A DNA stretch of 64,000 bases, from contig OZ024761.1 in NCBI GenBank assembly GCA_964016885.1, positions 21,390,001-21,454,000 of the forward strand, in the 5' to 3' direction. The stretch comes from Eledone cirrhosa. Taxonomy: Eukaryota. The translations under genes and the position numbers were made by a program. Numbering within the stretch: position 1 is the first letter of the stretch; every line of letters begins with the position of its first letter. Below are positions 1 to 64,000 of the stretch, in pieces. Under the pieces are notes generated by a model. That model made no database searches and was not told the origin of the DNA. It worked only from the letters and a program-made list of their open reading frames with translations.

Positions 1-1075
1 TGTTCTCAAAATAAATAATATCGAAATCTCATAGATTCAATATTATGTGAGATATTTATGTGAGGTAAAGCCTTTATTGTGAAAATACAATAGTATATAT
101 AGAGTAATGTAAATGTTATGTGAGGTAAAGCCTTTACTGTGAAAATACAATAGTATATATAGAGTAATGTAAATGTTATGTGAGATATTATGTGAGGTAA
201 AGCCTTTACTGTGAAAATACAATAGTATATATAGAGTAATGTAAATGTTATGTGAGGTATTATGTGAGGTAAAGCCTTTACTGTGAAAATACAATAGTAT
301 ATATAGAGTAATGTAAATGTTATGTGAGATATTATGTGAGGTAAAGCCTTTACTGTGAAAATACAATAGTATATATAGAGTAATGTAAATGTTATGTGAG
401 GTATTATGTGAGGTAAAGCCTTTACTGTGAAAATACAATAGTATATATAGAGTAATGTAAATGTTATGTGAGATATTATGTGAGGTAAAGCCTTTACTGT
501 GAAAATACAATAGTATATATAGAGCAATGTAAATGTTATGTGAGGTATTATGTGAGGTAAAGCCTTTACTGTGAAAATACAATAGTATATATAGAGTAAT
601 GTAAATGTTATGTGAGGTAAAGCCTTTACTGTGAAAATACAATAGTATATATAGAGTAATGTAAATGTTATGTGAGGTAAAGCCTTTACTGTGAAAATAC
701 AATAGTATATATAGAGTAATGTAAATGTTATGTGAGGTAAAGCCTTTACTGTGAAAATACAATAGTATATATAGAGTAATGTAAATGTTATGTGAGGTAA
801 AGCCTTTACTGTGAAAATACAATAGTATATATAGAGTAATGTAAATGTTATGTGAGGTAAAGCCTTTACTGTGAAAATACAATAGTATATATAGAGTAAT
901 GTAAATGTTATGTGAGGTAAAGCCTTTACTGTGAAAATACAATAGTATATATAGAGTAATGTAAATGTTATGTGAGGTAAAGCCTTTACTGTGAAAATAC
1001 AATAGTATATATAGAGTAATGTAAATGTTATGTGAGGTAAAGCCTTTACTGTGAAAATACAATAGTATCTATATA
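1..1075. repeat. Satellite of 60/71-bp units derived from the interior of the TTAA MITE
   Basis: Tandem unit ttatgtgaggtaaagcctttactgtgaaaatacaatagtatatatagagtaatgtaaatg, preceded by MITE body sequence (aatatcgaaatctcatagattcaatatt). Confidence 0.92.
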
Positions 1076-2240
1076 GTAATATACTGTACATTATATAGTA
1101 GTAAGGAGACTATATATTATATATAGTAATATACTGTACATTATATAGTACTATACTGTACAATATATAGTAATATACTGTACATTATATAGTACTATAT
1201 TGTACAATATATAGTAATATACTGTACAATATATAGTACTATATTGTACAATATATAGTAATATACTGTACATTATATAGTAGTAAGGAGACTATATATT
1301 ATATATAGTAATATACTGTATATTATATAGTACTATATTGTACAATATATAGTAATATATTGTACAATATATAGTACTATATTGTACAATATATAGTAAT
1401 ATACTGTACATTATATAGTACTATATTGTACAATATATAGTAATATACTGTACATTATATAGTACTATATTGTACAATATATAGTAATATACTGTACATT
1501 ATATAGTACTATATTGTACAATATATAGTAATATACTGTACATTATATAGTACTATATTGTACAATATATAGTAATATACTGTACATTATATAGTACTAT
1601 ATTGTACAATATATAGTAATATACTGTACATTATATAGTACTATATTGTACAATATATAGTAATATACTGTACATTATATAGTACTATATTGTACAATAT
1701 ATAGTAATATACTGTACATTATATAGTACTATATTGTACAATATATAGTAATATACTGTACATTATATAGTACTATATTGTACAATATATAGTAATATAC
1801 TGTACATTATATAGTACTATATTGTACAATATATAGTAATATACTGTACATTATATAGTACTATATTGTACAATATATAGTAATATACTGTACATTATAT
1901 AGTACTATATTGTACAATATATAGTAATATACTGTACATTATATTGTACAATATATAGTAATATACTGTACATTATATAGTACTATATTGTACATTATAT
2001 AGTAATATACTGTACAATATATATAGTACTATATTGTACATTATATAGTAATATACTGTACAATATATAGTAATATACTGTACAATATATATAGTAGTAA
2101 GGAGACTATATATTATATATAGTAATATACTGTACATTATATAGTACTATATTGTACATTATATAGTAATATACTGTACAATATATATAGTAGTAAGGAG
2201 ACTATATATTATATATAGTAATATACTGTATATTATATAT
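1076..2240. repeat. AT-rich minisatellite with ~20/40-bp period
   Basis: Repeated atatagtaatatactgtacatt / atatagtactatattgtacaat. Confidence 0.92.
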
Positions 2241-2275
2241 GGTAATGTGTGTGAGTTGATGTTCTCTCATTTCAC

Positions 2276-2900
2276 TCACTGCCTCAGTCTTTCCCGTTCT
2301 GCCCATCTCTCACTATTATAAGCCAATGGGGGCCCACGTACCCCGGCGGACAGAATAGAGAAGGAACTTCCCCAGAAGATAATGAAGAAGACGCATTGGA
2401 AGAGCAGCCATTCCAGCTTGTGAGGCTCACACCTGCGGGTAGCGAACTGTGTACCTATTGTGGTAAGTAGGGAGTTGGTCCTAGGGCCAAGGACACCAGA
2501 AGTCTCCACTGCTACGGGTAACCAACTCTGTGCTGATGGTGGTAAGTAGGGAGTTGGTCCTAGGGCCAAGGACACCAGAAGTCTCCACTGCTACGGGTAA
2601 CCAACTCTGGCCTGATGGTGGTAAGTAGGGAGTTGGTCCTAGGGCCAAGGACACCAGAAGTCTCCACTGCTACGGGTAACCAACTCTGGCCTGATGGTGG
2701 TAAGTAGGGAGTTGGTCCTAGGGCCAAGGACACCAGAAGTCTCCACTGCTACGGGTAACCAACTCTGTGCTGATTGTGGTAAGTAGGGAGTTGGTCCTAG
2801 GGCCAAGGACACCAGAAGTCTCCACTGCTACGGGTAGATTGTGGTAAGTAGGGAAGTGGCCCTAGGGCCAAGGACACCAGAAGTCTCCACTGGTACAGGC
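2276..2900 (-). mobile_element. 3' fragment of a CRE-like (restriction-like endonuclease) non-LTR retrotransposon, with a 79-bp segment tandemly amplified
   Basis: The minus frame gives PVAVETSGVLGPRTNSLLTTIG...EWLLFQ...SIL, resembling CRE/NeSL-type ORF ends. A 79-bp unit repeats ~5-6 times (2460-2895). A related 3' sequence lies at ~30220-30280. Confidence 0.6.
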
Positions 2901-3366
2901 TCAACTGTAAACCTGTTGAAGAGTGATCGATATTTGGAGAGTTTACTCTCCTTGGCTTTCTACAGTTGAGGAAACAAACCACATTTACACAACAGTAAAT
3001 ATATTTAGTCCTAGATAAGATCATCTGATGGGGAGAAATCAATATTACATATGTTCACTAGTTGCTTTATATTTAACAAGTAGGTGAAACTAAGTCAATG
3101 GAATGCTGCTTCAAGAAACAAACAAGTTTAAATGTCCAGGAATGGACCTCCACCGTTTTCGATGGTCAGTGGTCCAGTTGTTTTATCAATGGAACAGCCT
3201 GTGTAAGTGGCTGAGCATTCCATAAACATACATGTATCATTAACACTTTAGCTACCAACCAGGCCAAAGCCAGCTCTGATTCTATGAAATAAAATCACCC
3301 ATTTTAAAGGTTTCCAATTTAAATTAAAATCTGCCAACATAATTTTATATAAGAACCTTACATTAA

Positions 3367-4555
3367 CCCTTTAGCATTTAACCCAGCCATATCCAGTCAG
3401 AATTCTCTCACCTTTTCCTGTTTAAACTGGCCATAACCAGCTGCTCATACTTATATTACGGTATTGTTCTGAAAATATATAATATTAAAATCTCATAGAT
3501 TCGATATTATGTGAGATAATTATTTGAAATAAAGTGTTTCCCGTGAAACTGATATCAAAAAGTCCTCTTGTGAACGTGACCTGGGCATTACTGTCAGCAA
3601 CGATTTGCGTTGGACAAAGCATGTCTCTAAGATTATCAAGAAGGCCGAGGGTGTCTTGGCGTCACTCAGCAAGACCTTTGTTAGCCGCTCTCCAGCCATC
3701 TATTTAAAACTGTATACAGCTATGGTACGACCACACTTGGAATTCGCATCATCAGTCTGGAACCCCTATCTTGCTCAGAACATTGACCTCCTGGAAACTG
3801 TTCAGAGACGTGCAACCAAGCACATACCCTCCATCAGACACCTACCATACTCTGAACGCCTTGCTTCCCTGGGCATGGATTCATTGAAGCTCCGACGTCT
3901 GGCAATGGACTTGGTGAATACCCACAAAGTTTTTAACCATCTCGCCAATTGCAACCCTGAGCGCCTCTTTGATCTCCATGTGTCTAACACACGTGGACAT
4001 GCCTACAAGATCAGAAAACAGCACAGCTCCCATGACTTTCATAGACATTTTTTCACGCTCAGAGTTGCTGAAGCATGGAACAAACTGCCTGCGTCAATTG
4101 TTAGCTGCCGAGACACTGCATCCTTTAAGACACTCATGCTTCCCGAAATACGCCAAAACTACACTTGATGTACCCCTTCCATACACATGCACACGTGTGT
4201 ATCATGACTCGTGCACTATTCATTTTACTGATGTTTGTGCATTGCCCTATGTACTGTACATGCACTTTTTTGATGAGTTGTGGTGCACCTGGGCACTGTA
4301 CACAATATTTCATTATTGTTATTATTATTATATCATAACTCATACACTGTTCATTTTCCTGACATTTGTACATTATTCTATGTACTATACATGCACCTTT
4401 GATGAGTTGTAGTGCACCTGAGCACTGTACACAATAATTTCATTATTATTATTAAAATACAATAGTAGATATAGAGTAATGTAAATGTTATGTGAGGTAA
4501 AGCCTTTACCATGAAAATACAATAGTAAATATAGAGTAATGTAAATGCTAAAGGG
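3367..4555 (+). mobile_element. TTAA-flanked MITE (piggyBac-like CCC...GGG ends), interrupted by a CR1 LINE
   Basis: ttaa|ccctttagcattta ... taaatgctaaaggg|ttaa. The LINE is inserted at gtgaaa|...|aaaatacaatag. Confidence 0.8.
3549..4453 (+). mobile_element. 5'-truncated CR1/L2-group LINE (ORF2 C-terminus to stop at 4168, 3' UTR, (ATT)n tail)
   Basis: RDLGI..SNDLRWTKHV...LKLYTAMVRPHLEFASSVWNPY...LETVQRRATK...TRGH...[14 protein letters not shown]. Further 3' fragments lie at ~7295-7375, ~38480-38745 (-) and ~59366-59730 (-). Confidence 0.88.
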
Positions 4556-5064
4556 TTAAGTTACTATCTTAGTAATCAAATAATTAATAATCTTTGTAAA
4601 TCCCTTGAAATTCTTCATTAATTAATTAAAATAGGGTGTATTTCATTAGAAATGCGGCGATGAAAAGGTTAACATAATTTTCAGAGAGAATGTTATATAT
4701 GACTGTATGATACCATGTATGGCACATATATGGACCTCAGTTAGTTATAACGATGAGTATTCCAGTTGTCTGATCAACAGAACAGCATGCTCATGAAACT
4801 GACATACAAGTGGCTGAGCATTCCAGAACTGTTGTTGATTCTTTCTCTCTCCCTTTCTTTGGAAGAAATAAGCTGTGTTCATACCCAGAGGGGGTAGGTT
4901 CAACCAGGTTTAAAATACACAAGAGACATCATGTGTGCCAGGACAGCACCCCTTGTGACGCCTTTAGGGGTTAAGGGGTCGTCTTCTTCACATTACCATT
5001 CAGTAAATCACCTCTAAGGGTTGTTAGGACGTCAGATAGAAGGGATTGTAGGTATTCTGAAAAT

Positions 5065-5270
5065 TTAATAAGCAGGGGAAGAGGGGATAAGAACGGGGAG
5101 GGGTCTGAAAATTTAATAGGCAGAGGGTGGGGAATAAGAGCGGGGGGGGGATAATCTGAAAATTTAATAGTCGGGGGGGGGGGATAATCTGAAAATTTAA
5201 TGGTCGGGGGGGGGGGGGGGGGTAGAGTCTGAAAAGTTAATAATCGTGATCGGGGGGGGGGGGGGGGGGG
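5065..5270. repeat. G-rich degenerate tandem repeat upstream of ACSS3
   Basis: About 5 units of tctgaaaatttaat followed by long G runs. Complementary-strand relatives lie at ~7580-7715. Confidence 0.7.
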
Positions 5271-5815
5271 TAATTGAGATCCGAGAGTAATTGTTGCGGC
5301 TCTTTACGTTCTGGTTTCAAATCCTCCCGCCAAGATCAACTTTGCCTTTCATATTTCTGGGATCGAATTTATACTTTCGAAGTCTGCCGCAAAACCTTGA
5401 GAGGAAAACTATAAGACTTGAATTACGCGGATTCGAATGACGCGCCGCCGCCTTCACGAATGAATCTTCGCGTAAAAATCGAACACACTGGACCAGGAAA
5501 AAAAACAAAAAAAAACTGTTGTCGATATGATCGGTTTCTCTCAAACCCCTCCACACACACAAACAAAACCCCTAAATTGCTGGCCTTGTTCCTAAAATAG
5601 AAATTATTACTAACTCCATACTACATTACGTTCATTTTTACATAGAAATAGTTTTGAAGTTTTTTTCTTTCCGTGGAAAAATAAATTGAAAGGGGTTTAG
5701 TCTCAAGTATTGTGTGTATGTTTGTTATTTTTTAGGTGGTGGGGAGAATTCCTTCTATAGGGTTTTTAATCATGAGGGGCTGTTGTCCAGATCCCATTCG
5801 AAACACAAGCTTTTT

Positions 5816-5871
<56 letters not shown>

Positions 5872-6216
5872 AGTAAATGTTGTGTTGTAAAATATTCAAT
5901 ATGTGAGAGTTTGATACATTTACTGTGATACTTGATCTCTAAGTCACCTAAGACCAGATAATATATTTTTTATTTCTATTTATTTTATCTATTTATTATA
6001 TTTATTATTTTATTTATTACTTCGATGATCAGAATTTATTTGGACACCTGTGTTTATATTTATATATATATATTTTTAATTTTTTTTTACTGTTTACCAA
6101 TCAGCAGGTTTGGTCACGCATGAAAGAAGTTACAAGTTATATATAAGTTAGCATGAGAAAAGAAATAAAAGGAAAGAAGAAAAAAAAGCAGGTAATATTA
6201 ATTAATTCCCAGCAAG

Positions 6217-6966
6217 ATGACGACGACAGCACTCCGGCTGAGAAAAACTACTAAGATGTTTACCTGCCCTGTAATCAAACGACTTCTTTCCACCACCAAA
6301 TCTGTATTGCCTTCTCTTGGAGTTTCCCAATATAGATTATTATCGCCGTTTAATTTTCGATTGTTTTCTACAAGTAGAGGTTTACCCTGTGTCTCCCCCT
6401 CTGGTTATACAGACTGTTACGATGGACACTTTGATGAAGCCCTCCACGATCCTACAACATTCTGGGCTAGGGCTGCCGAAGATTTAGTCTGGCATAAAAA
6501 ATGGCACCAGGTCCTCGACAACTCAAACCCTCCATGGACTCGGTGGTATGTATATATATATACATATATCTAAATAATAATAATTTCTACTTTAGGCACA
6601 AGGCCAACAATTGGGGGGGGGGGGGGTCGATTAAATTGTATTACTGGTACTTTATTTTATCAGCTCCGTAAGAATGAAAGCCAAAGCTAACCTGGAGGGA
6701 TTTGAACTCCGTAACTAATAATAATGGCAATTACTGTGTACTGTGCACAGGTGCACTACATGTTATTATATATACATTAATATTTATTGTTAGAGATGGC
6801 CCCAGAGCGTATTTGCTTGCCTTGAAATATTCCGTTGGCCCTTGTGATGCGCGGTCGAATGTCGCACTTAGGGGTGAATTGGTGGTAGTTTTCGTTGTTG
6901 TTATATGTTATATAATACTAAAACTTGTATCTATAATTTTGTGTATGTAGGTGATTTTATAATAAA

Positions 6967-7027
<61 letters not shown>

Positions 7028-7081
7028 TATATAGTGTTGTATTATTATTTCTGGCAATATTATAACAATATGACCCTCCCC

Positions 7082-7132
<51 letters not shown>

Positions 7133-7421
7133 CAAATTTTAAAAAAAGGAGTTAAAGACTCGCATTTATCCCCTATAATTTAACGAGCTTAAGGAATAGA
7201 TTCGGGGCTCATTATAAATCAATATATAGGGAGAAGTACATATAGAGATGTGTTCAATGATAGGGGATCAAAAACCACCAGAGTGGCGAACATATATTCT
7301 ATGTACTATACATGCACCTTTGATGAGTTGTAGTGCACCTGAGCACTGTACACAATAATTTCATTATTATTATATTATATATAAAGAATAACCAACCAAT
7401 TATAACTATATATTGTGTATT

Positions 7422-7452
<31 letters not shown>

Positions 7453-8519
7453 CAACATAACGAGACGACTTTTTATAAGTTTATTAATTTTTCAAGAATA
7501 TAATTTGTAGAAAACATTCCTGTTGTCGTCGTCCCCCGTCCCTCCGGGCCAAGCAATAAAGGTGCGAGTCCTACAGGTGCTTGTTAATACCCCCCCCCCC
7601 AACTATTTTTCCCCCCATTAAGGAGGCTTATACTCTCAGGTCTCGAATAATCCACCACCCCCCCCTATTAACCTTTCAGACTTTCCACCCCCACCCCCGC
7701 TTATTAAATATTTTACTAATCTATTCAATAGTAGTAGTAGTAGTAATAGTTGTTGTTGTTGTTGCTGTTGTTCTTGTTTAATATTGCTTTTTTTTTTTTC
7801 TCACTGAAAAACTACTTCTTGTTAGCCTTCTTTTTTTGGGGGGTATTTTTAATATTATTATTATTATTATAACATTCCTCTCCGGTACAAATGTTGTGAA
7901 GACCTCGGGTGGGAAAACCACACAAAAACCGGTCATTTACGACAGTTTTCAAGGTCATTTACTTTCAAAACAGATAAAAAGGAAATCATGAGAAAAAAAC
8001 ACAAATTTTTTATGTTCGAGATTTTTGTGTGGCATCTGTGTCGTTGACAGCAAAGTTGTTGTCATCGTCAGCGGCTAACCTTGCCGAGTGTCTCATTCGA
8101 TGTTATAGGTGAGCATGCTTGGTTGATTCAGCACCTTAGGGTTAAAGTTTATCTTGAACTCCAAGGCTCACCAGGCCGGTGATTATTCCAGTTACGTAGT
8201 GTGAAGTGGCTGAAAGTACCAGACTCACCCCTGGAGAGGCACCAGTCCACCGCAGGGTTAACCCCCAGCTATTGCTGCTGGTACTTATTTTCAGCTGAGT
8301 ATACTGGAGCAACATAAAATGAAGGTGTTTTGCTCAAGAACAGAACACACAAACCAGCTCAAGAATCAAACCCACGACATTATGATCCCATCTGAACCTG
8401 GAAGATCAAGATCAAGATGATGATGATGATGAAATATATTTTGACTCACCCCAAGCAAGAAAATAAAGCTACTAAAAGGCAATGGAGTTACTAAGAAGAG
8501 AGATGAACAAGACAGAGAA

Positions 8520-8556
<37 letters not shown>

Positions 8557-8799
8557 CAAAGGAAGTGTGGTAAGGAACCAGGTGGACCATAACACACCAG
8601 AGTACTTGATACTTTGGGTAGTAGAGTGGGTAATAGGAAAACAGTCAAAATCCCGACAGCAGAGCTCGAGCCATTTCGACAGCTATTTCTGGACTAAATT
8701 AAATTATATATATATATATCGAAGTCCAGCTTGGGTGGGGCTGATAACATTGTTAGGACTCAATGTATCCTAGGGAGGATGGCTGCGGTGAGAATTGTT

Positions 8800-8849
<50 letters not shown>

Positions 8850-11800
8850 TCATTACTCAAACATAATGAAGACATAACAAATCGTCCTTTTTATTCCCAC
8901 CGAGGTTAACTTTGCCTTTCATCCTTACGGGGACAAATAAAATAAAATACCAGTCATGCACTGGGGTCAATTTAATCTATTTTCTCCTCCTCCTAAAATT
9001 GCTAGCCTTGTACCTAAATCAGAAATCATTAAATACTTCTTGATTATATTTCTATAATATCAATGAACTCCCATGACATGGGGAGGTTTTGAGTATTGAA
9101 TAAATTGTATTTAGTTACAACAAAAAACTTCAGTGTCAACAGTCTAGCTCACCAGAATGACATCTCGAATGTTATAGACTGATTTTTACTGTCTGTCTGT
9201 CTGTCTGTTTTCACTTCAATAAGTTCACACATCTCTCTCTCTCTCTCTCCTACCTGTTCTCTCTCCCCCCTGTCTACTACCTGTTTGTTTCACTCTTTCT
9301 TCGCAATAATATCTCTTATTTATTTTTTATATTTTCTAAAAATATTTTCTCACAGAACTTTAAGTTCCCCACCTTCACCTATCATTCACCTTTCCTTTTA
9401 TTTTTATCCTCTAACGTTTTCTAGTTTTCTTCTCACCCACACTAAGGCCCCTTAACACACGTCTTAGTCTTCCTTCTCACCCACACTAAGGCCCCTTAAC
9501 ACACGTCTTAGTCTCCCTTGTCACCCACACTAAGGCCCCTTAACACACGTCTTAGTCTTCCTTCTCACCCACACTAAGGCCCCTTAACACACGTCTTAGT
9601 CTCCCTTCTCACCCACACTAAGGCACCTTAACACACGTCTTAGTCTCCCTTCTCACCCACACTAAGGCACCTTAACACAAGTCTTAGTCTCCCTTATCAC
9701 CCACACTAAGGCCCCTTAACACACGTCTTTGTCTCCCTTCTCACCCACACTAAGCACCTTAACACACGTCTTAGTCTTCCTTCTCACCCACACTAAGCAC
9801 CTTAACACACGTCTTAGTCTCCCTTCTCACCCACACTAAGCACCTTAACACACGTCTTAGTCTCCCTTGTCACCCACACTAAGGCACCTTAACACACGTC
9901 TTAGTCTCCCTTCTCACCCACACTAAGGCACCTTAACACACGTCTTAGTCTCCCTTCTCACCCACACTAAGGCACCTTAACACACGTCTTAGTCTCCCTT
10001 CTCACCCACACTAAGGCCCCTTAACACACGTCTTTGTCTCCCTTCTCACCTACACTAAGCACCTTAACACACGTCTTAGTCTTCCTTCTCACCCACACTA
10101 AGCACCTTAACACACGTCTTAGTCTCCCTTCTCACCCACACTAAGCACCTTAACACACGTCTTAGTCTCCCTTGTCACCCACACTAAGGCACCTTAACAC
10201 ACGTCTTAGTCTCCCTTCTCACCCACACTAAGGCACCTTAACACACGTCTTAGTCTCCCTTCTCACCCACACTAAGGCACCTTAACACACGTCTTAGTCT
10301 CCCTTCTCACCCACACTAAGGCACCTTAACACACGTCTTAGTCTCCCTTCTCACCCACACTAAGGCACCTTAACACACGTCTTAGTCTCCCTTCTCACCC
10401 ACACTAAGCACCTTAACACACGTCTTAGTCTCCCTTGTCACCCACACTAAGGCACCTTAACACACGTCTTAGTCTCCCTTCTCACCCACACTAAGCACCT
10501 TAACACACGTCTTAGTCTCCCTTCTCACCCACACTAAGCACCTTAACACACGTCTTAGTCTCCCTTGTCACCCACACTAAGCACCTTAACACACGTCTTA
10601 GTCTCCCTTCTCACCCACACTAAGGCCCCTTAACACACGTCTTTGTCTCCCTTCTCACCCACACTAAGGCACCTTAACACACGTCTTAGTCTCCCTTCTC
10701 ACCCACACTAAGCACCTTAACACACGTCTTAGTCTCCCTTCTCACCCACACTAAGGCCCCTTAACACACGTCTTAGTCTCCCTTCTCACCCACACTAAGC
10801 ACCTTAACACACGTCTTAGTCTCCCTTCTCACCCACACTAAGCACCTTAACACACGTCTTAGTCTCCCTTCTCACCCACACTAAGGCCCCTTAACACATG
10901 TCTTAGTCTCCCTTCTCACCCACACTAAGCACCTTAACACACGTCTTAGTCTCCCTTCTCACCCACACTAAGGCACCTTAACACACGTCTTAGTCTCCCT
11001 TCTCACCCACACTAAGCACCTTAACACACGTCTTAGTCTCCCTTCTCACCCACACTAAGGCCCCTTAACACACGTCTTAGTCTCCCTTCTCACCCACACT
11101 AAGCACCTTAACACACGTCTTAGTCTCCCTTCTCACCCACACTAAGCACCTTAACACACGTCTTAGTCTCCCTTCTCACCCACACTAAGGCCCCTTAACA
11201 CACGTCTTAGTCTCCCTTCTCACCCACACTAAGGCACCTTAACACACGTCTTAGTCTCCCTTCTCACCCACACTAAGCACCTTAACACACGTCTTAGTCT
11301 CCCTTCTCACCCACACTAAGGCCCCTTAACACACGTCTTAGTCTCCCTTCTCACCCACACTAAGCACCTTAACACACGTCTTAGTCTCCCTTCTCACCCA
11401 CACTAAGGCACCTTAACACACGTCTTAGTCTCCCTTCTCACCCACACTAAGCACCTTAACACACGTCTTAGTCTCCCTTCTCACCCACACTAAGGCACCT
11501 TAACACACGTCTTAGTCTCCCTTCTCACCCACACTAAGGCACCTTAACACACGTCTTAGTCTCCCTTCTCACCCACACTAAGGCACCTTAACACACGTCT
11601 TAGTCTCCCTTCTCACCCACACTAAGGCACCTTAACACACGTCTTAGTTTCCCTTCTCACCCACACTAAGGCCCCTTAACACCCGTCTTATTAGTGGCTT
11701 TCTTCTCACCCACATTGTTAAATGACTCCTAAATCAGAAACCATTATCATTATTATTGTCATTTATATCAGGACAACTACATTTCAAAATTCCAATTTTC

Positions 11801-13043
11801 CCAATGCTTCTTTAAGCCAACCAGTTATTTACATTTGTTTTATTGTTTAGGTTTACCGGTGGAGAACTCAATACAACATACAATGCCCTTGATCGACATG
11901 TTGAAAATGGACTTGGAGAAAGGGTTGCCCTTATACACGACAGCCCTGTTACCAATCAACTGGTGTATATAACCTACTCTCAGCTTTTACATACGGTAAA
12001 CTTTACACAACTTATCTTCCCTATCTCTATTTTTTCTTTCTACGTTTTGTGTGTATAATTGTCAAAGGGTATGCATGTGTTTTTGTGTGTGCTTTTCCAG
12101 GGTGGTGATACATGTCTGTACGTCTGTCCAGGGTGATACATGTCTGTATGTCTCCAGGGTGATACATGTCTGTATGTCTCCAGGGTGATACATGTCTGTA
12201 CGTCTGTCCAGGGTGATACATGTCTGTATGTCTCCAGGGTGATACATGTCTGTATGTCTCCAGGGTGATACATGTCTATATGTCTGTCCAGGGTGATACA
12301 TGTCTATATGTCTGTCCAGGGTGATACATGTCTGTATGTCTCCAGGGTGATACATGTCTGTATGTCTCCAGGGTGATACATGTCTGTACGTCTCCAGGGT
12401 GATACATGTCTGTACGTCTGTCCAGGGTGATACATGTCTGTATGTCTCCAGGGTGATACATGTCTGTACGTCTCCAGGGTGATACATGTCTGTATGTCTG
12501 TCCAAGCTGACATACATGGGCAACTGCAGGTCCTCTACAAAATACCTTGCCTATGGTTGGCATCGAGAAGAGGAATATTTTTTTTCCAGGTGCAACCTAA
12601 TATCAATTATTGTCTTTCAAACAAACTCTTTCTTGACATCCAAATATATCAATTTATTTAATATATCAATATTTGATCAGTTATAAACCCTAACCCTAAC
12701 TCTAACAATACTGATTATATTTAGTGATTTAGTTTCTAGAATTCTTATTTTATTTTTAATATTTGGCAAAGCCAGCAGCAACTCTCTCAGTGAGCGAGTG
12801 AGGCTACTCAGCTGATGTGTACTTAAGAAAATACTATATATTTTCAACTGTTCAACAGACTGGCAGAGGTATACAGTCCTGGTGAATGGTAATGACCTGG
12901 AAACATGTTGATTATTCCTCAAAGCCAGTGTTGAACAAACCGGTGACGACCGGTCACCGGCACAGCTTCTAATTGGGCTTGTTTGTTTACAAACGAATCG
13001 AACATTATTATTAATGTTCGATATAACCCCTACATACATCTAT

Positions 13044-13074
<31 letters not shown>

Positions 13075-15488
13075 TGTGTATATGTATGTATGTGTGTGTG
13101 TGTGTGTGTACGTATGCATATTTTTCTAGAATTATTCAGATTTAATTTATGAATCTTTCTTTTCCAACATTTTATTGTAATGTCTTTTGTTTAGTCTTAA
13201 CTCTAACATTTCCTGATTCCCATGTGATCAGCTGAAATCACTTTATATAACAGTCGCAGGTAGATTTTCCAGTTAGCTGAAATGGGGCAGGTGTAAAAGT
13301 TACTACTGTTGTTGTTATTATACTTGAAGGGCGGTGGATTGGCAGTATTGGTAGAGGTTCAAACACCATGCTTTCCAGCATAGTTATGCCTCTTTACGGC
13401 CTGAGTTCAAATCCCACCGAGGTTACCTTTGTTTTTCATGCTTACGGGGTCGATAAATAAAGCACCAGTAATAAACTGGGGTCAATTTAATCAACTTTTA
13501 TAGAACCAAAACTGGCTTTGGCCAAGTTGGTAACTAAAGGGTCAAAATGGGAGGTTTTATTTCATGGAACCAGAGCTGGTTTTGGCCGGGTTGATAACTA
13601 AAGGGTCAAATGTTTATAGTCCCTTTATTACATCTTTAGAACTTATACTTATATATTTTCTTTAATGTGTATTTGTACAAAAACAATTTTTCAGGTAAAG
13701 CATTTTGCTGGAGTTCTCAGGAAACATGGCGTTGAGAAAGGAGATCGTGTTATGATTTATATGCCAGCTATTCCTCAAACTATTGTCACCATGTTAGCAT
13801 CAGCCAGAATCGGTGCCATTCATGCAGTGGTCTTTGGGGGATTTGGTGCCAAGGAACTATCAAACAGAATTGAACACGCAAAAGTAAGACATATTTCTTT
13901 TTCTTAACCCTTTACCATTTAAACCAGCCGTATCTGGCCAGAATTCGGTCACCTCTTTCTCTTCAAACTGGCCATAACCAGCTGCTCATACTGATGTTAA
14001 AGTATTGTTTTCAAAATAAATAATATCAAAATCTCATAGATTTAATATTATGTGAGATAAAGCGTTTACTGTGAAATTACAATAGTAAATATAGAATATA
14101 AAGGGTTAATTATAGTTTTTGGTGAAATACTGATTTTATGAGGTGGTGAATTGGAAGTTATTAGAGTGCTTTGGTATTTGTCCCAGGGTAGATAAAATAA
14201 AGTACCAGTAATGCACTGGGGTCGATTTAATTGACTTTCCCTTCTCCCCAAAAATTGTTGGCCTTCTAAATCAGAAACCATTATTATTATGGTCAATTGT
14301 GTTGTGACACGCATTTAAAATTTTCCCAATTCTTCTTAACTCTTATGAACTTGTATTTGTTTTTTTCTTTAAAGCCGAAGGTGATAGTCAGTGCCAACTG
14401 TGGTATTGAGGTCAATAAGATTATTGAATATAAACCAATATTAGATGAAGCATTGGCACTAATCAACCACAAACCAAATAAATGTATCATTTACAACCGA
14501 CCCCAGGTAAGTTTTTGTATATACTGAAAACTTCATTGGTTTTATACCGTTTTATACAGTCTATATAGTGTTAATATAGTTGTAATATTAATACAGTCTA
14601 TATAGTATTAATACGAAGCATTGTTTTGTTTCATAGTATCAGACAGTTTTCGACATCATCATCACTATTTAACCTGTTGACTGCCATGTATATTTTACAC
14701 AGCTACAGTTGCTGTGTTGACTGCCGTATATATTTTTACACGGCTACAGTTGCTGTACCGGGTTTTTTTCCCAGTAAAATGACTATTTCTTTAAACAAAC
14801 ATTTATTAATAACAAATATCTGAATAATTGACAAATGTCACATCAATAAACTAGTAACCCCATCTAGCTTTGAAGTTATGAACTGTTGGAAACAAGTTCA
14901 AACATGTTAGGACGAGTTATGTCATCCATGGCACTGAAGAGGTTAATATTTACCTATCTTACCAGGAGTAGATAGATTGTCTTATGAGACTAGCCAGGTG
15001 AAGTAAGATCGGGTCAGACCGGGTGACCATGTCTTGCTCATCCGGATCTGTTTTCAGGGCTTGCTTTCTACAGCTTGATGTCCTTCTTAATCCCAACCAC
15101 GATAGTGTAGACTGTGTACTTTGCATTGTGGCACCAGAATGACCATCTAACAGGGTGGGCTGGGTTTTAAAAAATGTCCTAAGAAACTCCGTATGTCAGT
15201 ATGACACTCTTATGACTCCCTCAAGAGTTACGGGACCATACCATATATAGGTTTAAATTGTAATTGGCAAATCTATTCTATATCTGTATTTATTCTATAA
15301 TAATAATTGTTTCTACTTTTGGCACAAGGCCAGCAATTATCCCAGTGCATTACTGGTACTTTATTTTATCGACCCCGTAAGGATGAAAGGCAAAGTTAAC
15401 CTCGGCGGGATTTGAACTCAGACCATAAAGGGCCGTAACTCTATGCTGCAAAGCATGGCGTCCGACCCTCTACCGATACTGCCACTCC

Positions 15489-15524
<36 letters not shown>

Positions 15525-18500
15525 TGAAATTTCAACATTTTTGTTTCCACATATGAATTGCTGGTTTAAAGGCGAACAAAGCTAAATTTACAAAAGGTCT
15601 TGACACATGTTACATGGAAGAACTTGCTACTGCCTCCCCTACTGATTGTGTACCGATACCAGCAATGGACCCTTTGTACATTCTACATACATCCGGAACC
15701 ACTGGATTACCTAAGGTAAATGATGCTATTTTACTTTAAAATATTCCATACCTTCTTTTTCTTCTTCTTCTTCTTCTTTGCTCACTTATTCCTGAGAAGG
15801 TGGTTGTGTGAGGGCAGAGTCCTTCTCAAACACTCCTTGCAGTGGGTCCTGTCAGAAGCAACCATCTCCAACTGATCTGGCTGGATCCCCAAATGAGACC
15901 AGCCAAGCTCATGGATGTTATCCAACCATCTTGCTTGATGTGGGTCTACCACTGGGTCTCCTGCCGATTGGTTTTGCCCATAAAATATTTCATACCTGCA
16001 AAGATAAATTAAGATAGAGTAACTATGTGGAGATGTGTGGCCAAGTGGTAAGTGTTGAACATATAATCATAATGTTGTGGGTTCGAATCCTGGGCTGAAT
16101 TGTGTGTTATGTTGTTGAGAAAAACACTTCATTTTATGTTGCTCCAAACAGAATACACACATAAACGCATACACAGAAGCAACAAAAATTCATTATAGAA
16201 ACACGAGAGAAAACACAGAGATAATCACTGAATATGTCACAGAAATGGGTGACTAAAGAACTTTGAGAAATTATATCTTTAACTGTTGGTCAATTAATGA
16301 TAAACATTGATTACCAGCTAAATTATTTATAGAAATATACTGAAGTGAAAACTAAACCAAACAGTGAATGTGTTTTACTAGTTTTTCAATATTAATACAT
16401 GACCTCCTGAAATAAATACATTTTTTAACATTTGAATACATTTTCAGGCCGTAGTGCGTCCAAATGCTGGCCATGCTGTAGCATTGAAATGGGCAATACA
16501 GAATGTCTATGGTATCAAACCAGGAGAGGTAAATATAATCAATTTCTCAGACAAAACAAAAATATCAACCTACTGCTGCCATATTGAATATATTTGCATA
16601 TAATATACAGGAGTTATCAAAATAAATCACCAGACATACTCACTTGAGTATGGGACTAGTTTGACTATTGTGTGGATATATGCCGTGTGTCCAGAGGAGG
16701 ACATATTGAACATTTGTAAAAGATTCTAAATAAAACTTTATATTCAGACATGTATTGTTCAAGTTACTGCATGATTATATGGTCATTGGTTTCAGAAATA
16801 TACCCTTTTGTAATTGGATGATTCTTTTTGATACACCCTGTATTAACCATTTCATTACTGTATTTCTTTTGAGGAAAACTATTTATGATGTTCACATATT
16901 GCCTTCAGTCTGTTAAAAACTATGGAAAGTTGTGTAAATATGTTGACATGCATGAAACAGTTGCTGTAGAATTTGAGAGTGAATGTGTGATTACAGAGAT
17001 ATTGGGTGAGGTAAAAACCCTATCTTTTTATAGCATTAAGATAAATAAAGATCAAAGAATCCAGACATACATTTATAGAAATTTGGCAATACTCTCTCTC
17101 TCTCTGTCTGTCTATCTCTTTCCTACTCTCTCTCTCTCTCTGTCTATCTCTCTCTCTCTCTCTCTCACAATATTTGTTGTTAACAAAATTATGAGAATTT
17201 CACATGTTAAATATATTTTGTCTATTTCAAATATTCTTTCCATATATTTTGTTCCTTTTAAAGGTTTGGTGGGCAGCCTCGGATCTTGGGTGGGTTGTTG
17301 GTCACTCTTTCATAGCCTACGGCCCCTTACTTAATGCAAACACATCCATTTTATATGAGGTATGTACTTTTACGAAATTATTTTATCTTCATAATTTGTC
17401 GCATACAAAGTCTTGGTTTTCAGTTTGCAGTTTTATTTCATTTCATTTCATTGGCATTGCTCCCTCTTACATCGCTGGCCTCCTGCCATGCCCGTAAGGT
17501 CCTCTAAAGTCCTTATCAGACAAGGTTCTCTCGAGGCCGTAAGGTTCTCTCAATCCCTTATCAGACAAGGTTCTCTCAATCACTTAGCAAACAAAGTTCT
17601 CTCAAGCCCTTATTAGACAAGGTTCTATCGAGCCCTTATCAGACAAGGTTCCTCCCAACACATCATAGCCCACTGCAGTCAGGGAACATGGGGTTGCCTA
17701 CACAACATGGAGCTAAATTGGCCATATCTTAATAAAATGACTTACATAAAATTAATTTGGTATTCACGCCAACCCTTACCTGTGGTCATGAATCTTAGGT
17801 AATGACCGAAAGAATACGATCACAAAAGCGGCCGAAATGGGGTTCGTCCGAAGGATCTTTGAGGTAACGTGACTCGATAGAGTGTGTAGCTCGGAGATGA
17901 GAGAGTCACTCCAGGTAGAGCTGCTATTTCTTAGAGTGCATAGCTTGGAGATCATGGAGTCACTCCAGGTAGAGCTGCTATTTCTCAGAATTGGGAGATC
18001 ACAGTTCTAATACTACAGACACGTGGTTAGAATGTCTTAGGAAAGAATCGCTTGTTATATTTGTAGCTCAGAGATGAGAGAGTCACTCCAGGTAGAGCCA
18101 CTACTTCTCTGAATTGAGAGATCACAGCTCCGATACTATGAGCATGTGGTTAGAATGTCTCAGGAAAGAATCGCTGGACAGATTTTACGGGCAAAACCAA
18201 TCAGCAAGAGACCTTGGAGTAGACCTCGAGCAAGATGACTGGATAACATCCATGAGCTTGGCTGGTCTTGTTTGGAGGACATATCCAGATCAGTTGGAGA
18301 TGGTTGCTTCTGACAGGACCCACTGGAAGGAGTGTTTGAGGACTCTGTCCCCACGACCTTCTCAGGAATAAGTGGGCAAAGAAGTAGTCTATATTTATGT
18401 TGCACAAAAATTGAATTTCAATTTAAAAAAAAAAAACGAAATTGTTTGTTTTAGGGAAAACCAGTTGGTACTCCTGATGCAGGTTCCTATTTTAGGGTCC

Positions 18501-21500
18501 TGAAAGAACATAACGTGTCTGGGATGTTTGTTGCACCAACAGCCTTGCGTGCAATTATAAAAGAGGTAACGTAAATATATTTACTCACATTAGACTGACA
18601 AATACCTGTGTGTAAGGAGTTGGGCAGAAATCTGTGAATTATATGACTTTGTCGTATATTTATCTTTTAACTCTTTCATTGGTTTCGGTTATGACTGTGG
18701 CATCACCTGGGAAGGATTAAATCAATCATATTGATCCCAGTACTTAGACTTAGCTTCTTTAAGTCTGGTATTGATTTTATCTATCTCATTTTCTTGAACC
18801 ACTAAGTTAAAGACTGAGTGTGAGGTCCTCCTTTAATTGTATGCCTACTAATTTGCTCTTGTTTTCTACCTGTAGGACAATGAAGGGCAACATGCCAAGA
18901 ATTATCTTCCATTTTTCAAGTAAGTTGTGGTTTATGTTGTTGTAGTTGTTACAGCTCACCACACCTGTGTGAGTTTTAACTGGCCTCTTACAAGGTTGTA
19001 TCTCTGAGGAGGTTTTGTGAGTATTTTAATGGTAGGGACCCCAGTTCTACCATGGTGTTGTTGTTACAGCTCAAACATCAGATATATAATAAGAAAGTTA
19101 GTTATGTTGCCAAGTTCCTCCAGACTTTTCATGATTTAAAAAATGATTTGAAAACCATAGGAAGCAGTGTCTCTCATTAGAAATATCGTAACAAAAGGGT
19201 AAAAGTATTTATCTAAAATCTCTCCAAATTCTTGCTTATTTTCAAAATTATTTGAAAACCATGGGAGACAGTGTTGTCTTAGAAATATTATGAAAGGGTT
19301 TATCAACATCAAATTGAATTCTAAAGATATTGTTTTACGCATGCCATCACATTTATATAACTTTTCCTAGTTTGTTTTTAACAGCCTGAAGGCAATATTT
19401 GTGGCTGGAGAACATTGTGACAAAACAACAATGCAGTGGACAAAAGAAACAGTACAGACACCAGTCTTGGATAACTGGTGGCAAACAGGTATGTACTGTT
19501 GTGGAGGGCTTGGGCTATTGGGGGTAGAGTTTTTTAACTACATACACTGAATACCCACCTGAAAGTTGGATCTCACACACTCTAATCTGCCCACCTGGGA
19601 ATATGACCCTCACGCACCCTAATCTCACTGCTTTGAGGTTGGTTACAACTCCTGGGGGACATCATATCATTACAGCTGTCTCATACAGAACTATCTGTGT
19701 GTCTATGTATGTCTTTGTCTCTCAGTGTATGTCTGTGTGTGTCTTTGTCTCTCAGTGTATGTCTGTGTGTCTATGTATGTCTTTGTCTCTCAGTGTGTGT
19801 ATGTGTGTCTGTGTGTGACTGTGTAATATTCAGATAATTATGATAGTACCAAATTTTTCAGTTAAATTAAAATATTTTTCTTTTCTTTTCAGAAACATCT
19901 TGGCCAGCTTTAGCATCTTGTTATGGTCTTGGAATGAATATGGATCCTGCAACTGGAGTATCTGGAAAACCTGTTCCAGGCTGGAATGGTGAATATCTAA
20001 ATTACATCTTATTAATCATTGACTAATTGATAGTGCTGGATTAAAAGAAATGTTAGAGTGTTGGACATATGCTATGGTTGTACAGCTGCTCATAAACATC
20101 TGGTTTATACAGTGTGAAATATCACTTTACATCTATTTATACAGATGTCTAAGTCTAAAGTCTGTCTTAAACCAGAAGGCTCATTTGACCGGTGCTTATC
20201 CCGGTTTCATGGCGTGAAGTGACTGAGAGTACAAGACTCCCCCCTGGACAGGACACCAGTCCATCACAGGGTTAAACCCCCCGGCTATTACTGGTACTCA
20301 TTTTCAGCTGAGTATACTGGAGCAATGTGAAATGAACTGCTCAAGAACACAACACGCAAGCCAGGAATCGAACCCATGACATTATGATCGTAAGTCCAAC
20401 ACCCTTACCACTAGGCCACGTGCCTCCTAGACACTCATAACATCTGGTGGTTTGTACAGTGTGAAACATCACTTTACATCTGTTTATACAGATGTAGACA
20501 GTCATAACACCTGGTGGTTTGTACAGTGTGAAACATCACTTTACATCTGTTTATACAGATGTAGACAGTCATAACAGATGGTGGTTTGTACAGTGTGAAA
20601 CATCACTTTACATCTGTTTATACAGATGTAGACAGTCATAACAGCTGGTGGTTTGTACAGTGTGAAACATCACTTTACATCTGTTTATACAAATGTAGAC
20701 AGTCATAACAGCTGGTGGTTTGTACAGTGTGAAACATCACTTTACATCTGTTTATACAGATGTAAACAGTCATAACAGCTGGTGGTTTGTACAGTGTGAA
20801 ACATCACTTTACATCTGTTTATACAGATGTAGACAGTCATAACAGCTGGTGGTTTGTACAGTGTGAAACATCACTTTACATCTGTTTATACAGATGTAGA
20901 CCGTAATAACAGCTGGTGGTTTGTACAGTGTGAAGTATCATTCTACATTGGGATCAATATTTTGATGATTTTCACCAGCTTCAAATTCTACGTAAATAAT
21001 GTTTGGAGTTTTGCCCATTTCTCAGACATAAAACATGGTGGGTGGCATCTGCTTATATTCAAGTATATACGGTAACTGTTCAGTTTTTGGACTTTTTCAG
21101 TGAAACTAATGTCACCAAAGTCAACAGAAGAAGCTAAAAGTGGGGAACTTGGCCAGATTGTTATCAAGTAAGTGTCAACCTTGTGATTTAGCTAATAGAA
21201 TACACAATGTCCACGCCACACTACACCCATACCACACCATATAAATAAAGGTGATAGATGCTGTGTAGGACACTTAACTATGGTTGGGACGAACACAGAA
21301 CTAGTGGATAACCTGTCAAATTACAGAATTCATAGATATCTTGTCAAAATAACAGAACGAGTGGATATCTTGTCAAACTAACAGAGAAAGGTGGATATCT
21401 TATAAAACTAGGAGATAACTGTTGGATATCTTGTAAAACTAGGATAACTGGTGGATATCTTGTAAAACTAGGAGATATTTTGTCACAGACACATAGTTAA

Positions 21501-21831
21501 TGACCAAGATATCATGGATGTCTGGCAGTGGGATTGAACCAGGGACCTAAGGATTACAATCCAAACTTTTTAACCATTTAGCCACATATACACACACATA
21601 TATACATTTATAAATACACAACTAAGAAATAAATAACTTGTTTTAATTTCATTCCTTAGGCTTCCGCTTCCTCCTGGGGCTTTTTCTTCACTGTGGAACA
21701 ATGATGAAGGATATAACAGTCTATATTTCACAAATTATCCGGTAAGTTCCTGTCTCTATATTCTTCATATCTATTATTTTCAGGTCCCAATATTAGTGAG
21801 GGAATAGGTAATTTTTCAAGGTTGTCTCCCT

Positions 21832-21866
<35 letters not shown>

Positions 21867-23140
21867 CAGAATTAGTCGTTTAGTTTACATATTGGGATCC
21901 CCATCTCATCATATTTATCTTATAAAAATATGGGATTTTTAGTAATGTACTTTTTTGTCATGTATAATGTTTTTAATGTCTAAAGAAACTTAATTGTTGC
22001 AGGAATGCTGCTACTTAAAATAAAATTTTCCTATGGATAGATTAGCAAAATTTAATTATTTCCGTAATCACCTCATCTGTGAATTATTTCCGTAATCACC
22101 TCATCTGTGAATTATTTCCGTAATCATCTCACCTGTGAGTTCCTTTCGTCGTCGTCTCACCTGTGAGTTTCTTTTTGTCCTCATCACACCTGTGAGTTTC
22201 TTTTTGTCCTCATCACACCTGTGAGTTTCTTTTCGTCATCGTCACACCTGTGAGTTCCTTCCGTTGTCACCAAGGAGATGGCTTTCTTCATCATCTCCTC
22301 TGTGAGTTTCATCAATTTGAGGTCATCTCTCACCACCACCACCTCATCCTCCCAGGTCTTCCTTAGTCTTCCTCTACTGCAGCTTTCTTCCACTGAAATT
22401 TCAATAAAAACTAACTACCAGACATTTCTCATTACAGGGTTACTATGACACAATGGACTCTGGCCTACGAGATGAGGATGGTTATATTTCTGTCCTGACA
22501 AGAACTGACGATGTAATAAATGTAGCGGGTCATCGACTCTCAACCGGAGCTTTAGAAGAGGTAACCGTGGCAGCAGATTTATATTTCATCATCTCAGGAT
22601 GTATATATATATATATATATATATTATAATAACAGATTAAAGTTTAAGCAAAGAATGGCTGCTTTCACCCTTAATAATCCTTATCAAGCCCTCTTTAGAT
22701 TTTAGTCTTGACATTTATTATTACTATATATATATAAATTAGGCTGCTCAGCCGTTAATATGCATAAGGAAAGTATATACTTTCAGACGTTCAACCATCT
22801 GACAGAAAGGTATACGATGCTGACGATAGCTAATAAGCTTGAAACTAGTACATCGTTCCTGTGTCAGTGTTGAACAAAAAGGTGATGATGGTTGCCTGAA
22901 CACTGTACGGCGTAATTCGGGCTATTTGTTTGTTTACAAACAAACCGAGCATTATAATAAATGTTCGGTAAACCCATACGTACATATATATATATGTGTG
23001 CATGTCTGTGTATATATATATATATATATATATACATACTACTGTACGTCTGTATACATATATGTATGTACGTATACTTATTACATATAAGTACCAGCCG
23101 TACTAAGAGTGAGAAATGAAATTTCATTTCATTCTTTTCC

Positions 23141-23176
<36 letters not shown>

Positions 23177-26100
23177 GTAGAACACTGAAGTGTTATATCC
23201 ATAGTAGTAGAACACTCAGTCCATGGGGCAAGTTTAGTAGAAGTAGTTCCACAACAGTTAGTTGACCATTTCCGAGGACAATTGTTTCACATAATGGATT
23301 ATATATATATATGTATGTATATGTATGTATGTATGTATGTATATGTGTATCATCATCATCGTTTAACGTCTATCTTCCACGCTAGCATGGGTTAGACAGG
23401 AATTGTCCTACTTGAGACAAGATTGATCGGGTGACCATGTCTCACTCGTATGGGACTATATCTGGCAGGTTTTCTACTGCTGGATGCCCTTCCTAACACC
23501 AACCATATATATGTATAACAACCTAGTGCTGTAGTAGCAGGGACAGTTTCAGTTGGTTTGGTTTCAAAAGTGTTAAATATTTAATTTTATCTAATTTTCA
23601 GGCAATTATGCAGAATGATGCAGTAGCTGATGCTGTGGTTATTGGTGTACCTAACGAAGTGAAAGGTCAAGTACCTTTAGGGTTATGTGTGCTGAAAACA
23701 GGTGAGGAATTATTCCTCTATGTCTAGTTATTTGGGAGCTTATGGTAGGTGGCATGGGTGAGGTATTGCAGGTGGACTTGATTTATCATGTCAGCTTCAA
23801 TCCTTTTCTATTTGTTGAAATGTTGTCTCTCTCTCTCTCACAGCCGTTTCTATAAATATTTCCAGAGAAATTCTTCTGTTGAGCTTTCCTCTCTGTTACC
23901 TTGTTTTAACGAGTTTTAAACAAGCACTAGATTGGTACCTAGGTCTCGTCCCTTTACAGTTCAAGTTTCTAAATGTTGTTGTAAATTCTATTCTGATATA
24001 TCTAAGGTTTGTCTATCGAATAATATATGATATATTTACAAATAAACATTTGAAATCTTTTAGCCATGAATTTTAAAGATGATGGTCGACACCACCTTTA
24101 AGATTCATAGCTAAAGGACTTTAAATGTAGTAAACATATCGTATATTATTCAATAGACAGACCTTACATACATGAATGTATACAGCTATGTTGGAGTAAA
24201 CACTAATTCTATTTCTATTCTGATAGTTTCTTCCCTCATCAAATTATTTTCTAGCTTCTTGCTTTCCTCACCTCCAACTGCAATTTACATAAACTCCAAC
24301 ACAACATCAATCACCATCTCTCTCTCACTCTCCTTGAATTACGTTCTCTTTGTCTTGCCCTTCTCCCTTCTCAGTAAGCCCCTGCATTTTAGAGGCTTTA
24401 TTGCCTTGCTTGAGGTGAAGAAATATATATATAGAGAGAGAAAGAGTCAGCACCCCGACGGCTGAGCTCCAGCCATTTCAACAGCGAGTTCTGAACTGGC
24501 TGTCAAAACGGCCGGAGCTCAGCCGTCGGGATCCTGATTCTTTTCCTATTACCCCCACTCTACTACCCATAGTATCGAGTACTCTGGTGCATTATGGTCC
24601 ATCTGGTTCCTTACCACACTTCCTTTGTTTTATATATATATATATATATAATTGTTTTCTCTGTCTTGTTCATCTCTCTTCTTAGTAAACCCCCATTGCA
24701 TTTTAGTGGCTTTATTTTCTTGCTTGGGGTGAGTCAAAATATATTTCATCATCATCATCATCTTGATATTCCAGGTTCAGATGGCAATGAAAATAAGATT
24801 ATAGAAGATGTTATACAAATTGTCAGAGATAACATTGGACCAGTTGCTTTTTTTAAACAAGCAGTTATTGTACCAGCTTTGCCTAAAACAAGATCAGGAA
24901 AAACAGCACGCAACACTATCGCAGCTTTGGCAGCTGGAAGGGAGTTCAAGGTAAGAGTTTAAGATTTCAGATGAAAAATACCAAAATCTCTGTTTACTGC
25001 TCTTCTTCTTCTTCGCCTACTTATTCCTGAGAGGTTCATGGGAGAAAGGGAAAAGTCCTCAAACACTCCTTCCAGTAGGTCCTGTCAGAAGCAACCATCT
25101 CCAACTGATCCGGCTGGATCCTCCAAGCAAGACCAGCCAAGCCCATGGATGTTATCCAACCATCTTGCTTGAGGTGGGTCTACCCCAGAGTCTACTGCTG
25201 CTTGGTTTTGCCCAAAATCTCTCTGATTACAAGAGATTATATTGGGTTTTGGTGAAGGCACGTGGCTTTGTGGTTACGGTGTTCAGCTTGCAATAAAAAG
25301 GTTTAGTTTGATTCCCGGCTGTGTTGTCTCTTTGAGCAAGACACTTTATTTCACATTGCTCCAGTCCACCTATCTGACAAAATATGAGTTGTACATGTAT
25401 CTAATTCAAAGAACAGGTATTGGATTTTCAGCAGTGTGATTGTGAGTTCAATTCCTGGGTCAGGTATCAAAATCTCATAGATTCGATATAATGTGAGGTA
25501 AAGCCTTTATCGTGAAAATACAATAGTATGTATAGAGTAATGTAAATGTTGTGAGATATTATGTGAGGTAAAGCCTTTATCGTGAAAATACAATAGTATG
25601 TATAGAGTAATGTAAATGTTGTGAGATATTATGTGAGGTAAAGCCTTTATCGTGAAAATACAATAGTATGTATAGAGTAATGTAAATGTTGTGAGATATT
25701 ATGTGAGGTAAAGCCTTTACTGTGAAAATACAATAGTATGTATAGAGTAATGTAAATGTTATGCGAGATATTATGTGAGGTAAAGCCTTTACTGTGAAAA
25801 TACAATAGTATATATAGAGTAATGTAAATGTTGTGAGATATTATGTGAGGTAAAGCCTTTACTGTGAAAATACAATAGTATATATAGAGTAATGTAAATG
25901 TTGTGAGATATTATGTGAGGTAAAGCCTTTACTGTGAAAATACAATAGTATGTATAGAGTAATGTAAATGTTATGCGAGATATTATGTGAGGTAAAGCCT
26001 TTACTGTGAAAATACAATAGTATGTATAGAGTAATGTAAATGTTGTGAGATATTATGTGAGGTAAAGCCTTTACTGTGAAAATACAATAGTATATATAGA

Positions 26101-27207
26101 GTAATGTAAATGTTGTGAGATATTATGTGAGGTAAAGCCTTTACTGTGAAAATACAATAGTATGTATAGAGTAATGTAAATGTTATGCGAGATATTATGT
26201 GAGGTAAAGCCTTTACTGTGAAAATACAATAGTATGTATAGAGTAATGTAAATGTTATGTGAGATATTATGTGAGGTAAAGCCTTTACTGTGAAAATACA
26301 ATAGTATATATAGAGTAATGTAAATGTTATGTGAGATATTATGTGAGGTAAAGCCTTTACTGTGAAAATACAATAGTATATATAGAGTAATGTAAATGTT
26401 GTGAGATATTATGTGAGGTAAAGCCTTTACTGTGACAATACAATAGTATATATAGAGTAATGTAAATGTTGTGAGATATTATGTGAGGTAAAGCCTTTAC
26501 TGTGACAATACAATAGTATATATAGAGTAATGTAAATGCTAAACGGTTAAAGTTGAAATTTATAAATTAAAACAATGAAAAAGTAAAATTTCAAATAAAA
26601 TCCGAGATATGGTATTTTATAATCAGGGAAAGACTTTCTGCTCAGCTTGTATTTCTAAAGGTTAGATGCTCGGATTTCCAAATACTGCAATCATTATCAT
26701 CATCACTCTAGCATGGGTTAGACGGGAATTGTCCCACTTGAAGCAAGATTGGTCGGGTGACCGTATCTCGCTCGTATAGGACTATCTGGCAGGTTTTCTA
26801 CGATTGGATGCCCTTCCCAACACCAACCACATTTATAGTGTGGACTGGGAACCTTTTTACCATGTCTCCTACACGACCACTTTACAGTGTCAACTGGGTG
26901 CTTTTTTGTTGTGACACCTACACAACCTCTTTAGTTTGGACTGGATGTTGTGTTACCAACATAACTTTACAGAGAAAGGGTGGTGTTGGAGGATGGAGTA
27001 GTGGGTTGGGGTGTATATTTGGTTAAGAGGTGCCTACTGACTGTAGGTTTAATTTTGTTAACTAATGTTATCATAATTCTGCCATATTTTAATTTCTTTT
27101 ATTTATTTTAATTCTTCTTCCTCATTTAGATTCCACCGACAATAGAAGATCCAAATGTTTATTCTGCCATCGAGAAAGCTCTACAATCTGTGGGATTTGC
27201 AAAATAA
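6217..27207 (+). CDS. ACSS3: Acyl-CoA synthetase short-chain family member 3 (mitochondrial acetyl/propionyl-CoA synthetase), 17 coding exons, ~698 aa
   Basis: Phase-consistent GT-AG exons: 6217-6545, 11851-11995, 13695-13883, 14375-14506, 15572-15715, 16448-16528, 17264-17359, 18455-18565, 18876-18919, 19385-19488, 19893-19988, 21101-21167, 21660-21741, 22438-22560, 23602-23701, 24775-24950, 27130-27207 (2097 nt). Motifs: [24 protein letters not shown] (AMP-binding loop), [70 protein letters not shown]. The N-terminus is basic and Ser/Thr-rich, like a mitochondrial presequence. Confidence 0.93.
8387..8694 (-). repeat. Inverted copy of the ACSS3 intron 15 / exon 16 junction region (~24490-24784)
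   Basis: The reverse complement aligns over ~300 bp, including catcatcatcttgat..ttccag|gttcagatgg. Confidence 0.85.
9432..11715. repeat. 41/42-bp minisatellite, roughly 54 copies, in ACSS3 intron 1
   Basis: Unit tctcacccacactaag(g)c(a/c)ccttaacacacgtcttagtctccct. Confidence 0.95.
12097..12510. repeat. 25/29-bp minisatellite
   Basis: Unit ccagggtgatacatgtctgtatgtct(gt..). It accounts for the ORF cluster at 12027-12563. Confidence 0.92.
12850..12936 (+). ncRNA. Degenerate type I hammerhead ribozyme (core CTGGTGA), in ACSS3 intron 2 (sense)
   Basis: agtc-CTGGTGA-at ggt aatg acc tg-GAAA-catg-TT-gatt. Outer stems gagg/cctc, actggc/gccagt and gttcaac/gttgaac. Homologous to the 22789 copy but with an A6G core change. 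Confidence 0.6.
13329..13497 (+). mobile_element. tRNA-derived SINE family A (octopus-type), representative copy
   Basis: ggcggtggattggcagtatcggtagag (A-box-like), gagttcaaatccc (B-box), aactttgcctttcatccttacggggtcgataaaataaagtaccag. More than 20 copies in the window. Plus strand: ~33180-33750, 35378-35790, 36278-36560, 39350-39670, 43171-43775, 62292-62466. Minus strand: ~6580-6715, 15303-15489, 30880-30985, 41665-41830, 46262-46456, 55296-55505. Confidence 0.85.
13908..14105 (+). mobile_element. TTAA MITE copy
   Basis: ttaa|ccc...ggg|ttaa. Other copies lie at ~37412-37632, 38850-39030, 41160-41380, 45043-45226, 49438-49740, 61343-61545 and (partial) 48768-48930. Confidence 0.8.
15303..15489 (-). 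mobile_element. SINE family A copy
   Basis: Near full-length reverse-complement match to the family consensus. Confidence 0.85.
16607..16840. mobile_element. Tc1/mariner-type MITE
   Basis: TA|caggagttatcaaaataaatca ... tgattctttttgatacaccctg|TA terminal inverted repeats. Confidence 0.6.
17740..18380 (+). mobile_element. RTE-clade (Rex3/Expander-like) LINE 3' fragment with internal duplications
   Basis: Degenerate [27 protein letters not shown]...[15 protein letters not shown]. Related pieces lie at ~15770-15990 (-), 25000-25220 (-), 33985-34420, 40210-40380 (-) and 60340-60590. Confidence 0.75.
20430..20935. repeat. 67-bp minisatellite (~7.5 copies) with internal hairpin tacatctgtttatacagatgta
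   Basis: Directly visible tandem units. A single further unit at ~20090-20150 lies on the other side of a SINE. Confidence 0.9.
22270..22395 (-). mobile_element. RTE LINE ORF-end fragment
   Basis: Reads [25 protein letters not shown]. Relatives lie at ~44330-44460 (-) and ~55995-56110 (+). Confidence 0.6.
22789..22875 (+). ncRNA. Type I hammerhead ribozyme with extended stem I, in ACSS3 intron 14 (sense)
   Basis: acgatg-CTGACGA-t agct aata agct t-GAAA-ctag-TA-catcgt. Intact core, stem I acgatg/catcgt extended by agg/cct, ctgaca/tgtcag and gttcaac/gttgaac. Palindromic stem III ACTAGT. Predicted cleavage after GUA at 22850. Confidence 0.85.
25466..26550. repeat. Second MITE-derived satellite (69/71-bp units) in ACSS3 intron 16
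   Basis: Same core unit as 1-1075. It begins with MITE body sequence and ends in the MITE terminus taaatgctaaacggttaa. Confidence 0.92.
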
Positions 27208-28377
27208 ATAAAACTCTTAATGTTGTGTACCACATGAAACCGTATTATTACCAGGAACAAGGGCCAGGTTTTTACGTCCTGAGTTCAAATGTTCCAAAGG
27301 GTCTACTTTGCCTTTCATACTTTTTTTTTTGTGAAGGGGAGAGATAATAAAGTACCAGTAACATGTAATCACCTTTTCCCCTCCCCAACACACACAAATT
27401 GTTGGCCTTTTTGCTTAAATTAGAAATTATTATAACCAGGGGGACATTATTGAAAAGTATAAAACATTACTATGACTACATCATATTAAAAATTAGTCTT
27501 CATTCTAATTCTGCAAGTTTTTTTAACAAGGCTCTGTCTATCAATGATGACAATATAAACATTTGAATTAACAAATCTGTTTTTTAGATATTTTCCACTA
27601 AATCATCTCACAGGACTTTAATATTTCACTCTCATTACCATATTTTAACTGAACGACATTGTCTTTTCAGCTAATGAAGAATTTTTTTTTTTTCATTACT
27701 AAGCTGGTATGTGGAACATAACTTAACAAAGGTTCTTGGATAATATTTTGATAGAATTTTTTTTTTTTTTTTTTTTTTAAAGAAAAATATAATGACTAAC
27801 CTTTAAAACAAAACCTTTGTGTCCTAGAACCAGGAAGATGCGGTATCATGTGGTTTGGTACCAAAAGAGTTAAACTCAGAGTTTCCAACATGGCTGCTGG
27901 TTAATGGCTGAAACTAGTACAGGAGTAAATGGTTAAAATCATTGGAAGTAATTCAAACTTTGAAGAAACTTAAACAATTCATTCATAAAAATATATTTAT
28001 AGCATCGATTATTTTAAATTTTATATAATTAATCCCAGTTGGAAGCTATATTATATACGTACACGATAATATACAAAAGATTTTACTGTTTTATTCTTTA
28101 AATGATATTAGAATCCATGTTGGTTATACATACATATGCCCTCATCATCATCATGAATTATGTGTTGTGCTTTTCCTAATTCTGGTAGGGTTTTATTTTT
28201 TACTGGTTGGATGCCCTCCCTATCACAAACCACTTTACAGAGTAAACTGGGTGCATTATTTGTGCCATCAGCACTAGAGAAGTTGTTTGACTGGACTCAA
28301 CACTCCTCCTCAACACAATATATCATTTTTCATCCAGTGTCTACTCCTAGACAGGTTGCCTTCACTATGGCTCAGCA

Positions 28378-28525
28378 CTCACCAACCTTTCAGACCTCAT
28401 GGACCACTAAATTCATAATTTTAAATCCCGCAGACCACTAATATGAATTTTTTTTAAAAAGATACATTAAAATTTTTTCTATGGACCACCAAAATTTCCT
28501 CATGGAGCACCAGTGGTCCGCTGAC
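28378..28525. mobile_element. hAT-like MITE fragment
   Basis: ccaacctttcagacctcatggaccact...gtggtccgctgacca with repeated ggaccac subterminal motifs. Confidence 0.45.
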
Positions 28526-29133
28526 CAATAATGTACTGGGGTCGATTTAATCGACTTTCTCCTTCCCCCCCCCCAAAAAAAAATTTCTGGCCTTGTAGAA
28601 ATCATTATTATTTTTTTAATGTCTTAACTTCTACATGGATATAACTTAAACTGTTTATATTTCAATTGTTTTTATATACAGATGGAAATAAAATATCAGG
28701 AAATAATTATAATAAAAAATTATTAAATGAATAAAAAAATTCAAGCTCAAAATCCTTTGTTTTATGTGAAGATAATGTCTTTTGAACCTCTCAACCATTT
28801 GATCATGGTACCAGGGCCGGATTTAATGGGGTGGAAAGGGTGCAATTGCTCCGGGACCCCTGCAGTGGTGGGGGGAAAAGGAAACACAAAAAAAAAAAAA
28901 AAACGGTGAAAGAAACCTATGGCGAAAGACATTCCTGCCGTGATCATCCCGCCTTTTGTTTTTGTGTTTTTAGATACAATGGCGGCGCCCCAGAATGGCC
29001 TCAACCTGTCGGCTGCAACACGTAACAGTTATATATACATATATTGTTAACAATATTTGTTTCAACACACGTTTTCATATTAAAAACCTTTTAAAACAAT
29101 GATGGACTCACCATTCTGCAAGCCTCATTACAA

Positions 29134-29270
29134 GATGGTTGGGCTTCCTATTCGAAAATTGAGGAAATTGAAGGTGGGATTTACGTTCATGATGTTGTGG
29201 TGCACGAACGGAACTTTGTAGATCCTGCAGACCCTGATGGGCAAAGAAGAAGCTTCGTCGCCAGCATGTT
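29134..29270 (+). pseudogene. Merlin/ISXO2 (IS1595-like) DDE transposase fragment
   Basis: Translates DGWASYSKIEEIEGGIYVHDVVVHERNFVDPADPD, then AKKKLRRQH after a deletion/frameshift. This fits the ISXO2-type pattern DGWxxY...YxHxxVxH..NFVDP...AKRKL. Confidence 0.75.
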
Positions 29271-29547
29271 TCGCTCAAACACACAAAATGTGAACACGAC
29301 GTTCGAAAATGAAAATAAATTTACTTTCATTCTTGACACCGCTAAAAGCAAGGAACGCCAAACTTGTGTGTGTGTGTATATATATAAATATATATATATT
29401 GAGTATATGTTGGTTGTTTACCGACACCTCAGTATGCAGATTGGAGCACTCGACGAAGTACGCAGGTTGGTTTGGTTACTCCGGAGTAATGTAAAATAAA
29501 GTAATTAAGTCAAATATTTAAGATTTGGCTTCGTTTATTAAAGATGT

Positions 29548-29602
29548 ACTGCTATATATATTTCGGTGACAGCCATCATTGGCTGTGAGCTCTTCAGGTA
29601 GT
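29548..29602 (-). ncRNA. Minimal type I hammerhead ribozyme (left arm of the palindrome, slightly diverged)
   Basis: Reverse complement reads actac-CTGAAGA-gctcacagcca atga tggctgtcacc-GAAA-tatata-TA-gcagt. Confidence 0.7.
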
Positions 29603-29681
29603 TCGAATTGGTGTGGTAGAGACAGGTACACATGTTGTTAAAGTGTTTTAATGTGTACCTGTCTCTACCACACCCATTCTA

Positions 29682-29736
29682 ACTGCCTGAAGAGGTCACA
29701 GCCAATGATGGCTGTCACCGAAATATATATAGCAGT
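29682..29736 (+). ncRNA. Minimal type I hammerhead ribozyme (right arm of a palindrome)
   Basis: actgc-CTGAAGA-ggtcacagcca atga tggctgtcacc-GAAA-tatata-TA-gcagt. 5-bp stem I, 11-bp stem II with one mismatch, palindromic stem III ATATATAT. Confidence 0.82.
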
Positions 29737-30500
29737 ACATCTTTAATAAACGAAGCCAAATCTTAAATATTTGACTTAATCACTTTGTTACTTGTGTATA
29801 TATATAACAGTCTATATAGTGTATATACACAGATAACAGTCTATATACACTATACTGTCCATATAATATACACAGGTAACAATCTATATAAACTATATAC
29901 AATCTAGCTATACACCTTATATATGTTAAGTATGGTCATTTGGTACCCTGTAAGGGTAATTAGACTCATTCCAAGGTAGAGATGACCCTCTTCTGTGTAT
30001 CGATGTCTCCCAGATGGACATCAATACGAGAAACGATAGTTCAACTTGAGCGGGTGGTTGGTCCACTCTTTCTCTAGCCTTGACTAAAATATTGACTGAC
30101 ATAAGGCTAAACAACAATAGAAAATGTATGCAGTAATGAATTGTATGGTGTAACCTTACTTGTTAGATACTTTTGTCCTCAATCGAAAAGGTCTGAACAC
30201 AAGGGAACCAAACTCCCACTGACCCCCGTCTCTCCTGCTCTCACTGTTATGAGCAATTAGGGGACCACCCGCTTGATAGGATGTTCTTTTTTTCTCGCGC
30301 TTTGAATATATATTTTTCCCGCCGAGGTCAGCTTTGCCTTTCATCCATACGAGATCGATAAAATAAAGTACCAGTAATGCACTGAGGTCGATATAATCGA
30401 TTTTTCCCTTCCCCAGAATTGCTGGCCTTGTGACAAAAATAGAAAAAAATTATATTTATAAGATTCCCGGTAATAATTAGTTGTATATATTATATATACT

Positions 30501-30535
<35 letters not shown>

Positions 30536-31287
30536 GTAATAATAGTAAATTTGAATAATAATAATATATATATAGTGTGTGTGTTTATATTTTCATTCTG
30601 TAAGAATTATAAACAATTGTAATAAACAACCTGTCCCTCTAAGGTACAGCTTGAGAAAGATCTGGCTGCTATTTCTAGTAGGTCTAGCGGCGAGGTGTGT
30701 AGTGAATGTCGCTCCCCCTCTCTCCATTTCTTTCAGTTGCGACCCTGTAGATAGTTTCAGCAATGGAAACAAAAGTTTCCTTAGTCTGATTTGACGAGGT
30801 CCACCCCACTCGGCAAGCGAGTCCGGTCTGGGATTTTGTCGATCGAACTATGATAATAAAAAAAAATTAAAAAAAAAAAAAGGATGAAAGGCAAAGCTAA
30901 TCTGGGCAGGATTTGAACTCAGATCATAAAGGGGAGTAACTCTATGTCATGAAGCATGTTGTCCGACGCTCTACCGACACAGCCAACTTTCTCGCTAAGC
31001 CAGCGTTCCGGCGTTCTTACGAGAGGAAGAAGAAGAAGAAAAGCAACCAACAACAATAACAACGACAACAACAACAAACACTAACAACAGCAACAAACTA
31101 ACAACAAACAATAAACAAACAGAAAATAAATCAAAGTAACCAAACCACAAAAAAAAACATCAAAAAATTCACTCCACCAAAAAAAATAAACAAGCAAAAA
31201 AACAAAACAAAAAAAAAGCCACAATTTTTCTCTTTTTCCTTGTAGCAAGTTTAAGCAAAGACACGGATTATTTGATTAAAGACCTTT

Positions 31288-31582
31288 ATGGATTCAAGTG
31301 AAGAAGGAAAGAGTGACGACCACCATTCCAGTTCAGCCCCTTGTTCACGCTCTTTTTTTTCAAAGTTTATCTCACTCAAATGTACAATGGAGAACAGCCT
31401 TAAACGTGTTTTGAGCTCGCTAACATGTGATAGGACCGACGGTTGTTCCGTTTCGAAGCGCCCCTTATTAGAAGATGAAAATTTAAATGCATTTATAGAA
31501 TGGTGTCATAAAGCTAATTTCAAATTTAACCCCAAGGTAATTTCACACGGAACACTGTGTGTATATATGTATACACCCACAC

Positions 31583-31619
<37 letters not shown>

Positions 31620-31879
31620 TAACTGTTTATACTTTTGGCACAAGGCCAGCAATAACGCAGTACATTACTGGTACTTTATTTTATATATAATGAAGGAGTT
31701 GTGGTAAGGAACCAGATGGACCATAACGCACTAGAGTACTCAATACTTGAATCCAGCTCAAGCCGTCGAAACGGCTTGAGCTCTGCCGTCGGGGTCATAC
31801 TTTTTCCTATATATATATATTCATTTATATATATATATTTATAAATACATGTGTGTATATATATATATATAAATGTATA

Positions 31880-31933
<54 letters not shown>

Positions 31934-34900
31934 GGGGGTTTTCAGTCAGGGGTAACCACAGTAAGTAAGATATGATTTCTCCTGAATGAAACGGTTCTAG
32001 TCCTGTAGAAGCCATTTGTATATTAAATATATGTATATATATATAAAAGAGAGAGAGAGATACTCCGCCGGCTATTGTTTACACTCGGACAGCACGTGCT
32101 TCTGTATATATACACATACATATATATGTATATATATATATTTATGCGTGTATATATATGTGTGTATATATATATATATATACGTTTACGTGTGTTGTGG
32201 TCAACGGTAACAACACGAACCAGTCGATAGATGAAAGACTTGTCACGTCCTCACTAGGCTTTCGTCCACTCCGCTCCGTCTCTGTCTCTCCAACATGGAA
32301 GAACTCCCCGGGGGCTGGGGCATGTCGCACCACGGTCATTCCTCTTTCTGCTTGCCCTCTGGCTCTCTCTCTCACTTTCTGTCCCTCCCCTATCTATCTC
32401 CGTCTCTCTCTCTCTCTCACACACGCACACCGAAGCTTATCAATCAATTCTATAAAATCGATCCAAATAATTTAGTAAATGTAGTCAAATGAAATGTTTA
32501 TATGATATATCGAGACGCCAAAATAACAACAGTTGACAAAATATTGGCTTTTTTTCTTCTTAAATCGCAGTAAATTATTTTATGAACAAAACAATTGATA
32601 AATTTCTAGAAATATACCTCTACCTATTTCTTGTGAGCTATCAATTAAAGTTACTTCCTAATATGGTACTAAGGTGTCTGTGAGGGGTGGGTATGGTTGG
32701 ACTTCTTCCCCCTGGAGTTTTCTTTACCATTGTTTTTTTTTGTGGGGGGGGGGGGGGGGGGGGCGTTTCCGGGGCTACAAACTACTCTTACATCCGGGCA
32801 TAACGCAAAGGATTTTTTTCCTCTGGAAAACGGAGGAGGAAGGGAGACCCTCTGATCTAAGCCCCCCTCCCAGAGTTTTGTTTACCCACTAACACCAACT
32901 CTAACCCCAAACCCATACTTAGTCTTTCATCCTTTGGAGGTAGATAAAAGAGAGTACCAGTCTTGCACTGGCGTCGATTATTCTATTATATCGCTTTCTC
33001 ACTTCCTCTCTTAGCACTCCTCTTTGAAATTGGCTGTGTTTAGACCTGGAGAAGAGATGGGTTCCACTAGATTTTAAAAAAGGGTCCAAGAAATGCTGTA
33101 TGTCACTACAGCACCCCGAAGACTCTACCAGGAGGGAGGGGCCACCCTTAGATGATTTCCCAGCCATGTTTTGTTTGGATTGTCAGTAGTCGGTAGAGTG
33201 TCGGACAACATTCTTTGCAGTATAGTGTTATGGCCTTTTACGTTGACAGTTCAAATCCCGTTGAGGTTAGCTTGGCCTATTATCCTTACATGGTTGATAA
33301 AATAAAGTACCAGTCTAGAACTGGGGTCGATTTAATCAACTTTTCCCTTCCCTATAAAACTGTTGGCCTCTGCCTAAATCCGAAACCAGTATTATTCGAG
33401 TGGTTGTGTGTTCAAATCCCACTGAGGTTAGCTTTGGTTTTCATCCTTATGGGGTCTATAGACGATTTAATTAACTTTCCCCTCACCCCAAAAATCGTTG
33501 GCCTTGTGTCTAAATCATAAACCATTACTAGACAATACGATAAGGTTACTAATTCAGTTAAATTTATAAAGTGCAGTATCGGTAGAGGGATGGACACCAT
33601 GCTTTGATGCATAGAGTTACGGCCCTTTCCATTCTGAGTTCATATCCCACCGAGGTTAACTTTGCCTTTCATCCTTACGGGGTCGATAAAATAAAGTACC
33701 AGCAATGCACTGGGGTAATTACTGGCTTTGTGCCAAAAGTAGAAACAATTATTATTTTTTTCATCCTAATATTTATATTTTCTTGTTTCCAGGTAAAAAT
33801 CTGTGAAGAAGGTTCTATTGCGAAGTATGGCTTGATAGCAACAGAAGACATCACCCGTGGAGAGTGTCTCTTTGAAATACCAAGAAGTCATGTACTTGTT
33901 GCAGAGTCATCCAGTATTGCTGAACTGACTGAAACAGGTAAATAGCATATATTTCTAATTCATACTATTGCCATCTTTAACTCTCTTGAAGATCAGAGAG
34001 TTGCTTCAGGTAGAGCTGTTGCTACTTCTCTGAATTGAGACATCACAACTTCGATACTATGGACATGTGGTTAGAATGTCTCCGGAAAGAATCACCGAAC
34101 AGATTTGTAGTTCAGAGATCAAAGAGTGACTCCAGGTAGAGTTGCTAACTTCTCTGAATTGAGACATCACAGCTTCGATACTACGGACGTGGTTAGAATT
34201 TCTCAAGAAAAAAATCACTGGACAGATTTGTAGCTCAGAGATCAGAGTGTCGCTCCAGATAGAGCTGCTACTTCTCTGAATTGAGAGATCACAGTTTAAT
34301 ACCACAGACATGTGGTTAGAATGTCTCAGGAAAAAATCACTGGACAGATTTGTAGCTCAGAGATCAGAGAGTCGCTCCAGATAGAGCTGCTACTTCTCTG
34401 AATTGAGAGATCGCAGCTTTCATTTGTTGTTGTTGTTATGGCTTTCATTTATTGCTTTTGTTGTTGTTCTTCTTTATTTATTTCAGTTGACCTCAAATCT
34501 ACGAAAAGTGACAAAGGTTGGATAACACTTTTACTCTGTATTATGTACGAATATAACAACCCCAAGTCTAAATGGAGATCCTATTTTAACCTTGTTCCAG
34601 ACTTCAAGCATTTAGAATTGCCACTCTTTTGGTCAGAGTAAGTAGCTATCTAAATTATAATAAAGAGAGGAGCGTGGGACTACGTCCAGAATATAATTTT
34701 TATTCCATTTGTAAAATAAGTTGTATTACTTTGAATAAATAATGAATGAATATTACATAATTTATGTGCTAAATTTCGTAACTTGATTTAATATAATTAA
34801 TTTTATTGCTTATTTTAAGATTCTTCAAAATTTTCAAATGTCAACACTTCCGGTTAGCGATTGCTTAAATAAACATTCATATATTTCCGTTGCTAATTTT

Positions 34901-37900
34901 CTCCTAATGCAGTTTATATATAATATCGTCTTTTTTAATGCATCATGGATTACTTTACTGATTACATAACACAGACTTCGTTCAATTTCTGTGGATATTG
35001 TCAATTATGATTTCATTTGATGTATATATTTGCGTATAACATCAATATACACACTACACATGCTAGCAGAAAACCACCCGAAGGGTTAAAACAACAATTT
35101 GATAAGTTCATCCCAGTATACTACTCTGATACTTCCCTCTGGTTTTCTGAACATTTTCCAATGTTTATCAATCTATTATTCATTTTTCTTCCATAGAGCA
35201 AGCCGGGCAGTGTTACTGCAAGGGACTTGTATCAAGGAGCTGGTGGAGTCTGACTTAAATTTAATTAATTCGGATTTCAATAATGTCATCTTGCCTTTTG
35301 TGAAAAAACACAGTAAAGTTTTCTCGTATGTTATTTTTTTTTTTATCCTTTTACTTATTATTATTTATCTGGATTAGGGTGGTGGATTGGCAGTATCGGT
35401 AAACGGTCGGACGCCATGCTTTGCAGCATAGAGTTACGGCCCTTTACAATCTGAGTTCAAATCTTGCCATGGTTAACTTTGCCTTTCATCCTTAAGGGGT
35501 CGATAAAATTAAAGTACCAGTAACGTACTGGAGTCGATTTAATCAACTTTCACCTCCACTCAAATTACTAACCTTGTGCCTATACTCGAAATAATTATTT
35601 ATCTGAATTGGCAGTATCGGTAGAGGGTCAGACGCCATGCTTTGACGCATAGAGTTATGGCCCTTGCCATTCTGAGTTCAAATCCTGCCAAGGTTAACTT
35701 TGCCTTTCATCCTTACGGAGTCGATAAAGTAAAGTAACAGTAATGAACTGGGTAATTGCTGGCCTTGTGCCAAAAGTAGAAACAATTATTTATCTGCCTG
35801 GTGGCCGCGGCGAAAGAGGTCGTGTGGCGGACGCGTTTGAAAGGGCTGAAGACGAGCACTTACCTCTTTGGTGATGCCCTAATTAACCTTTTCAAATTTC
35901 ATTTGAAGAGGGAAGTGCTCTCTTCCCAGCAATTTGTTGAAAGGTGGGTGAGAGAGGCAAGTATGGCCTGCTCTGAGTGTGCACCTGTAAATTGAAGGTG
36001 GAAAACTAGGAGAGAGCACTTGTCCTGGTGGTCAGGGTCACCGTGGCTTTTTTAATGGGCTTTCTCCACGAGTGTCCCCTGGAAGTCTCCTCCCCCCTAT
36101 TGGGGAATTTTCCTTTGTTTCTTTTTTTTGTCAATTCCTTTATTATTGTTGTTTTTTTTTCTTTACACCCAGAAATGCCCATTTGTACCATCCTGTGGTG
36201 TCCTTAATGTTATACTTTATGTCAACCCTTGTGTTTAATAAAGAGAGCATTATTATTTTTATTACTTATTATTATAAGGGCTGTGGTTTGGCAGTATCGG
36301 TTGGGTGTCAGACACCATGCTATGCAGCATAGAGTTATGGCTCTTTACGTTCTGAGTTCAAATCCCGCCGAGGTTAACAACTTTGCCTTTCATCCTTAAG
36401 GGGTCGATAAAGTAAAGCACCAGTAATGTACTGGGGAATTGCTGGCCTTGTGCCAAAAGTAGAAACATTATTATTATTATTATTGGCAGTGTCGGTAGAG
36501 CGTTGGACACCATGCTTTGCAGCATAGAGTTATGGCCCTTTGTGTTCTGAATTCAAATCCTATGTATTTTACTGGAAATATAAAAGGGTTAATTTCTCTA
36601 GACTAGTATGCCTGTTTTTGAAATAAATCAAAATACACAGAGAGGGTATTTTATTGGAAGTATGGTAACAAATAGGGTTAATTTCTCTGCTCTATTCTCT
36701 AGACCAGTATGGTAACAAATAGGGTTAATTTCTCTGCTCTATTCTCTAGACCAGTATGGTAACAAATAGGGTTAATTTCTCTGCTCTATTCTCTAGACCA
36801 GTATGCCAAACCTTAAAATTCTATCACAAGATGGTAGCATTTGTAATGGCATACAGTTTCATGGAACCTACCAACCCAGTGCTAGACTCTTCACATGAAG
36901 AGCAAGTGAATGCACCACCAATGATGGTACCTTTAGCTGACATTCTAAACCATGTGGCCAACCATAATGCTGAATTATCGTATGAAGTGTCCTGCTTAAA
37001 GATGACGGCTGTGAAAAATATTAAAAAGGTAGGTGTTGATCTCTCTAAGTCTAAACTCTGTCTCAAGCCTGGAGACTGATCAGGTAGGTGATTATCCCAG
37101 TTTCTATGGCGTTAAGCTACTGAGAGTACAATATTCTTCCCTGGACAGGACACCAGTCCATCACAGGGTTAAACTCCCAGCTATGGCTGCTGGTACTCAT
37201 TTTCAGTTAAGTATACTGGAGCAACGTGAACTGAAGTGTTTTGCTTAAGAAGACAATACACAGCCCAGTCAAGGGATTGAACCCACTATGTTATGGTCAT
37301 AAGTCCAACACCCTTAACACTAGGCCATGTGCTTCCATATAGGTGTTGATCAGAGCCAAGCCGAATATTCATCTGCTGAGGTCCTATGCTATATGAAATT
37401 TGAGGCCTTAATCCTTTAGTATTTACATTACTCTAAATATACTATTATATTTTCACAGTAAAAGTTTTACCTTACATAATTATCTCGCATAATATTGAAT
37501 CTACGAGATTTTGATATTATTTATTTTGAGAAAAATACCTTAACATTAGTATGAACATCCAGTTACGGCCGGTTTGAACAGAAAGAGGTGAGAGAATTCT
37601 GGCCGAATATGGCTGGTTTAAATGTTAAAGGGTTAAGCTATATGAAATTTGAGGTCTTTCTCTAAAAAAATCTAAAATAATTATATTGACTTTGCCCACC
37701 TACACCTCTCTAAGACAACGACACTGGATCGAGACCTTTGGTGCCATGCAGTTGTACAGAAGATCCAACTACCATTGCATACAAACCTACAGTCAGTAGG
37801 CACCTCTTAACTCAATGTACACCCCACCCTCCCTCTCCCATTCCGTCCACTGTGTCGATGATACAGCAGTCCACACAGTGAAAAGGCTCCACACTGTAAA

Positions 37901-40900
37901 TGTGGTTGGTGTTAGGAAGGTGTGTGACAGCTCACACCTGTGCAGGTTTAGCTGGCCCCCTCCAAGGTATATCTCGTTGGAGGTGTCTTGGGTAATTTAA
38001 TGATAGGGACCCCAGTCATATCAACTTATTTCTACAGCTGAGTAAACTGCAGCAACGTGAAATAAAGTGTCTTGCTCAAGGAAACAACACATCACCCGGT
38101 GCGAGAATTGAACTCACAACCTTTCGATTGCAAGCCCAATGCTCTAACTACTAAGCCAGCTGTAATAAAACCTGCCAGAGACGCTTCCGTGAAAGCAAGA
38201 CATGGTCTCCCGACCATTCCCGCATCAAATGGAACAAAACCGTCTAACCCATGCTAGAGTGGAAGATGGAGGTTAAACGATGATGATGATGGTAATTAAA
38301 TCTGAGCAGACATTGTTGTAAAGTGAAGTAAATGTTTTTTTTTTGTTGTTTTGTTGCCAGGGAGAAGAAGTGTACAACACCTATGGAATGTTAAGTAATT
38401 CCCAGCTGTTGCACATGTATGGTTTCGCAGAACCATATCCTAACAATGGAAATGACACAGTAAGTAACTCTCATATATAATAATAATAATAATAATGAAA
38501 TTATTGTGTACAGTGTTCTGGTGCACTACAACTCATCAAAGGTGCATGTATAGTACATAGAATAATATACAAATATCAGGGAAGTGAACAGTGTATGAGT
38601 CATTGATATACATGTGTGTATGTGTATGAAGGGGGAACATTATGTGTAGTGTTGGCGAATTTCAGGAACGATGGAGGTTTTAAAGGATGCAGTGTCTCGA
38701 CAGCTAACAACTGATGCAAGTAGTTTGTTCCATGCTTCAGCAACTGCACAATATCACCTCATACATGCTTTTATTCTACAAACATTTCTTTCTTTGAAGG
38801 CTCTTGTTGTTGTTCTTCTTCTCCTCTTTCATCATCATCATCATCGTTTTAACCTTTTAGCATTTACATACTCTATATATACTATAGTATTTTTGTGATA
38901 AAGGTTTTATCTTACATAATTATCTCACATAATATTGAATCTATGAGATTTTGATATTATTTATTTTGATAACAATACCTTAAAATAAGTATAAGCAGCC
39001 AATTATGGCCGGTTTAAATGCTAAAGGGTTACATATCCCCATTTTGCAAGAGTGACTTTTGCACGTTCAACACCAGATCTTAGTCTGTTTAGGCATTTCC
39101 ACACTGCATGGTATCTGCTCCAGTGGGGCAGTGCCTCACTCGCCTGTATTGACCCCTATTTTCCTTTGATCTTTATTGCTTATATCTTCCTGTTTAGGTT
39201 GAAATCCCCATCAAACTTTTCAAGGAATGCACAGCTGAATTGGGAGTGCACACTGGCAATACGAAGTTACTACAGGAAAAGTGGCAATCGTTATCAACAT
39301 CTGTGAGTATTTATAGCCTATGTTTGTGTGTGTATCTGTGTTTATATGTGTGTAGATTGGCAGCAATAATCAGTAAAGCTTCAGACAACATGCTTTGCAG
39401 CATATAGTTACGTCCCTTTATGTTCTGAGTTAAAATCTTGCTGAGGTTAGCTTTGCCCTTTATCCTTACTAAAATAAAGTACCAGTCACGCACTGGGGTC
39501 GATTTGATTGACTTTTCCCTCACCCACATTTGCTGGTCTTGTACCTCAATCAGAAATCATTATTATTAGGTTAACTTTGCCTTTCATCCTTACGGGGTCG
39601 ATAAAATAAAGTACCAGTAATGTACTGAGGTAATTGCTGGCCTTGTGCCAAAAGTAGAAACAATTATTATTATTTTATAATGTGGAAAGTTATATAAAAC
39701 TAAACAATTCAAAATGAACGATAAGGTGGAAGTAACGAGAAATTTAGTTACCTGGTAATCTTTGTTTTTGTTGCTGTTGTTTCTTTTGTCCTAATATTTT
39801 GGGTCTAAAAACTCCCATCTTCAGAGTTTAAGGAACTCAGAGTTTCTTCTCTTTAGAATCAAATTTATATTTACTACTCCAGGGGTGGTGGAAGCATTGT
39901 TTAACTTTATATAACTTTCCACATTATATAATATATTATTTACAATGCTTCAAGCAAACTACATTTTATTATTATTATTATTGTCTTTTTTTTTTTCAAG
40001 AATTTCATTAATGAAGATGATGCATTTTTGCTTGGCATGCATGGTTTCCTGACAAAAGAGGAATTAGTCTTATGTCTCCAGGTAATCACATTCTTTGTTT
40101 ATTTTCTTGAATTGTTTACTGTCGTAGTATGTGTATAAAAATGCTCTCAGCACTGGGAACATGCTCGCTACTCCAGGGGCGGTTGCCTATAAAATTTGTC
40201 CAGTGATGCTTTCCTGAGACATTCTAACCTCATGTCTGTAATATCTGAGCTCTGATCTCTCAATTTGGAGAAGTAGCTGCTCTACTTGGAGTGTCTCTCT
40301 GATCTCTGAGCTGTGCATTCTGACCTCATGTCTAATATTGGAGCTGTGATCTCTACAGGGAGTGACTCTCTGTTCTCCAAGTTTCGTTATTCAAAAGTTC
40401 TTTCAAACATTAAAAAAATACTAAAGCATTTTATTTAATGATTTTTTTTCTCTCTGACACCCCTTTTTTTTTCTCTAGATGTCAATTTTGGATTCTTCTG
40501 AATTTGCGGAATTCAAAAAGAGAGGAGGTTTCGATGTCGTTCAAAGTAGTGTCTCAACTGAAACTAAAATAGAAGCTAATGACAACACCGATGATGATAA
40601 TACTGCTGATGAGGGTGGTGATGAGGATGATGGTGATGATGATGATTATGAACTTCACTTTAGTAAGTGCTTGTTTAACTTTTTTGATACCAAAACGTCT
40701 GAACCCCCCCTCCCCATCACCCGTTTTTATCTATATATAAAACAGTTTGTTTTAAAGTTTATATATATATAGTTATAATAATAATAAATGTGAAGACTAA
40801 AATTCGAAGAGGGCTCGATAAAGCTAATATATATATAAATATATATAGTTTCAGAAGATCCTGTTAAGGGTGAAAGCAGTGATTCTTTGCTTAAACTTTA

Positions 40901-43124
40901 ATATGTTATTTTAATAAATATATATATAGGTAGCGTTTTTCCCGGCATCGTAGATGCTACTTTCTTCCTAAAATAAATCCCCAAAATCTACCATGCATCC
41001 TGGAGGCCAAAGGTTGTTTATTATTTTTTTTTAAATTTTTGCTTGTCAAAATTAGGGTGCGTCCTCGAGGACGGGAAATACGGTATATATACAGGTATAC
41101 ATCGGCTTATGTCAGTTCCAGTTTCCTCATTTTTGAAGTTACATCAGTTTTTTTCTTAACCCTTTAGCATTTACATTACTCTATATTTACTATTATATTT
41201 TCACGGTAAAAGCTTTACTGTACATACTTATCTCTCATAATATCGAATCTATGAGATTTTGATGTTATTTATTTTGAGTACCTTACCTTAACATCAGTAT
41301 GAGTGGCCAGTTACAGCTAGTTTGAACAGAAAGAAGTGAGAGAATTCTGGCCAGATACGGTCGGTTGAAATGCTAAAGCGTTAATGTTATACAGTGAAAT
41401 TCCGTTATAATGAAATTCATGGGGTATAAAAAAAAATTCGTTGTAACGAACAATTCTTTGTAACAATATCGACCTAACACATCGAGTGTTTGGCCAGGAA
41501 GTGAAAAATTCGTTATAATGGAATTTTACCTGTATGGCAACAATAAACCTTGTTTATATCGATTGACCCAACTTTACATTGGTCTGCCAAAAATATTAAA
41601 CCATAAAAAACACAAAACATATGAAATCACATTTAAATAAATGTTAAAATATACATGTATGTTAAATAATTGTTTCTACTATTGGTACAAGGCCAGCAAT
41701 TACCCCCAGTGTATTACTGGTACTTTATTTTATCGACCCCATAAGGATGAAAGGCAAAGTTAACCTTGGCGGGATTTGAACTCAGACCGTAAAGGGTCGT
41801 AACTCTATGCTGGAAAGCAGGGCGTCCGACATGTACGTTAAATAATAATAGTATATAATACTTTCTCACTTCCATTCTTTCTCTCTCTCTATCCTACTGT
41901 GTTCAGACCTGGAGAGGAGATGGGTTCTGCCATGTTTTAAAATGCCCTACAAACACTGTATGTCAATATGGCGCCCCTATGACACCCTCGGAAGTTACGG
42001 GGCCATGCATGCAAAGACATTAGAGATATTTTAATTAAGAAACTAATTTTTAGTGGTAAAAAAAAATCTTTTTATTTTATTTTTATCTCCCTTGATTTTT
42101 ACAGAAGAGCTTCGAAACTTTAGTCTACCCTGCAGAAAGTTATTAGTACAGTAAGACTCATATTTCTTCTATCTCAATCTCATATATAATTTACTTCTTT
42201 TAAACGGTTTTTTGAATACAAGCCAGTAAAGAGCTTCCTAAGCTCTGTAAGAAAATATTCTTTCTAGTGGCATTCCTAAAATATTTCAGTTTATTTTAAT
42301 CCATTATTGTTTTCTCACACACGCCTCTAGAGCTACCTCCCCAATTCCCACCCACACACTGTAAAGTGGTAGTTTTGGTGCCACAATAAACAGCACTCAG
42401 TCCACACTGTAAAGTGGGAGTTTTGGTGTTACGATAAAATACACCCAGTCCACACTGTAAAGTGGTTGTGTTGGTGTCACAATAAACAGCACCCAGTCCT
42501 CACTGTAAACTGGTAGATTTGGTGCCACAATAAACAGCATCCAGTCCGTCTCAAGCCCGGTGATTATCCCAGTTTCTGTGGTGTGAAGTGACTGAGAGTA
42601 CAAGACAACCCCCCCCCCCCCCTGGTCAGGACGCCAGTCTATCTCAGGGTTAAATCCCCCAGCTATTGCTGCTGGTACTCATTTTCAGTTGAGTAAACTG
42701 GAGCTACGTAAAATGTTTTTTTATCAAGAACACAACCAGGAATTGAACCCTTAACATGATCGCAAGTCCAACACACCACCATCATCATCATCATTGATTA
42801 ATGTCTATCTTCCACGCTAGTATGGGTTAGAAAGGTCCCATTTAGAGGCAAGTTGGATTGGGTGACCGTGTCTCTCTCATATAGGGGTGTTTCTGGCTGG
42901 ACGCCCTTAATAAAAATAAGAAAAGGCCAACAACTTCAAAACTCTTTGTTTCCAGGGTTGCTGACAGATGTTTAACACAGTACAGAACCACCTTAGAAGA
43001 AGATGCTATCAAGTTGTCCCCAGAAAATCTGGAACAGTTACCAGCCTATGAAAAATTTGCTCTCTACACAACTCACTCTCAAAAAAAAATTTTGGAAAAG
43101 CTTATTAAGTATTGTCAGTGTTGA
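31288..43124 (+). CDS. SETD6: SETD6-like N-lysine methyltransferase (SET plus Rubisco-LSMT substrate-binding domain), 11 exons, ~529 aa
   Basis: Exons: 31288-31536 (alternative ATG at 31387), 33793-33937, 34487-34637, 35197-35325, 36797-37028, 38361-38459, 39198-39302, 40001-40081, 40479-40662, 42105-42150, 42956-43124 (1590 nt). Motifs typical of SETD6: [78 protein letters not shown]. Confidence 0.9.
35795..36250 (+). mobile_element. Tx1/L1-clade LINE 3' end
   Basis: [13 protein letters not shown]...F..RW C-terminal motif, followed by a 3' UTR and AATAAA at ~36237. Confidence 0.6.
36660..36805 (+). repeat. Three 47-bp tandem copies of the SETD6 exon 5 splice acceptor
   Basis: gtatggtaacaaatagggttaatttctctgctctattctctagacca starts at 36660, 36707 and 36754. 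Confidence 0.92.
41392..41532. mobile_element. Tc1/pogo-type MITE
   Basis: TA|cagtgaaattccgttataa ... ttataatggaattttacctg|TA. A second pogo-like MITE ending gggaaatacggta lies at ~40930-41085. Confidence 0.65.
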
Positions 43125-45427
43125 ATAAAGTTTATACATCAGACTATTTCGGTTTTCATTATTGCTGTTTAGGGGCGGTGGATTGACAGTATCGGTAAAG
43201 GGTCAGATGCCATGCTTTGAAGCATAGAGTTACGGTCCTTTATGGTCCGAGTTCAAATCCCGCCAAGGTTAACTTTGCCTTTCATCCTTACGGGGGGTCG
43301 ATAAAATAAAGTACCAGTAATGTAATGGCATCGATTTAATTGACTTTCTCCCTCTCCTAAAATTGCTGGCCTTGTGCCTTTATTAAAAATCATTATTATT
43401 GTTTGTTGTATAATACTAAAACACATACATAACACTTTCAGTATCTTCTACTGTGGCTCCAGACTGACCAATGCCTTGTGAGTGAAGTTTAGTTGATAGA
43501 AACTGAGGAAAAGCTACATATATCATCATGGTGGTGGATTGGCTGTAATCGGTAGAGCGTCGGATAACATGCTTTACGGCTCTTTACATTGTGTTCAACA
43601 GCTTTGCCTTTCATCCTTACGTGGTCAATAAAATAAAGTACCAGTAATACACTGGGGTCAATTTAATCGACCCCCCCCTCTCTCTCTTCCACAAATGCTG
43701 GCCTTGTGCCTAAATAAAGTACCAGTAATGCACTGGGTAATTGCTGGCCTTGTGCCTAAAGTAGAAACAATTATATATATATTCACCATCGTTTAACGTC
43801 TAGCATGGGTTAGACGGGAGCTGTCCCACTTGAGGCAGGATTGGTCAGATGACCGTGTCTCACTTGTATAGGACGATCTGGCAGGTTTTCTACGGCTGGA
43901 TTCCCTTCCTAACCCCATATTATCATCATCATCGTTTAACGTCCATCTTCCACGCTTGCTTGGACGGGCCATTTTATATATATATATTCCGTCTAACCCA
44001 TGCTAGCATGGAAAGTGAACAAGGATGATGATGATATCATCATCATTGTTTTATGTCCATTCTTCCACGCTGGCATGGGTTAGACAGGTTGTCCTGTTGT
44101 GGGCAATGCCAGGTCAGGTGACCATGTCTTGCTCATACGGGAACTGATTTTGACTTAGTTTCTACAGCTGGATGCCCTTCCTAACACCAACCTCATTTAC
44201 AGTGAGTGCTGGGTGCTTTTTTAACTGGTGGCACCTACATGTCCACTTTACAGTGTGGGCTGGGTGCTTTTTTACCGTGGCACCTACACGACCATATTTT
44301 ATGCCCGCTTTTCCCTGCTCGCAAGGGTGGGACGGGTCTTATTCAGCACAGCATCTCTCCACTTGTCACGGTCCTTCGTCATCTCCACCGTGAGCTTCAG
44401 CGATCTGAGGTCTGTTCTCACCACCTCCGCCCATGTTTTTCGCGGTCTACCTCTACGTCAAGTGCCATATATATATAAATAAAACAATATACTGTATGTA
44501 TATAAACATATATATACCTGGATGCATTTCTTGTATAAAAAAACAATACTACCTTCATAACAAGAATATATCAACCAGTCAGCTAAACATGGAAAACTCA
44601 TTTTTCTTCCAAGCTACATCCACAAAAATTCAATCTCAATCCTTTTTTTTATCTTTTAAAAATGAGACTTCATTCACTTCCCAAGATCGAACCAAGGAAA
44701 CAATATTTCCATTGTTGATACTGTCTCTTGTTCACAACTCCTGGCAGAAAGAGCGATGTGAAATCAACTGTCTTACTTGCTCAAAGACAATGCATTGCTT
44801 GGTTGAGGAATCAAACTGACAACTTCATGATTACAATTTTGAATCCAATTCTCTAACCACTAAGCCACACACCTTCACAACATTAATTTGACAATCATTT
44901 GTCAGCTATAAATTTGATCATCAAGACATCAATGTCTCCATTATAAATAGTGGACTTTACCAGTAACAGGATACACAGCAAAGACTTTTAGAGTCAACCA
45001 GCAATGCCAACAACTCAGCCAGCCCATTAAATACTAAGTTAACCCTTAAGCATTTAAACCAGCCAGAATTATCTCACCTCTTTCTGTTCAAGATGGCTGC
45101 TCATACTGATGTTAAGGTATTGTCCTCAAAACAAATATCAAAATTTCAGATTTGATATTATGTGAGGTAAAGCCTTTATTATGAAAATACAATAGCAAAT
45201 ATAAGGGTAATGTAAATGTTAAAGGGTTAAGGGCCAAAACACTTGCTTGAGGGGGGGGGGGGGGGGGTTTCTTCTCTAAAAACCTTCTGCTGTCCAGTTC
45301 TGAGAGTTACTTACCACTAAACATGATTCACTGAATCCATAGTAAAACCCAAACGAAGGCTTATTTATTAGGCCTCGTTCAAAGAAGTGGAGACAGAACA
45401 GAACATTGTATATCGTATGTAACATGT

Positions 45428-45670
45428 GAAGGCGCATAGCTTAGTGGTTAGAGCATTGGCCTTGCAATCAAAAGGTTGTGAGTTCAATTCCCGGACCGGG
45501 TGATGTGTTGTTTCCTTGAGCAAAACACTATTTCACATTGCTCCAGTTTACTCAGCTGTAGAAATGAGATGATAGGACTGGGTCCCTATCATTAAATTAC
45601 CCAAGACACCTTCAACGAGATATACCTTGGAGGATGCCAGCTAAACCTGCACAGGTGCGAGGTGTCAACA
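45428..45670 (+). mobile_element. tRNA-derived SINE family B, representative copy
   Basis: ggcgcatagcttagtggttagagcatt (A box), gagttcaattcc (B box), ccttgagcaaaacact..ttcacattgctccagtttactcagctg core. Other copies: ~8160-8385 (-), 16025-16145, 20170-20425 (-), 25253-25400, 37065-37336 (-, flanked by duplicated taggtgttgatc), 37925-38160 (-), 42550-42775 (-), 63260-63485 (-). Confidence 0.82.
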
Positions 45671-47248
45671 CACACGTAACATCTCCGAAACACAAAAACA
45701 ATTATATTTTGTTGCTATAGTGACGTTTATTTTAAAAAAAGTTAAAGAATAAATAGAAACCATTTAAGAAAAAAAAAAAAAAAAAAAAAAAAACCTCCTA
45801 TCCTTGTATTAGCAATCATACGAAGTTGGCAGCAGTGTCTGCCAAGTTAAGAGTAGAATGGGGGGAATATAGGTAGGTAGGGGAGAGGAAGAGGGGAAAC
45901 AATTCTCGCTTATAACTACTTACCATCAGTTCTTTCTCTCTCCAGCAGTGGTTGAGAGGAGGAGGGGCAGAAGAGGAGGAACAAACAGTCTAACATTTAC
46001 TCAGCTTTACATAAAAAATGGTGAAAGATGCAAATGTGCTAGTGGTAAACCAGGAACAATGAGATGGCCAACCATACAAGTTGTCTTGTCTTTTGTTGTT
46101 TGGTGTGTTTTTTTTCTTCTCTTTTCCCATTTACAAAGTTGCAATAAGAAAAGAAAGAAAAGAAAGAAAAAATTAAAATTCTCTATAATAGAATAATGGA
46201 AAGTAAAAAAAAAAAAAAGGAAATGAAGCAGAGTCGCTAAAAATTGTATATTTACAATAATAATAATTGTTTCTACTTTTGGCACAAGGCCAGCAATTAT
46301 CCCAGTGCATTACTGGTACTTTATTTTATCGACCCCGTAAGGATGAAAGGCAAAGTTAACCTCAGCGGGATCTGAACTCAGAATGGCAAGGGCCGTAACT
46401 CAATGCGTCAAAGCATGGCGTCCAACCCTCTACCGATACTGCCAATCTACCGCCCTACAATAATAATAATAAAAAAAGAACCCCCACAAACTAAAGGGCT
46501 ACAGATCAATCTTCTTGTTCAGTTAAGGAGCCAAATATAGCCACTAGCCCTAGTTGTCTAAATGCTCAGACTTGAAGGTAAAACTGGAAGGACATCTACA
46601 GAGTCTGTCGTAAGAGCAGAACTTAATACCAGTGAAACTGAAAATGAAAGCAAACTGCTCGAAAGGTTTTTAGAACTTCCATAATCTCTATTAGACTAAA
46701 GTGAGGCGTGTGTGTGCGTATTATATATATATAGTAATAATAATAAATGTGAAGACTAAATCCAAAGAGGGCTCGATAAGGATAAATATATATCAAATAT
46801 TTATTAAAATAACATTAAAGTTTAAGCAAAGAATCGCTGCTTTCACCGTTAACGGGATCTAAGGGTGTAAACAGCGATTCTTTGCTTAAACTTTAATCTG
46901 TTATTTTAATAAATATATATTTATATAATAAAATTATAAGTTTGAAGAACAGTCAGATAAAATTTAACTAATTTTTCTTCTTAGTCCGTAGAAATTAACT
47001 AGATAAATACTCATTTAAACGGAGCTAAGTTTAAAATGTAACTTTAAAGAAATATATATATATTTCCCAAGTTAGGTGGGTGTATAAATATATATTATCT
47101 AAGTGAGGAGTGTGTATGTTTATATATTATCTAAGGGAGATGTGTATGTGTGTGTATAGATATATATATATATGCATATTATTTCAAGTTTTACATCAAA
47201 GTTGTTGCATCCTGGCAACAAGCTAGGAAAAGCAGACGTAAAATGAAG

Positions 47249-47282
<34 letters not shown>

Positions 47283-47571
47283 GTGTGTATATGTGGCAGC
47301 CACTGACAACTTTGCAGGTGGTTAGAAAAAAAGAAAAAGAAGGGGGAAGGGGGGCTAGAAGGAGGGACAAAAGGAAGTAAAAATACGGAGAAGTAAAATG
47401 AAAGCTGAAGATAATGATAATAGTTAGATAATAGTTTATATGAAGTTATATTAAGAAAATAAATGGAAGGGAAAGGCCAATCAGTAAAGTATGGAGAGCT
47501 GGCAACATTAGTTGAGAAGATGAAATGCAAGCATACTGATAGGGAGAAAAAGGGATTATGATAAAGACTGT

Positions 47572-48022
47572 AGTATATATATATATATAATGTATATATA
47601 TATATACATATTATATACTATATATATATACATATATGTATATATATATATATATATACATACATATTATATACTATATATATATACATATATGTATATA
47701 TATATATACATATATACTATATATATACATATGTATATATATATATATATATATACATATGTATATATATATATATATACATATGTATATATATATATAT
47801 ACATATGTATATATATATATACACATATGTATATATATATATGTATATATACATATATGGATATATATACATATATGTATATATATATACATATATGGAT
47901 ATATATACATATACTATATATATACATATATGGATATATATACATATACTATATATATACATATATGGATATATATACATATACTATATATATACATATA
48001 CTATATATATACATATATATAT

Positions 48023-48061
<39 letters not shown>

Positions 48062-48433
48062 TATATATATACACATATATATACTATATATATATACATA
48101 TATGTATATATACACATATATATACTATATATATATACATATATGTATATATACACATATATACATATATATATATACATATATGTATATATATATATAC
48201 ATATTATATACTATATATATATACATATATGTATATATACATATATACTTATATACTATATATATATACATATATGTATATATATACATATTATATACTA
48301 TATATATATACATATATGTATATATACATATATACTATATATGTATATATATATATATAATGTATATATACTATATATATACATATTATATACTATATAT
48401 GTATATACACTATACATATATATATATATCATA
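47572..48433. repeat. Compound (TA)n/(TACA)n microsatellite just 3' of the RANBP1 stop
   Basis: About 860 bp of alternating purine-pyrimidine sequence. Confidence 0.95.
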
Positions 48434-48461
48434 TAAGGAAGTGAAAAGTAGGCAGGCACAG

Positions 48462-48967
48462 CTAAGTCTCTTTCTTTTCACTGACAGTGCTAGTACTGTC
48501 ATTACTGTCATCTGTACAAGACTTTTCACTGACACAGCTATTCTCATCTGTACAAGACTTTACTGTTTCTTTCTCTGGTGAACTCGTTTCAGTATTTTCT
48601 TTCTTGGCACTTTCTGATGACATTTTCAGCTTATCAATCTTGTCTGTAAGTTCATCTTCAGATTCACCTAAATAAGATTTACATATAGTATTATTATTAT
48701 AATTATGATCACATAGAAAAATTTAAACATGAAAAAAAAAAAAATAAAATGTTTTTTTTTTAAATCAGAATCTCATAGATTTGATATCATGTGAGATTGA
48801 GTGTTTACCATGAAAATACAATAGTATATATAGAGTAATGTAAATGTTATGTGAGATATTATGTGAGGTAAAACCTTTACTGTGAAAATACAATAGTATA
48901 TATAGAGTAATGTAAATGGTAAAGAGTTAATAGTTCAAGAACTTCAAACAAAAACATTGCTTTTTAG

Positions 48968-49005
<38 letters not shown>

Positions 49006-52000
49006 GACACACACACACATATATATATATATATATGACACACACACACACATATATATATATATCACAAAAGAACCAAATTCAAGCAAAACACTTACTA
49101 GAAGATACTGGACAATTTCCGAGAACTATTTTTTTGGCTTCTTCAAATTTCTCTTTAAATAACTGTGCATCTATAAACAGAAAATACACCAATGTCAACA
49201 ACATCACCACCACCACCACCACTACCACTCATCATCAATGTATATGATAAAGGGTTAAAGTTTTCATCCATCTTCCTGTTTTAGACTTTCTCTCTATTCT
49301 CTTATCCCTTGTATATATATCTTAAGTCTCTCTCAAGGTTCTTATATCAAATTAAATTGAAAACCTTTAAAATGGGTGGTTTTATTCCATAGAAACAGAG
49401 CTTGATTTACTAAAATTAAATATTTAATTGATAGTAACCCTTTAGCATTTAAACCGGCCATAATTCTCTCACTTCTTTCTGTCCAAACCGGCCATAGCTG
49501 GCCACTCATACTGACATTAAGGTATTGTTCTCAAAATAAACAATATCATCAAAATCTCATAGATTCCATATTCATCATCATCGTTTAACATCTATCTTCC
49601 ACGCTAGTATGGGTTAGACGCGAATTGTCCCACTTGAGGCAAGATTGATCGGGTGACCGTGTCACGCTCATGTAGGACTATTATGTGAGATACAGCCTTT
49701 ACCATGAAAATATAATAGTAATGTAAATGCTAAAGGGCTAACCAATAATAATAAATAACACGTACTTTCACTATTAGCAAATTTAATTGCCAACAGTTCA
49801 GGTTTGGTTTTTTCATCAGCAAAATCAGCCAGTGTACTCCAGACCCAAGCGCGATCACTACTAATGCTTGGTTTTAGCTCCATACTTTTAGTTACTGTAG
49901 AGAAAAATATAAAAACGTTTATTAGACTAATAAATAAACCTCATTGGGTGAAAATACCCAAGATAAATTTTGATAAAACAAGAAATGAAACATACAATTA
50001 CTATCATATATAAACAATGTCACTTTGACGAATCAAAGAAAGGATAAAAAAACAAAAACAGACCCTTAAATATATTTTCCGTGCTATTTCCAACTTCACC
50101 CTCCCTCTCTATATATCTATATTTATATATATATATATATATATACATACATATATGAGTGCGTTGTGATTGCCTTAAATCAAATAGTACCTGCTGTACA
50201 ACTAAAACTACGATTTACAACTATTACACACATGTGTGTGTGTTTATGTATATATATATGCACATGTATCTCAATACAATACTATAAAGCATGGTATTGT
50301 ACCAATATACATACATGTATATTAGATAAACATACACACACATCATCATCACCATTGCAGTTTTAAGTGAACATTAAAACAACTTCAATTTATACCCATT
50401 ATATATATATATATATATGTAATCTGAGTTTTTTTTATATTAATAACATTCAATTCGTTTGCAATTATGCAAACAAGCCTCATTTTTAAAGTTATGTCAG
50501 TAGAATGAACCCTTCATTCTTGCCCTTGTGTTGGCATGGAAACAGAACTGCAGACACTCATGTTTCTGGGTATCACCCTTCACCAGTACAGCTCACTGTT
50601 CACCTGCCAAACTGTCAGAGCTAGTGAAAATATATGCTATTTTCTAAAATATACAGTGACTGATTTAAATATATATATATATGATGAATTACTAGTCAAA
50701 ATGAAATATGGTCAAATGGAGCTACACAGCCTAATGTAAAGATGAGAAAAAGTAGATGACTGGCAACTGACAAGTGTAGAAAGAGTGAAGTTAGAGAAAC
50801 CCTTATAAGGTATGTACAGGTTAATAACTTACTGTAATGGTTGGCACAGATCTTGAATGTCTTGTCTCGACGCATCACCAATCTGATTTGATCACAGTCC
50901 TTATTTCGGAGCAACTTTACATCACCGGTGCCTCGTTCTTTCCATTCAGGGGAATCAGAGTTAACATAACGAAACAGTTTCGCTCGACTGAACAATTAGA
51001 AATAAAACAAAATGGCTATTTAGTTGGGTTTTTTTTAAATCAAATATTTTGAAGAATCTCGTCAACAAAACTATTCCTTTCAACCAGGATTTCCAAAACT
51101 TTTCCAACACAGAACCCTTTTTGGTTCAGAAACTTTTGGGGGAACCCCAAAGTCTAATACTGTTATATAATAATACATATAGCCCTCTACCTTTTGTTCC
51201 CAGAATCCCAGACACTCCTTTGCAGAACCCATTTTGGGAACCACGGCTTTAGACATCCTAAATATGTGGTACATACATACACTGTTATGTTATATATAGT
51301 CCTACATACACTGATATATATATAGTACTACATAGTTACTGTTATATATATGGTACTACATACACTGTTGTATATATAGTACTACATACAGTTATATATA
51401 TGGCACTACATACACTGTTGTATATATAGTACTACATACAGTTACTGTTATATATATAGTACTACATACACTGTTGTATATATAGTACTACATACACTGT
51501 TATATATATAGTACTACATACACTGTTGTATATATAGTACTACATACACTGTTATATATATAGTACTACATACACTGTTATATATATAGTACTACATACA
51601 CTGTTGTATATATAGTACTACATACACTGTTGTATATATAGTACTACATACAGTTACTGTTATATATATAGTACTACATACACTGTTGTATATATAGTAC
51701 TACATACACTGTTATATATATAGTACTACATACACTGTTGTATATATAGTACTACATACAGTTATATATATGGCACTACATACACTGTTATATATATAGT
51801 ACTACATACACTGTTGTATATATAGTACTACATACACTGTTCTATATATAGTACTACATACAGTTACTGTTATATATATAGTACTACATACACTGTTGTA
51901 TATATGGTACTACATACAGTGTTATATATATAGTACTACATACACTTGTATATATAGTACTACATACACTTGTATATATAGTACTACATACAGTTAGTTA

Positions 52001-55000
52001 TATATATGGTACTACATACACTGTTGTATATATAGTACTACATACACTGTTGTATATATAGTACTACATACAGTTATATATATGGTACTACATACACTGA
52101 TATATATATAGTACTACATACACTGATATATATATAGTACTACATACACTGATATATATATAGTACTACATACACTGTTATATATATAGTACTACATACA
52201 CTGTTATATATATAGTACTACATACACTGATATATATATAGTACTACATACACTGATATATATATATAGTACTACATACAGTTATATATATAGTACTACA
52301 TACACTTATATAAATAGTACTACATACACTGTTATATATATAGTACTACATACAGTTAGTTATATATATAGTACTACATACACTGTTATATATATAGTAC
52401 TACATACACTGTTATATATATAGTACTACATACACTGTTATATATATAGTACTACATACACTGTTGTATATATAGTACTACATACACTGTTATATATATA
52501 GTACTACATACACTGTTCTATATATAGTACTACATACACTGTTGTATATATAGTACTACATACAGTTACTGTTATATATATAGTACTACATACAGTTAGT
52601 TATATATATGGTACTACATACACTGTTGTATATATAGTACTACATACACTGTTGTATATATAGTACTACATACACTGTTGTATATATAGTACTACATACA
52701 GTTAGTTATATATATGGTACTACATACACTGATATATATATAGTACTACATACACTGATATATATATAGTACTACATACACTGTTATATATATGGTACTA
52801 TATACACTGTTGTATATATAGTACTACATACATACACTGTTATATATATAGTACTACATACACTGTTATATATATAGTACTACATACACTGATATATATA
52901 TAGTACTACATACACTGATATATATATATAGTACTACATACAGTTATATATATAGTACTACATACACTGTTATATAAATAGTACTACATACACTGTTATA
53001 TATATATAGTACTACATACAGTTAGTTATATATATAGTACTACATACACTGTTATATATATAGTACTACATACACTGTTATATATATAGTACTACATACA
53101 CTGTTGTATATATAGTACTACATACACTGTTATATATATAGTACTACATACACTGTTATATAAATAGTACTACATACACTGTTATATAAATAGTACTACA
53201 TACACTGTTATATAAATAGTACTACATACACTTATATAAATAGTACTACATACACTTATATAAATAGTACTACATACACTGTTATATAAATAGTACTACA
53301 TACACTGTTATATATATATATATATAGTACTACATACACTGTTGTATATATAGTACTACATACACTGTTGTATATATAGTACTATATACACTGTTACTAT
53401 TGTATATATAGTACTACATACAGTTATGTTATATATATAGTACTACATACACTGTTATATATATAGTACTACATACACTGTTATATATATAGTACTACAT
53501 ACACTGTTATATATATAGTACTATATACACTGTTATATATATAGTACTACATACACTTATATAAATAGTACTACATACACTGTTGTATATATAGTACTAC
53601 ATACACTGTTATATATATAGTACTACATACACTGTTATATATATAGTACTATATACACTGTTATATATATAGTACTACATACACTGTTATATATATAGTA
53701 CTACATACACCGTTATATATATAGTACTACATACACTGTTATATATATAGTACTACATACACTGTTATATATATAGTACTACATACACTGTTATATATAT
53801 AGTACTACATACACTGTTATATATATAGTACTACATACACTGTTATATATATATAGTACTACATACACTGTTATATATATAGTACTATATACACTGTTAT
53901 ATATATAGTACTACATACACTGTTATATATATAGTACTACATACACTTATATATATAGTACTATATACACTGTTATATATATAGTACTACATACACTGTT
54001 ATATATATAGTACTACATACACTGTTATATATATAGTACTACATACACTGTTATATAAATAGTACTACATACACTGCTATATATATAGTACTACATACAC
54101 TGTTATATATATAGTACTACATACACTGTTATATATATAGTACTATATACACTGTTATATATATAGTACTACATACACTGTTGTATATATAGTACTACAT
54201 ACACTGTTGTATATATAGTACTACATACACTGTTGTATATATAGTACTACATACACTGTTGTATATATAGTACTATATACACTGTTATATATATAGTACT
54301 ACATACAGTTACTATCAAATATATAGTACATACATACTATTACTGTTAAATATATACCATATACACTCTTACTATTAAAATTATTACTCCAATTTAATTC
54401 GTTTCAAAATTCTATAATTTCTAAGCAATTCTGTATTTGTTTAGCAAGCTTTCTATGGCTGGATGCCCTTCTTATCACCAACCCCATTACAGAGTGTACA
54501 GGGCGTATTTATCATGTAGATCACCACCACTAGGGAGGCTGTCATATATAGAATAAAATATAATACAACTTACAGTCTTACAAGCTCTTCCTCATTCTCC
54601 TCCATAGTTTTCACATCAACCGGTGCAAGCTGCACTATAGGCTCAAAGTGGATCTCGGGACTTTCTACAACATCCTCAGAGTTATTCTCAATGGTTATCA
54701 CCTGAAATAACAGAAACAACACTCACAGATGGACCATTGACATTACTGGGTGTCACACTGTGGAATAGAGACGTGACAGTATGGACCATTGACATTACTG
54801 TGTCACACTGTGGAATAGAGATGTGACAGTATGGACCATTGACATTACTGGGTGTCACACTGTGGAATAGAGATGTGACAGTATGGACCATTGACATTAC
54901 TGGGTGTCACACTGTGGAATAGAGATGTGACAGTATGGACCATTGACGACATTACTGGGTGTCACTGTGGAATAGAGATGTGACAGTATGGACCATTGAC

Positions 55001-57367
55001 GACATTACTGGGTGTCACACTGTGGAATAGAGATGTGACAGTATGGACCATTGACATTACTGGGTGTCACACTGTGGAATAGAGACGTGACAGTATGGAC
55101 CATTGCCGACATTACTGGGTGTGACAACCAAACTGGTATGTATTAATACTGAGGAAGTATCTTTCTAGTAAATGGCGGATTATTCTAGAGAAAAACAAGG
55201 AAGCAAAACATTTTGAATTGACAGATTTAATTTCTCTGGCTAGGGGAATCCAGGAGAGGGGACATCCCCATATCGAGGAAAACAAGGAATATAAATATAA
55301 TGGTTTCTAATTTTGACACAAAGCTAGCAATTTGAAGGAAGGAGGAAGTCAATTACATCAACCACCTCCCTCAGCTAATTACTGGTATTTTATTTTATCG
55401 ACCCCATCCCCAACTGAAAGGACGAAAGGCAAAGTTGGCCCCGGGTGGGATTTGAACTTAGAATGTATTTTAAAAAAAGCATTTGTCCGACGCTCTACCG
55501 ATTCTGTAAATAGATCTAAGGAAATAAACTGGTTCTTTTGTCAATGTCATTAAAACAGTAACAGAAAAAAGACAAATAAATGAATGTTGTTCCAATATTT
55601 CAAGTCAGTTGTCAATTATATTAATTAAATTATACTAGTGAGCTTGTAATCTTTTTTACCCCTTCCCTTTCTTCCGTGGCCTAATAATAGTCCTTGCTTT
55701 TTCCCTTCTTTTCCTCATATTTAATTAGTTCCTCTACAGCCAGATCTGCCCTTCTTTTCCTCTCATTTATGGCATTTAAAGTCCGTTCCTCTACAGCCAG
55801 ATCTGCCCTTTTCCTCTCATTCATGGCATTTAAAGTCCGTTCCTCTACAGCCAGATCTACCATTCTTTACCCCTTCCCTTATCTGTTCATTACTTAATTT
55901 TGTTTGTATTTTTCGTTTTTTTCTTTCATATTTCCTTCATTGTATAGCTAGCTTTTTTTTCTTTTTTTTTTTGTAAAATATAGTTGACATAATTTGGTGA
56001 GAGGTGACCTCAGAGGAGATGACGAAGGACCGCCGTAATAAATGGAGAGATGCTGTGCTGAAGAGGACCCGTCCCACACTTGCAAGCAGGGAAACATGGA
56101 CGTAAAATCAAGGTGATAATTTGTTTAATGTATAATTAAATAACAGAAAGAAAAAAAAGCAACAACAAAATTATACATTAAACGAGCATTGTATAAATAT
56201 TTAACAAACTTCCACGCCCCTGCAAACTAGAAAAATATGATTTCTACTATAGGTAAGAGGTCAGCAATTTGAGGGAGGGGAAAGTCAATTAAATCGACTC
56301 CAGTGTGTTACTGGTACTTAATAAGGGTTTCTAATATAGACACAGGGCCAATAATTTTAGGAAAGGGGGAAGTCGATTAAATTAACCCCAGTGTGTTACT
56401 GGTACTTAATAATAAGGGTTTCTAATATAGACACAGGGCCAATAATTTTAGGGGAGGGGGAAGTCGATTAAATTGACCCCAATAATAATGACGGGTGCGA
56501 GGAATATAAATGATGTAAAGAAAGTTTGCAAGAATAACATGGCACTGGCATCACAGATATTTAGATTACAATGATGATGATGATCATTGTTATATTTAAT
56601 GGTGGTATACGTGTATCAAGGCGGATGTATGTAATTAGATTGTTTACATTATATAAACAGGAGAAAGAATGAAGACTGCTGAGAAGAGAATGAGAAAATA
56701 TCTCAGCATCATTTCATGATCAAATCTTGTTGTTGGAGTGAGAAATACGAAATACCAAGAAAGACAGGGAAGAGAGGAAGAAAGGAGAAGAAATGTTGTA
56801 TTGTAATAATAATTAAATATTTCTAATTTAGATATAATAATATATAGTTAAACAATTAATAACATTTAATGAAAGGAGGGACATTGTTGTTGGAGATGAG
56901 TAGCTTTAAATTATATATATAATATATATGATATATATATATATATATTATATATATATTATGGGTGAATTAATTTATATAATAAAAAGAAAACCCAGTG
57001 TAAACTCGTTTTTTGCAGCAGCAAAGTTTGAAATGATGGTAGTGCCTCGTCCATTCATCAGAAGGGAGAAAGGTTTGATGGAATCGGATGGTTTTTACAG
57101 TAAGAAATTAAAGATAAACACGTAAATCTACCATCTTAATAAATTATAAAACTAGTTTAAAGGAGAAATCAGCAAATGGTAAGAGAATATATTTCTTTTA
57201 AGAATTATTTACGTCAACTCTATAGCCTCCACGCTATTCTAAACACAAAAGTTTAAAACATGGTATTTGTCTAGTGCAACAAGCAAAGCAACTTGAAGAA
57301 TGTTTCTAAAATAGGAGAAATATTGTCTAAAGATGTCAATCTAGAAATTTACCTTGTCATCAGCCAT
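48462..57367 (-). CDS. RANBP1: Ran-binding protein 1 (Ran-specific GTPase-activating protein), 6 exons, ~234 aa
   Basis: Minus-strand exons: 57367-57353 (MADDK), 54701-54574, 50987-50833, 49894-49766, 49170-49099, 48667-48462 (705 nt). RanBD motifs: [86 protein letters not shown]-like [11 protein letters not shown] in the tail. Confidence 0.93.
51270..54330. repeat. ~26-28-bp AT-rich minisatellite (~3 kb) in RANBP1 intron 2
   Basis: Unit atatatagtactacatacactgtt(g/a)t. Confidence 0.95.
54729..55125. repeat. ~52-55-bp minisatellite next to the RANBP1 exon 2 acceptor
   Basis: Unit atggaccattgacattactgggtgtcacactgtggaatagagatgtgacagt, ~7 copies. Confidence 0.9.
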
Positions 57368-57539
57368 TTTCAATGCAGATGGTTAAAGATTATAAAAACG
57401 ATGTAGAATAGACAATGATTCCCGCTGGTTTCAAAAGCAGGGGAAAACTAAGGAGTTGTTTATGTAGTTTCGGATAAAGTTCCTTTGTTTTGTTTTTGTT
57501 TTATTCAATGCAGTCATTTCCTTTTTATATCTACATATA

Positions 57540-57980
57540 CCACAGAAAAATTATATTTAAATATTTCTAATATTAAAACTATTGCATTTTATGGTTGTTG
57601 TTTTTTTTTAAACCCCAGAAAATATTTAAATATTTCTAATATTAAAATTGTAATATTTTATAGTTATTAAAAAACACAGAATATTTCTAATATTAAAACT
57701 GTAACATTTTATGGTTGTTTAAAAATAATTTTAATATTTCTATTAAAACTGATTGATTAAAAAGAAACAGAAAATATTAAAATATTTCTGACATTAAAAT
57801 TGTAATATTTTATGGTTGTTTAAAAAAAACAGAAAATATTTTAATATTTCTAATATTAAAACTGTAACATTTTATGCTTGTTTAAAAAGAAACAAGAAAA
57901 TATTGAAATATTTCTTATATAAAAACTATAACATTTTATAATTGTTAAAAAAAAACCCCAAAATATTTTATTTCTGAAAA
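57540..57980. repeat. Degenerate AT-rich ~60-bp tandem repeat between the RANBP1 and TRMT2A starts
   Basis: Repeated aatatttctaatattaaaactgtaacattttatggttgtttaaaaa..cagaa. Confidence 0.8.
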
Positions 57981-58019
57981 GAAAATAGCGTTATGATAAA
58001 AAAAATAGTAGCTCTGTAT

Positions 58020-58078
58020 GTTGCCAGTGTTTAAAGCCATTCACAGTTTTGGTAGCCGACGCATCGTTTCACTTAGAC
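58020..58078 (+). other. TRMT2A: Possible non-coding first exon of TRMT2A (start approximate)
   Basis: CpG-containing patch ending in a strong donor (AC|GTAAGT at 58079). A strong acceptor (T-run + AG ending at 59785) lies upstream of the ATG at 59901. This is inference; no transcript evidence. Confidence 0.4.
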
Positions 58079-59039
58079 GTAAGTTCCTTATATATAAAAA
58101 CAAACAAAACAAGAATCATCTCTTTATTAAATTAAAATTAAATTTTTCCTGTTTTAATGTATAATGCCCATTAATTTTACAAGTTAGAAGATAAATATAT
58201 GTATTTAATTATAGTAAAATAACTTTTTTTTTTCCGGCGTGGTGTCTATTTATGAAGCATGGTGGAATAACTTGTTGGTATTAGAAATACTCCGATCTTG
58301 AGGCGTTTTTTTTTCCATTTTAAGCCCACTTAAGCACTTTAAAATAGATATAGATATTTATATATATATATATAAAATAATTAATTTACAAGAGAGGTCT
58401 TTACATTAGTGTTGAGTAAAATATATTTTTTCCTATTTTATCGTGTAAACTGGGCTGAATGCAAATTTCTCACAACACGTGGTAGTTATCAGAAAACATA
58501 TTTTATAAACCAGGAATTCCGATCAGACTCTGCTAGGAATGAGGAAATGTCTTACCCCTCGCTAAACTATAAGAAATATCTTTCTTTGTCTCTGATCCTA
58601 ACATATACACACGTCCAACAACGATAAAACAGCGAACCACGTCAGATTTTACTCCCTGCTTAGTAACAGGTTAAGATTTCAGCATGTTATATCTATACCT
58701 TCTGTACTTTCGCCGCCCTCTCATAACCAGCAGACCCTTGTCTGTTTTTAATTCAATTCTTTGATACAACATTGCTTTTCCTCGACTACCAACGTCGATT
58801 TAGTTTAAACACAGACACACATACTGAGAATAGTCTTCATCGATTTGGTCGATATAGCTTATAGACAGACACACATACTGGGCCTAGTCTTGATCGCTTG
58901 ATCTCATACTCTACATCTCTGTCATAAAGAGGTGAGTTACCCTAAGGTATAGAGCAATCGAGGGCAAACTGCGGCCCGCCTTATGATGAGCACATCGTAT
59001 GTGGTCCACTGCTCGAAAAAGGTTGCCTATACCTGATAT

Positions 59040-59359
59040 TGAGGATGTGGCTGTTGCTGTACACGAGACCATTCCTATGGAATGATATCACGTGTAGAGA
59101 GGGCTGTTGATTTTTGCTGGTTAAGGACACCGACCCCCTGATAGGGGCCGAATATTTGTCACTTTCACCTCATCATCTGCTGGGAACGGCCTAAGCCATG
59201 AAGATGAAGAGTTTGGACATTTCCCCTGATTTCCGTATAAGTGCCTTGTTATCTATAAAACAGTGGCTGTCACTTGTCTCGCAAACTCAGCATCGGAGCT
59301 AGTGGTTCTTGACCGCAGGAGACCGACACAGTCACAGACTGAACATTGTCACATCCTTT
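59040..59359 (+). mobile_element. Possible solo LTR
   Basis: GC-richer 320-bp island beginning TGAGGATGTG and ending CACATCCT(tt), a short inverted terminal repeat. It has TATA-like ctataaaa inside and atat near both flanks. The terminal CA is not intact. Confidence 0.45.
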
Positions 59360-59900
59360 TATATTTAATAATAATAATGAAATTATTGTGTAGAGTGCTC
59401 AGGTGCACTACAACTTATCAAAGGTGCATGTGTAGTACATAGAATAATATACAAATGTCAGGAAGTGAATAGTGTATGAGTCATGATATACATGTGTGTA
59501 TGTGTATCGAGGTGGGATATCAGGTGTAGTGTTGGCGAATCTCAGGAAGCATGGAGGTTTTAAAGGATGCAGTGTCTCGACATCTAACAACTGATGCAGG
59601 TAGTTTGTTCCATGGAAGTTTTAAAGGATGCAGTGTCTCGACGGCTAATAACTGATGCAGGTAGTTTGTTCCATGCTTCAGCAACTCTGAGCATGGAAAA
59701 ATGTTTCCGAAAGTCGTGGGAGCTGTGCTGTTTTTATGTCCTAATTTTTTGCTATATTTTTTTCATCTTCAGTTTTTTTTTTTAGATTCCCCACAGAACA
59801 CCACTACCTACACACGTCACAGTAGTGTGACAATCATGATCACAGTCTATTGAACTTATGAAACAAGTAAAATCAACAAAGAAATATTAATCTCAATAAG

Positions 59901-62900
59901 ATGGAAGTTGTTCCAAATGACAAACCTGATAATTCCGCCGAAACTCCGACTGAAAACAACCACCAGAATCTTTCAACAACAGAAGACAATCCAGAGAAAC
60001 CTATCACAGGTGATGGTCAGTCAATAGCAGGTGAGAAAAAGATGGAGACAGACAAAGATTCTACACCTGTGGTGGACAGTAAATGTGTTGATGTTGAAAT
60101 GACTGACGAGGAGGTGAAGTCTGCTGATGAGTCCAAATCCAAAGGGTCAGAATCAGACCAAACCAAGGATTCTAACAATGCTCCCGTAAATCAGGAAGAA
60201 TATTTCTACATTAAAAGAGATGAGTTCACTTCTGAGATTTTCAAAATAGAAATTCAAAATTTGCCAAGGTTCGGTTTTTCTGTAAGTCTGTTTCTTTATT
60301 TATCTTTTGATTTATTTATTTATAACAAATGGCAGGAATAAGGTTGAGGTTCCTCAAAAGGATCTTTAGAGGAACGTTACTCGATAGAGTGAGGAGCTCT
60401 GAGATCAGAGAATTACTTCAGATAGAGCAACTACTTCTCCGAATTGAGAGATCACAGTTCTGATACTATGGACATGTGGTTAGAATGTCTCAGGAAAGAA
60501 TCTCTGAATTGAGAGATCACAGCTCTGATATTACAGACATGTCGTTAGAATGTCTTGGGAAAGAATGTACAGCTCAAAGATTAGAGAGTTACTCCAACTT
60601 TGCCTTTCATTTTTCCAGGGGTCAATAAAATAAAGTACCAGTGAACGTCCGGGGTCGGTATATTAGATCTTCCCCTCTCTTCCCCTCAAATGTCCTTATC
60701 TCATGCCTGAATAAGAAATCACTATTTTTTGGCTTTTAGGGAGTGGTGGTGCTCAAATACAACTCAGTTGCTGCTAGAAAATCTTGTCTGGTTGACATAT
60801 AACTTCTTAGTTGTGTGTTAACATCAGGAAAAAGTATTGAGTTCATCTTTGAAGCATATTCAGTGAAACCTTGGTTCACGAACAGTGTTTAACTTGTATT
60901 CAACTTTTTAAACTTCTCCTGTTTCCCTATTTTTTTAGGAACTGAAGAAGAAGCTTGTTAATTTGGAATTGTTTCCAATAAAAGTAAAAGGATTTCCACA
61001 TAAAGGTTTTGCTTTTGTTACATTTAGGTAAGATGTGTTTTGTGTTGATTTGGGGTGAGGTGTGTTACATTGTGGTAACTTACTCATGTGTTTGGAACAT
61101 AACTTAACAAAGGTGCTTACATAAAAGTATAGTGGAAGATTTTTAGATAAAAATAAACAGTTTAAGCTTTTTGTGAACACATTTTTAATGAAAGACAATC
61201 TATGATTTTCAAATAATTCTTTAAATAATCGGGATTTTGGAGGAATTTAATAATATAACTAACTTGTTGGTGTTTAGAACATAACAAAGGTTCTTCCATA
61301 AAATCATATGGAACATTTTCAAGATAACTGTAAGTACTTTAACCCTTTAGCATTTAAATCGGCCGTTTCCAGCCGTTCTCTCACTTCTTGCTGTTCAAAC
61401 CGGCTGTAATCAGCCACTCATACTGATGTTAAGGTCTTGTTCTCAAAATAAATAATATCAAAATTTCAGATTCAATACTATGTGAGGTAAAATGTTTACT
61501 GAGAAAATACAATAGTAAATATAGAGTAATGTAAATGGTAAAGGGTTAAAATAAGTTTTCTATCATTAAACCAGGGATGGTTTCAAGCAGTTTTAGTATC
61601 AAAAGAGTTAAAACAATGCAGTTCATATCTCCTCTTTTTTTTTACAGGGATGAAAACGCACGTGAGAAGGCTTTAGGAAAACTCCATGGGTTCCGATGGA
61701 AAGGACATTGCCTTACTGCGAAGGTAGGCCAACTTTGTTGTGTTTTGTTTTGCCACAGATGGAAATGTAGTGTTAGTAACAAACCCTTTATCCCCTCCCA
61801 AAATACTACAATGTATGTATCGTCATGTAACTACTGAAGGATCGTAGAGGAGCTACATTGACATACAGTATTCCTGGTCTGAGTACAGCAGATTTCTTCC
61901 AGAGAAAGATAGAGAGGAAGTGAGAAAGAGATATAGAACCAGAATTGACCTCACTACTAGACAGGTATTTTTATCAACTTCGACTGGATGAAAGACCAGG
62001 TTGACCTTGGTGGGATTTGAACTCAGAGAGCCGAAACAAATACTGCAAGGCATTCCATCTGATGTTCTAATCATTTGGTCAGTTTGAAAGACTATTAAAT
62101 GAGAATGTATGTGGTGAGAGGAAGAGGTCAGACATCCAGGTTAGCACTAGTATAGCAAGTGTGGTGGGTGTTCGGGTATTTTATAAAGGCTCATTGTTAT
62201 ATATGATCCCTTGGAAAATGTGGTGGGTGTTCGGGTATTTTATAAAGGCTCATTGTTATATATGATCCCTTGAATAGAGTGTATTTCATTATGTGGATTG
62301 GCAGTATCGGTAGAGGGTCGGACGCCATGCTTTCTAGCATAGTTACGTCCCTTTACAGTCTGAGTTCAAATCCCGCCGAAGTTAACTTTGCCTTTCATCC
62401 TTACGGGGTCGATAAAATAAAGTACTGGGTAATTGCTGGCCTTGTGCCTAAAGTAGAAACAATTATTTTATTTTAATCATTCGTCACAAGAGAGTTAAAC
62501 CATTATTACCATTTTCTTCACAGAAATCCCATCCAACTGCTGATCCTTTGGTTTTAAAGCGAAAATCTTTGGGTGAGTACAAACCCTTTTCAGCTGGTGC
62601 TATCTGATAATAGAGCTCTAGACAAAAGGCCTCACATTCTGTTTAAACAGAAATATGATTAACTTTATCTCTCAACCCTTAACTGATGACACCTAACCAC
62701 TAGAATGAGGTTTTAAACTGAGCAATGGATTAAGTGAAAGGTCTACACACTAATCTTTTAAGATGTAATTTACTAAGTGAGGAGAAAATTATGAAGCTAA
62801 ACTCAATATAAGGGTTTCTATTCTGTCAGATTTCACTAACTTGTCTCTCAGCCGTTGCTTGTACAGGATTGTCCTGTGATGAACTCAGTACTAAGATATG

Positions 62901-64000
62901 TTTTATATGTTTGATGTACTAAGATATGTCTTATATGTTTGTTGTACAGAATTATCTAATGATGAACCCGATTCTAAGAAGATGAAAGAATCTAAAGACA
63001 TATGTGATGCTAACGAAGGACTGACACCTCAGGAAAGGTAAACTTGCAAATGTTTTTCTCCTCGTCTGTAAAGGTAGCCATGTCACAGTTTTTTTCTGTT
63101 TCTACTTTATGATGGAAACAAAAAAAAAACTTGGTGGATGCTTTCCAAGTATCTTTATCTGAACTCTTAATGTTGTTGTTGCTACAGCTCCCACCTACGC
63201 CGCTTTACCTCGTTGGAGGTGTCTTGGGGGATTCAATGATAGGGAGCCCAGTCCTGTCATGTTGTTGTTACAGCTCACACCTACGCCGCTTTACCTCGTT
63301 GGAGGTGTCTTGGGGGATTTAATGATAGGGAGCCCAGTCCTATCATCTCATTTCTACAGCTGAGTAAACTGGAGCAACGTAAAATAAAGTGTCTTGCTCA
63401 AGGAAACAACACATCAGCCAGTCTGAGAACTGAACTCACAACCTTTCGATTGCAAGCCCAATGCTCTAACCACTAAGCCATGCAAACTATTCATATCCTG
63501 TAATGATTTCATCTTCTTCACCCAACATCCATAACCTTTGTTGGTCTTGCTTGGGTATCCAACTGGATCATTTGAAGACTGTTGATACTGATAGTACCTG
63601 CTTTACTATATAACGACTCACAATTAATTAATTTGACAGTACTATCAAACAGAGAAGGTTTCAAATTACTACTTTCATTGTAATGACTTTATAATGTCAT
63701 AAAAACATAACAGACGCCCCATATATAGTCAATGTCTGTAGAACTTTCTTCCAGTAATACCCCCATATAAACCAATGTATATAGAACCTTATTACAATAA
63801 TACCCCCTATATAGCTAATGTGTATAATACATTATTACAGTAATACCTCCATATATAACCAATGTCTGTAGAACCTTCTTCCAGTAATACCCCCATATAA
63901 ACCAATGTATATAGAACCTTATTACAATAATACCCCCTATATAGCTAATGTGTATAATACATTATTTCTATATTCATTTCAGAGTCAGAAAAGCTGTGAT
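59901..64000 (+). CDS. TRMT2A: tRNA (uracil-5-)-methyltransferase homolog A, 5' part with RRM domain; continues beyond the window
   Basis: Exons: 59901-60281, 60939-61027, 61648-61723, 62524-62572, 62950-63037, 63983->64000. YIKRDEFTSEIFKIEIQNLPR, RNP1-like KGFAFVTFR, AREKALGKLHGFRWKG and ADPL match the TRMT2A N-terminal RRM. The catalytic domain is outside the window. Confidence 0.88.
63715..63965. repeat. Degenerate ~38-bp tandem repeat upstream of a TRMT2A exon
   Basis: Repeated cccatata(t)aaccaatgt.t.tagaacctt.tt.cagtaata. Confidence 0.75.

Follow-up and report, generated by a model that had tools for sequence, protein, structure and literature searches.

The locus and its repeat copies

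The window, meaning the whole stretch of 64,000 nt analysed here from contig OZ024761.1 of Eledone cirrhosa (host genome 3.0 Gb), contains the exons of an acyl-CoA synthetase gene and three copies of a short hammerhead-bearing repeat, referred to below as copies A, B and C after their families. Propionate-CoA ligase was the best NCBIfam match in two of the five exon pieces and among the top three in all five, which fits ACSS3 on our assumption that a PrpE-like enzyme and ACSS3 may be equated. Copy B lies within an intron at approximately 11996-13695 and copy A within a 1-kb intron at 22562-23602, both in sense orientation and flanked by plus-strand synthetase exons, as the sequence-only reading of this DNA had placed them, while copy C is a more distant relative of both and lies antisense at 50.4-50.7 kb. 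The features are as follows.

6202..24959, plus strand: exons of the host acyl-CoA synthetase (ACSS3-like), spanning ACAS_N (6202-6570) to AMP-binding_C (24573-24959)
12741..13119, plus strand: family B retrozyme copy, decayed, boundaries approximate; octamer lost; core CTGGTGA at 12879; the cleavage site would follow 12909
22725..22736, no strand: (TA)n left flank of copy A, the target microsatellite
22736..23144, plus strand: family A retrozyme copy, about 0.93 of the ~438-nt unit, 5'-truncated within the octamer and ending at the long (tail) 3' end
22736..22743, plus strand: octamer-block remnant in copy A, AAATTAGG of TATGCAAATTAGG, a block that intact units carry in full and that matches host U6/MRP promoters
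22748..22784, plus strand: U1/U2/U5-type proximal-element-like stretch in copy A, with TCAG at 22748 and TATATA at 22774
22789..22875, plus strand: long interrupted stem I around the hammerhead of copy A (GTTCAAC/GTTGAAC, CTGACA/TGTCAG, AGG/CCT, TAT bulge, ACGATG/CATCGT)
22804, plus strand: predicted transcription start of copy A (C/AG junction), 47 nt before the cleavage site, as suggested by the host TCAG -56/-57 and TATA -30 spacings
22820..22850, plus strand: type I hammerhead core of copy A (CUGACGA, helix II, GAAA, helix III, GUA), predicted cut after 22850
22945..22968, plus strand: covarying 3' hairpin of copy A
22979..23085, plus strand: TA/TACA-rich self-complementary internal segment of copy A, to the end of which the family's short 3' end maps
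23086..23144, plus strand: Penelope-type optional tail of ~58 nt with a T4 run, ending at the family A long 3' end
23144..23173, no strand: (TA)n right flank of copy A
50418..50666, minus strand: retrozyme copy of family C with core CTGGTGA at 50586 (CTGATGA in the family), 5'-truncated before TCAG

The first two copies had been described as diverged versions of one element of about 240 bp, and their relationship was borne out by pairwise alignment (22741-22978 against 12801-13032, 69.7% identical over 244 columns, E 2e-18), with the folding of each beating all 200 shuffles (z -3.6 for the 22741 copy and -6.3 for the 12.8-kb copy). The proposed length was not borne out, the unit being 438-481 nt and the copy at 22.7 kb spanning 22736-23144. 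Nor do the copies end in a TA/TACA microsatellite as had been suggested, the stretch after 22978 being an internal self-complementary hairpin, with the true end lying about 165 nt further on. The 12.8-kb copy is homologous, but rather than being a variant of the same element it belongs, in decayed form, to a separate family, B, with a core of CTGGTGA against the family's CTGATGA. The full unit, its tandem and inverted layouts, the tail and the promoter-like block had been overlooked.

A motif scan of both strands of the window returned four candidate cores, at 12879, 22820, 50586 (minus strand) and 29687, the last being a CTGAAGA...GAAA hammerhead-like motif with no homology to the retrozyme element and probably a chance occurrence. 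The family C window copy has a 3-bp helix III, a GUC site, the short 3' end and TA flanks. All three window copies lack the full octamer, and the core is intact in A only and broken in B and C. The window copies are inactive end products with one hammerhead each, A and C being truncated in or after the octamer and B having lost it. Another abundant dispersed repeat, probably a tRNA-derived SINE, is present in at least 14 copies at 8908-62454, and weak tRNA matches occur in the window at 20353, 38101 and 63419.

Repeat unit, families and abundance

The sequence upstream of the unit start is the unit's own end, with no ORF, and the element is therefore a closed repeat of 438-481 nt, occurring in layouts that range from partial tandems through family A loci with three to five units to a 30-unit family E array. 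Initial genome searches returned 2288, 2276 and 2056 candidates with copies A, B and C as the respective queries. A pattern running from the octamer to the core gave 18,137 exact genome matches compared with 0 for the reversed control, and the first 100 of these listed comprised, by eye, 98 from family A and two from the distant family D. A variant pattern, with 6,822 genome matches against 0 for its control, revealed family E. There are at least five families, with pairwise identities of 43-72%, and mean identity to the majority sequence over 30 loci each was 0.96 for A, 0.905 for B and 0.95 for C. The core motif was present in 27/30 A1, 24/30 B and 24/30 C loci, as well as in 10/10 A2 and 6/6 E loci, these last two sets having been selected on the hammerhead core. 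GC content was 0.35-0.36 in three monomers, and no reverse transcriptase (RT) or endonuclease match was found inside the units.

The longest tandem layout, among the arrays that the sequence-only reading had proposed looking for, is a run of 30 near-identical 466-bp family E units with a GUU cleavage triplet at G000:C1:5738331-5751968 (L233-L255), which is a candidate source locus or a candidate single rolling-circle insertion. In four sequencing runs of unrecorded kind the family also occurs, with head-to-tail and inverted joints. The two family D loci (L207 and L221) are old and distantly related hammerhead repeats that share the octamer-to-core layout and have a longer helix III. In family C (L162, L170-L172, L177 and L180, upstream of position 1500) the octamer-plus-TCAG block is found in up to three tandem copies.

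The element is a non-autonomous hammerhead repeat of ~440-470 nt and one of the non-LTR retrozymes, a class already known. No description of retrozymes in cephalopods was found in the literature covered, to which repeat databases and two supplements that may hold the family did not belong. The giant squid paper, in the part covered, counts 235 Rfam hammerhead-1 matches and goes no further (PMC6962438). What appears to be added here is a Penelope-like element (PLE) insertion signature seen directly, together with a block matching host promoters.

Hammerhead structure and covariation

Copy A carries the intact type I core CUGACGA/GAAA/GUA, which starts at 22820 and has its predicted cut after 22850; core, TAT bulge and loop II are all as originally described. 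Across nine family variants, 93% of cells were paired and 11 of 16 pairs were changed on both sides, a covariation score reached by none of 500 shuffles; related sequences can beat shuffles without any structure, but slid-structure controls were only 32-44% paired and this, like the invariant core, agrees with pairing. The catalytic core is invariant across families that are approximately 50% identical. These results support the view that retrozyme source lineages keep their RNA structure, in line with the earlier suggestion of a ribozyme retroelement family under structural constraint. The particular helices quoted for that suggestion fared unevenly: the ACTAGT/ACATGT palindromes and the downstream hairpins do preserve pairing with changed sequence, but those given for the 12.8-kb copy are decayed forms of ACAGTC/GATTGT and GGGT/ACCC. 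Rfam returned no hammerhead in the window (E up to 1) or in 22740-22980 (E up to 10), nor at gathering score in seven other loci, so that the Rfam search proposed as a check did not recover the motif.

In all nine variants a U-R-W 3-nt bulge in stem I faces a single U, and loop II is UAAYRA-like, an arrangement that we take to resemble the Schistosoma tertiary contact. Helix III consists of one pair and a palindromic tetraloop in families A, B and E, and of three pairs in C; in copy A, the single pair closes a palindromic CUAG loop with a computed intermolecular duplex energy of -6.8 kcal/mol, and helix II has a U.U mismatch at its base and a UAAUAA loop. Axolotl hammerheads share the single-pair helix III with palindromic tetraloop and the U.U mismatch at the base of helix II, both found in family A, and cleave efficiently only in dimers (PMC7229834). 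Families A, B and E are therefore predicted, with strong though not complete confidence, to cleave as paired hammerheads in dimers, and C as single ones. The hammerhead had been classed as the minimal type of Penelope-like elements, a type with neither helix III nor the loop-loop tertiary motif (PMC6155905, PMC7761336). This description does not apply, as the unit hammerhead has a helix III of one to three pairs, and the bulge and loop II are kept in all families and in 9/9 variants, as in newt and axolotl.

The co-transcribed intronic copies had also been suggested to affect processing of the host pre-mRNA, and they could in principle be domesticated regulators like the amniote intronic hammerheads, given that copy A is in sense orientation with an intact core in a 1-kb intron. 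An effect on the host transcript is unlikely, because the copies are dispersed in many thousands, the core of copy B is broken, the single-pair helix III of copy A depends on a partner hammerhead, of which the intron provides none in cis, and two of two copies in sense is at chance level. Further, copy A and its dispersed siblings are 96-98% identical, which makes it recent, whereas domestication of the amniote RECK type would be expected to leave a low-copy element at a conserved orthologous position and not thousands of such siblings. Domestication is thus extremely improbable.

Insertion signature and the probable Penelope-like partner

Copies have varied 5' truncation points and two fixed 3' ends approximately 58 nt apart, usually running into (TA)n. 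With 3' ends classified by strict anchors (a fuzzy classification was discarded as too noisy), TA repeats follow 38/40 long and 23/30 short ends at 50 family A loci, and 16/17 long and 19/24 short ends at 29 family C loci. Two-armed loci with TA at both ends paired one long with one short end in all 23 cases (15/15 in A and 8/8 in C), a count made after four A and three C pairs with a non-TA end (one of them short with short) and one duplicate A row had been set aside. Copies of three to five units have the same TA flanks, fixed 3' end and inverted arms as single insertions. With respect to target-site duplications, which in metazoan non-LTR retrozymes exceed 4 bp where present, most ends lie in (TA)n, and one direct repeat, of 11 bp (TTTCTAGAATT, at 12733-12743 and 13123-13133), flanks copy B and is possibly such a duplication. 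PLE insertions have an optional tail at one end (PMC8557442), which biochemical work has traced to two sites of internal RT initiation on AT-rich targets (PMC11167929).

The genome contains a young PLE encoding RT, a Cys motif in the linker and, at the C terminus, a GIY-YIG domain, with more than 30 intact 775-aa frames among 117 scored matches, and typed as Neptune/Nematis by its linker motif. The 14 loci listed, out of 20, all end in (TA)n, nine with a tail and five without. In this element (L082:1982-5643; also L081, L083 and L084) there are two overlapping frames, an upstream ORF of ~450 aa without a clear Pfam match and the 775-aa RT-EN ORF; canonical EN+ PLEs have been described as single-ORF. 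The overlap holds a T-TTT-TTA heptamer, presumably of slippery-site type, which is a candidate -1 frameshift site. A fragment of a different PLE RT, with motifs that we assume to be Naiad-like, occurs near a family B copy at L032 (reverse strand, near 2500-3200).

An RT ORF linked to the retrozyme had been proposed as a further check. Matches to PLE proteins were present in 6 of 148 retrozyme loci, and three of them (L052, L229 and L284) join the unit directly to an inverted Neptune-type piece, but at none of the 148 loci does an ORF-pLTR junction continue co-linearly into the unit; the chimeras are few (3/148) and could be nested insertions at common TA sites. No pLTR or tail sequence was found to be shared between the young Neptune and the retrozyme units, one autonomous Neptune family having been compared. 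It would be conceivable for the copies to be pLTR fragments of an autonomous PLE outside those found, in that their insertion anatomy is wholly PLE-like, the family examined is one from a candidate set of 36,179, and frog retrozymes are often homologous to pLTRs (bioRxiv 10.64898/2026.07.22.740005). However, the units run head-to-tail into themselves up to 30 times, the co-linear junction is lacking even where PLE protein is matched, and the pLTR of the local Neptune carries a minimal hammerhead of its own and contains no octamer, making a fragment origin very unlikely. The reading of the element as a non-autonomous retrozyme has a well-supported partner class in the PLEs, within which a Neptune-type element is the probable mover.

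The template for such insertion could have been a linear multimer RNA instead of a circle, with the long arrays arising mainly by tandem amplification at the DNA level. Internal RT initiation works on linear RNA, insertion of the anole PLE needed no hammerhead cleavage (PMC11167929), and the 2026 preprint favours local array amplification (bioRxiv 10.64898/2026.07.22.740005). This appears unlikely given the insertion-like flanks, ends and arms of the three-to-five-unit copies, the invariance of the catalytic core across such divergent families, and the folding of circular monomers with z of -7.6 to -11.3, scores inflated by the TA-rich hairpin.

The promoter-like block

All four host promoters of the U6 (three distinct) and RNase MRP genes carry TATGC(A/T)AAT(G/T)AG at -76 to -78 and TATA at -30. 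The nine distinct U1/U2 promoters all have TCA(G/A)T at positions from -56 to -58; eight of them show a TATA-like word near -30 to -33, and in none was an octamer found within 390 nt. Twelve weaker U6 matches along with L096, L098 and L099 were excluded as likely pseudogenes with nothing promoter-like upstream. As a general layout, the octamer of the host Pol III genes (U6 and MRP: L085-L088, L115) stands at about -77, immediately ahead of the proximal region. In the Pol II genes (U2, U1 and U5: L100-L103, L116-L126, L286-L310), AATTAAAT occurs near -90, TCAGT is found near -56 and a TATA-like word lies near -31. Farther upstream, U6 and U2 both have a word resembling CCTCCCTT. In Drosophila, the choice between Pol II and Pol III is tied to promoter spacing.

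The retrozyme units contain elements of both layouts, namely TATGCAAAT(T/G/C)AGG, with YCAN placed exactly 16 nt beyond the start of the octamer in 8/8 representatives, and then a TATA-like word at +40 to +43. The family B majority sequence shares a 14-nt identity with the host MRP promoter. Among A, B and C, the octamer block is the best-conserved 13-nt window (12/13 against a background of 0.50), while its predicted pairing partner arm retains 4/16; D and E were found through the octamer and were thus excluded as evidence for its conservation, whereas A, B and C were not found in this way. A U1/U2 profile, validated by its placement of -55/-56 in 8/8 U5 loci, put the octamer+16 site at the top of 806 in A2, B and C and in fifth place in A1, but 24th, 125th and 196th in D1, D2 and E. 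At the sequence level, the octamer plus proximal element constitutes a match for A, B and C and a weak one for D and E. Profile scores were -5.9 and -1.1 for A and 2.4 for B, compared with 3.8-16.2 for U5 genes, and only C scored like real genes. The octamer-to-TATA distance of 40-43 nt in the elements compares with 46-48 in U6/MRP, giving a hybrid layout unlike that of any host gene examined. Both host spacings place the start at 22804 in copy A, 47 nt before the cut site.

It is possible, although doubtful, that the same retrozyme lacks a working Pol II promoter of its own, and is transcribed by read-through from outside or by Pol III acting on its U6-like octamer and TATA. According to a 2020 review, which assumes outside promoters for all retrozymes, these seem to contain no promoters (PMC7761336), the octamer block occurs at host Pol III genes and not at U1/U2/U5, and the long 3' end coincides with T4-T5 runs. 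In addition, the octamer forms one arm of a predicted hairpin and the TATA-like motif (CATATA or CACATA in C, E and D2) sits in the loop of a covarying one, 22769-22784 in copy A doubling as this hairpin, and part of the conservation may thus reflect RNA folding. Against this, only the octamer arm of its hairpin is conserved, the octamer-TCAG block is triplicated in family C, and a Pol III transcript stopping at the T runs could neither copy the promoter nor reach the second hammerhead. Pol II is more likely than Pol III because of the U1/U2/U5 profile match and because T4-T5 runs precede the next hammerhead in each unit. A snRNA promoter used by Pol II has been cited for newt satellite 2 (PMC2220036). 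Among 77 family A copies broken within ~10 nt of the predicted start, the junctions were spread, with no sharp peak by eye; beyond the break, these 77 matches, picked as broken just upstream of the predicted start (one side, partially sampled), had mostly inverted element sequence and no recurring foreign flank.

A proposed cycle

The observed layouts, fixed ends, copy number, covarying hammerhead and host-promoter match could be joined in a single cycle of snRNA-type self-promotion, multimer self-cutting, likely circularisation and (TA)n insertion by a PLE (probably Neptune) RT-endonuclease, an explanation that we consider, as a whole, to have a good probability of being correct. In the first step, which is somewhat likely, the octamer and proximal element in a tandem locus would start RNA ~47 nt before the first cut site. 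The read-through RNA would then very probably be cut, to judge from the newt and axolotl data, by paired hammerheads in A, B and E and by single ones in C, although the 2026 preprint found only 1 of 9 frog retrozyme dimers to cleave in vitro (bioRxiv 10.64898/2026.07.22.740005). The resulting monomer includes the promoter sequence of the next unit, and the promoter would thus be inherited. Closure of the monomer by a host ligase is likely; ligation of retrozyme monomers by RtcB was shown for mussel and axolotl. In the final step, for which the signature is seen and the likelihood is greatest, a PLE protein would nick (TA)n and start RT internally at two sites ~58 nt apart, and RT running round the unit would leave partial tandems and an inverted second arm. 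Insertion by the anole PLE in vitro was independent of its hammerhead (PMC11167929).

Relationship to known retrozymes and Penelope-like elements

Newt satellite 2, reportedly described by Coats, Zhang and Epstein in 1994, is said to combine a weak helix III and dimer cleavage with an internal snRNA-type promoter used by Pol II. The units here are similar in being hammerhead repeats with a weak helix III, predicted dimer cleavage and, at the sequence level, an internal snRNA-type promoter, and they differ in that the octamer stands directly before the proximal element as in host U6/MRP, and in that dispersed insertions into (TA)n, bearing PLE marks, make up most of the copies. In Schistosoma Sm-alpha the hammerhead is type I with a 3-nt stem I bulge and a ~6-nt loop II, as in the retrozyme units. 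Sm-alpha also has an internal promoter (Ferbeyre 1998, cited in PMC2220036 and PMC6155905), but this is a Pol III promoter (PMC2220036, PMC6155905), whereas Rfam finds no tRNA match at the retrozyme copies.

The metazoan non-LTR retrozymes (Cervera and de la Pena 2020, PMC7229834) likewise have type I hammerheads, short low-GC tandem units, no ORF and a highly paired monomer. The length of 438-481 nt is at or above the 150-450 nt reported there, the main text as covered does not mention octopus, cephalopods or microsatellites, and mobilisation by PLEs is only proposed in that work (PMC7229834), whereas the tail, inversion and (TA)n are seen directly here. In common with PLEs of the Neptune and Poseidon clades (PMC8557442, PMC11167929), the repeat exhibits 5' truncation, partial tandems, an inverted 5' arm, an optional tail and AT-rich or (TA)n targets. 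It differs from PLEs in having no ORF, in a hammerhead that retains two features absent from the minimal PLE type, the stem I bulge and loop II, in having a tail of ~58 nt as against 30-40, and in its lack of homology to the pLTR of the one Neptune family compared. The vertebrate retrozymes regarded as PLE derivatives (bioRxiv 10.64898/2026.07.22.740005) similarly co-occur with Neptune and form monomers, dimers and multimers; that preprint deals with 31 vertebrates, 3 insects and 1 coral and argues from co-occurrence and pLTR homology, and the part covered contains no insertion signatures or internal promoters.

Significance

The intronic copies themselves look ordinary, and the promoter has its precedent in newt satellite 2. 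The source of abundant transcription and the mobiliser have both been open for animal retrozymes, and the sequences here offer an answer to each, the units being likely self-promoted and likely moved by a Neptune-type element. The young intact Neptune and the young identical arrays provide material for an in vitro test, and as a by-product, the endogenous U6/MRP and U1/U2/U5 promoter layouts of Eledone cirrhosa are potentially useful for expression vectors. The chances appear evenly balanced that animal retrozymes are self-sufficient transcription units, and that in this lineage a compact snRNA promoter, combining the host U6/MRP octamer with a U1/U2/U5 proximal element at Pol II spacing, would lie inside the circular monomer, survive reverse transcription and be copied by a Neptune RT from two internal starts. 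If this is true, then together with newt satellite 2 it would make capture of an snRNA promoter a general or recurrent trait of retrozymes, against the published view that they have no promoters.
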